In this document: piece after piece, positions 1-38,219 of the stretch
Layout: each line of letters begins with the position of its first letter
How positions within the stretch are numbered: position 1 is the first letter of the stretch
NCBI GenBank assembly: GCA_964195125.1
Contig: CAXMPL010000060.1
Coordinates: 1-38,219, forward strand
Reading direction: 5' to 3'
Length of the DNA stretch: 38,219 nt
Source of the DNA: an uncultured Kiloniellales bacterium
Lineage (GTDB): Bacteria; Actinomycetota; Acidimicrobiia; Spongiisociales; UBA5794
The notes under the pieces: generated by a model
Database searches by the model: none
Told to the model about the DNA's origin: nothing
Seen by the model: the letters and a program-made list of their open reading frames with translations, nothing else
Translations under genes and position numbers: made by a program

Positions 1-1679
1 AGGACTCTCGTCGAGGTCACGGTGAACCCGTCCCTGCCGCTGACCGTCCGTCTCTCCTGGCCGGGGGCGAGATCGAAGAATTCCCCGCCGCCGGACTCGA
101 CATCCGCGACGTAGACCGTCTCGTACTCCCTGACGCTGCCGCGTTCCGACAGTTCGGCGTCGCAGGAAAGGCCGCCGTTGTTGCCATAGATGCGCACCGT
201 GATTGTGCTGCTGGTGTACGACGTCCTGACCACGAACGGCGCCTCTGAGTGATTGCCGATCTTTACATCGGGGTTGGGGAAGCCAAGCGTTGCTTCGCGG
301 CCCTCGGGGTAGCGGGTGAAGTACAGCGAATGCGGCCGGTGCTCGACGTCCTCGTAGCAGGCGAAGAAACCTGCGTTGTACATCGTGGTGGCGAACTGGC
401 TGACTCCACCACCGACGTTTGCCGGGTGCCCCTCGCAGATGATGGCGCCGGCGACGATGGCGCAGTCTTCCAGGTAGCCCTTTTCCTCGGTGCGGCGGCC
501 AGCGAGCTCGTTGATCGAGAACACCTCACCGGGGAGGGTGACCGCGTTGTCGACGGCGTCGGCGATGAGATGGATGTTGTGCACCCGGTTGGTACCAGGA
601 GTGTTGGTCGTGAACTTGCTGACCAGGTGCACCGGCCCGTACGCCTCGGCGTCCGCCGTAGAGAAAGACGGCGGATCAGCGTCGGCCACAGGAAACGGCC
701 CCGTGCCCGACCCGAGCCCGGCGGCGAGCAATGCGTCGGCGACGGCCGCAGCGTCGAGTTTCGTTCCAAACCGGGATGGGACGATGCGCACCGCGTCGGT
801 CTCGATGTTCACGGCATATGACGCCTCCACCGGAGGGAGCTCAAATGACGCGCGGTGCGGGTCGAGGATCTCGATGATCACGTCCTGGTCGAGGGTGACG
901 ACGATCTCCGCCGGCGAGTCGTGAACCTCGGTGCCGATGGCCCTGGCGATGTCCGCAGCAGGGAACGTCACCGAGAACCCGATGTCGCTATTGGTCAGGG
1001 TGACATCCGAGTCGATCGCCCTGCGAACCTGAGCAGCGGCGCCATCGACGTCGGAATCGGTGATAACCGGGATCGAGGACACCACAGGAAGAACCGTCAG
1101 CGTCCGATCCAGGGTGGTGACGCTGTCGAACACCAGCACCGCGCTGAGGGACTCCTCCAGCATCTCGCCGGCCTTGGGATATTGGGAGACCACCTCGCCA
1201 TCGACCACTTCGACCGAGCCCTCGAACGCCGGATTGGGGATTGCGGTGATTCCCCACGCGACCAGCTGGTCGTCCACTGCGTCGTCGTCGACGGCGGCCG
1301 GCAGGGGGATGACGATCGGGTCGGAAAAGCCTCCGAGCCATGACCAGAAACGGGAGAAGGCACCGCCGTCGCGTCGTTGCGCCATCGCCTCGGTTACGGC
1401 CGCCTCCTCGTCGATCTCGAGCTCGATCGAGGAGGGCTCGAGTTGGAAGGTCCTCTGATTGACCTTGAACTCCGCCGGTGTGGTCCTCAGTTCGTGCTCA
1501 TATGCCTGCACGGTGAGGATGGCGTCGTCATAGGAAAGGCCACTGACATCGACCTCACCGACGCTGACATTGCGCGCGATCTCGCCGTCGGCAACCGACT
1601 CGTCGACCCAGAACACGCCGACGGGAAGGAGGAGGAGGGCGATCGGCACCAGGGCGAAAAGGGCGACGCGTGGCTTCAG
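1..1679 (-). CDS. VanW-family protein, paralog 1; 3' end runs off the window, start is CTG 1679 or GTG 1649
   Basis: Hand translation of the reverse frame. N-terminus LKPRVALFALVPIALLLLPVGVFWVDESVADGEIARNVSV aligns with the N-terminus of the 1780..3741 protein. Positions 539->1 read TLPGEVFSINELAGRRTEEKGYLEDCAIVAG..GGGVSQFATTMYNAGFFACY..RYPEGREATLGFP..ITVRIYGNNGG..GFTVTSTRV, which is the VanW core. An in-frame stop lies upstream at 1740-1742. There is no ATG; CTG 1679 has GGAG 7 nt upstream. It is absent from the ORF track because it has no stop inside the window. Confidence 0.8.
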   Translation of the reverse strand, partial: MKPRVALFALVPIALLLLPVGVFWVDESVADGEIARNVSVGEVDVSGLSYDDAILTVQAYEHELRTTPAEFKVNQRTFQLEPSSIELEIDEEAAVTEAMAQRRDGGAFSRFWSWLGGFSDPIVIPLPAAVDDDAVDDQLVAWGITAIPNPAFEGSVEVVDGEVVSQYPKAGEMLEESLSAVLVFDSVTTLDRTLTVLPVVSSIPVITDSDVDGAAAQVRRAIDSDVTLTNSDIGFSVTFPAADIARAIGTEVHDSPAEIVVTLDQDVIIEILDPHRASFELPPVEASYAVNIETDAVRIVPSRFGTKLDAAAVADALLAAGLGSGTGPFPVADADPPSFSTADAEAYGPVHLVSKFTTNTPGTNRVHNIHLIADAVDNAVTLPGEVFSINELAGRRTEEKGYLEDCAIVAGAIICEGHPANVGGGVSQFATTMYNAGFFACYEDVEHRPHSLYFTRYPEGREATLGFPNPDVKIGNHSEAPFVVRTSYTSSTITVRIYGNNGGLSCDAELSERGSVREYETVYVADVESGGGEFFDLAPGQERRTVSGRDGFTVTSTRV

Positions 1680-1740
1680 GGGACAGCTCCAGGAGTGGGT
1701 GGTTCGGCAGTCAGGGTACCGGGAGGGGTTGATAAGGAGT

Positions 1741-1768
1741 CACAAGTCACAAGACGCAAGTCGCAAGT
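1741..1768. repeat. Heptanucleotide tandem repeat CACAAGT CACAAGA CGCAAGT CGCAAGT (4 units)
   Basis: Read directly. It lies in the 100-nt gap between the two VanW paralogs, about 11 nt downstream of the TAA stop (1780-1782) of the upstream gene. Confidence 0.85.
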
Positions 1769-1779
1769 GTGGTCAGCTG

Positions 1780-3741
1780 TTACTCGCCGACGGTGAGGCT
1801 GATGGTCGTACCAGCCGGTTGAAAGCCGCCCGGCGATGCGGAGATGACCTTGCCAACGTTGTTTTCGTCTGGAACGTAGCTCAGGCTCCACAAGAAACCT
1901 GCTGCGTCCAATGCTGCGGTCGCCGATCCAACGTCGAGTCCAGCGACGCCGGGCACTTGGATCGGGCACTCGATGGAGCTGTCGAGGTCGCATGGGTGCT
2001 TTTCGATCTTGCGCAGGGCTCCTCTGTAGTGGTGGGTATACGGCTCCCGAATCACCGTCCCGTCTGGCATCGTCATCACTCTGGTCACGGTGACGCTGAA
2101 CCCGCCCGATCCGTTGCTGACGAGCTTTTCCGTCCCCGGGTCGATGTCAGGGTTGGCCTCGTACACCAAGCGTGCGCTGGAGTGACTGAAGCGGCCGCTC
2201 TTCTCCGCGGTGCACACCCGACCGCCGTTGTTGCCATAGAACTTGACGGTGATGGTGCGGTTGCCGTCGTAGGAGTTTCTGATGATCACCGGCGCCTCTG
2301 TGTCGTTGCCGAAGCGCACATCGGGGGCGGGGAAACCGAGAGTTGCCTCGCGACCCTCCGGATATCGCGATATGGCCAGGCTGTGCGGCGTGTGATCGAG
2401 GTCCGCGTAGCAGCCGAAAAAGATGGCGTTGTAGATCGTCGTCCCGTACTGGCTGACCCCGCCGCCGATGTTGGCAGGTTTGTTGCAGCAGGTGACCTCG
2501 CCGGCGATGATGGCCCCGTCGCGCAGGTATCCCTTCTCCAGGGTCCGTTGCCCGATGAAGTCGTTGATCGAGAACTCCTCACCAGGCCAAACCACGTACC
2601 CGTCGATGGTGTCGGCCATGAGGTGGATGTTGCGCACCCGGTTGACCCCAGGAGTGTTGGTGGTGAACTCGGAGACGAGCCCGAGCGGCCCGAACGCTTC
2701 CGCGTCCTCGGTCGAGTACTCGGGTTCCACTCCTTCCATGTAGGGGAGCGGGCGAGCGAAGCCGGTCATGGCCGCCAGCAGCAGGGCGTCGGTGGCAACC
2801 TGGGGATCGACCGTCTTTCCTTTCTGTGAGGGGATGATCGCAACGGTGTCGGTCTCGATGTCGACGTCGAAAGAGACGTTCACCGGCGGGATGTCGAGTG
2901 CTTCGCGCTGGGCGGCCAGGTAGCCGGCCACTACCTGCTCGCTCAGCGATAGCTCGATGGTGGCGTCCGAGGTGTGCACGATGTCGACTCGAACCGCGTT
3001 GGCGAGCTGGGCCCTGGTGAGGAAGAACCTCACGTTGCGACCGATGTCGATCAGGACCGGTGGCTGCGACAGCATCCGATTGATGGTTGCGACTGTGTCG
3101 TCGATGTCCGCCTCGGTGAGGGTCGGCGTCGACTCGATGAGCGCCAGCGTCGCAGCCGACCGGTCGGACAAGGCCAGCTGGGTGGCGATGACCCGCCGGG
3201 CAGCGGTCCGGTCGATGGCCACTCCGACCGTCGGGTACTGGAAGGTGACCTCGCCCTCGACGATGCTGACCGCTCCCTCGTAGGCTGGGTTCTCAATCGC
3301 CAGGCGTTCCCACGCGACGAGCACCTCGTCGACGGCGTTGGGGTCGACCGACCAGGCCAGGTCGATGTCGATGTGGCTGCCGAAGCTCTGCACCCAAGGA
3401 ATGAACCCGGCAACAAAACCGAACTTGCGTTGCGTGAGAGCGGTCTCGAGAGCCTCGTCGATGTCCGCCTCCAGCTCAACTTGATCGGGATCCAGCTCGA
3501 AGAGGGCGCCCTCGACGACGAATGTCGCCTTGGCCTTTTGCAGCCGCTGTTCATACGCCTCGATCCGAGCTCGGGCTTCCTCGGGAGTTGTACTGCCGAT
3601 TTCGACACCGGCCACCGACACATTGCGAGCGACGCTGTCGGAGGCGACGGCCCGATCTATCCCGTACACCGCAATCGGTAGCAGAACGAGCAGGATGATT
3701 GGGATGACAGCGAAGAGGGAGAGGCGAACGGCGCGGGGCAT
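1780..3741 (-). CDS. VanW-family protein with N-terminal membrane anchor and C-terminal PASTA domain, paralog 2
   Basis: 653-aa ORF. Hydrophobic anchor LSLFAVIPIILLVLLPIAVYGI. VanW core WPGEEFSINDFIGQRTLEKGYLRDGAIIAG...GGGVSQYGTTIYNAIFFGCY...RYPEGREATLGFP...TVKFYGNNGG. The last ~65 aa (VPGVAGLDVGSATAALDAAGFLWSLSYVPDENNVGKVISASPGGFQPAGTTISLTVGE) look like a PASTA fold. Confidence 0.88.
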   Translation of the reverse strand: MPRAVRLSLFAVIPIILLVLLPIAVYGIDRAVASDSVARNVSVAGVEIGSTTPEEARARIEAYEQRLQKAKATFVVEGALFELDPDQVELEADIDEALETALTQRKFGFVAGFIPWVQSFGSHIDIDLAWSVDPNAVDEVLVAWERLAIENPAYEGAVSIVEGEVTFQYPTVGVAIDRTAARRVIATQLALSDRSAATLALIESTPTLTEADIDDTVATINRMLSQPPVLIDIGRNVRFFLTRAQLANAVRVDIVHTSDATIELSLSEQVVAGYLAAQREALDIPPVNVSFDVDIETDTVAIIPSQKGKTVDPQVATDALLLAAMTGFARPLPYMEGVEPEYSTEDAEAFGPLGLVSEFTTNTPGVNRVRNIHLMADTIDGYVVWPGEEFSINDFIGQRTLEKGYLRDGAIIAGEVTCCNKPANIGGGVSQYGTTIYNAIFFGCYADLDHTPHSLAISRYPEGREATLGFPAPDVRFGNDTEAPVIIRNSYDGNRTITVKFYGNNGGRVCTAEKSGRFSHSSARLVYEANPDIDPGTEKLVSNGSGGFSVTVTRVMTMPDGTVIREPYTHHYRGALRKIEKHPCDLDSSIECPIQVPGVAGLDVGSATAALDAAGFLWSLSYVPDENNVGKVISASPGGFQPAGTTISLTVGE

Positions 3742-3855
3742 GAATCCTGGTGGTCGGGGACCACCGGAAGTATAGGAGTGACCTGAAGAAACGAACGTTT
3801 ATGGGATTGGGCGGAAAACCTTGTCACGCAAGCGTTTCCCGCATACCATCCGAGC

Positions 3856-4644
3856 GTGATCCCGCTCCCCACCATCGAAGACGGGGAGCCGCTGGCGGTG
3901 TCGGCGACGCTGTACAAGACGTACCTGGCGTGTCCACAGCAGGCCCTAGGGCGGCTCCACGGCGAGTATCCGGCAGATTCCCTCCCGGCTTTCAAGGGCT
4001 CACTCGCTCATCGCCTGTTCGCCCGCCATCTGACCAAGGGCCCGATCGATGATGTGCCGGCCGCCTGCCGGGAGGAGATCGGCGCCGGCAACATGAGCGT
4101 CAAGCTTCAGACACTCGGGATCGGCAAGCCGTCTGCCCTCGCTCCCGTCATTGCCGAGGTGGGCGATCTGTACTCCAGGTTCAAGCGATTCCCAACCGAC
4201 GGCTTCCGGTCGGCAGAGGTCATGCTCGAGGCCGAGCTCGATGGTCAGGTCAGGCTCGTAGGTGTGGTCGACGCCATTTTCGATGATGAGGCAGGGACCC
4301 GCATCGTCGACTGGAAGACCGGCGGGTTCATCGACGACACCGATGGGCAGCTCGACTTCTACATCTATGCCTGGACCCAGCAGTTCGGCGAGCTGCCGGC
4401 GATCGCTGAAGCGGTGTCGGTCAAGACGGGGGAGCGCTCGAGCGTCGAGCCCACCGTCGAGCGAGCAACCGGGACCGCGATCGCCGTCGCCGAGATGGTG
4501 AACACGCTGCGACAGGCGCTCAGCGACGAAAGCGAGCTCGAGCGACGCGGTGGACCGTACTGCCGCTGGTGCCCGCTGCTCGACACGTGCGCCGAGGGGA
4601 CCGCGGCCACCGCAATCACGGTTCTCAGATCGAGACAGAACTGA
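3856..4644 (+). CDS. PD-(D/E)XK nuclease superfamily protein, Cas4/RecB-like with 4-Cys Fe-S signature
   Basis: 262-aa ORF with a GTG start. Nuclease motif VVDAIFDD...RIVDWKTG (D...D/ExK). One N-terminal Cys (YLACPQQA) plus C-terminal CRWCPLLDTC gives the Cas4/AddB-type four-cysteine arrangement. Confidence 0.75.
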   Translation: MIPLPTIEDGEPLAVSATLYKTYLACPQQALGRLHGEYPADSLPAFKGSLAHRLFARHLTKGPIDDVPAACREEIGAGNMSVKLQTLGIGKPSALAPVIAEVGDLYSRFKRFPTDGFRSAEVMLEAELDGQVRLVGVVDAIFDDEAGTRIVDWKTGGFIDDTDGQLDFYIYAWTQQFGELPAIAEAVSVKTGERSSVEPTVERATGTAIAVAEMVNTLRQALSDESELERRGGPYCRWCPLLDTCAEGTAATAITVLRSRQN

Positions 4645-4704
4645 CAACAGCCAAGAGGTTCCGCATCGCGCTATGTCACTGATCGCGCCTGCTTAACTCG
4701 CCCG

Positions 4705-5556
4705 ATGCCCCGCACACTTCTGGCGTTCCACGCCCATCCCGATGACGAGTCGAGCAAGGGAGCTGGCACGGTAGCGCGCTACAGCGACGCCGGAGTGCGC
4801 ACAGTGCTGGTCACAGCCACCGGGGGAGAGGCCGGCGACGTTCTCAACCCGGCTGCCGACAGCGAAGAGGCGCGCCGCGACATCGGGGCAGTCCGGCGAC
4901 GGGAACTGTTCGAGGCTGCCGCCGTTCTCGGGTTCGCCGATGTCATCATGCTCGGATATCGAGACTCCGGGATGCCCGATACGCCCCCAAACTCCCACGC
5001 GGACGCCTTCATCAACGCCGACATCGATGAGGTCCTGGAGCGTCTGGTGGCGATCGTCCGCTCCGAGCAGCCACAGGTGATGCTCGGCTACGACGACCAC
5101 GAGTGGTACCCGCACCCAGACCATCTCCGGGTCCACGAGCTTTCGGTCCCCGTGTTCGAGGCTGCGGCGGACCCCGAGCGGTACCCGGATGCAGGTGAGC
5201 CGTGGGAGATCGCCAAACTGTACGCGCCGACCTTTTCCAAGTCGAGGCTGCAGATCCTGCATGCGGCGATGGGAGAGCGAGGTCTGAGCTCGCCATACGG
5301 CGAATGGTTGGAGCGGCTCCCCCCGCTGGATGAGGACGAGGTCATCGACGCCAGGGTCGACGTCGGTGCCTACATCGGGCGAGCTCGCACTGCGCTCACC
5401 GCCCACCGCACCCAAATCGCCCCAGACGGTCCCTGGTTCCAGATACCCACCGATCTCATCAGGGAGGTCTACCCGTATGAGGACTTTGAGCTGTTGGCGA
5501 GCCGGGTCGAGCACGCTCCCGGCGTTGGGGATCTGTTCGATGGAGTAGGTGAGTAG
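4705..5556 (+). CDS. mca: Mycothiol S-conjugate amidase (LmbE/PIG-L deacetylase family)
   Basis: 283 aa. AHPDDES metal motif. Blocks YPHPDHLRVHE, ERGLSSPYGEWL and AHRTQIAPDGPWFQIPTDLIREVYPYEDFEL match remembered Mca sequences better than MshB. Confidence 0.85.
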   Translation: MPRTLLAFHAHPDDESSKGAGTVARYSDAGVRTVLVTATGGEAGDVLNPAADSEEARRDIGAVRRRELFEAAAVLGFADVIMLGYRDSGMPDTPPNSHADAFINADIDEVLERLVAIVRSEQPQVMLGYDDHEWYPHPDHLRVHELSVPVFEAAADPERYPDAGEPWEIAKLYAPTFSKSRLQILHAAMGERGLSSPYGEWLERLPPLDEDEVIDARVDVGAYIGRARTALTAHRTQIAPDGPWFQIPTDLIREVYPYEDFELLASRVEHAPGVGDLFDGVGE

Positions 5557-5577
5557 CTCGCTTCGCTTTTTGAAAAC

Positions 5578-5598
5578 CGCGACTCGCCACTCGCAAGA
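5578..5598. repeat. Heptanucleotide tandem repeat CGCGACT CGCCACT CGCAAGA (3 units)
   Basis: Read directly in the mca to GTPase gap. It ends ...CGCAAGATGTGGTGA, similar to the 1741 repeat, which ends ...CGCAAGTGTGGTCA. Confidence 0.6.
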
Positions 5599-5643
5599 TG
5601 TGGTGACACGTCGTCGACGGCGTCTGTGTTCTAATACGGTGCC

Positions 5644-6942
5644 ATGAGCACGCCAGCTGCAGATCACCTGTCCGATCTTCTCGACGAGATCGATCCGGAG
5701 ATCGCCGAACCGGCGATCGATCCGTTGCAGCGGCTCGTCACCGGATTGTCGAACTCACCGAACCTGGTCGTTACGCTGGTCGGTCCGACAGGGACTGGGA
5801 AGTCTGCTCTGTTCAACGTCCTTGCCGGTGCCGAAATCGCTACGGTCGGGGCGCTGCGCCCGACCACCACGGATGCCGAGGTATGGCCGATCGGGTCGCG
5901 AGGACTCGTGCTGATTGACACCCCTCCTTACGAGCTCGATCCCGACGCGGTGCGTCATGCCCTCGATCGAACCGACCTGGCGGTCGTCGTGGTGACCCCG
6001 GACCGCTACGCCGACGCCATTGTGCGCGATCTCACCAAGGAGCTGGAGCGGCGTGGGGTCCCCACGGTTGTTGCGCTGAACCGTGTGCCGGACGATCCGA
6101 CCGTCGCTGCCGCGATCACCGTGGACGCGATCGGCACCCTCGAAGGCGAGCTCACCATCGTTCCCGAATCCGCGACGGGTACTGTGGATGGATCCATGCT
6201 CCGAGATCGAATTGCCAACCTGGGGCGATCGGACATCGTCTCCAGGCGAGACCTCGGAGCCGCCGTCTTCGTCGAGGACCAAGTGGAGAGGATCGCCCGG
6301 TTGGTCGAGGATCGCGATCGCACCCTGGAACAAGTTATCGAGGCCGCGGAACGCTCCTTCGCCGATGCCCGCATCGACAGGGCTCGCCTTGCCGCCGCGG
6401 CAAGACTCGCCTGGCCGTTGGCGCTCAACACGCTGCTTGACACGGTTGCGACGACGACGGCGCGAGCGATGGAGGCCGTGGTCAGAGTCAAGGACTTAGA
6501 TCCACGGTTTGAGAAAATCGCCAAGCAGGCCGCCGATGCCGCCGGTCCGCTGGACGCGGCCCCGTTGGAGGAGTGGCAGCGCGTAATTACCGAGGAGGCG
6601 GTGGCCAGGGTCCAGAAGCCGGCACTGCATCCTTTTCGGCGGAGGGCCGTCGAGAAGGGCGTGTGGCGGTTGGCAGCAGATCTCGGCATGCTTCCCGATC
6701 GACGGATTCGAGCGGCGCTCGGCGATGAAGTCGCCGAGCTGCGTGTCGCCGGCAACCATGCGTTGACCCTGGCTCTGCGTGACGTGGCAGAGGATCGCAT
6801 CGAACGGTTCATGACCGCGCTGGGGAATCCGTCTCCGGTGTCCGCCGACGAGCTCCGTTCGGCTGGTTCGAGGCTGCGTTCCGAGACCGACACACGGGTC
6901 AATGCCCGCTCGAGTCCAGGAAGGAACGCCACCGATGGCTGA
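5644..6942 (+). CDS. P-loop GTPase (MMR_HSR1/dynamin-like G domain) with long alpha-helical C-terminal region, member 1 of a tandem pair
   Basis: 432 aa. G1 is GPTGTGKS, G3 is DTPP, G4-like is NRVPD. The Ala/Arg/Glu-rich C-terminal ~270 aa has no recognisable motif. Confidence 0.75.
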   Translation: MSTPAADHLSDLLDEIDPEIAEPAIDPLQRLVTGLSNSPNLVVTLVGPTGTGKSALFNVLAGAEIATVGALRPTTTDAEVWPIGSRGLVLIDTPPYELDPDAVRHALDRTDLAVVVVTPDRYADAIVRDLTKELERRGVPTVVALNRVPDDPTVAAAITVDAIGTLEGELTIVPESATGTVDGSMLRDRIANLGRSDIVSRRDLGAAVFVEDQVERIARLVEDRDRTLEQVIEAAERSFADARIDRARLAAAARLAWPLALNTLLDTVATTTARAMEAVVRVKDLDPRFEKIAKQAADAAGPLDAAPLEEWQRVITEEAVARVQKPALHPFRRRAVEKGVWRLAADLGMLPDRRIRAALGDEVAELRVAGNHALTLALRDVAEDRIERFMTALGNPSPVSADELRSAGSRLRSETDTRVNARSSPGRNATDG

Positions 6943-7993
6943 CGTCGGCGAGCTCGTTGATCTGCTGGACCTGGCGGTGGCCGCCGCCGCCGGCGTATCG
7001 ACGCCTGCTGATCGACAAGCGGCGGCGACGATTGCCGCCGCTCAGCGCAGGCGGCGGGACTATCTCGGCGCTGCCATCGTGGTCGCTATTGCAGGGGGAA
7101 CCGGGTCAGGCAAGTCGAGCCTGCTCAACGCCCTGGCCGGGGAGGAAGTCGCTTCGACCAGCCCGATCCGACCACACACGAACGAGCCGATGGCGTGGGC
7201 TCCATCCGGCGACGACACGATGCGGGCCCTCCTCGAGTCGATGGGCATCTCATCGATAGTCGACAATTCATCGTTGTCGTCGGTCGCGCTCCTCGACCTG
7301 CCCGATCTCGACAGCATCGCCGATGACCATCGAGCAACGGTCGAGGAGCTGCTGCCCCACATCGACGCGGTCATCTGGGTGTTCGACCCGGTGAAATACA
7401 GCGACCCGACTCTGCATGATGACTTTCTTGCTCCACTCGTCGGCTATGAGGGCCAGTTCCTGTTCGCCCTGAACAAGGCCGACCTGCTGGAGAAGACAGA
7501 CGTGCAGGATGTCAATGCCGTCGACCTGATCACTGAGGATTTGATCAAGACCCTCACCAGCGATGGCTTCACCGATCCCGACCCGTTCGTTGTTGCCGCC
7601 GACCCGGCCTCCGGTCCTCCGACGGGCATCGACGAGCTACGCGACGCGCTCGACGACCGGCTGGCGTCGAAACACGCCGCCGCGGCCAAAATCATCGAGG
7701 ACATCGGCGCCGCAGCGAGGCTCCTGGGACGGGAGGCCGGGCTGTCGAGCGGAGCCGGCAGCGGGCATGCGGAGCAGATCGCCAAGAGCGCCAACGACAC
7801 CGCCTCGCTGTCCGGAACCCTGGACGAGCTGAACCTCGGCGAACCGACAACCGACCGCATACTCGCCGACCCCACAGATCGGACGGCTGTAGCGGCCGCC
7901 CTCCTCGAACGTGCCGAGCTCGCCGCCGTCATCGCCGCCATCGCCGTGGGCTGTGCGGAGCTGTCCGCTCAACTCGTGGCAAGTGCGACATGA
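6935..7993 (+). CDS. P-loop GTPase, member 2 of the tandem pair
   Basis: G1 is GGTGSGKSS, G3 is DLPD, G4 is NKAD. ATG 6935 overlaps the upstream stop (ATGGCTGA) and has AGGAAGGA 9 nt upstream. The track start at 6902 is the alternative. Confidence 0.75.
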   Translation: MADVGELVDLLDLAVAAAAGVSTPADRQAAATIAAAQRRRRDYLGAAIVVAIAGGTGSGKSSLLNALAGEEVASTSPIRPHTNEPMAWAPSGDDTMRALLESMGISSIVDNSSLSSVALLDLPDLDSIADDHRATVEELLPHIDAVIWVFDPVKYSDPTLHDDFLAPLVGYEGQFLFALNKADLLEKTDVQDVNAVDLITEDLIKTLTSDGFTDPDPFVVAADPASGPPTGIDELRDALDDRLASKHAAAAKIIEDIGAAARLLGREAGLSSGAGSGHAEQIAKSANDTASLSGTLDELNLGEPTTDRILADPTDRTAVAAALLERAELAAVIAAIAVGCAELSAQLVASAT

Positions 7994-8808
7994 TCTCCCC
8001 GGTGTCCGACTGGCCACAGTGGGCCCAAAACCTGCTCCTATCTGCGGCCGTCGTCGTCACAGCCGTGATCACCTGGCTCATACTCCGCTGGGTGATCGAT
8101 CGCTGGGTCCGCTCCAAATCGGCCACGCTGGCGAGTGGTGATGAGCTGAAAAACCGGGCGAAGGCGCAGCGGCTCCAGACGATCGCCGGGACCCTCGAGA
8201 CCCTCCTGGGCCTGCTGCTCGCCGGGGGTGCCATCGTGTACGTCATGCTGGCATGGGGGATCCCGATTGCTCCCCTGGTTGCCGGCGCCTCCGTCGTCGG
8301 TATCGCCATCGGCTTCGGCGCCCAGGACATCGTGAGGGACGTGATCGCCGGGTTCATGGTGCTCGTGGAGGACCAGTACGCCATCGGTGATGTGGTGGCG
8401 ATCGGTGGCGTCACCGGCACCGTTCAAGACATCGGTTTGCGCACGACCGTGCTGCGCGGTCTCGATGCGAGCATGCACCACGTTCCCAACGGGGAGGTCA
8501 GGGTTGCGACCAACCTCACCCCCGATTACAGCAAGGTGGTCATCGACATCGGCATCGCCTACGACTCCGATGTCGACGCAGCCATAGCCGCCATCGCCGA
8601 CGAAGCGGCGCGCTTCAGGGCAGATCCGGACTGGACCGACGCCCATGTGCAGGACCCCGAGATGCTTGGCGTCAACGCGCTTGGCCACTCATCGGTGGTG
8701 ATTCGCACCCTGTTCAGCACCGATCCCGAGCAGCGCTGGGCGGTCAAGCGAGAGTTTCTGCGCCGGCTGAAAAACCGCTTGGACGAAGAGGGTATCCGGG
8801 TTCCCTAG
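7990..8808 (+). CDS. Small-conductance mechanosensitive channel (MscS family)
   Basis: 272 aa with three N-terminal hydrophobic helices. The pore/beta-domain signature is GASVVGIAIGFGAQDIVRDVIAGFMVLVEDQYAIGDVV..GTV.DIGLRTT. The start ATGA overlaps the stop of GTPase 2. Confidence 0.88.
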   Translation: MISPVSDWPQWAQNLLLSAAVVVTAVITWLILRWVIDRWVRSKSATLASGDELKNRAKAQRLQTIAGTLETLLGLLLAGGAIVYVMLAWGIPIAPLVAGASVVGIAIGFGAQDIVRDVIAGFMVLVEDQYAIGDVVAIGGVTGTVQDIGLRTTVLRGLDASMHHVPNGEVRVATNLTPDYSKVVIDIGIAYDSDVDAAIAAIADEAARFRADPDWTDAHVQDPEMLGVNALGHSSVVIRTLFSTDPEQRWAVKREFLRRLKNRLDEEGIRVP

Positions 8809-8835
8809 CCCCCCGGCCTGGTTGTCCATCCGGGA

Positions 8836-9765
8836 TCAGGGTTGATCGTCACCGGACCGCAGCGCTATCAGCGCGTCGGGAGCCTCGGCCACGGTCACCC
8901 GGTGGGCAATCCCGAGGTGCTCACCATCGGTCTGCACCGGTGACGGCGGCTCCGCGGAAATGGTCAGCTTGGTAAACCCTTCGTAGACCTTCGCCCCTAG
9001 CCGCTCTGGCATCGGCCTGCGAAACATCGAACGAGCGAAGATCTCGGCAGCGCGGTGGACCTCGAGGTCCTCGGCAACGATGGCGGCGAGTCCGTCAACC
9101 GGCGCCGTGGTGAGATGCAGCGGAACTGCACCGAAGAATGTGTAGGGATGATGGACTTGGACCAGCGCCAGTACCCCATTGGCGGATTCGCCGTCGACCT
9201 CGACCTTGAGGTTCGCAGGACGGTTTCTCCACTCGAGCAGCAGCTTCGATAGCGCCGACTGAGCGTAATGTGCGCCGCCGAGCCAGATCTTCGAGTGGGG
9301 CCTCTCCTCGGCCAGCGCCACGACATCGGCGTCATAACCCACACCGAATGCGAAGGTAGCGAACTCTGTGATAGGCCCGGTACCCAACTCGGCTTCGACC
9401 ACTGCCATGCGGGTTGGGAGGGCGGGAAGGGACGCCATTGCTCGCGCCGCGCGTTTCGGGTCGCTCGGCATGTCGAAAATCCTGGCAAGAACATTGGTGG
9501 TCCCTGCCGGGATGATCCCAAGCGCGGCTGCCGTGTACGCAACACCGTTGGCCACATGGTGGGCGACCCCGTCGCCGCCCATCGCCGCGACCACGTGGTA
9601 GCCCAAACCCGCTGCCTCCTTCGCCCTGCGACGCGTTGCGGCGGCCCCGTGAGGCCATTCGGCGTCCACCCGGAAGTCTTCCTCGAGGATGCGAACGACA
9701 TCACGAAACAAGGCGCCGGTGAAACCGGACGCCGAAGGGTTCGCCAGGAGAAGAAGCCGGCGCAT
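8836..9765 (-). CDS. Diacylglycerol kinase catalytic-domain lipid kinase (YegS/BmrU-like)
   Basis: 309 aa. Motifs LLLANPSASG, VVAAMGGDGVAHHVANG and IIPAGTTNVLAR are typical of DAGK_cat family kinases. Confidence 0.8.
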   Translation of the reverse strand: MRRLLLLANPSASGFTGALFRDVVRILEEDFRVDAEWPHGAAATRRRAKEAAGLGYHVVAAMGGDGVAHHVANGVAYTAAALGIIPAGTTNVLARIFDMPSDPKRAARAMASLPALPTRMAVVEAELGTGPITEFATFAFGVGYDADVVALAEERPHSKIWLGGAHYAQSALSKLLLEWRNRPANLKVEVDGESANGVLALVQVHHPYTFFGAVPLHLTTAPVDGLAAIVAEDLEVHRAAEIFARSMFRRPMPERLGAKVYEGFTKLTISAEPPSPVQTDGEHLGIAHRVTVAEAPDALIALRSGDDQP

Positions 9766-9776
9766 CGGGGAAGAGT

Positions 9777-9858
9777 AGTTGCCAGTTACCAGCTGCCAGT
9801 TGGGTCAGCCGCGATTCCGAACTGGCAACTGGGAGCGAGCGCAGCGAGCGTACTGGGA
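9777..9858. repeat. Heptamer tandem repeat AGTTGCC AGTTACC AGCTGCC AGTTGGG, with an inverted partial copy and GCGAGCG repeats
   Basis: Read directly. GTTGCCAGTT (9778-9787) is the exact reverse complement of AACTGGCAAC (9820-9829). It is followed by GCGAGCG CA GCGAGCG, flanked by ACTGGGA twice. It sits in the divergent region between the lipid kinase and the PRTase. Confidence 0.8.
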
Positions 9859-9915
9859 ACTCCCCGGCCGGCGCCCCCGAGACTGGAGCGCTGTCGGTAG
9901 GTACCCTCACCAATC

Positions 9916-10539
9916 ATGTACCGCGATCGGATTGATGCCGGCGAGAAGCTCGCCGCTGCCCTCACCGGGATGATCGACCCCGACGACCGGCCCCTGGTCC
10001 TCGGCATCCCACGCGGTGGTGTTCCGGTAGCTGCCGTGGTCGCCGAACGCCTGAATGGCGACCTCGACGTGCTGGTCGCTCACAAGTTGGGTGCTCCCGG
10101 GAACCCCGAGTTCGCCATCGGAGCCGTAGCCGAGGATGGCTCGACGTTTGTCGACGATCGGATGGTTCACCGCATTTCCGAGGACTATGTGCGCGAGGAG
10201 ACAGCCAGGCAGCTCGCCGACGTTCGTCGTAGGGCACAGACCCTGCGAGACGGCCGTCAGGCCGTGCCGATCGAGGGTCGGGTCTGCATCGTGGTCGATG
10301 ACGGAGTCGCCACCGGTTCGACCCTGGAAGCTTCGCTGCGCCTGGTCAACCGGCTGGGAGCGGCGAAGGTGATCGCCGCGGTGCCGGTTGGTCCACCAGA
10401 CACGATCAAACGTCTCTCGGCCGCAGCCGACGAGGTGGTCTGCCCGCTGCAACCGAGGCATTTCTTCGCTGTCGGTGGCTGGTACGAGACGTTTGACCAA
10501 GTCCCGGATGAAGACGTAGCGGCCCTGCTAGACCCGTAG
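9916..10539 (+). CDS. Phosphoribosyltransferase family protein (type I PRTase fold)
   Basis: 207 aa. PRPP-binding loop VCIVVDDGVATGST. N-terminal LVLGIPRGGVPVA. Confidence 0.8.
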   Translation: MYRDRIDAGEKLAAALTGMIDPDDRPLVLGIPRGGVPVAAVVAERLNGDLDVLVAHKLGAPGNPEFAIGAVAEDGSTFVDDRMVHRISEDYVREETARQLADVRRRAQTLRDGRQAVPIEGRVCIVVDDGVATGSTLEASLRLVNRLGAAKVIAAVPVGPPDTIKRLSAAADEVVCPLQPRHFFAVGGWYETFDQVPDEDVAALLDP

Positions 10540-10550
10540 ACGGTGTGAAA

Positions 10551-10567
10551 CGTAATACGTAATACGG
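10551..10567. repeat. Heptamer tandem repeat CGTAATA CGTAATA CGG
   Basis: Read directly, 11 nt after the TAG stop of the PRTase gene and between convergent genes. The same 16-mer CGTAATACGTAATACG recurs at 20755-20770. Confidence 0.85.
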
Positions 10568-10572
10568 AACTG

Positions 10573-10965
10573 CTACTGGTTAGCGGCCGCCAGCGACAGC
10601 AGCTCTTGGACCGATTCGCGGAGCTCTTCGGGCCGGAACGGCTTGGTCATGAACGAATCGGCGCCTTTGGCTGCGGCCCGGTCCGCCATCTCCGGCTGGG
10701 CGTGTGCGGTAAGCACGAGGACCCGCACCCGCCTGGTTGCCTCGTCGGCGCGCAGCCTGGCGAGGACCTCCCATCCATCCATGCCCGGAAGCCCGATGTC
10801 AAGCACGATTGCCTGTGGGATCTCGGATGTCGCAGCCTCGAGACCCAGGAGGCCGTCCTCGACGGAGCGGATCTCTACCCCAAGAGGGCGGAGGCAGACT
10901 TCGATCAGTCTGCGAACACTCGCCGAGTCCTCAATCACGAGTATGGAGGACTTCATCCGGCCCAT
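10573..10965 (-). CDS. Stand-alone response-regulator receiver domain (CheY-like)
   Basis: 130 aa. ILVIEDS acidic pocket, phospho-acceptor context VLDIGLPGMDG, and conserved T (LVLTAH) and K (KPF). No output domain. GGAG lies 9 nt upstream of ATG 10965. Confidence 0.88.
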   Translation of the reverse strand: MGRMKSSILVIEDSASVRRLIEVCLRPLGVEIRSVEDGLLGLEAATSEIPQAIVLDIGLPGMDGWEVLARLRADEATRRVRVLVLTAHAQPEMADRAAAKGADSFMTKPFRPEELRESVQELLSLAAANQ

Positions 10966-11039
10966 ATCGGCTCACTCCGATCGGCGCTTGAGGGATGCTG
11001 GCGGATGTAGCCTGTGACAAACCGGCACACGGAGGCCTT

Positions 11040-12587
11040 GTGTTGCAACCGTATCGTTCCATCCCCTATTCGGATTTCACCCAACCCGGACCGAAGGCTA
11101 GCTATGAGAAGGCGCTCGCCCTGGTAACCGGGCGCATCGGTGTCCACGCGCCCCTGCTGATCGGGGGCGACCGAATCGATACCAAGCGCACCGTCGACAG
11201 CGTCGATCCCTCGCAACCTGACCGGATCATCGGAACCGCTTCGCTGGCCTCGCCCGAGCAGGCTGTCGCAGCCTTGGACGCGGCCTGGACGGCCTTCCCG
11301 GCGTGGTCGGCTCGTGGCGCAGAAGAACGCGCCGAGCTCGTCCATCGAGTCGGTGATCTCATCGAGTCCCGAATCCACGAGTTCTCTGCCTGGCAGACCT
11401 TCGAGGCGGGTAAGAACTGGGCGGAGGCCGAGGCCGATGTGGCAGAAGCCATCGACTTCTGCCGCTACTACGCACATCAGGCCCTGGCCATGGCCGAGCC
11501 GCTTCCCGTTCATGAGTTTCCAGGGGAAACCAACGAGTCCTGGCTCCAGCCGCTTGGCGCGGGTGTGGTGATTCCCCCGTGGAACTTCCCACTGGCGATC
11601 CTCGTCGGTATGGCGATCGGCCCCGTAGCGGCTGGGAACACCGTTGTGCTAAAACCGGCGTCGAACACGCCGATCGTCGGCTGGGGGTTCATGGAGGTAC
11701 TCGCCGAGGCCGGCGTGCCTCCCGGTGTCGTCAACTTTCTGCCGGGGGCAGGATCTGAGGTCGGTGACACCCTGGTCGACCATCGGTCGACGCGCTTCAT
11801 CAACTTCACCGGATCGAAAGAGGTAGGCCTGAGGATCGCCGAGCGGTCGGCGACCGTCGGCGACGGTCAGCGGTGGATGAAGCGGGCCTATATGGAGATG
11901 GGTGGCAAGGATGCCCTGATCGTCGACGAGACCGCCGATCTCGACACCGCAGCCGACGACGTGGTCCGCTCCGCCTTTGGGTTCCAGGGCCAGAAATGCT
12001 CCGCTTGTTCGCGGCTGATCGTCGTCGATGCGGTCCATGATGAGCTCGTCGACAAGGTCGTCGAACGGGCGGCGGCGCTCTCCATCGGCCCGCCAGAAGA
12101 GAATCATCCGGTCGGGCCGGTGATCTCAGCCGCCCAGCACTCGGCCATCCGTGAGGAGATCGACCTGGGAAAGGCCGAGGGAACTCTTGTGATGGGTGGC
12201 AGCGCCGTCGATCGGGATGGCGGTTACTACATCGAGCCGACCGTGTTCGTAGACGTCGACCGCGACGCGAGACTCGCCCAACACGAGATTTTCGGTCCCG
12301 TGTTGTCGGTGGTTCGTGCTTCCGATTTCGATGATGCGCTTGACGTGGCCAACGGGACCGAATATGGGCTCACCGGTGGATTGCACTCCTCCGACGAGAG
12401 CCACATCAGCAGGGCCAGGGACGAGTTCTACGTTGGCAACCTCTACATCAATCGAAAGATCACCGGTGCATTGGTCGGGATCCAACCGTTCGGTGGTTTC
12501 AACATGTCGGGGTCCAACGCCAAGGCCGGTGGCCCCGACTATCTCCGTCTGTTCATGGAAATGAAGACGGTGGCGACCAGGAATTAG
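11040..12587 (+). CDS. pruA: L-glutamate gamma-semialdehyde (1-pyrroline-5-carboxylate) dehydrogenase
   Basis: Collinear with remembered RocA/PruA. PYSDFT N-terminus, EADADVAEAIDFCRYYA, PPWNFPLAI, EMGGKD, GQKCSACSR catalytic Cys, FGGFNMSGSNAKAGGPDYL. GTG 11040 follows GGAGG (11031-11035). The track start ATG 10995 is the alternative. Confidence 0.9.
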   Translation: MLQPYRSIPYSDFTQPGPKASYEKALALVTGRIGVHAPLLIGGDRIDTKRTVDSVDPSQPDRIIGTASLASPEQAVAALDAAWTAFPAWSARGAEERAELVHRVGDLIESRIHEFSAWQTFEAGKNWAEAEADVAEAIDFCRYYAHQALAMAEPLPVHEFPGETNESWLQPLGAGVVIPPWNFPLAILVGMAIGPVAAGNTVVLKPASNTPIVGWGFMEVLAEAGVPPGVVNFLPGAGSEVGDTLVDHRSTRFINFTGSKEVGLRIAERSATVGDGQRWMKRAYMEMGGKDALIVDETADLDTAADDVVRSAFGFQGQKCSACSRLIVVDAVHDELVDKVVERAAALSIGPPEENHPVGPVISAAQHSAIREEIDLGKAEGTLVMGGSAVDRDGGYYIEPTVFVDVDRDARLAQHEIFGPVLSVVRASDFDDALDVANGTEYGLTGGLHSSDESHISRARDEFYVGNLYINRKITGALVGIQPFGGFNMSGSNAKAGGPDYLRLFMEMKTVATRN

Positions 12588-12598
12588 TGACCACAGCG

Positions 12599-13483
12599 TT
12601 ACGGAGTGGCGCTCACCTCATAAACGTGACGCTCTATCACGTTGCCCTGCTGGTCCTGGACGATGATCGTCGTCCCATTTGCCACCCATGAGTCGGTGTC
12701 GACGCACCACGCCAGACCGGAATCGTCGTCGCCGGCGCAGCCGAGGGCGACGCTGGCGACGTCGCCGGGGGTGAGCAGCACCCGAGGGGGGAAGGTGTAG
12801 CCCGGGGGGCTCCCGGCGTCGCGCATTGTCCATCCGCCGATGGCGATCTCGGTGTATGAGGCGTTGACGATCTCGACCGAGGCCGGCTCGGTGGTTGGAG
12901 GGTCCGGTATGTTCACGGTATCGATGCGCAGTACCGGCCGATCGGGAGTGATCCCGCCTTCCGGGTGGCCGCATGCAAACGTCCCCCACATCCCCCGCCC
13001 GGAGGCGTAGGCACTGGCGTTGACGCGCAGGAAATCCCCGGCGAACTCGTGGCCGTGAAGGGCGGCTGCGGCGCCGAGCTCCACCAGTTCCAGATTGACG
13101 AAGATCCGGTCGTCATCGTCGATCATCAGATAGCGGAGGGGGGTACCGTCCTCGTCGGTCCCTGTTCCCCACACCGCGACGCTGCGCCCCGCGGTTAGCT
13201 GAGCCAGGGCGAGGCCCGCGGCCTCGGCGTAACACTCTTCCCCTTGCGGGGCGCGAACCCCGGCAAGGGCCACATCCATCGATTCTTCGTTGATCGTCAT
13301 CTGCACCGTGTCACCATCGACGACTCCCGAGACGATTCCGTGTTCCGTGTCGTCGGGGATTGTGACTCCCGTCGAGGACGTCGACTGCTCGTCCCCGGTT
13401 GTGGAGGTTTCCAAAGCCGTACTGCACGCGGTGACGAACGCGGCGACGACTGCAATTGCGGCGAGCCCCCTCATGGTTGTCAC
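12599..13483 (-). CDS. Secreted lipoprotein: thermonuclease (SNase-like) domain fused to a lamin-tail-like (LTD) domain
   Basis: 294 aa. Lipobox AFVTAC. SNase blocks VVDGDTVQM, GVRAPQ, NLELVELGAA and GRGMWG. The C-terminal ~100 aa (VEIVNASYTEIAIGGWTMRDAG..YTFPPRVLLTPGD) resemble LTD. Confidence 0.7.
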   Translation of the reverse strand: MTTMRGLAAIAVVAAFVTACSTALETSTTGDEQSTSSTGVTIPDDTEHGIVSGVVDGDTVQMTINEESMDVALAGVRAPQGEECYAEAAGLALAQLTAGRSVAVWGTGTDEDGTPLRYLMIDDDDRIFVNLELVELGAAAALHGHEFAGDFLRVNASAYASGRGMWGTFACGHPEGGITPDRPVLRIDTVNIPDPPTTEPASVEIVNASYTEIAIGGWTMRDAGSPPGYTFPPRVLLTPGDVASVALGCAGDDDSGLAWCVDTDSWVANGTTIIVQDQQGNVIERHVYEVSATP

Positions 13484-13524
13484 GGTACATGGGGCAGGGA
13501 CTAGTCAAGGGCACCTCGCATCCT

Positions 13525-13611
13525 CCTTTGGGAGAGTTCCGCGTCGTCAGACGCGGTGTGCGGGTCACCCCGTGATCGCGAGGCAATTGGCACCTCCCCC
13601 TGAGGGGTAGG
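13525..13611. repeat. Degenerate solitary copy of the GC-rich hairpin element family seen at 15497-15856
   Basis: CCTCCTTTGGGAGAGTTCCGCG resembles TCTCCCCTTTTGGGGAGTACCGCC. The hairpin CCGCGTC-GTCA-GACGCGG is present. CACCTCCCCCTGAGGGGTAGG (13591-13611) resembles CACCTCCCCCAAGAGGGGAGG. Confidence 0.5.
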
Positions 13612-13638
13612 CAAAGAACGCGATCTGGGTCGTCTGAT

Positions 13639-13666
13639 TTGCGTCTCGCGTCTTGCGGCTCGACAC
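13639..13666. repeat. Heptamer tandem repeat TTGCGTC TCGCGTC TTGCGGC TCGACAC
   Basis: Read directly, 10 nt upstream of the SDR start. It resembles the reverse complement of the 1741 repeat (ACTTGCG ACTTGCG TCTTGTG). Confidence 0.6.
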
Positions 13667-13675
13667 TGTCTGCCA

Positions 13676-14440
13676 ATGAGCCCCTTCGACTTGTCAGGCA
13701 CGGTGGCGCTGATCACCGGAGGCAACGGGGGCATCGGGCTCGGCATGGCGGAAGGGCTGGCCGCGGCGGGCGCCGACGTGTGTATCTGGGGGCGGAATGC
13801 CGAAAAGAACGAGGCCGCCCTTGCGGGCCTGACAGCACACGGGACGCAGGTGGAGGCGATGGTGGTCGATGTTGCCGACGAAGGCGCGGTGGACGATGCC
13901 TTCGCCGCCACCGTCGATCGATTGGGCAGGGTCGACGCCTGCTTCGCCAACGCCGGGATCATCGGCGCGGGGTCGCGTTTCGCGGACGTCACCGAGGACG
14001 AGTGGCGGGCCGTCACCGGCATCAACCTCGATGGGGTCTTTCTCACTCTCCGTGCCGCCGTTCGCCATCTGATGCACCGCGGCGAGGGTGGTTCGCTGGT
14101 GGCGACCAGCAGCCTTTCTTCTGTGCTTGGGATGCCGCGCGGCTCGGCGTATTCGTCGTCGAAGGCGGCAGTGTCGGCGCTCGTCCGATCGATTGCGGTT
14201 GAGTACGGGCGGTATGGCATCAGGGCGAACGCCATTGTCCCGGGCTGGATCGAGACTGACATGACCGCAGCAATCATGACCGACGAGCGTTTCCAGCGCA
14301 GCCAGCTCGGCCGGACCTCGCTGAAGCGATGGGGCCGCCCGGATGACTTCGCCGGGATCGCCGTGTACCTGGCGTCGGACGCCTCCCGGTTCCACACCGG
14401 TGACACCATCGTCATCGACGGCGGCTACCTCGTCGACTGA
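13676..14440 (+). CDS. Short-chain dehydrogenase/reductase (FabG-like)
   Basis: 254 aa. TGGNGGIG cofactor motif, NAG, and catalytic YSSSK. Confidence 0.88.
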   Translation: MSPFDLSGTVALITGGNGGIGLGMAEGLAAAGADVCIWGRNAEKNEAALAGLTAHGTQVEAMVVDVADEGAVDDAFAATVDRLGRVDACFANAGIIGAGSRFADVTEDEWRAVTGINLDGVFLTLRAAVRHLMHRGEGGSLVATSSLSSVLGMPRGSAYSSSKAAVSALVRSIAVEYGRYGIRANAIVPGWIETDMTAAIMTDERFQRSQLGRTSLKRWGRPDDFAGIAVYLASDASRFHTGDTIVIDGGYLVD

Positions 14441-14477
14441 GTGCCCGCTGGTCGATGCGGATGCGGTGTAGCGTGAT

Positions 14478-15482
14478 GTGATGGATTTCGGTGTTGTCCT
14501 GCAAAACAACCCGCCGGCCTCTCGTGTCGTTGAGTTGACCAAGCAGGCGGAGGATCTCGGGTTCAGCCACGCCTGGACGTGGGACTCGCACTTCCTGTGG
14601 CAGGAGCCGTTTGTGATCTACTCGCGGATGCTGGCGGAGACCGACAACATTGTGGTCGGCCCCATGGTCACTAACCCGGGCACTCGTGACTGGACGGTGA
14701 TTGCCTCGCTGTTCGCCACCCTCAATGAGATGTACGGCCCGCGGACTATTTGTGGCATGGGTCGTGGCGACTCTGCTCTTCGCTATCTCGGCCGCCAGCC
14801 CCGCACGATGGCAACGATGGTCGAGTCGATGAAGGTGATCAAGGGCCTCGTTGCCGGGGAGACCGTCGAATACAACGAAAGAGCGTTGCAGATGCCATGG
14901 GTAGGCGATGGTTGGAACCTGCCGATCTGGGTGGCCGGTTACGGGCCGAAGGCACTCGCCGCCGCCGGTCGGCATGGCGACGGCTTCATCCTCCAGCTCG
15001 CCGACCCGCAGGTCCTGGAGTGGACGATGACCGCCGTCCGCGATGCCGCAGTCGAAGCCGGTCGGGATCCGGACGAGATCAAGATCTGCGTGGCAGCCCC
15101 TGCCTATGTCGGAGATGACCTCGAGCATCAACGCGACCAGCTGCGGTGGTTCGGCGGCATGGTGGGCAACCACGTCGTCGACATGGTCGCCCGGTATGGA
15201 GAGGATGCTTCGAAGGTGCCGGAAGTCCTGTCCGACTACATCAAGGAGCGCGAGTCCTATGACTACGAAGGGCACGGCAGGGCGAGCAACGTCTCTGTTG
15301 ATTTCGTGCCGGACACCATCGTCGATCGCTTCTGTGTCCTGGGTCCTGTCGATGCACACCTCGAAAAGCTGACGCTGCTCAGCGACATGGGCGTCGACCA
15401 GTTCGCCATCTATCTGATGCACGACGACATGGAGGGAACCCTCCAGGCCTATGGAGACCACATCATCCCGGGTCTGAATTAG
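14478..15482 (+). CDS. LLM-class (luciferase-like) flavin/F420-dependent oxidoreductase
   Basis: 334 aa. TIM-barrel LLM pattern (FGVVLQ.., GFSHAWTWDSH, GPMVTNPGTRDW, GMGRGDSA, WVAGYGPKALAAAGRHGDGFI). GTG 14478 is immediately followed by ATG 14481, so either may be the start. Confidence 0.8.
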   Translation: MMDFGVVLQNNPPASRVVELTKQAEDLGFSHAWTWDSHFLWQEPFVIYSRMLAETDNIVVGPMVTNPGTRDWTVIASLFATLNEMYGPRTICGMGRGDSALRYLGRQPRTMATMVESMKVIKGLVAGETVEYNERALQMPWVGDGWNLPIWVAGYGPKALAAAGRHGDGFILQLADPQVLEWTMTAVRDAAVEAGRDPDEIKICVAAPAYVGDDLEHQRDQLRWFGGMVGNHVVDMVARYGEDASKVPEVLSDYIKERESYDYEGHGRASNVSVDFVPDTIVDRFCVLGPVDAHLEKLTLLSDMGVDQFAIYLMHDDMEGTLQAYGDHIIPGLN

Positions 15483-15496
15483 ATCGGCATCGTCCG

Positions 15497-15856
15497 TTTC
15501 TCCCCCTTTTGGGGGGAGTACCGCCGAAGGCGGGGAGGGGGGCTTCTTCGCTGGGGCGACGGGTTATCTTGGGAAGCCCCCTCCGTCAGCGGCTGCGCCG
15601 CTGCCACATCCCCCAAGAGGGGAGGAGACACGCGGGGAGCGGGGCTTCTTGTTTCTCCCCTTTTAGGGGAGTACCGCCACAGCCCCCTCCGTCAGCGGCT
15701 CCGCCGCTGCCACCTCCCCCAAGAAGGGAGGAAACGGGCGGGGAGTGGGGCTTCTTTGCTGGGCAACGGGCTATCTCGGGAAGCCCCTCCGTCAGCGGCT
15801 GCGCCGCTGCCACCTCCCCCAAGAGGGGAGGAAACGGGCGGGGAGGGGGGCTTCCT
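15497..15856. repeat. Mosaic array of GC-rich palindromic (REP/MITE-like) elements
   Basis: Four module types, in the order X Y Z W Y X W Y Z W Y. W is CCCTCCGTCAGCGGCTGCGCCGCTGCCACCTCCCCCAAGAGGGGAGGAAAC and occurs 3 times (15578, 15683, 15784). It contains the hairpins CAGCGGC-TGC-GCCGCTG and CCTCCCC-CAAGA-GGGGAGG. X is TCTCCCC-TTTT-GGGGAG-TACCGCC and occurs twice. Confidence 0.85.
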
Positions 15857-15880
15857 CCTGGGCGGACGAGACGGCGACCT

Positions 15881-16666
15881 CTACCCGTCCCCCAACAGGT
15901 TCCGCTGCAGCTTGCGCATCCCACCCAGCCAGCGTTCATAGTCCGTGGCCTTGCTGACGAAGTAGTCGGCCACCTCGGGGTGGGGCAGGATGAGGAATCG
16001 CTCGTCGTGCAGCCCATCGATGACCGTATCGGCGACTTGCTCGGTTGAGATGCTGCCGTCAATGGCGAACTCGTGGAACCCCTCCGAGATGGTGGTGAGA
16101 TCGTCGAGCATGGCGGTGTCGACGAACTGCGGGGCCAGGCAAGACACGCCGATACCGTCGTCTCCGTAGGTGATCGACAGCCATTCGGCGAGGGCGACCA
16201 CGGCGTGCTTGGTGACGCTGTAGGGGGCGGCGCCGAGGTTGGTGAGCAGCCCGGCGGCGCTGGCGGTGTGCAGGAGATACCCCGAGCCTCGCTCGAGCAT
16301 CGAAGGAAGCACGGCTCGGGTCCCGTAGACGTGGGACATTACGTTGACCGCCCATGCCCGCTGCCAATCGTCGTCAGGGGCGTCGACGCTGCCGCCGGTG
16401 GGTATGCCCGCGTTCAGGCACAGCAGATCGACCGGTCCATAAGCTGCCTCGGCGGCGGCGATCATGCCGATGTTGTCGGCCTCTGAGGAGACGTCGGCCG
16501 CAATGGCGATCCCGCCAACCTCGTCGGCAACGGCCTGCGCCGAGCGGAGGTCGATGTCGGCGACGACGATGCCGGCGGCGTCTTCCCGCCCGAACCGCCG
16601 GCAAAGGGCGGCTCCGATACCGCTTCCTCCCCCGGTCACCACGGTGACGGCGTTCGCTAACTCCAC
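15881..16666 (-). CDS. Short-chain dehydrogenase/reductase
   Basis: TGGGSGIG begins 9 aa after GTG 16666. Also NAG and YSVTK. The track ORF (to 17206) runs antisense through the MaoC gene, so I trimmed it to the GTG immediately before the Rossmann motif. The exact start is uncertain. Confidence 0.8.
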   Translation of the reverse strand: MELANAVTVVTGGGSGIGAALCRRFGREDAAGIVVADIDLRSAQAVADEVGGIAIAADVSSEADNIGMIAAAEAAYGPVDLLCLNAGIPTGGSVDAPDDDWQRAWAVNVMSHVYGTRAVLPSMLERGSGYLLHTASAAGLLTNLGAAPYSVTKHAVVALAEWLSITYGDDGIGVSCLAPQFVDTAMLDDLTTISEGFHEFAIDGSISTEQVADTVIDGLHDERFLILPHPEVADYFVSKATDYERWLGGMRKLQRNLLGDG

Positions 16667-16738
16667 GCGCCGAGCGTACTGCGAGTCGTCTGCGAGGATG
16701 GCCGGCGATCTACCCTGGATGCGATACCGGGAGACCCC

Positions 16739-17203
16739 ATGATCACCATCCCAGCGAGCGAGCTCGTCGACCATGTAGGCGAGGAGACCGGTGTTTCGGA
16801 CTGGCTCGAGATCGACCAGGACCGTATCAACGCCTTTGCCGAGGTGACCCTCGACGATCAGTTCATCCACACCGATCCGGAAGCGGCGGCGCAGACCCCG
16901 CTCGGCTCGACCGTCGCCCATGGCTTTCTGACCCTGTCGCTGGTGTCGAGGCTGGCGGCCGACGGCATGATCATGCCTGAGGGAACCGTGATGATGTTGA
17001 ACTATGGGGTCGACCGGGTGCGCTTCCTGGAACCGGTCAAGGTTGACAGCAGGATCCGGGGAAAGACGCGCCTCAGCGACGTCAGGGAGAAGGGCCCGGG
17101 TCGCTGGCTGGCCACCAATGAGGTCACAGTCGAGATCGAAGGCGTCGACAAGCCGGCGATGGTCGCTGAGGTGCTGACGCTGTTTATCACGAGTGCCGAG
17201 TAG
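16739..17203 (+). CDS. MaoC-family (R)-specific enoyl-CoA hydratase / hotdog dehydratase
   Basis: 154 aa. DQDRINAFAEVTLDDQFIHTDPE...GSTVAHGFLTLSL hydratase-2 motif. GGAG lies 5 nt upstream of the ATG. Confidence 0.85.
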   Translation: MITIPASELVDHVGEETGVSDWLEIDQDRINAFAEVTLDDQFIHTDPEAAAQTPLGSTVAHGFLTLSLVSRLAADGMIMPEGTVMMLNYGVDRVRFLEPVKVDSRIRGKTRLSDVREKGPGRWLATNEVTVEIEGVDKPAMVAEVLTLFITSAE

Positions 17204-17238
17204 CAAGTACCAAGTACGAAGTACGAAGTACCAAGTAC
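17204..17238. repeat. Heptamer tandem repeat CAAGTAC CAAGTAC GAAGTAC GAAGTAC CAAGTAC (5 units)
   Basis: Read directly. It begins on the nucleotide after the MaoC TAG stop, between convergent genes. It is much more AT-rich than its surroundings. Confidence 0.9.
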
Positions 17239-17290
17239 TAGGCCAGCGGCCTCAGCCGGTTGCTTCTGGCGCTTCCGGCGAAGGTAGCCG

Positions 17291-18478
17291 CTACGACTCA
17301 GGGATCGCCACGATTCGGTGCAGCTCGCCTTCTTGGGTCGCGACCAGCACCTCGCCTTCGGCGTCGACTCCGAACGTCGTGATGTGCCCGAGTCGGCCGA
17401 GGTCGGCCTCCCAGTCGTACTCGGCGATGATCTCGCTTCCGTCGAATATCAACGAGCGGACCCATCCGACGCAGTAGTCCCCATAGAAGTATTGGCCCTC
17501 CAGTGCCGGGAGCTGGCGGCCCCGGTACACGGGACCGCCGACGACGGCGCACGCCCGCTGGTGGGGGATGATGAACGTCGGCGCCACCAGACCCTCCGCT
17601 TCGCAATCTTCCGCCTCGTAGCAGGCATCCCCCTCGCGGATCGCCCATCCGAAGTTGGAACCCGCCGCATCCATAGGTACTACGTTGATTTCCTCATACT
17701 CGTATTGGCCCACATCGGCGATATAGACGAAGCCGGCATCGAAGGTGAACCGCCACGGGTTCCTGAGCCCGTATGCCCACAGCTCGCGCGCCGAGCCTTC
17801 GGCGTCGACGAACGGGTTGTCCGGAGGCACGGCGTAAGGAACGCCGGCGTCGACGTCGAGACGCACGATCGCCCCGAGCAGGCTGGCGGTGTTCTGGCCG
17901 TGGCCGTCGGGATCCCCGATCCCGCCGCCGTCGCCGAGGCTGATCCACAGATAGCCGTCGGGGCCAAAAGCCATCCCGCCACCCTGGTGATATATGTGCG
18001 GCTGTTCGACGGTGAGGATCGGTGTGGCCGAGTCGATGATGACCTCATCCCCGTCCAGTGCGTAGGCAGCGACCTGGACATCGAACGACTCGCCGGTATA
18101 GAGCACGAACATGCGGTCGCCTTCGGTATCGAATGTGAACCCGAGCAGGCCCTGTTCCGAGGTCGTGCTGAACACGATGTCCCGGAGATCGAAGAAAGGA
18201 ACGATCGCGTCACCATCGATGAGCACGATCCGACCGAGCCGCTCGGCGACGTACACCCGGTCGTCACCAGCACGGTTGGCCAGGGCGACCGGTTCCTGGA
18301 GGGCGTCGGTGATGCGCTCGAGCCGGAGGTGCGGCACCTGGGTTGGCACGGTGGCCGTGGGCGCTTGCGCCTCGATCGGCGTGGTTGTCCCCAGGCCGGC
18401 CTGCTCCAGATTCGACGGCGACGCGCTACATCCCGCAGCGACGAGCGCAGCACCGACCAAAATCGCAGCCAGCCTCAT
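17291..18478 (-). CDS. PQQ-dependent (soluble glucose/sorbosone type) sugar dehydrogenase beta-propeller lipoprotein, copy 1
   Basis: Start reset to MRLAAILVGAALVAAGCS (lipobox) at 18478. Family blocks GLLGFTF, HQGGGMAFGPDGYLWISLGDGG, GLRNPWRFTFD, ADVGQ..YEEIN and NFGWAIREG. Confidence 0.85.
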   Translation of the reverse strand: MRLAAILVGAALVAAGCSASPSNLEQAGLGTTTPIEAQAPTATVPTQVPHLRLERITDALQEPVALANRAGDDRVYVAERLGRIVLIDGDAIVPFFDLRDIVFSTTSEQGLLGFTFDTEGDRMFVLYTGESFDVQVAAYALDGDEVIIDSATPILTVEQPHIYHQGGGMAFGPDGYLWISLGDGGGIGDPDGHGQNTASLLGAIVRLDVDAGVPYAVPPDNPFVDAEGSARELWAYGLRNPWRFTFDAGFVYIADVGQYEYEEINVVPMDAAGSNFGWAIREGDACYEAEDCEAEGLVAPTFIIPHQRACAVVGGPVYRGRQLPALEGQYFYGDYCVGWVRSLIFDGSEIIAEYDWEADLGRLGHITTFGVDAEGEVLVATQEGELHRIVAIPES

Positions 18479-18525
18479 CACCCGGACGCTAGAGGGGCAT
18501 TTGTCATATATGGGAGACTGGGACG

Positions 18526-18669
18526 ATGCCGTACGTGGAAGCGAACCAGCCGAAGTTTCACGACCTGGAAAGCGGGGACAGCCCGGTAGCGCGGTTCGTC
18601 CACGGGGTTCCCTTCGATGCGACGATGTGGAGCGAACAGCTCGACGGCCCGGCCGCCGCCGCGCTCTGA
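18526..18669 (+). pseudogene. 47-aa N-terminal remnant of an alpha/beta-hydrolase (haloalkane-dehalogenase-like) gene
   Basis: Hand translation gives MPYVEANQPKFHDLESGDSPVARFVHGVPFDATMWSEQLDGPAAAAL*. This matches the x-H-x-x-E-x-G-x-x-P-V-x-F-x-HG-x-P-x5-W N-terminal pattern of ~290-aa alpha/beta hydrolases. Its TGA overlaps the ATG of the next gene (TGATG). Confidence 0.4.
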
Positions 18670-19874
18670 TGAGACGAATCAGCGGTCTGGTGGCGGCGGC
18701 GGCATTGATAGCGGCTGCCTGTAGCCCGGAGGCGACGCCGACAACGCCTCCCTCGACGTCTGCACCAACCACGACAACGTCGGAAGGGCAGACCCCGGTC
18801 GGCTCGACCGAACCGCAGACATCGTCGACAACGACAGCCACGGAGACCACGATTTCGATCGCAGACACCGTGCTCGCCCTGGAGACGGTGGCGTCCGGGT
18901 TCGCTCGACCGGTGCTTGCCATCGCGTCGGGTGGCCGGCTCTTCGTCGTCGACCAACCGGGGCAGATCTGGGTGATCGATGAGGCGGACCCAGAAGTCTT
19001 CCTCGACATCCGTGACCGGGTGTTGTTCGGCGGGGAGCGGGGGCTGCTTGGTCTGGCTTTCCACCCCGAACATGATGACCTGCTCTATGTGAACTACACC
19101 GGCGACTCCGGGTCCACCATCGTGGCCGAATACCGGTTCGCCGTCGACGGGGCCGATCCGACGTCGGAGCGCACCGTGCTGCGAGTCGACCAGCCTGCCG
19201 GCAACCACAACGGCGGGTTGCTCGCCTTCGGCCCTGAAGGGAAGCTTTGGATCGGCATGGGTGACGGAGGCGGCTCCGACGACCGCTTCGGCCAGGCGCA
19301 GCGGGGAGACACGCTGCTTGGCGCGATGTTGCGCATCGAAGTCGGGCCTGAGGTGACTCCGTACGGAGTTGCCGGCGACTACGGGTTCGCGGCGGCTGAG
19401 GTGTGGGCCATCGGTCTGCGCAACCCATGGCGGTACGCCTTCGATGGCCGCGATCTGTGGATCGCTGATGTCGGTCAGAATGCGGTCGAAGAGATCAATC
19501 GGGTCTCGGTGGACGATCGCGGTCTGAATTTCGGGTGGCCGATCCATGAGGGGACTGATTGCTTCCGCCGAAGCCCAGCGTGCGGTGGCGACGAGTTCAC
19601 CTTGCCCGTCCATGAGTACCGGCACCCCGGTGGGTGTTCCATCACCGGGGGCTACGTGTATCGGGGCGAGGCCATCCCGCAGCTCAGCGGCCACTACTTT
19701 TTCTCCGATTTCTGTTCCGGGTTCATTCGCTCGATCGCGCCATCCGGCGAAGTATTCGACTGGACCGAACAGACCGACACCGTCGACGGTGTGACCTCGT
19801 TCGGTGTGGATGCCGACGGTGAGCTTCTCGTGGTCTCTTCGAGCGGCGTTGTGTACCGGGTGGTCGAGCGATGA
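18669..19874 (+). CDS. PQQ-dependent sugar dehydrogenase beta-propeller lipoprotein, copy 2
   Basis: Start reset to MRRISGLVAAAALIAAACS (lipobox), followed by a Thr/Ser/Pro linker. Family blocks GLLGLAFHP, HNGGLLAFGPEGKLWIGMGDGG, GLRNPWRYAFD, ADVGQNAVEEIN and NFGWPIHEG. Confidence 0.85.
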   Translation: MRRISGLVAAAALIAAACSPEATPTTPPSTSAPTTTTSEGQTPVGSTEPQTSSTTTATETTISIADTVLALETVASGFARPVLAIASGGRLFVVDQPGQIWVIDEADPEVFLDIRDRVLFGGERGLLGLAFHPEHDDLLYVNYTGDSGSTIVAEYRFAVDGADPTSERTVLRVDQPAGNHNGGLLAFGPEGKLWIGMGDGGGSDDRFGQAQRGDTLLGAMLRIEVGPEVTPYGVAGDYGFAAAEVWAIGLRNPWRYAFDGRDLWIADVGQNAVEEINRVSVDDRGLNFGWPIHEGTDCFRRSPACGGDEFTLPVHEYRHPGGCSITGGYVYRGEAIPQLSGHYFFSDFCSGFIRSIAPSGEVFDWTEQTDTVDGVTSFGVDADGELLVVSSSGVVYRVVER

Positions 19875-20743
19875 TCGCCGTTGTCGGTTCGGTGAATCGA
19901 GACTTGGTCATGATCTGCGACGCTTTGCCCGCCCCCGGCGAGACGGTGCTCGCTTCTGGCCATTTCGAGAGCCCAGGAGGGAAGGGAGCCAATCAGGCGG
20001 TAGCCGCAGCCCGGCTGGGAGCCCAAGTGGCGCTGGTGGGTCGAGTCGGTGACGACGATGCCGGACGGATGCTGGTCGAGGCGTTCGAGGAGGACGGGGT
20101 GGACGTCTCTCTGATTGCGGTGACCGACGCGGCGCCGACGGGGCTGGCGGTGATCACGGTCGACCGAGCAGGGGAGAACAGCATCGTGGGGAGCCCTGGG
20201 GCCAATTTGTTGGTCAGCAGCGCCGACATCGCCGGTGCTGGATCGCTGCTCGGGGCCGCGTCGGTCACGCTGCTCCAGTTGGAGATCCCTCTGCCGACCG
20301 TTACCGAGGCGGCGCACGCCGCAGGCGGCACCGTGATGCTGAATGCAGCGCCGGCGCGACCGCTCCCCGATGAGCTGCTCGATGCAGTCGATGTGCTGGT
20401 GGTAAATCGGTCCGAGCTCGAGACCTTCGTCGGCGGTAGCGATCCGGCCGCGGCGGCGCGGCTCGCGGTGCCGAGCACGGTGGTGACGATGGGCGCCGAG
20501 GGAGCTGCCGTGGTCACCGGGGATGTCGTCGTCTTGTTCCCAGCGCCTGAGGTCGACGTCGTGGATACCACCGGAGCCGGCGATGCCTTCTGCGGTGCCC
20601 TCGCCGCTGCCTTCGATGCCGGGATGGAGATGAGCGACGCGGTGAGCAGAGCCGTTGTGGCTGGTGCCCTGGCAACGACGGCCTTCGGTGCGCGGTCGGC
20701 GATGCCGATGGTGGAAGAACTGGAAGCTGCGCTGGATCGGTGA
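19871..20743 (+). CDS. rbsK: Ribokinase
   Basis: 290 aa. VVGSVNRDL, GGKGANQAVAAARLG, VNRSE and DTTGAGDAF anion-hole motif. The ATGA start overlaps the upstream stop. Confidence 0.88.
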   Translation: MIAVVGSVNRDLVMICDALPAPGETVLASGHFESPGGKGANQAVAAARLGAQVALVGRVGDDDAGRMLVEAFEEDGVDVSLIAVTDAAPTGLAVITVDRAGENSIVGSPGANLLVSSADIAGAGSLLGAASVTLLQLEIPLPTVTEAAHAAGGTVMLNAAPARPLPDELLDAVDVLVVNRSELETFVGGSDPAAAARLAVPSTVVTMGAEGAAVVTGDVVVLFPAPEVDVVDTTGAGDAFCGALAAAFDAGMEMSDAVSRAVVAGALATTAFGARSAMPMVEELEAALDR

Positions 20744-20754
20744 CTGGGCGAAGC

Positions 20755-20770
20755 CGTAATACGTAATACG
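20755..20770. repeat. Heptamer tandem repeat CGTAATA CGTAATA CG (twin of 10551)
   Basis: Identical 16-mer to 10551-10566. Again it starts 11 nt after a stop codon (rbsK TGA 20741-20743). Confidence 0.85.
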
Positions 20771-20800
20771 AACCGGCCCCGGTTTTTGCCGGGCCGGTTC
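20770..20800 (+). terminator. GC-rich hairpin, candidate intrinsic terminator after rbsK
   Basis: GAACCGGCCC (20770-20779) pairs perfectly with GGGCCGGTTC (20791-20800). The loop contains TTTTT. There is no 3' U-tract. Confidence 0.4.
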
Positions 20801-20829
20801 CGTTGTAGGGGGCACTGTATTCTCCGTTC

Positions 20830-21762
20830 ATGGGTCGTCCGATCATCATCGACGCCGATCCGGGTCAAGACGACGCCGTCGCCATCCTGCTGGCGCTGGC
20901 GTCGCCGGAGCTCGACGTCGTCGCCATAACCACCGTGGCCGGGAACGTCCCACAACCACTGGTGACCGCAAACGCGCTAGCCATGTGCGAGCTCGCCGGT
21001 CGCACAGATGTGCCTGTCTACAAAGGGGCCGACGGACCCCTGGAGCGCGAGCTGCACACCGCCGAATATGTCCATGGCCCCACCGGGATCGACGGGGCGG
21101 ATCTGCCAACACCAACAACGAAGGCGAAACGTGGCCACGCCGTCGACTTCATCATCGCGACATGTCTGAGCGCCGATGATCCGATCACGATCTGCCCAGT
21201 CGGCCCACTCACCAACCTTGCCGCCGCCATTGCCAGGCAGCCATCCATCGTTTCGACCATCCGAGAGGTTGCGCTGATGGGTGGCGGCTTCTTCGAGGGA
21301 GGCAATACGACCCCGGTCGCCGAGTTCAACATCTTCGTCGATCCTGAGGCTGCGAGCATTGTGTTCAACTCGGGTGTCCCACTCACCATGTTTCCGCTCG
21401 ATGTGACGCACAAGGCCCTCGTACTGCCGGACGACCTGAAGCGGTTTGGCGGTCTTGGGACCCAGGCCGGGACCGCGGTCGCCGGCATGATCGACTACTA
21501 CGAGCGCCATGACATGGAGAAGTACGGTTTCGCGGGTGCCCCGCTCCATGACCCCTGCGTGATCGCCTACCTGATCGAGCCGCAGCTTTTTGGGGGCAAG
21601 CCGTGTCGGGTGGACGTTGAGACCGAATCGGAGCTGACGATGGGGCAGACCGTGGTCGACTGGTGGGGGGTCACCGGTGCCGAGCCCAACGCCATGGTCA
21701 TCGACAGTGTCGACCGGCAAGGGTTCATCGACCTACTGGTCGAGCGGATCGGGGCGTTGTGA
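20830..21762 (+). CDS. Nucleoside hydrolase (inosine/uridine-preferring, IUNH family)
   Basis: 310 aa. N-terminal IIIDADPGQDDAVAI aspartate cluster, EFNIFVDPEAA and PLHDP. Confidence 0.88.
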   Translation: MGRPIIIDADPGQDDAVAILLALASPELDVVAITTVAGNVPQPLVTANALAMCELAGRTDVPVYKGADGPLERELHTAEYVHGPTGIDGADLPTPTTKAKRGHAVDFIIATCLSADDPITICPVGPLTNLAAAIARQPSIVSTIREVALMGGGFFEGGNTTPVAEFNIFVDPEAASIVFNSGVPLTMFPLDVTHKALVLPDDLKRFGGLGTQAGTAVAGMIDYYERHDMEKYGFAGAPLHDPCVIAYLIEPQLFGGKPCRVDVETESELTMGQTVVDWWGVTGAEPNAMVIDSVDRQGFIDLLVERIGAL

Positions 21763-22490
21763 GCCGGCCCGAGCTGTCGATCCCGCACCTGGAGCCACCG
21801 TTCGATCGGGCGCTCGCCGATGCGCTCGACTACGTATTCGACATCCACGACGACGTGGTATCGATCAACTTGGCGGGAAGTGTCTTTCGAGGAAAGGCCG
21901 ATCCGCGCAGCAACCTCGACCTCTATGTGATCATCGGCGGAGAGCTGCGGCACCGGGATCAGCGGTTCTTCGCCGGCGTGCCCGTCGAGATGTTCTTCAA
22001 CAATGAGGAGCGGTCCCGCGGCTACTTCGCGCAAGATCAACGCGAGGGCCGGGCACGAGCGGTGAGGTTGATGGCGTTCGGTCACGTCATCTACGACCCG
22101 GACCGGGTGTTCGCCCGGCTACGAACCGATGCGCTCGACGTGATGGAGCGTGGCCCGGCGGTGCCGGAGGAAACCGTCACTTTCAGGCGCTACGGAGCGG
22201 TCGATCAGATGGACAGCGCACTCGACGTCGCCGACCGCGATCCGGCCATGGCGCGGATCCTGGCCACGGAGGCCGTTTCGCAGGCGATCGCGGTGTGGTT
22301 CGTCGAACGCGGGGGCTGGATCCCGCGGGGAAAGGACCGGCTGCAAGAGCTGCGGACGGTTGATCCGGAAGCCGCGATCGCGGTGGAGCGGTTCATCGAC
22401 TCTGGGTCGGTCGCAGAGGCCGAGGAAGCCATTGCCGTGCTCCTCGGGGTCGGTGGATTCTTCGAGTGGGACTCTATCCCCGAGGTCTGA
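21759..22490 (+). CDS. Nucleotidyltransferase-fold protein with helical C-terminal domain (KNTase/ANT-like)
   Basis: GTG 21759 overlaps the hydrolase stop (GTGA). Minimal NTase motif AGSVFRGKADPRSNLDLYV (GS...DxD). About 243 aa, similar in size to kanamycin nucleotidyltransferase-type enzymes. Substrate unknown. Confidence 0.65.
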   Translation: MSRPELSIPHLEPPFDRALADALDYVFDIHDDVVSINLAGSVFRGKADPRSNLDLYVIIGGELRHRDQRFFAGVPVEMFFNNEERSRGYFAQDQREGRARAVRLMAFGHVIYDPDRVFARLRTDALDVMERGPAVPEETVTFRRYGAVDQMDSALDVADRDPAMARILATEAVSQAIAVWFVERGGWIPRGKDRLQELRTVDPEAAIAVERFIDSGSVAEAEEAIAVLLGVGGFFEWDSIPEV

Positions 22491-23946
22491 GCCACGCCCA
22501 CCAGCCGAGGGCTAAAGATCCGGCGAGGATCACAGCCGCCGCCGTCATGACGTCGGCGAACCCCGCTGCCTGGGCGGCTGCCGGCGCATCCGCCGCCGTG
22601 CCGCCGCCTGCGTAGCTAACGGTGCGGGCCGCCCACAGCGTGCCGAGCACGGCGATCCCGGTGACGGTTCCGGTGATGCGAGTGATGCTCAGCATTCCGG
22701 AGGTGATACCGAGCTTGGCGTGGGGCACCGCGCCCAGGATGGCGCTGTTGTTGGGCGAGTGGAAGATGCCGATGCCGAGGCCGACGATGAGGCCGACAAC
22801 GAAGATCGCCGTTGCGGTGGTGGCGCCTTCCAGCATGAAGGTGGCAGCGATGTAGCCGACAACCATGATGATCAGGCCGGCCACGGTTACCGGCCTCGAC
22901 CCGATCCGATCGGATAGGCCGCCGGAGAAAGGTGACACGATTCCCATCGTGATCGGTACCGCGGCCAGGACGAGCCCGATCCCTCGCGGCGACAACTCCA
23001 TGACATCGGTCAGGTAGAAGGGCGCGATCAGCAGCAAGCCCGCCAGGGCAAAAAACACAGTGAATCCGGTCACCAGATTCACCGACAGATCGCGGCTCCG
23101 GAACAGAGAGAGATCGACCATCGGGTGATCGATCCGCCGCTCCACGAGCACGAACGCCACCAGCGAGGTCGCCGCCGTCGCAAACAGAGCGAGGTTGACC
23201 GGGTTGGCGAAACCGATTTCCTGTCCGGCAGTCAGGCCGAGCAGCAGTGTGAGAAGCCCAACGAAGAACAGGCCGGCTCCCACGAAGTCGAAGCTCTCGC
23301 CTCCTTTCGGCTTGGTATTGGCCACGAACTTGATCGCGGTCAGCGTGCCCACGATCCCTATTGGGATGTTCACCAGGAAAATCCACTGCCACGATGCTGC
23401 CTCGAGGATGAACCCGCCGATGATCGGGCCGGCCATGATTCCGATCGAGGCGATGGTGGCGTTGACGCCGAGGGCCCTGCCGCGCTCGGATGGCGGGAAC
23501 GCCTCGGTGGTGATGGCGAAGCCGAGGGCGAAGATCATGGCAGCACCGACCCCCTGGAAGATCCGGGCGCCGATGAGGATCTCGATCGTCGGCGAGAAGG
23601 CGGCGAAAAGCGAGCCCAGGGTGAACACGGCAAATCCCGCAGTGAAGATCGGCTTCTTGCCGATCATATCGCCGAGCCGGCCGAAGCCGAGCACGAGCGT
23701 TGTCTGGGTCAGCAAATAGGAGAGCACCACCCATTGGGCGACGGCGAACGTCGTGTCGAAGTCGTCAACGAGGGTGGGGAGGGCAACGTTGAGCATGGTG
23801 CCGTCCACCGTGCCAAGGAAGATGGCCATGGCGATAGCGACGAGCACGTACCATTTCTTGGAGTAGTCGATGCCCTCAGGCGGGGTCTCAACGCGGGGCT
23901 CCGCTTCTTCGATGGCCATCGGCGGAGGGTAGGGGAGCGTCGTCAT
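22474..23946 (-). CDS. MFS transporter, DHA2 (EmrB/QacA, 14-TMS) family
   Basis: 490 aa. LGTVDGTMLNVALPT, GRLGDMIGKKP (motif A) and many hydrophobic spans. The 3' end overlaps the convergent NTase gene by 17 nt. Confidence 0.88.
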   Translation of the reverse strand: MTTLPYPPPMAIEEAEPRVETPPEGIDYSKKWYVLVAIAMAIFLGTVDGTMLNVALPTLVDDFDTTFAVAQWVVLSYLLTQTTLVLGFGRLGDMIGKKPIFTAGFAVFTLGSLFAAFSPTIEILIGARIFQGVGAAMIFALGFAITTEAFPPSERGRALGVNATIASIGIMAGPIIGGFILEAASWQWIFLVNIPIGIVGTLTAIKFVANTKPKGGESFDFVGAGLFFVGLLTLLLGLTAGQEIGFANPVNLALFATAATSLVAFVLVERRIDHPMVDLSLFRSRDLSVNLVTGFTVFFALAGLLLIAPFYLTDVMELSPRGIGLVLAAVPITMGIVSPFSGGLSDRIGSRPVTVAGLIIMVVGYIAATFMLEGATTATAIFVVGLIVGLGIGIFHSPNNSAILGAVPHAKLGITSGMLSITRITGTVTGIAVLGTLWAARTVSYAGGGTAADAPAAAQAAGFADVMTAAAVILAGSLALGWWAWLRPRG

Positions 23947-24040
23947 TCCCGGGTCGTGCCTTGGTCAGCTCCGGCGAGCTTGGTACACCGCGCCATCAGA
24001 TGACGGAGCTCACGGTCTTCGCCCGGCTACTCGCTGATCG

Positions 24041-24862
24041 TCAACCGGTCAGCGTGATATAGATCAGGAGCTCGCCGCCGCCCTCCTCGACCTGGACGAG
24101 CACATCGACCGGCGTCGCCGACAGGAAGCTGGCCACGCGCGCTCCTGCCGACCCTGCGACATTCAGCGGTGCTTGGTCGAGTATCCCTTCGTAGTAGGAA
24201 ACGGTCTCGTCGAAGGAGGCCGTCGATGTGAAGATCTTGATGCCAGAGGCGTCACGGAAGAACACCGCTCCTGGTGCAACCAGGTCGTCAGGGAGACCCG
24301 TATCGGATGCCGCTCCTGCATCGGGCGATTGGGCTCCGGCATCGCCGTTGGTGCCGCCAGCCTCGAGCCCGCAAAACTCGTCGAGGGCGTCGGCTGCGCT
24401 CAGCACCTCAGGCGACTCCATCCGGAGAATGCGGGGGTCGTTCACGTCGATTGCGAGCATGTCCCAGCCGCTCTCCTCGAGCGCCACCACCAGGCCCTCG
24501 AATGCGGAGGCGAGCGTGTCGTACGCGCCCCTGATGTCACTGGGAACCAGATCGCGCGCCTGGCGGATGGCGTCCAGAGAGTCCTTGATCGACTTTTCGA
24601 CGCTTGCAGGGTCGAAGACGTCCATCGTCTCCGCCGCCGTGTCCTGAGCCGCAATAAAGTCGCAGAATCCGTTGTCCCCGGCGGCGGCCGCTACGTCGGC
24701 CGTCGTGGTCGGTGCCACGCTCGTTGTTGTCACGCTCGTTGTTGTCACGGAGGTTTCAGGCTCCGTCGCCAGTGCGGTAGTGGGCGCATCGTCCGAGGTC
24801 GCCCCGCCGCAGGAAGCCGCCACGACGGCCAGCGCGATGCTCAACATACCGATTCGGCTCAT
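24041..24862 (-). CDS. Lipoprotein of unknown function
   Basis: Start set at MSRIGMLSIALAVVAASCGG (lipobox). A Thr/Ser-rich linker contains an exact SVTTT SVTTT duplication. No recognisable catalytic motif. The track start 24931 is upstream. Confidence 0.6.
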   Translation of the reverse strand: MSRIGMLSIALAVVAASCGGATSDDAPTTALATEPETSVTTTSVTTTSVAPTTTADVAAAAGDNGFCDFIAAQDTAAETMDVFDPASVEKSIKDSLDAIRQARDLVPSDIRGAYDTLASAFEGLVVALEESGWDMLAIDVNDPRILRMESPEVLSAADALDEFCGLEAGGTNGDAGAQSPDAGAASDTGLPDDLVAPGAVFFRDASGIKIFTSTASFDETVSYYEGILDQAPLNVAGSAGARVASFLSATPVDVLVQVEEGGGELLIYITLTG

Positions 24863-24939
24863 CACAAACCTCCCCAGACCGCAATTGACGGCATACCGTA
24901 ACGCGTTCCTGTCGCACCCCGTCGGTACCATCGCGCCCT

Positions 24940-25890
24940 ATGGCGCGCATCCATGTTGAAGGGTGGGCCCCGGAGTACGGGAGCCCGCTGCAAACCGACG
25001 ACTCGCTTGCGGACGAGAGCCGTGTCGACGAGGACGTCGAGGTCTCCGGTGCCTGGAGCCCGATCTCTGGTGTCGACGACGGCGTGGCTGCCGTCGCTTT
25101 TGTCGACGGCGTGCGGCGCATCGATGCGATGCTCACCCTCGAAGACGAGAACGGCCCGCCGACCGCCGGGATTTGTGGCACGTACGCGGTCGGATCGGTG
25201 CTGTGGGACCGCACGATTCCCGCCTCCGAGATCACCCATGCCCTCGTCGACCGGGTGGCGATCTTCAGCGGCGGCAAGGCAGCACCGATGCCTGCAGTCT
25301 CCACGCAGCTGAGCTACCGCACCGAATCCATCGCCGGGTCTGATCCGTCGGGGCTCATTCAGTCGCTCCACGGGCAGATGAGAAAGGCGGAGGCGACGCT
25401 GTCGGAGGATCTCGCCAAGTCGGGAGTGTTTGTTGTCGCCGACGGCCCGATCAACGATTTATCCGCTACCGAGAAGGTCGGCTTTATCAAGACCCACCGC
25501 CGCCCCTACCTCAGCGACGAACGGATCGGCATCGTCGGAGCACTCCGACCGGCCGAACGCACTCCGCTGTTCCTGATCGGAGCCGGAGGCGCTTACCCCC
25601 GATACTCTTGGTATTTCCGCCTCGCCGCGGTTGACCACGGCCATGCCTGGTCGGGGATCGCCCGTGCCGAGGTGTCCAGCCATCTCGATCTTGGCACCGC
25701 GCAGCGGATAGCAGACCGCGTCACCGCGGTGGTCCCTGAGGTTTCTTCCGAGCCACACATCGACCCGAGGGCGCCACAGAACCTGGTGCCCATTGCCGCC
25801 CTCGAGCGGGAGTTGCGGAGACGCATGGGCGACCCCGCCTTCGTCTACCGTGAGTTGCGAGCGGCCACCTTGGGCGGGGTGCTGACATGA
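24940..25890 (+). CDS. nurA: NurA-like nuclease (context-based call)
   Basis: 316 aa. Acidic motif AFVDGVRR near the N-terminus and VVADGPIN mid-protein. Its stop overlaps the ATG of the HerA-like ATPase (ATGA). HerA-NurA pairing is established for archaea and Deinococcus. Sequence-level recognition is weak. Confidence 0.55.
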   Translation: MARIHVEGWAPEYGSPLQTDDSLADESRVDEDVEVSGAWSPISGVDDGVAAVAFVDGVRRIDAMLTLEDENGPPTAGICGTYAVGSVLWDRTIPASEITHALVDRVAIFSGGKAAPMPAVSTQLSYRTESIAGSDPSGLIQSLHGQMRKAEATLSEDLAKSGVFVVADGPINDLSATEKVGFIKTHRRPYLSDERIGIVGALRPAERTPLFLIGAGGAYPRYSWYFRLAAVDHGHAWSGIARAEVSSHLDLGTAQRIADRVTAVVPEVSSEPHIDPRAPQNLVPIAALERELRRRMGDPAFVYRELRAATLGGVLT

Positions 25891-27608
25891 CGGAGAACAG
25901 TGTCGGTCGTGTCCTGGGAACCCAGCACACGACGACAAGCGAGTTTCGCGTCGTGCTCGACGACGACGAGTACCTGCAACTCGATGACCTCGTCGTGGTC
26001 CGCACCCAGGTTCCCAAGTACGGAGAGGTGCGCACCTACGGCATCGTCACCGAGGCGGAAGCCGTCTACGAGGGAGCGCAGTTCGAATCCGATACGCACC
26101 GCATCGCTGCTGAGGGAATCCTCCCGGGCGCCAAGGTGCGATCGGCGAGGGTGCAGGTCACTCGGGTGGACCCTGAGCTGTGGGTTTCGGCCGATCCTGG
26201 CGAGGTCGCCGAACGTGCCCGCGGCGCCGAGCGCGACAAGGCATTGTACGTCGACGAGATGGGCAGGCCGCTGCCAGCCGGCTTCGGCCGCGACGGGGAA
26301 CCGATCGCCATCGACCTCGACTTCTTCGACGGCCGCAAGGGCGGCCACATGTCGATCTCGGGGATCTCCGGGGTCGCAACCAAAACATCGTTTGCCCTGT
26401 TCTTCCTCAGGCTGCTGTCGGCGAGGCCGGACGTGGTCGGCGTTGGCGCCGCCAACCTGCGAATCCTCGTGTTCAACGTCAAGGGCGAGGATCTCTTGTG
26501 GCTGGACAAACCCAACAACGCGTTCACCGCAGACGATGCCGCCAAATGGGAGCAGCTCGGCGTCGAACCTGCGCCGTTCCCTTCCGTGTCGTTCTGGGCG
26601 CCACCACGGCCGCGAAGCGGGGACGTGCTGGTGCCGGACACCGGTGGGCGGCAGCAGGGCGTCGATGCGTTTGCATGGACGCCGCGCGAGTTCGTCGACG
26701 ACGGTCTGCTGCGGTTCCTGTTCACGGACGCAGGCGACTTCCGCAACCAGCTCTCGTTCATCGAGGAGAGAGTGCGATCACAGCTCCAGCGTTTCGCAAT
26801 CGATGTCGACGGTCTGCCGGGAGCCCTGGTGCTCCGCGACCCTGCCGATGTTGACGACCCGCGACAACCCGTGGTCGCCCATCGTGGTGAGCGCGTGATC
26901 AGCGATCTGGGGACGATGATCGATGCCATCGCCGAATACGTCGACCCAGAGGAGAGGGAGCCGGATCAGCGATGGACGGGAAGGGTGCAGGGGGGCACGG
27001 TCTCCGCGTTCCTCCGCAGGCTCCACGCCGCCGAGCAACGGCTCGGGCACATGATCAGGGCAGGCGACAGCAGGCGCATCGACAGGGCGGCCGCTCAGGT
27101 GACCGTGGTCGGGATCCAGTCGCTCCATGATCTCGGCCAGCGATTCGTGGTCGGCGCCATGCTGGCGGAGACCTTCGAGGAGAAGGAGCACACCGGCCAG
27201 CGCCTCCCACTGTCGGTCGTCGTGCTCGATGAGCTGAACAAATACGCACCGAGAGATGGGTCGAGCCCGCTCAAGGCGATGCTGGTCGATATAGCCCAGC
27301 GGGGGAGGAGCCTCGGCGTGCTTCTGGTCGGAGCGCAGCAGACCGCGTCGAGGGTCGCCCCCGAAGTCATGGAAAACGCTGCCATCAAGGTCGCCGGCCG
27401 CCTCGACGCCGCCGAGGCCGAGCGCCCGGAGTACGGCTGGATGCTGCCGTCGACGCGAGCCAGGGCGCGGCTGTTCAAACCGGGGACGATGGTGCTGTCG
27501 CAGCCGTCGATCCCGGTGCCGATCGTCCTCCAATTTCCCTTCCCACCATGGGCGACCCGCAAGGAGGAGGTCGACACAACGAAGGTCGACCCGTTCGACG
27601 GGCTGTGA
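25887..27608 (+). CDS. herA: HerA-like FtsK/HerA-superfamily ATPase (DUF87-type)
   Basis: 573 aa. N-terminal beta-barrel-like segment (GRVLGT..EFRVVL..LDDLVVV..YGIVTE). P-loop-like ISGISGVATKTS. Walker B VVVLDELNKYAP. Downstream GRSLGVLLVGAQQ. Confidence 0.75.
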   Translation: MTENSVGRVLGTQHTTTSEFRVVLDDDEYLQLDDLVVVRTQVPKYGEVRTYGIVTEAEAVYEGAQFESDTHRIAAEGILPGAKVRSARVQVTRVDPELWVSADPGEVAERARGAERDKALYVDEMGRPLPAGFGRDGEPIAIDLDFFDGRKGGHMSISGISGVATKTSFALFFLRLLSARPDVVGVGAANLRILVFNVKGEDLLWLDKPNNAFTADDAAKWEQLGVEPAPFPSVSFWAPPRPRSGDVLVPDTGGRQQGVDAFAWTPREFVDDGLLRFLFTDAGDFRNQLSFIEERVRSQLQRFAIDVDGLPGALVLRDPADVDDPRQPVVAHRGERVISDLGTMIDAIAEYVDPEEREPDQRWTGRVQGGTVSAFLRRLHAAEQRLGHMIRAGDSRRIDRAAAQVTVVGIQSLHDLGQRFVVGAMLAETFEEKEHTGQRLPLSVVVLDELNKYAPRDGSSPLKAMLVDIAQRGRSLGVLLVGAQQTASRVAPEVMENAAIKVAGRLDAAEAERPEYGWMLPSTRARARLFKPGTMVLSQPSIPVPIVLQFPFPPWATRKEEVDTTKVDPFDGL

Positions 27609-28774
27609 GGGTCCTCCACACGTCGGATTGGCACGTCGGAAAGCGGATCGGACGCTACGACCGGTCGGACGAGTACCGGGACGTCATCGACGAGGTGGTC
27701 GGGATCGCCGAGGACGAGACTGTCGATCTGGTGCTCCATTCGGGCGATCTGTTCGATCGGCCGTTGCCTCCAATCGACGCGCTCAACATTGCCTTCGATG
27801 GCCTGGTTGCGCTCAGCGATGGGGGCGAGCGACCGGTGGTTGTCATTGCAGGGAACCACGATTCACCAGGGTTCTTCGATGCGCTCGCTCCGTTTCTGCG
27901 AACGGTCAACGTGCACCTGGTCGGCGCCATCAAACGACCGGACGACGGTGGTGTGCTCGAGCTCGACACGGCTGCGGGACCCGCCGTGGTATCGGCGTTT
28001 CCCTTCCTCAGAGAGGGACGCAGCTTCGAGGTGTGGGAACCGCCGGAAGAGCACTACAAGAAATATGCCGACCGGCTGCGCTCCATCTCCGAGGCCTACA
28101 GCGCCCATGCCGCTGCGCTTGCCGGCACCGATGCGGTGACCTTCCTCGTTGCCCACTTCCTGGTTGGGGGAGCCAAGGTGCACGGCCACGGCGCACCCCG
28201 CGGGGAACGCGAGCTCCACATGGGCGAAGCGTATGCCGCCACTGCAGAGGTCATCCCTCCTGGGCCGCAATACGTCGCCATGGGTCATATCCACGCCCCC
28301 CAACCGGTCCCAGGAGCCAAAGTGCCTGCTCAGTACGCCGGGTCCTTGCTCGAGCTGGACTTCGGCGAGGCCGGCGAGGAGAAGCGGGTGGTGGTGGTCG
28401 ATGTCGAGCCCGGCCTGCCCGCCGCGGTGCGATCGGTGCCGCTTGGGCGCGGACGCCGTCTGCTGCGGCCGCGCGGACCCTGGGACGAGATTCTCGGCAT
28501 GGACGGGGTCCACGACTCATACCTCGATCTCACCGTCGAGACCGCGGGGCCGGACCCTGGTCTTGCCGAACGTGCCTTCGACGAGTTCGACTACCTGGTC
28601 AACGTCCGCCCTGACTACCCGAGGGTGGAGGCGCCGCGGCCCGCGACCGAGTATCGAACCCTGACCGAGCAGTACTCCGACTACTACGCAGCAACCTACG
28701 AAACAGAGGCGCCTGAGGACCTGATCGAAGCGTTCACTTCGGTGCTGGAGGAGGTAGTCGGTGCGTCCGGTTGA
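27605..28774 (+). CDS. sbcD: Mre11/SbcD-family nuclease
   Basis: GTG 27605 overlaps the herA stop (GTGA). Phosphoesterase motifs HTSDWHVG, HSGDLFD, GNHD and GHIH. Confidence 0.88.
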   Translation: MRVLHTSDWHVGKRIGRYDRSDEYRDVIDEVVGIAEDETVDLVLHSGDLFDRPLPPIDALNIAFDGLVALSDGGERPVVVIAGNHDSPGFFDALAPFLRTVNVHLVGAIKRPDDGGVLELDTAAGPAVVSAFPFLREGRSFEVWEPPEEHYKKYADRLRSISEAYSAHAAALAGTDAVTFLVAHFLVGGAKVHGHGAPRGERELHMGEAYAATAEVIPPGPQYVAMGHIHAPQPVPGAKVPAQYAGSLLELDFGEAGEEKRVVVVDVEPGLPAAVRSVPLGRGRRLLRPRGPWDEILGMDGVHDSYLDLTVETAGPDPGLAERAFDEFDYLVNVRPDYPRVEAPRPATEYRTLTEQYSDYYAATYETEAPEDLIEAFTSVLEEVVGASG

Positions 28775-31268
28775 GCTCAGGCTGAGGAACTTCCGATCCT
28801 ACTTTGGCGACGAAGCATCCTTTGACTTTCGGGAGCGAAGGCTCATCGGCATCGTCGGCCCGATCGGCAGCGGAAAGTCGAGCATCCTGGATGCGATCGC
28901 GTTCGCCCTCTACGGTCGCACCGCCTCCGTCGGCAAGGGCACCAAAGCGCTGATCCATCAGCGCGCCGAGCACGGCACGGTTGCCTTCCGCTTCGACATC
29001 GACGGAGACCTGTGGGAGGCGCAGCGGATGTTGCGCAAGAAGGGGGCGGGCGACCATGCCCTCTATCACCTGAAGGACGACAGCGAAGATGCGGAGAAGC
29101 TGGAGCAGGTTGTCGGCGAGGCCGAGGTCAACGCCAGGATCGTTGAGCTGCTCGGCCTCGATTTCGACGCCTTCGGTCGTTCGGTGCTGCTCGCTCAGGG
29201 TCGGTTCGCCGAGTTCCTCACCGCACGGCCCGCCGAACGTGACAAGGTGCTCAAGGGTGTCTTCGGACTCGACCGTATCGACCGGATGCGAGCGGTGGCG
29301 AAGGAGCGCGCCGGGGAGGCCGAGATCGAGGCGGAGAAGGCGGAGGTCGCGGTCCGGCACCTGGTTGAGCTCGAAACCTCCGCCGCGACGCGCAAGGAGG
29401 CCCTGGGAAAGGACTTGGAGCGCCTGGGGAAACTCGAAAAGATCGAACCTCTGGCCCGCCAGATGGCTGCAGAGATCGATAACTCCCGCACCGAGTTGGA
29501 GGCGGCCGAACTGCGGCTCGCCGCTCTCCAAAAACTGATTGCTTCCTTTCCGGAAGAGGAACAGCTTGGCGCCACCATCAGCGTCGCTCACACCTCTGCG
29601 GAGCAACGGGACAACTCGGCGTTGACCCTCGAGCGGGCCCGTGACCAGATCAAGGCTGCCGAGGCTCGTTCCGCCAAGGCTGCGGAAATGCGTGGCACCC
29701 TCGATGCGGTCACGGCGTTGGTCGCCACCAGCATGGAGCGGAAGACGGCGGTCGGCGAGGCGCGGGAGGCACTCACCAGGGGAGAAGAGCGGGCACAGCA
29801 GGCCACCGCCGAGGTAGGCGGCCAGACCGACCGGGTCGCCCTCGCCAAGCGCGCGATGGCCGCCGCCGCCGGTCACGTCGGCGACCGGTCGACCGCCCTC
29901 GCCGCTGCGGAGGCTGCCTATCACGACGCCTCCCACGCTGACATGGCCGCAACCCTGCGTCGAGATCTCGTCGACGGGGCGATATGCCCGGTGTGTGAGC
30001 AGGCTATCCAATCCATACCAGAGGTCGCCGACGTCACCGATGTCGAGGCCGCGCTGTCCCAGATGCAGTCGGCAAAGGACGAACGCGACCAGGCCGAGGC
30101 CGCCAACACCAAGGCATCGGCGGCGCTGGAATCGGCGAGAACGGCCCTCGACGAGGCAACCCGGCGCGTTGCCGAGTCGGGTGAAGCCGTCACCGAGCTG
30201 AAGGACGGCCTAGACCAGGCTGCGGCCGCCCTCGACTCAACCAACAACAACCTCGTCGCCCTTGTCGGATCAGACGACGTTGACGCCGCCATCGAGTTGC
30301 TCCGGAACGAACAGGGGGCGGCAGCAGCCGGCCTCGACGCTGCGGCCACGAAGCGAGATCGTGCCAGGAGCGATCACGACGCCGCAATCGAGGCGGAACA
30401 GACGGCTGGAAAACATCTCGCCGATCTCCGGGTTGCGCTGTCGGGAATCGCCACCCAGCTTGACGATGCCCCTGCGGTTGCCGACGACCCCGAGGCGATC
30501 GCAACCGCAGCATTGACCCTCCGGGCCATGCTGGACCAGGCACTGCACGACACGACAAAACGGAGCGATCAGGCATCGAAGGTCGGCATCGACCACGAGC
30601 GGGAGCTGGCAGCCCTCGTCGAGAAGGCAGATGTCACCGGGACGTTTGACGAGGCGTTGGCCGCGCTGCGATCGAGGGTGGAGGTGATGAGCGACGAGAT
30701 CGCTCGTGTCGATGACCAGTTGGAGGGGAAAGCGGATCGGATCGCCCTCAGAGATGGTCACATCGCGACGATGAAAACCAATCGATCTCTCGCCGCCGAC
30801 CTCACCGATGCCCGGTTTGTGCGGTACCTCCTCGACGATGAGCGTCGCCGGCTGGCCGAGCTCGGCAGCGAGCACTTTCAGCTTCTCACCAGCGGCCGTT
30901 ACCGCTTCACCGAAGATGGGGCCTTCGATATCGTGGATCTCACCGCGGCCGATGCGGTTCGCAAAGCCGACAGCCTGTCGGGCGGAGAGACCTTTCTTGC
31001 TTCGCTTGGGCTGGCACTCGCCATGGCCGAGATCGTGGCTCGGGGTGGTGGCCGCCTCGACGCCTTCTTCCTGGACGAGGGATTCGGCACCCTCGACCCC
31101 GAACATCTCGATCTGGCCATGGAGGGCATCGAGTCGCTGGTCAGCGACGACGGGAACCGGCTGGTCGTCGTGGTCAGCCACGTGCCGGAGCTGCGGCACC
31201 GAGTGGAGGATCTGATCGAGCTTGACCGGAACCCCACGACCGGCGACACCAGGGTGCTGAGCGCCTGA
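28761..31268 (+). CDS. sbcC: Rad50/SbcC-family SMC-like ATPase with zinc hook
   Basis: 835 aa. Walker A GPIGSGKSS, a long Ala/Glu-rich coiled coil, a central CPVC hook, signature LSGGE and Walker B FFLDEGFGTLD. Overlaps sbcD by 14 nt. Confidence 0.9.
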   Translation: MRPVELRLRNFRSYFGDEASFDFRERRLIGIVGPIGSGKSSILDAIAFALYGRTASVGKGTKALIHQRAEHGTVAFRFDIDGDLWEAQRMLRKKGAGDHALYHLKDDSEDAEKLEQVVGEAEVNARIVELLGLDFDAFGRSVLLAQGRFAEFLTARPAERDKVLKGVFGLDRIDRMRAVAKERAGEAEIEAEKAEVAVRHLVELETSAATRKEALGKDLERLGKLEKIEPLARQMAAEIDNSRTELEAAELRLAALQKLIASFPEEEQLGATISVAHTSAEQRDNSALTLERARDQIKAAEARSAKAAEMRGTLDAVTALVATSMERKTAVGEAREALTRGEERAQQATAEVGGQTDRVALAKRAMAAAAGHVGDRSTALAAAEAAYHDASHADMAATLRRDLVDGAICPVCEQAIQSIPEVADVTDVEAALSQMQSAKDERDQAEAANTKASAALESARTALDEATRRVAESGEAVTELKDGLDQAAAALDSTNNNLVALVGSDDVDAAIELLRNEQGAAAAGLDAAATKRDRARSDHDAAIEAEQTAGKHLADLRVALSGIATQLDDAPAVADDPEAIATAALTLRAMLDQALHDTTKRSDQASKVGIDHERELAALVEKADVTGTFDEALAALRSRVEVMSDEIARVDDQLEGKADRIALRDGHIATMKTNRSLAADLTDARFVRYLLDDERRRLAELGSEHFQLLTSGRYRFTEDGAFDIVDLTAADAVRKADSLSGGETFLASLGLALAMAEIVARGGGRLDAFFLDEGFGTLDPEHLDLAMEGIESLVSDDGNRLVVVVSHVPELRHRVEDLIELDRNPTTGDTRVLSA

Positions 31269-31295
31269 CGGGAACACCCTTCTACGCTCCGCTCC

Positions 31296-32426
31296 GTGAC
31301 CAAGCCGCTCGAACAGATCACGGTCATCGAACTCGCCGGTCTCGGCGCTCTGCCGTTTGCCGGGATGATCCTCGCCGGCATGGGTGCCGACGTGCTCCTC
31401 GTCGATCGGCCGGGTGGACCGCTGGCTCCGGATGCGATGTCGGGTGCGGTGAGCCGTGGCAAGCGGTCGATCGTCATCGACCTGAAACACCGAGACGCCG
31501 CCGCAGTCATCCTCCGGATCGTGGAGTCCGCCGACGTCCTGATGGAGGGGTTTCGACCAGGCGTGGTGGAACGGCTCGGAATCGGCCCCGACCAGTGTTT
31601 TGCGGTGAACCCGGAGCTGGTGTACGGGAGGATGACCGGGTGGGGACGCCAAGGACCATATGCATCGATGGCGGGCCACGACATCAACTACATCGGGATG
31701 AGCGGTGCCCTCCACGCCATCGGCGGCGCAGATCATCCGGTTCCACCTCTCAACCTCATTGGGGACTATGGCGGCGGCTCGATGTATCTGGTGGCTGGTG
31801 TGCTCGCCGCTTTGGTTGACCGTGATCGTTCCGGGGGCAGGGTGGTCGAGGCGGCCATGACCGACGGCGCAGCCTCGCTGATGAGCCCGTTCTACGAGAT
31901 GCACGCCACCGGCACCTGGGATGACACCAGGGTGAGCAATCTCCTCGATGGTGCGGCGCCGTTCTACACGACCTATGCGACCAGCGACGGTCGGCATATG
32001 GCGGTCGGAGCGCTGGAGCCCAAGTTCTATGCCGAGCTCGTTGACGGCCTCGGGCTTGGCGAGGCCGACCTTCCCGATCAGCTCGACGCCACCCGCTGGC
32101 CGGAGCTGCGAGATCGGTTCGCCGCGGTGTTTGCCGGGCGTACCAGGGCGGACTGGGAGGGCGTCTTCGACGGCACAGACGCCTGCGTGACGCCGGTGCT
32201 CGGCCTCGAGGAAGCACCGATGCACGACACCAACAGTCTTCGCGGCGTGTTCGCCGACCATACCGGCCATCCGCTTCCCGCCCCCGCTCCGCGCTTCGAC
32301 ATCGACCTCCCAGGCGAGCTGGCGGGGCCGTCAGCGCCAGGGGGCAACACCGACGAGATCCTGGCAGCCGCCGGCTACGACGAACAAGAGGTGGAGCGGC
32401 TGCGCGCCGATGGCGTGGTTGCCTGA
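31296..32426 (+). CDS. mcr: Alpha-methylacyl-CoA racemase (family III CoA-transferase fold)
   Basis: 376 aa, collinear with remembered M. tuberculosis Mcr. VIELAGLGALPFAGMILAGMGADV, EGFRPGVVERLG, MTGWGRQGP, AGHDINYI, PPLNLIGDYGGGSM, DGAAPFYTTY and ACVTPVL. Confidence 0.85.
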   Translation: MTKPLEQITVIELAGLGALPFAGMILAGMGADVLLVDRPGGPLAPDAMSGAVSRGKRSIVIDLKHRDAAAVILRIVESADVLMEGFRPGVVERLGIGPDQCFAVNPELVYGRMTGWGRQGPYASMAGHDINYIGMSGALHAIGGADHPVPPLNLIGDYGGGSMYLVAGVLAALVDRDRSGGRVVEAAMTDGAASLMSPFYEMHATGTWDDTRVSNLLDGAAPFYTTYATSDGRHMAVGALEPKFYAELVDGLGLGEADLPDQLDATRWPELRDRFAAVFAGRTRADWEGVFDGTDACVTPVLGLEEAPMHDTNSLRGVFADHTGHPLPAPAPRFDIDLPGELAGPSAPGGNTDEILAAAGYDEQEVERLRADGVVA

Positions 32427-32530
32427 TTGGTCGCGGCGGCTGAGACAGACCGTTAACAGGACCAGGTGCGCCGTAGCCCTCGGACTGAAACTGGATCGAT
32501 ACCTAGAGAGCGCCGGCAGGCAACTTCCCC

Positions 32531-33226
32531 TCAATCGGTGTAGATCAGCTCGAGCGTTCCCATCGGTCGGCACAGGTACTCGATCCGATCTCCCGGAATC
32601 GGCCATACCAGCGGGATCACAGACCCGGCCATGATCACCTGCCCCGCGCGCAGGTGGTGGCCCGCCGCAGCCAGCCAATCGGCGGTGTGCAGTGTGAGGT
32701 CGACGAGATTACCGGTCAACGCCTCAGGATCGGCGGTGGCACCGACCTCGGCCCCGTTGCAGAGCACGCGAACATCGATGCCGCTGACATCCCCGCCGGC
32801 GCGGTTGGAGTCGGCCGGGGCGAGGACGACATGCCGCTGAAAGATGTTGCCGCCGACAATGGCCTCGACGTCGTCGAGGGGACCACCCAGATCGGCCAGC
32901 TCGATCGCCGGCCCGAGCGCGCTGATGGCCGCCGCCGCTTCGGCCCGGGTTGCGCCAGGGCCCAGATCGCGGCCCAGATGGATGGCGATCTCGGGCTCGA
33001 AAGCCGGCTTGGTCCACCCATCCAGTGAGACAGTGCTCCCGGAGTCAAGGACCGACACCACAAACCCCACCAGTGGGGCTTCGATACCCAGGCGTTCCAT
33101 CGCCGCCGGGGAGCCGAATCCGATTTTCCACCCGGCAAGCGTCCCCCCCGCGTCCAATCGTTCCTGCAGCAGCCGACCTTGGGCACGGATGCCTGCCGTT
33201 ACCGCCGCATCATCCCATACCGCCAT
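32531..33226 (-). CDS. 2-keto-4-pentenoate hydratase / 4-oxalocrotonate decarboxylase family (FAH-fold) protein
   Basis: 231 aa. GWKIGFGSP..., EPEIAIHLGRDL and VIMAGSV resemble MhpD/XylJ-family motifs. Lies 22 nt downstream of the PPDK-like gene. Confidence 0.65.
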   Translation of the reverse strand: MAVWDDAAVTAGIRAQGRLLQERLDAGGTLAGWKIGFGSPAAMERLGIEAPLVGFVVSVLDSGSTVSLDGWTKPAFEPEIAIHLGRDLGPGATRAEAAAAISALGPAIELADLGGPLDDVEAIVGGNIFQRHVVLAPADSNRAGGDVSGIDVRVLCNGAEVGATADPEALTGNLVDLTLHTADWLAAAGHHLRAGQVIMAGSVIPLVWPIPGDRIEYLCRPMGTLELIYTD

Positions 33227-33248
33227 GGGCGTTCTCCCTTCGTCCCGC

Positions 33249-35390
33249 TCAGGCCCGACCGGCCGAGACCTCGTCCTCGCGGGTGCGGCCGGCGAGGAGG
33301 ATCAGGTCCTCGTGGAGCTCGAACCAGATGCTGTGATAGCTGTCGACTCTGGGAGAGGCGATATAGGCATTATCTCCGTCTGCGACCAGGCCCGCGGCGC
33401 GCTCCAGGCGCTCTAAGTAGTGGCCGAGTCGAGAGAGCCCGTCGCCAAGCGGCCGGAGCCATGCCTCAGCATCCTGGTGGACGGAGGCGAACTCTACGAG
33501 CACCGACCCGTCGTACGCTGCATCCGAGTGGTCGTTGAGTACCGGCTCGCCGTCGACCTCGCGCATCTGCCAAGCGGTGACGGTCTCCTTCATCCGGCCG
33601 TCGATCGGAAGGAAGTCGTCGAGGGCTTTCGAGGCATTCTCCACCCCCCAGTCCTCGCGATCGGCGGCGATCATCTCGGTGCCGACGGCTTTCCCGTCCG
33701 CGGTCAATTGGAACATGGCGCCGGTGAGCTCGGTCAGGCCATCCGCGGTCATCCGATCAAGAATGGCAGCCGTCTCCTCCTCCGTCTTCAGCAGCGCAGG
33801 GGCAAGCCCGTCGGGGGTGGCAAAGCCCTTGATCATCAGAGCCCGCACGGCCATATCGCCCGGCCGTCGGTCGTCCCCCGTGATGGTTTCGTCGTGTTCT
33901 GCCATGGTCGTATTCCTCTCCTTTGACCCACCCACGCTCACTCCGAGCTCCTGCGCCCAAGACCGAAGGATCGCCGCCTCGGGGACTATGGTCTCGCTCC
34001 CTGCAACCACGCCGACGAAGACTTTGCCGCGATCACCGTCGATGGTGAGCATGTCCCCGACGGCGAGGGTGTGATCGCCGATCGAGACGGTGCCGTCGCG
34101 GACTCGCACCGCTTCGGCTCCGACCACCGCCGGGATTCCCCACCCTCGCGCAACGACGGCCGCGTGGCTGGCAAGACCGCCAGTCGAGGTCAAGACCCCG
34201 GCGGCCTTTGCCATGCCGTGCACATCGTTGGGCGATGTCTCCCGGCGGACGAGGATGACACGCCGACCCGCTTCGGCCTTTTCGACGACGGCTTCCGGTC
34301 TGGTGGCGATCTCACCCGACGCTATCCCGGGAGAAGCCCCGAGGCCGGTCGCCGCCGGCTTGGCATCGGAAAACTGGTCAACAATCGTCAGCGGTGGGTC
34401 CTCCAGGAGGGCAGACACCCGTTCGATTGCCGCGGCGCGAGTGAGCGGAAAGCCTACGTCCTCGGCCATCTCAACCGCGATCCGGAGCGCCGCCTGTGGG
34501 CTGCGTTTGGCGATCCTCGTTTGCAACATCCACAGCCGGCCCTCTTCGATGGTGAACTCGATGTCGCAGACATCGGCGTAATGGCGCTCGAGCAGATCGG
34601 CGTATCCGCGCAGCTCCTCGGCTTCCTCCGGCATCCGCTCGTCGAGTGCGGCGATGCGTTCCGTTTGGTGCGTCCCGGCGACCACGTCCTCGCCCTGCGC
34701 CTGGAACATGACGTCGCCGTAGAGGCTCGCCTCTCCGGTGGCGGGGTTTCTGGTGAAGATCACACCGGTTGCCGAGTCGGGGCCCCGGTTCCCGAAGACC
34801 ATCGCCTGGACCGTGACCGCCGTCCCCAGGTCGTCGTTGATGTCCTCGTGAGCGCGGTAGCTGCGAGCCCGATCGCTGTTCCAGGAGCGAAAGACAGCCT
34901 CGATTGCGCCCCTGAGCTGTTGCCAGGGATCATCCGGAACCAGGTCGACGCCGACGATGTCTCTGTACATCGTCGATAAGCGGTTGCGACAGGCATCGAC
35001 GAAGGCGTCGTCCCCCGATAGCGCAGCCAGCCCCTCCGCCGTCGCGTCGTTGAGCCCGAGGTTCAAGATCGTGTCCATCATTCCCGGCATCGAGACCGGC
35101 GCCCCCGAGCGGACGCTCACCAGCAGCGGGTTTGTGGCGTCACCGAACCTCCATCCGACCGCCGCCTCGAGGAGACCAACGTGCTGACGGATCTCTTCGT
35201 CGAGCCCGTCGGGCCAGCCCTCGGCCAGATACGTGCGACACGCCGCGGTCGAGACCGTGAAGCCGGGAGGCACGGGGAGGTCAAGCTCGTTGGCCATGAC
35301 ACCGAGGTTGGCCGCCTTGCCACCGACGATCGCCGCAACCTCGGAGAGGGACGTGTCGTGAGCGTGATCAAGGGCGTAAACGTAGCTCAT
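33249..35390 (-). CDS. Pyruvate,phosphate-dikinase-like protein: ATP-grasp nucleotide domain plus swivel phospho-His domain, no PEP/pyruvate TIM barrel, unrelated ~220-aa C-terminal module
   Basis: aa 1-~480 are collinear with remembered Clostridium symbiosum PPDK: GGKAANLG, LLVSVRSGAPVSMPGMMDTILNLGLND, FRSWNSDRA, GTAVTVQAMVFGN, NPATGE, QGEDVVAG, FTIEEGRLWMLQTR, ILVRRETSPNDVHGM and TSTGGLASHAAVVARGWG (His409). After ~aa 485 the sequence has no resemblance to the TIM barrel. Confidence 0.85.
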   Translation of the reverse strand: MSYVYALDHAHDTSLSEVAAIVGGKAANLGVMANELDLPVPPGFTVSTAACRTYLAEGWPDGLDEEIRQHVGLLEAAVGWRFGDATNPLLVSVRSGAPVSMPGMMDTILNLGLNDATAEGLAALSGDDAFVDACRNRLSTMYRDIVGVDLVPDDPWQQLRGAIEAVFRSWNSDRARSYRAHEDINDDLGTAVTVQAMVFGNRGPDSATGVIFTRNPATGEASLYGDVMFQAQGEDVVAGTHQTERIAALDERMPEEAEELRGYADLLERHYADVCDIEFTIEEGRLWMLQTRIAKRSPQAALRIAVEMAEDVGFPLTRAAAIERVSALLEDPPLTIVDQFSDAKPAATGLGASPGIASGEIATRPEAVVEKAEAGRRVILVRRETSPNDVHGMAKAAGVLTSTGGLASHAAVVARGWGIPAVVGAEAVRVRDGTVSIGDHTLAVGDMLTIDGDRGKVFVGVVAGSETIVPEAAILRSWAQELGVSVGGSKERNTTMAEHDETITGDDRRPGDMAVRALMIKGFATPDGLAPALLKTEEETAAILDRMTADGLTELTGAMFQLTADGKAVGTEMIAADREDWGVENASKALDDFLPIDGRMKETVTAWQMREVDGEPVLNDHSDAAYDGSVLVEFASVHQDAEAWLRPLGDGLSRLGHYLERLERAAGLVADGDNAYIASPRVDSYHSIWFELHEDLILLAGRTREDEVSAGRA

Positions 35391-35524
35391 GACTCAGAGT
35401 ATTCCAGTAGCTGGTCGCAGAGCACCAGCGTGGCCGCGATCCCGGGTCGGTCATAGCCGCAGATATCATCTGAATTGAGCTATCTCTCGAGGAACGCTGG
35501 AGGCGATTGGGCGGTGATTCGGAG

Positions 35525-35554
35525 TTGACGGCGGGCCGTTCGATTACGTATCAT
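35525..35554 (+). promoter_or_regulatory. Candidate sigma-70-type promoter (TTGACG, 18 nt spacer, TATCAT) reading toward 35750
   Basis: Read directly in the most AT-rich stretch of the window, in the divergent 359-bp intergenic region. Confidence 0.35.
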
Positions 35555-35562
35555 CGATTATC

Positions 35563-35579
35563 GACTATCTATGATAGTC
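35563..35579. promoter_or_regulatory. Perfect palindrome GACTATC-TAT-GATAGTC, candidate operator for the downstream GntR regulator
   Basis: 7-bp arms with a 3-nt spacer, placed 9 nt after the candidate -10. GntR/FadR-family operators are typically short AT-rich palindromes. Confidence 0.35.
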
Positions 35580-35749
35580 AACCGAGAGGTAGCTCTGGAA
35601 TGATGCGCTTTTCTCACTGCGACCCGGGGTGGGAGTCATTCTCGCCCTCCTTGTCGTAGTCGCCAATTGGATCGAGCGCCATTCGGCGCGTCGAGGGCAG
35701 AGCTCTTCCGGGATGAGCCAGTGGCAGGGCACGAAGGAGGACGGAATTC

Positions 35750-37483
35750 ATGACCGATGCGATCATCAAACAAGACCTCGGCGACGACACATTCCCCGTC
35801 GAGTGGGCCTCCGAGGTAGAGCAAGGACTCTTTTGGGTCTACGACGATCTGCACTGCCCGCAGCCGTTATCTCCGATGTACTTCGACATCGGTGGCTGGT
35901 GGCTGACGTGTGACCACATGTTCCGGCGTTTCGGCACGCCGTTTGCGTCCGATTGGGTCGCCAAGAACGTCAACGGGTACCTGTACACCGCGGCCATCCC
36001 GGCGGATCCGGAGTTCAGGCTGGAGGCGATGGAGTACGGCAACGTGTACTTCCCGCGGGTACCGAGCACCGACCCGGAGTACGCCGCCAAGATCGGCAAC
36101 TACCTGAACGCCGTGCTTCCCACGTACGGGCTCAACTTCGCCAACTGGTGGCGGGAGCGCCTTGTTCCCGAGATGGACCGCAACCTGAAGTACCTCGAGT
36201 CGAAGATCGATATCTGGGACGAGATCCCGCTCATGGAGTGGGCCACGATCCTTGAGGATGCGATCGACATCCACGATCGCCATTGGAAGATCCACTGGAT
36301 GCTCAACTTCGCCCAACTGTCGGCGACGCTCAATCTCGCGGCCGTCACCGAAGAGGTGCGCGGCGACGTCGATGAGGCGCTGCTCGGGCGCCTGCAGAAC
36401 TCGGCGGCCGACCGGAACTGGGATTCGCTCGAAATGCTGTGGACGATGAAGGAAGAGGCCAAGAACAGCGATGTGCTCTCAGCGGCTTTCGACAACGACA
36501 ACGGTGCCGAGATCCTTGAGGCGCTGGGGAGCACCCCGGAGGGCCAGACGTTCCTCGATGAGCGAGTGACGGCCTGGCAGCGCGAATTCGGCTGGCATGC
36601 AGTGTGGAGCCATGAGTTCATCTTCCCCAGCCGGTTCGAAGAAGCGGGTCCGGTCCTCGACGTGCTCAAGGGGTACATCGAGGCGGACTACGACTACCCA
36701 TCAGCGGTGAAGGGACTGGCCGACGACATCGCGGCTGCGGCGGCGGAGCTGCTCGACGGCCTCGAGGGTGAAGACCTGGAGAAGCTGAAGGCAGCCAGCG
36801 ACATCAACCTGAAGATGGCGCCGCTGACCCCCGACCATCACTTCTACATCGATCAGGGCACCAACGCCCACCTGCGGGTGGTGCTGATCTGCATCGGTCG
36901 CAAGCTGGTCCAGGAGGGTGTGCTCGACGAGGAGGACGATGTCATCTTCCTGACCTACAACGAGCTGCGCTATTTGCTCGGCGATCTGGAGAACTTCGAT
37001 GCGCGGAGCATCGTCAAGGAGCGGCGCGCCGAGCGCGCTGAGCAGGAGGCGATCCGGCCACGCGACTGGATCGGGACCGCAACCGAATCCCAGCTCGAGT
37101 TCCCGTATCTGGGCCTGTGGGGTTTCCCGGAGAAGCTCTACATGGAACAGGAAGACGGCGCCGTCGTGACCGGCATCGCAGCCTCGCCAGGCGTGATCGA
37201 GGGCACGGCCAAAGTCGTGTTGTCGACGGAAGAGTTCGACCAGGTGAGCCCTGGCGACATCCTTGTCTGTCAGATGACCAACCCGGCGTGGACACCGCTG
37301 TTTAGTGTGATCAGCGGGATTGTCACCGATGCCGGCGGCACGGTATCTCACCCCGCGGTGATGGCCCGCGAGTTCGGCATCCCTGCGGTGATCGGTTGCT
37401 CGGTAGCGACGGTTCAGATCAAGACCGGCGACCGGTTGCGGGTCAACGGCTCGGCGGGAACCGTCGAGATTCTCGCCGGCTGA
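35750..37483 (+). CDS. PEP-utilising-enzyme mobile (swivel His) domain protein with large unknown N-terminal domain (PpsA / rifampin-phosphotransferase-like, no ATP-grasp)
   Basis: 577 aa with AAGGAGG 8 nt upstream of the ATG. The C-terminal ~100 aa (GIAASPGVIEGTAKVV..GDILVCQMTNPAWTPLF..IVTDAGGTVSHPAVMAREFGIPAVIG) are a swivel phospho-His domain. The N-terminal ~450 aa begin FPVEW...W.YDDLHCPQPLSPMY. Confidence 0.8.
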   Translation: MTDAIIKQDLGDDTFPVEWASEVEQGLFWVYDDLHCPQPLSPMYFDIGGWWLTCDHMFRRFGTPFASDWVAKNVNGYLYTAAIPADPEFRLEAMEYGNVYFPRVPSTDPEYAAKIGNYLNAVLPTYGLNFANWWRERLVPEMDRNLKYLESKIDIWDEIPLMEWATILEDAIDIHDRHWKIHWMLNFAQLSATLNLAAVTEEVRGDVDEALLGRLQNSAADRNWDSLEMLWTMKEEAKNSDVLSAAFDNDNGAEILEALGSTPEGQTFLDERVTAWQREFGWHAVWSHEFIFPSRFEEAGPVLDVLKGYIEADYDYPSAVKGLADDIAAAAAELLDGLEGEDLEKLKAASDINLKMAPLTPDHHFYIDQGTNAHLRVVLICIGRKLVQEGVLDEEDDVIFLTYNELRYLLGDLENFDARSIVKERRAERAEQEAIRPRDWIGTATESQLEFPYLGLWGFPEKLYMEQEDGAVVTGIAASPGVIEGTAKVVLSTEEFDQVSPGDILVCQMTNPAWTPLFSVISGIVTDAGGTVSHPAVMAREFGIPAVIGCSVATVQIKTGDRLRVNGSAGTVEILAG

Positions 37484-38205
37484 TGACGAGCGACTCCACG
37501 ATCGAGCCGTCTGGGGCGCTCGTCGAGCGCACTGTGCTCAGCGATCAGGTGAAGGACCGCCTGCTCGAACGAATCGTGAGCGGTGAGTTGGAGCCCGGGT
37601 CTCGCATCGTCGAGACCCGGGTCGCTCGCGAGTTCGGCATCAGCCAGGCACCGGTGCGCGAAGCCTTGAGATCGCTGGCAAGCCTTGGGCTCGTTGAGAT
37701 GCGTCCCCATCGGGGAGCTTGGGTTCGAAAGCCTGATCAGGACGAGCTGGTCGAAGCGGTCCAGGTGCGTGGTGTCCTCGAGGCGTTTGCTGCCGAGCAG
37801 GCGGCGGCGACGATCTCAGACGAGGTCATCCTCGACCTGGAGCGATTGCTCGACGAGATGCTCGACCTTGCTGCCGAAGGCGACGCCCTCACCCAGGCTC
37901 ACAAGAACGCAGAGTTCCACGCCCTGGTGGTATCGGCGGCGGGGAACGCGATGCTCGAACGAACCTGGAAGCTGCTTGAGCCGTTCAGCCAGACCTACCT
38001 CACCTCGTCCGCGCCCGGGGTCGATCTGATGTGGCTGGCGAAGCGGCACCAGGGAATCGTCGATGCTCTAAGGGCTCACGACCCGGAAGCCGCTTCGGTG
38101 GTGATGCGCCAGCACCTGGAGCAGGCTGCAGAGATCACGAGGAGGCTGGCGCAGGAAGACGAGCACGCTTTGAAGGCGACGGCTGAACATGACCGACCCA
38201 GATGA
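37483..38205 (+). CDS. GntR-family transcriptional regulator, FadR/FCD subfamily
   Basis: Start reset to ATG 37483 (TGATG overlap with the upstream stop). The winged HTH is LSDQVKDRLLERIVSGELEPGSRIVETRVAREFGISQAPVREALRSL. The C-terminal domain is all-helical and FCD-like. ATGA at 38202 suggests a further coupled gene leaving the window. Confidence 0.88.
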   Translation: MTSDSTIEPSGALVERTVLSDQVKDRLLERIVSGELEPGSRIVETRVAREFGISQAPVREALRSLASLGLVEMRPHRGAWVRKPDQDELVEAVQVRGVLEAFAAEQAAATISDEVILDLERLLDEMLDLAAEGDALTQAHKNAEFHALVVSAAGNAMLERTWKLLEPFSQTYLTSSAPGVDLMWLAKRHQGIVDALRAHDPEAASVVMRQHLEQAAEITRRLAQEDEHALKATAEHDRPR

Positions 38206-38219
38206 AGACGGCCGGCCGC

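Follow-up and report, generated by a model that had tools for sequence, protein, structure and literature searches.

Gene content and intergenic region

The window (the whole 38,219-nt stretch of DNA that was analysed) contains at its end two divergently transcribed genes, encoding proteins of 713 and 577 aa, together with a hydratase-like and a GntR gene (Table 1). The positions of the ORFs and the spacings of 22 nt, 359 bp and 1 nt coincide with those in the first-pass annotation of this DNA.

Table 1. Positions of genes, protein parts and sites at the locus, with the basis of each assignment
Feature	Position	Strand	Basis
FAA_hydrolase/MhpD-like gene, 22 nt downstream of the 713-aa gene	32531..33226	-	Pfam/NCBIfam matches far below family cutoffs
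Gene of the 713-aa protein	33249..35390	-	ORF
C-terminal domain of the 713-aa protein, aa ~496-713	33252..33905	-	homologues, AF2 model
VadK-like truncated PPDK part of the 713-aa protein	33906..35390	-	PPDK_N, PEP-utilizers, NF004531
Codon of His409, catalytic His of the PPDK-like swivel	34164..34166	-	GGLASH409AAVVARG; alignment to C. symbiosum PPDK 1ggo
Candidate regulatory core of the intergenic region	35510..35610	.	promoter scan, comparison with L005/L006, 50.5% GC
Gene of the 577-aa protein, putative alpha-type dikinase subunit	35750..37483	+	Pfam, NCBIfam, AF2 model, Foldseek
Codon of His534, predicted phosphocarrier of the 577-aa protein	37349..37351	+	motif T526-D-A-G-G-T-V-S-H534
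GntR/FCD (FadR-type) regulator	37483..38205	+	Pfam GntR + FCD

The 359-bp divergent intergenic region is AT-richer, as described before (57.4% GC versus 64.9% for the window). Its core contains a promoter-like site TTGACG-18-TATCAT on the plus strand (35525-35554; one site in the scan versus 0.3 expected) and, 3' of it, the candidate GntR operator, a perfect palindrome (GACTATC-TAT-GATAGTC, 35563-35579). The core block is near-invariant in two related loci, L005 and L006, whereas the intergenic DNA around it has diverged in L005.

The assignment of the regulator to the FadR type and its 1-nt overlap (TGATG) with the 577-aa gene were both reproduced, and the overlap indicates that the two genes are translationally coupled. 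A further gene overlapping the GntR gene (ATGA at 38202) had also been suggested. This candidate is not supported: in L006, the closest relative, whose GntR protein is 98% identical, this stretch lies between genes and the next gene starts ~120 nt later. The GntR ORF of the window owes its extra length to a 2-nt insertion, and 14 nt of contig remain past its stop codon.

The 713-aa protein

The 713-aa protein combines a PPDK-type ATP-grasp (PPDK_N, aa ~15-345) with a swivel domain (PEP-utilizers, aa 377-455), and no PEP-utilizers_C TIM barrel was found in it by Pfam search, in line with the first-pass annotation. It passes the VadK-type NCBIfam model NF004531 marginally (485.9 bits, cutoff 456) and scores below the cutoff of the full-PPDK model TIGR01828 (517.6 bits, cutoff 843). 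Identity to solved PPDKs is ~45%, over aa 17-481 only. Residues K25, R94, D276/E278, Q290/R292 and H409 align with those of C. symbiosum PPDK. The residues of the ATP/Pi half-reaction of PPDK and both catalytic histidines are retained, including across orthologues. Of the 46 PPDK-type swivel motifs in the fetched loci, 41 have GGLASHAAVVAR, and the histidine is kept in every one. Ala407 stands where PPDK has the regulatory Thr. The equivalent of His409 in M. tuberculosis VadK, His422, is autophosphorylated (PMC13400623).

The ATP-grasp and swivel were described correctly by the first-pass annotation, which however lacked a conserved C-terminal domain of ~215 aa, consisting of a winged helix and a helical bundle. 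A Pfam search with this domain gave no match, and 717 homologues were found. Motifs NDH and SPxxDSYHxxWFELHED are invariant; invariant residues are concentrated in the helical part, and conservation of the winged helix is poor. The AF2 model of the domain is of high quality (pLDDT ~96 for residues 30-229). A fold search against PDB gave no match below E 0.02 except for the winged helix, which matches MarR/MntR folds. Homologues of the domain are labelled 'MarR family' in the sources, which may hint at DNA binding.

In Mycobacterium, Rhodococcus and Diaphorobacter the same domain is encoded by a separate ~200-aa gene adjoining a truncated PPDK (34% identity in Diaphorobacter, 31.5% in M. avium, E 1e-28). 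In M. avium and other Mycobacterium this homologous gene, of 201 aa, lies directly downstream of the truncated PPDK. In Diaphorobacter, M. avium and chromosomal Mycobacterium loci the stand-alone gene adjoins both the truncated PPDK and Rph_4th/PEP-utilizers genes, and in R. opacus the domain is fused to a swivel-containing protein.

The 577-aa protein

The 577-aa protein consists of a helical RPH/HpeH-like substrate-binding domain (aa ~1-465), in which Pfam finds PF27448 'Rph_4th', followed by a C-terminal swivel phosphohistidine domain (PEP-utilizers, PF00391, aa 500-570). The latter is the second swivel-His domain of the locus noted before. The AF2 model (pLDDT 91) superposes end to end on rifampin phosphotransferase 5fbu/5fbt (Foldseek, TMq 0.67, E 5e-20), and the superposition covers the RIF-binding and swivel domains of RPH. 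The ~450-aa N-domain, considered unknown in the first-pass annotation, is thus a substrate domain of a known, RPH type, a finding that by the reasoning of that annotation itself speaks against its proposal. With this fold the protein is an alpha-type subunit like HpeH, CreH and PpsA.

The score with NCBIfam PRK08296 is sub-threshold (169.4 bits, cutoff 578), although the alignment is full-length; a Rhizobium HpeH-like protein passes this model with 772 bits. The RPH model NF041857 gave 131 bits with a cutoff of 999. The segment T526..H534 fits the T/SxxGGxxxH motif described for HpeH (PMC12167813). His534 is invariant in alignments A1 and A2 and is kept in all orthologues of the related loci. 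Both swivel histidines of the locus, His409 and His534, are conserved.

Conserved gene neighbourhood

Counts of neighbouring genes were made over 39 related loci with full flanks, and genes of the ATP module were sought within 10 kb. A PPDK-like gene was found in 29 of the 39 loci, in 28 of them with the C-terminal domain, and occurs in three arrangements: divergently, in tandem upstream, or downstream of the hydroxylase genes. In 4/39 loci there was a plain HpeI-type ATP-grasp gene and no PPDK-like gene, in 6/39 neither type, and no locus contained both. There is no further ATP-grasp gene within 10 kb of the PPDK-type loci. In seven loci with a 577-aa orthologue of 66-73% identity, an HpeI/PpsB-type ATP-grasp-only gene lies directly downstream and the PPDK-like gene is missing. 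T. roseum, whose locus is a distant variant with a 48%-identical alpha subunit, shows the same displacement by an ATP-grasp-only gene.

The GntR gene directly follows the 577-aa orthologue in 33/39 loci. The conserved partner of the kinase pair is an XDH-family Mo-hydroxylase (FAD subunit in 38, 2Fe-2S in 39 and Moco in 37 of the 39 loci), whose genes are missing from the window since the contig stops short of them. The three-part module also occurs without XDH genes, in Diaphorobacter, Mycobacterium and Rhodococcus. Other neighbours are a 293-aa protein, a cyclase-family protein, a Zn-ADH, an MBL-fold protein and an SDR. Directly upstream of the 577-aa orthologue in L002-L004, L059, L061, L087 and T. 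roseum there are genes of UPF0261, an ATP-dependent aromatic kinase family (PMC12624787), and of a PEP_hydrolase-like TIM-barrel protein (PF09370). PF09370 was observed in 4/39 loci; neither the window nor its closest relatives have it.

The FAA_hydrolase/MhpD-like gene is probably co-transcribed with the 713-aa gene here. Its family assignment and spacing stand, but it is no conserved member of the system (0/39 loci) and so gives no conserved clue to the substrate. The 'racemase' is a family-III CoA-transferase and occurs in 1/39 loci. The suggestion that hydratase and racemase hint at the metabolite has therefore been dropped.

Possible function and mechanism

Most likely, the gene pair encodes a split ATP-dependent small-molecule kinase, made up of an RPH-like substrate subunit and a truncated PPDK subunit. 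Homology, predicted fold and conserved neighbourhood all argue for the two-protein ATP-dependent phosphohistidine kinase with a local GntR regulator that had been proposed, though not for its hydratase/racemase substrate clue. More specifically, we consider it rather probable that the locus is a split small-molecule dikinase of the RPH/PpsAB/CreHI/HpeHI superfamily, in which a VadK-type truncated PPDK, fused to the normally separate ~200-aa partner, replaces the ATP-grasp-only beta subunit. Enzymes of this kind are already known, and the 713-aa/577-aa pair is an uncharacterised variant, not a new kind. It does hold, as was claimed, that the set of one ATP-grasp and two swivel-His domains has no characterised match, since the beta subunits of PpsAB, CreHI, HpeHI and AcvAB are ATP-grasp only in each case (PMC12167813, PMC9618137).

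With the HpeHI mechanism as a model (PMC12167813), ATP would be bound by the PPDK-type ATP-grasp of the 713-aa protein and its own swivel residue His409 phosphorylated, as suggested by the conserved catalytic residues and the biochemistry of VadK. The phosphoryl group would then reach His534 of the 577-aa protein, either by a direct visit of His534 to the ATP-grasp or by a relay from His409 to His534. His534~P may swing to the RPH-like helical domain and phosphorylate a hydroxyl of a small aromatic or heteroaromatic compound, as in HpeH, PpsA and RPH. By analogy with the 3-hydroxypyridine (3hpd) cluster of Ensifer, the phosphorylated compound would be handled by the three-subunit XDH-family Mo-hydroxylase encoded after the GntR gene in the relatives; priming of a hydroxy-(hetero)aromatic for the Mo-hydroxylase is the best reading of the role of the split dikinase. 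The C-terminal winged-helix/helical domain could be a tightly bound accessory or docking module, and the GntR regulator may control the divergent promoters via the palindrome.

A simple picture of HpeI replacement is incomplete, because the swivel histidine of the 713-aa protein would be redundant if this protein were an ATP-grasp donor alone, yet it is strictly conserved. One possibility, which we put forward with considerable doubt, is a true PTS-like phosphorelay, ATP to His409 to His534 to substrate, whose product is the obligatory primed substrate of the Mo-hydroxylase. We know of no precedent for a swivel-to-swivel His-His transfer. If true, the phosphorelay would amount to a 'phosphorylate-then-hydroxylate' route that is widespread in uncultured Acidimicrobiia and Chloroflexota, and would suggest that VadK-family proteins generally, including the M. 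tuberculosis virulence factor, serve as ATP modules for RPH-like partners.

Alternative explanations

The 713-aa protein might instead modulate enzymes or transcription of this pathway, either as a regulatory histidine kinase like VadK or as a winged-helix regulator controlled by phosphorylation, the 577-aa protein being fed by an ATP-grasp protein encoded elsewhere. Indeed, the 713-aa protein passes the VadK-type model, the conserved His409 would be needed for such a role, and VadK itself has been described as a regulatory kinase interacting with methylcitrate-cycle enzymes and not as a dikinase subunit (PMC13400623). The MarR/MntR-like winged helix that opens the C-terminal domain, and the 'MarR family' labels of its homologues, also point in this direction. 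However, it is in the helical part and not in the winged helix that the invariant residues lie, and the loci already have a dedicated GntR. Moreover, beside close 577-aa orthologues the PPDK-like and HpeI-type genes are mutually exclusive, and the PPDK-type loci have no other ATP-grasp gene within 10 kb. A regulatory role is considered unlikely.

Action of the kinase pair on the Mo-hydroxylase itself, by phosphorylation or activation of a subunit or cofactor, seems still less plausible. It would account for the requirement of the hydroxylase for both proteins and for the near-universal linkage to XDH-family genes, and in Ensifer adhaerens HP1 activity was restored by orf9 and orf10 with no phosphorylated intermediate detected (10.1101/2020.01.08.898148). 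On the other hand, the 577-aa protein retains the whole RPH/HpeH-type small-molecule-binding domain, the module exists without XDH genes in three genera, and the phosphorylation target of every characterised relative is a small molecule (PMC12167813, PMC4844700). We regard as very improbable that the 713-aa protein is half of a PPDK/PEP synthase with a separate TIM barrel, such as the PF09370 PEP_hydrolase-like protein, and that its link to the 577-aa gene is coincidental. The UPF0261 and TIM-barrel genes upstream of some 577-aa orthologues would fit; however, PF09370 is rare, the window and the relatives closest to it lack it, its fold is not that of PEP-utilizers_C, and the UPF0261 partner itself belongs to an aromatic kinase family (PMC12624787).

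Comparison with known systems

The preferred reading, a split small-molecule dikinase, places the pair next to the two-component phenolic dikinases HpeHI of Rhodococcus, AcvAB of Sphingobium, CreHI of Corynebacterium and PpsAB of Thauera, in which an AMP-forming phosphorylation of a phenol needs both proteins. The first-pass annotation named PpsAB and RPH but not HpeHI, CreHI, AcvAB, VadK or the Ensifer 3hpd cluster. The alpha subunits of the two-component dikinases, like the 577-aa protein, consist of an RPH-type domain and a C-terminal swivel with T/SxxGGxxxH (PMC12167813); ATP is bound by a separate protein; and the genes lie in catabolic clusters, as do those of the window. A further link to HpeHI is that close orthologues of the window alpha subunit elsewhere pair with an HpeI-type ATP-grasp. 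However, the 577-aa protein is only ~25-34% identical to an HpeH-like protein and falls below the PRK08296 cutoff (169 versus 578 bits). The beta subunit of two-component dikinases is a stand-alone PEP-synthase-like ATP-grasp of ~320-360 aa without a swivel, whereas the partner in the window is PPDK-type, has 713 aa and carries His409 and an extra domain. The pathway around the genes differs as well: a Mo-hydroxylase for the window-type loci versus biotin carboxylase, P450 or UbiD carboxylase.

VadK (Rv1127c) of M. tuberculosis is, like the 713-aa protein, a truncated PPDK with ATP-grasp and swivel His but no TIM barrel, and the catalytic His and ATP-binding residues are conserved. VadK phosphorylates itself on His422, and Rv1126c, its partner from the same operon, parts from it only with 2 M NaCl (PMC13400623). 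Mycobacterial synteny suggests that the C-terminal domain is homologous to Rv1126c; the latter is separate, whereas in the 713-aa protein the ~200-aa mycobacterial partner-type domain is fused. VadK has a methylcitrate-cycle context. In contrast, no prp (methylcitrate-cycle) genes were found in the annotated parts of the window or in the gene lists of L001-L007 and L088-L095, and the window gene is linked instead to an RPH-like PEP-utilizing protein, which is absent from the discussion in the VadK study.

Judged by gene labels, the 3hpd cluster of E. adhaerens HP1 has the same inventory as the relatives: an XDH-family hydroxylase (HpdA1-4), GntR (orf7), 'PPDK' (orf9) and 'PEP-utilizing' (orf10). 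There, orf9 and orf10 are genetically required for HpdA hydroxylation; the hydroxylase genes alone were inactive and regained activity with orf9 plus orf10, and 2,5-dihydroxypyridine was the only compound detected, a phosphorylated intermediate not being seen (10.1101/2020.01.08.898148). Unlike the related loci, this cluster has an SRPBCC subunit (HpdA3) and maleamate-pathway genes (hpdBCDE). Neither was found in the Pfam content of L001-L007, and the 293-aa neighbour gave no SRPBCC match.

Finally, the chemistry suggested for the 577-aa protein, ATP to His to substrate hydroxyl, is that of RPH (PMC4844700). However, RPH is one polypeptide that includes a PEP-synthase-type ATP-grasp and a single swivel, whereas the system in the window is split.

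Organization of the locus

The window is a complete contig of 38,219 bp, and the coordinates first assigned to the dikinase locus hold in it (see the table). An additional gene proposed to start at ATGA 38202 found no support: the corresponding bases of the related locus L006 are intergenic, and the next L006 gene begins about 120 nt further. The GntR proteins of the window and L006 are 98% identical. Near its 3' end the window gene has a 2-nt insertion that shifts the frame and makes the C-terminus about 7 residues longer. The contig ends 14 nt past the GntR stop codon; the insertion may be genuine, or it may be an artefact of assembly so close to the end.

Features of the window and of the related loci
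Feature	Coordinates	Strand	Remarks
713-aa PPDK-like ORF	33249-35390	-	Pfam PPDK_N and PEP-utilizers; PEP-utilizers_C absent
FAA_hydrolase-family ORF	32531-33226	-	22 nt downstream of the 713-aa ORF
Divergent intergenic region			359 bp; GC 57.4% vs 64.9% in the window
Conserved intergenic block	35510-35610		
Promoter-like site	35525-35554		TTGACG-18-TATCAT
Perfect palindrome	35563-35579		GACTATC-TAT-GATAGTC
577-aa ORF	35750-37483	+	single PEP-utilizers domain, C-terminal
GntR+FCD gene	37483-38205	+	1-nt overlap (TGATG) with the 577-aa ORF
GSDH-family gene pair	17291-19874		divergent
GSDH Pfam domain	17323-18301	-	no overlap with the other GSDH domain
GSDH Pfam domain	18918-19842	+	no overlap with the other GSDH domain
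SbcD-like/SbcC-like pair	27548-31268		
285-293-aa protein gene	L006:10468-11349		between the GntR and hydroxylase genes
UPF0261 region	L002:7880-9969		
UPF0261 region	L088:6487-8590		
UPF0261 region	L001:6413-7663		
R. opacus B4 793-aa gene	L092:155-2536		plasmid pROB02
Chromosomal Mycobacterium region	L094/L095:49-13457		

Two genes of the GSDH family (PQQ-type glucose/sorbosone dehydrogenase-like) lie elsewhere in the window. The maximal ORFs of the two, on opposite strands, share about 900 nt; as their Pfam domains are clear of each other, translation probably starts inside these ORFs. A pair of SbcD-like (Metallophos) and SbcC-like (AAA_23, SbcC Walker B) genes stands between the dikinase locus and upstream housekeeping genes, which include VanW/PASTA, PIG-L, dynamin-like GTPase, MscS, ALDH, PfkB and nucleoside hydrolase genes. 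The PIG-L gene is of the mycothiol-type deacetylase kind, which fits Actinomycetota.

The 577-aa and 713-aa proteins

The N-terminal domain of the 577-aa protein, described as unknown in the first-pass annotation, is assigned to PF27448 ('Rph_4th') in database records. The PRK08296 models of NCBIfam align to the protein end to end, but its score of 169 bits is below their cutoff (578). In a fold search, its AlphaFold2 model (47-sequence input, pLDDT 91, pTM 0.91) matched rifampin phosphotransferase (RPH) over the full length (5fbu/5fbt; TMq 0.67, E about 1e-19); with PPDK, PEP synthase and Enzyme I the match was confined to the swivel domain. The same RPH-wide structural match was reported for HpeH (PMC12167813). 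A HpeH/AcvA-like protein from a Rhizobium plasmid, with an ATP-grasp gene, biotin-carboxylase genes and a HAD phosphatase gene as neighbours, clears PRK08296 at 772 bits and is 26-34% identical to the 577-aa protein and its T. roseum relative. Because the predicted fold matches RPH throughout, while identity to this genuine HpeH-like protein is low and the score is below the cutoff, we assign the 577-aa protein as a predicted alpha-type subunit of the RPH/HpeH superfamily that belongs to a separate clade. Its His534, in the motif T-D-A-G-G-T-V-S-H, is invariant both in the alignments and in the orthologues from related loci.

Residues 4-481 of the 713-aa protein share about 45% identity with PPDKs of solved structure, and the residues of the ATP/Pi half-reaction align (K25, R94, D276/E278, Q290/R292, H409). 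Ala407 stands where PPDK has the regulatory Thr. The protein passes the curated truncated-PPDK model NF004531 (485.9 bits, cutoff 456) and falls below the cutoff of the full-length PPDK model. It is a borderline member of the VadK/NF004531 family whose genomic context differs and to which the partner domain is fused. The type member, Rv1127c (VadK) of M. tuberculosis, is a truncated-PPDK kinase required for virulence; it autophosphorylates His422 with ATP/Mg and co-purifies tightly with its operonic partner Rv1126c, 2 M NaCl being required to part the two (PMC13400623). A match on a Rubrobacter plasmid turned out to be an ordinary full-length PPDK.

Distribution and gene neighbourhood

The 577-aa protein has abundant and highly conserved orthologues, with more than 4,400 database hits. 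A scan of GTDB genomes with alignment A2 (the wide alignment A1 had no stretch conserved enough for scanning) confirmed at least 570 relatives among the 600 pattern matches listed; given this commonness, the cluster probably handles an abundant environmental compound. The best 80 of these at least 570 loci encode proteins 61-82% identical to the 577-aa protein, all in uncultured genomes. Most of these genomes belong to Acidimicrobiia/Actinomycetota and Chloroflexota (Limnocylindria), a few to Dormibacterota, Acidobacteriota and Proteobacteria.

Neighbours were counted in the 39 related loci that have at least 9 kb on both sides of the orthologue (full-flank loci). The subunits of a xanthine-dehydrogenase-family (XDH-family) hydroxylase are found in nearly all of them: 2Fe-2S in 39/39, FAD in 38/39 and Moco in 37/39. 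GntR is present in 33, the PPDK-like gene in 29 (28 with the C-terminal domain), a 293-aa protein of no known family in 28, an MBL-fold protein in 26, an SDR in 22, a cyclase-family protein in 16, a Zn-ADH in 15 and UPF0261 in eight. The window's hydratase (the FAA_hydrolase-family ORF) and its CoA-transferase, considered as pathway members, were rejected with 0 and 1 of the 39 full-flank loci, respectively. In the closest relatives examined (L005-L007, 94-96% identical), the PPDK-like gene is divergent from genes for the 577-aa protein, GntR, (the 293-aa protein), XDH subunits, cyclase, Zn-ADH and MFS. Going by this gene order, the window stops just short of the hydroxylase genes.

The 285-293-aa protein is conserved in 43 of the 59 listed loci that extend 6 kb or more past the 3' end of the 577-aa gene. 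Among the full-flank loci it is present in 22 of the 29 PPDK-type clusters and in none of the four ATP-grasp-type clusters. Searches of Pfam and NCBIfam assigned it to no family and gave a weak PEPCK_ATP match only. It was also compared with the DUF7065 proteins encoded ahead of PEP-utilizing genes in Diaphorobacter and Mycobacterium; a relationship was rejected (hhalign probability 0.3%). The MBL-fold and SDR pair was considered as 4-pyridoxolactonase and pyridoxal dehydrogenase, with a vitamin-B6-type substrate. This was rejected, as the MBL protein reached just 34 bits with the pyridoxolactonase model, whose cutoff is 325; going by molecule names, no 4-pyridoxolactonase occurs among its PDB sequence matches.

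In some loci a UPF0261 (Tm-1-like, MarK-family) gene lies immediately 5' of the 577-aa orthologue, often together with a PEP_hydrolase-like TIM-barrel gene (PF09370). Such loci are L002, L059, L061, L087 and L088, and also L001, L011, L017, L020 and L029. The pair is 62-80% identical, more conserved than the dikinase genes. Recent work identified UPF0261 proteins as ATP-dependent kinases of aromatic compounds (MarK, PMC12624787). These clusters therefore hold two different kinase systems. The TIM barrel was rejected as the 'missing' third PPDK domain, being present in just 4 of the 39 full-flank loci.

Displacement of the ATP module

The strongest evidence on the function of the PPDK-like protein comes from loci that lack its gene. 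Seven of them (L013, L015, L016, L023, L025, L030, L035), with alpha subunits 66-73% identical to that of the window, each have an HpeI/PpsB-type ATP-grasp-only gene directly 3', 47-51% identical to the T. roseum gene. T. roseum DSM 5159, whose alpha subunit is 48% identical, is likewise of the ATP-grasp-only type; its locus is a distant variant that lacks the PPDK-like gene. No locus among the matches listed contains both genes. Since the HpeI-type gene displaces the PPDK-like gene, the latter should supply the ATP-side function. Together with the 29 of 39 full-flank loci, this pattern bears out the expectation that the two dikinase genes co-occur in relatives. The T. roseum 205-aa gene following the ATP-grasp gene was considered as a homologue of the C-terminal domain of the 713-aa protein; it has no similarity and is DUF4202.

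The swivel histidine of the PPDK-like protein is strictly conserved (GGLASHAAVVAR; related loci), and therefore a plain replacement model is incomplete. The conservation may reflect either a further role of the PPDK-like protein or a relay from one His to the other. The domain content, the fold, the conserved catalytic residues, the gene linkage, the displacement by a canonical ATP-grasp and the fusion or adjacency of the C-terminal domain are, in our moderately confident opinion, best explained by a split small-molecule dikinase with a PPDK-derived ATP module, linked to a Mo-hydroxylase. The substrate would be a small hydroxy-(hetero)aromatic compound, phosphotransfer would run between the two subunits, and the system would be coupled to the hydroxylase.

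The C-terminal domain

The C-terminal domain of the 713-aa protein (residues ~496-713) has 717 homologues with the invariant motifs NDH and SPxxDSYHxxWFELHED; no Pfam family was found for it. The model is confident, a winged helix and a helical bundle. A PDB fold search with it gave no whole-domain match, so the role of the domain stays inferred. It would be equivalent to Rv1126c.

In several cultured bacteria the domain is a stand-alone gene of about 200 aa beside truncated PPDK genes. The order in Diaphorobacter is DUF7065, PEP-utilizing (572 aa), 206 aa, PPDK (506 aa); between the stand-alone protein of 206 aa and the domain in the window, identity is 34% (E 1e-28). On an M. avium plasmid the stand-alone gene is directly 3' of the PPDK gene (31.5% identity, E 1e-28), and it is found on at least 10 further plasmids. 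The chromosomal Mycobacterium order is PPDK (542 aa), 201 aa, acyl-CoA dehydrogenase, SDR, DUF7065, Rph_4th/PEP-utilizers (542 aa). Another architecture of the module is seen on R. opacus B4 plasmid pROB02: a 793-aa 'PEP-utilizing enzyme' with an N-terminal swivel domain (aa 57-108) ends in a relative of the window domain (aa ~606-790). Its gene and a truncated PPDK gene (570 aa), some 7 kb apart, belong to one cluster, which also contains genes for P450, ferredoxin, reductase, ADH and ALDH. These fusions and adjacencies speak for a single working unit, made up of the truncated PPDK, the ~200-aa domain and the Rph_4th/PEP-utilizers proteins.

The chromosomal Mycobacterium loci L094 and L095 contain a full RPH-like protein (869 aa; PPDK_N, Rph_4th, PEP-utilizers) as well as the truncated PPDK (542 aa), its 201-aa partner, the DUF7065 protein and the split Rph_4th/PEP-utilizers protein (542 aa). 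Thus mycobacterial VadK-type proteins may have RPH-like partners. Rv2047c of M. tuberculosis likewise has a C-terminal region of this kind.

Candidate operator

The intergenic region contains a promoter-like site found by a promoter scan, followed by a perfect palindrome. The surrounding block is near-invariant in L005 and L006, while in L005 the intergenic sequence on either side of it has diverged. The block fits a candidate operator of the co-transcribed GntR, and it supports the region earlier proposed as a target for EMSA. Between L005 and the window the 577-aa proteins are 94% identical, the PPDK-like proteins just 74%, and the intergenic flanks differ; this suggests that one arm of the divergon may have been recombined or replaced.

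Comparison with known systems

The dikinase system is real, conserved and widespread; it is not categorically new. The most similar systems in their presumed way of working are the two-component phenolic dikinases PpsAB, CreHI, HpeHI and AcvAB, and RPH. However, the window's alpha subunit scores too low for the PRK08296 models and its beta subunit differs in type, and therefore we do not class the system in the PpsAB/CreHI/HpeHI/AcvAB family. Likened by gene descriptions, the closest system-level precedent is the 3hpd cluster of Ensifer adhaerens HP1. There, an XDH-family hydroxylase needs the adjacent 'PPDK' (orf9) and 'PEP-utilizing' (orf10) genes, to which that study assigns no settled role, and a GntR gene is present (10.1101/2020.01.08.898148). 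In contrast to Ensifer, the related loci examined lack the SRPBCC subunit and the maleamate pathway.

Three separately published observations, the two-component phenolic dikinases, VadK, and the need for 'PPDK' and 'PEP-utilizing' genes in 3-hydroxypyridine hydroxylation, are apparently views of one modular system. If so, VadK-type proteins gain a concrete class of candidate partners in the Rph_4th/PEP-utilizers proteins; the ~200-aa domain, whether fused or stand-alone, is accounted for as a component of the complex; and there is a testable reason why some Mo-hydroxylases need a kinase.
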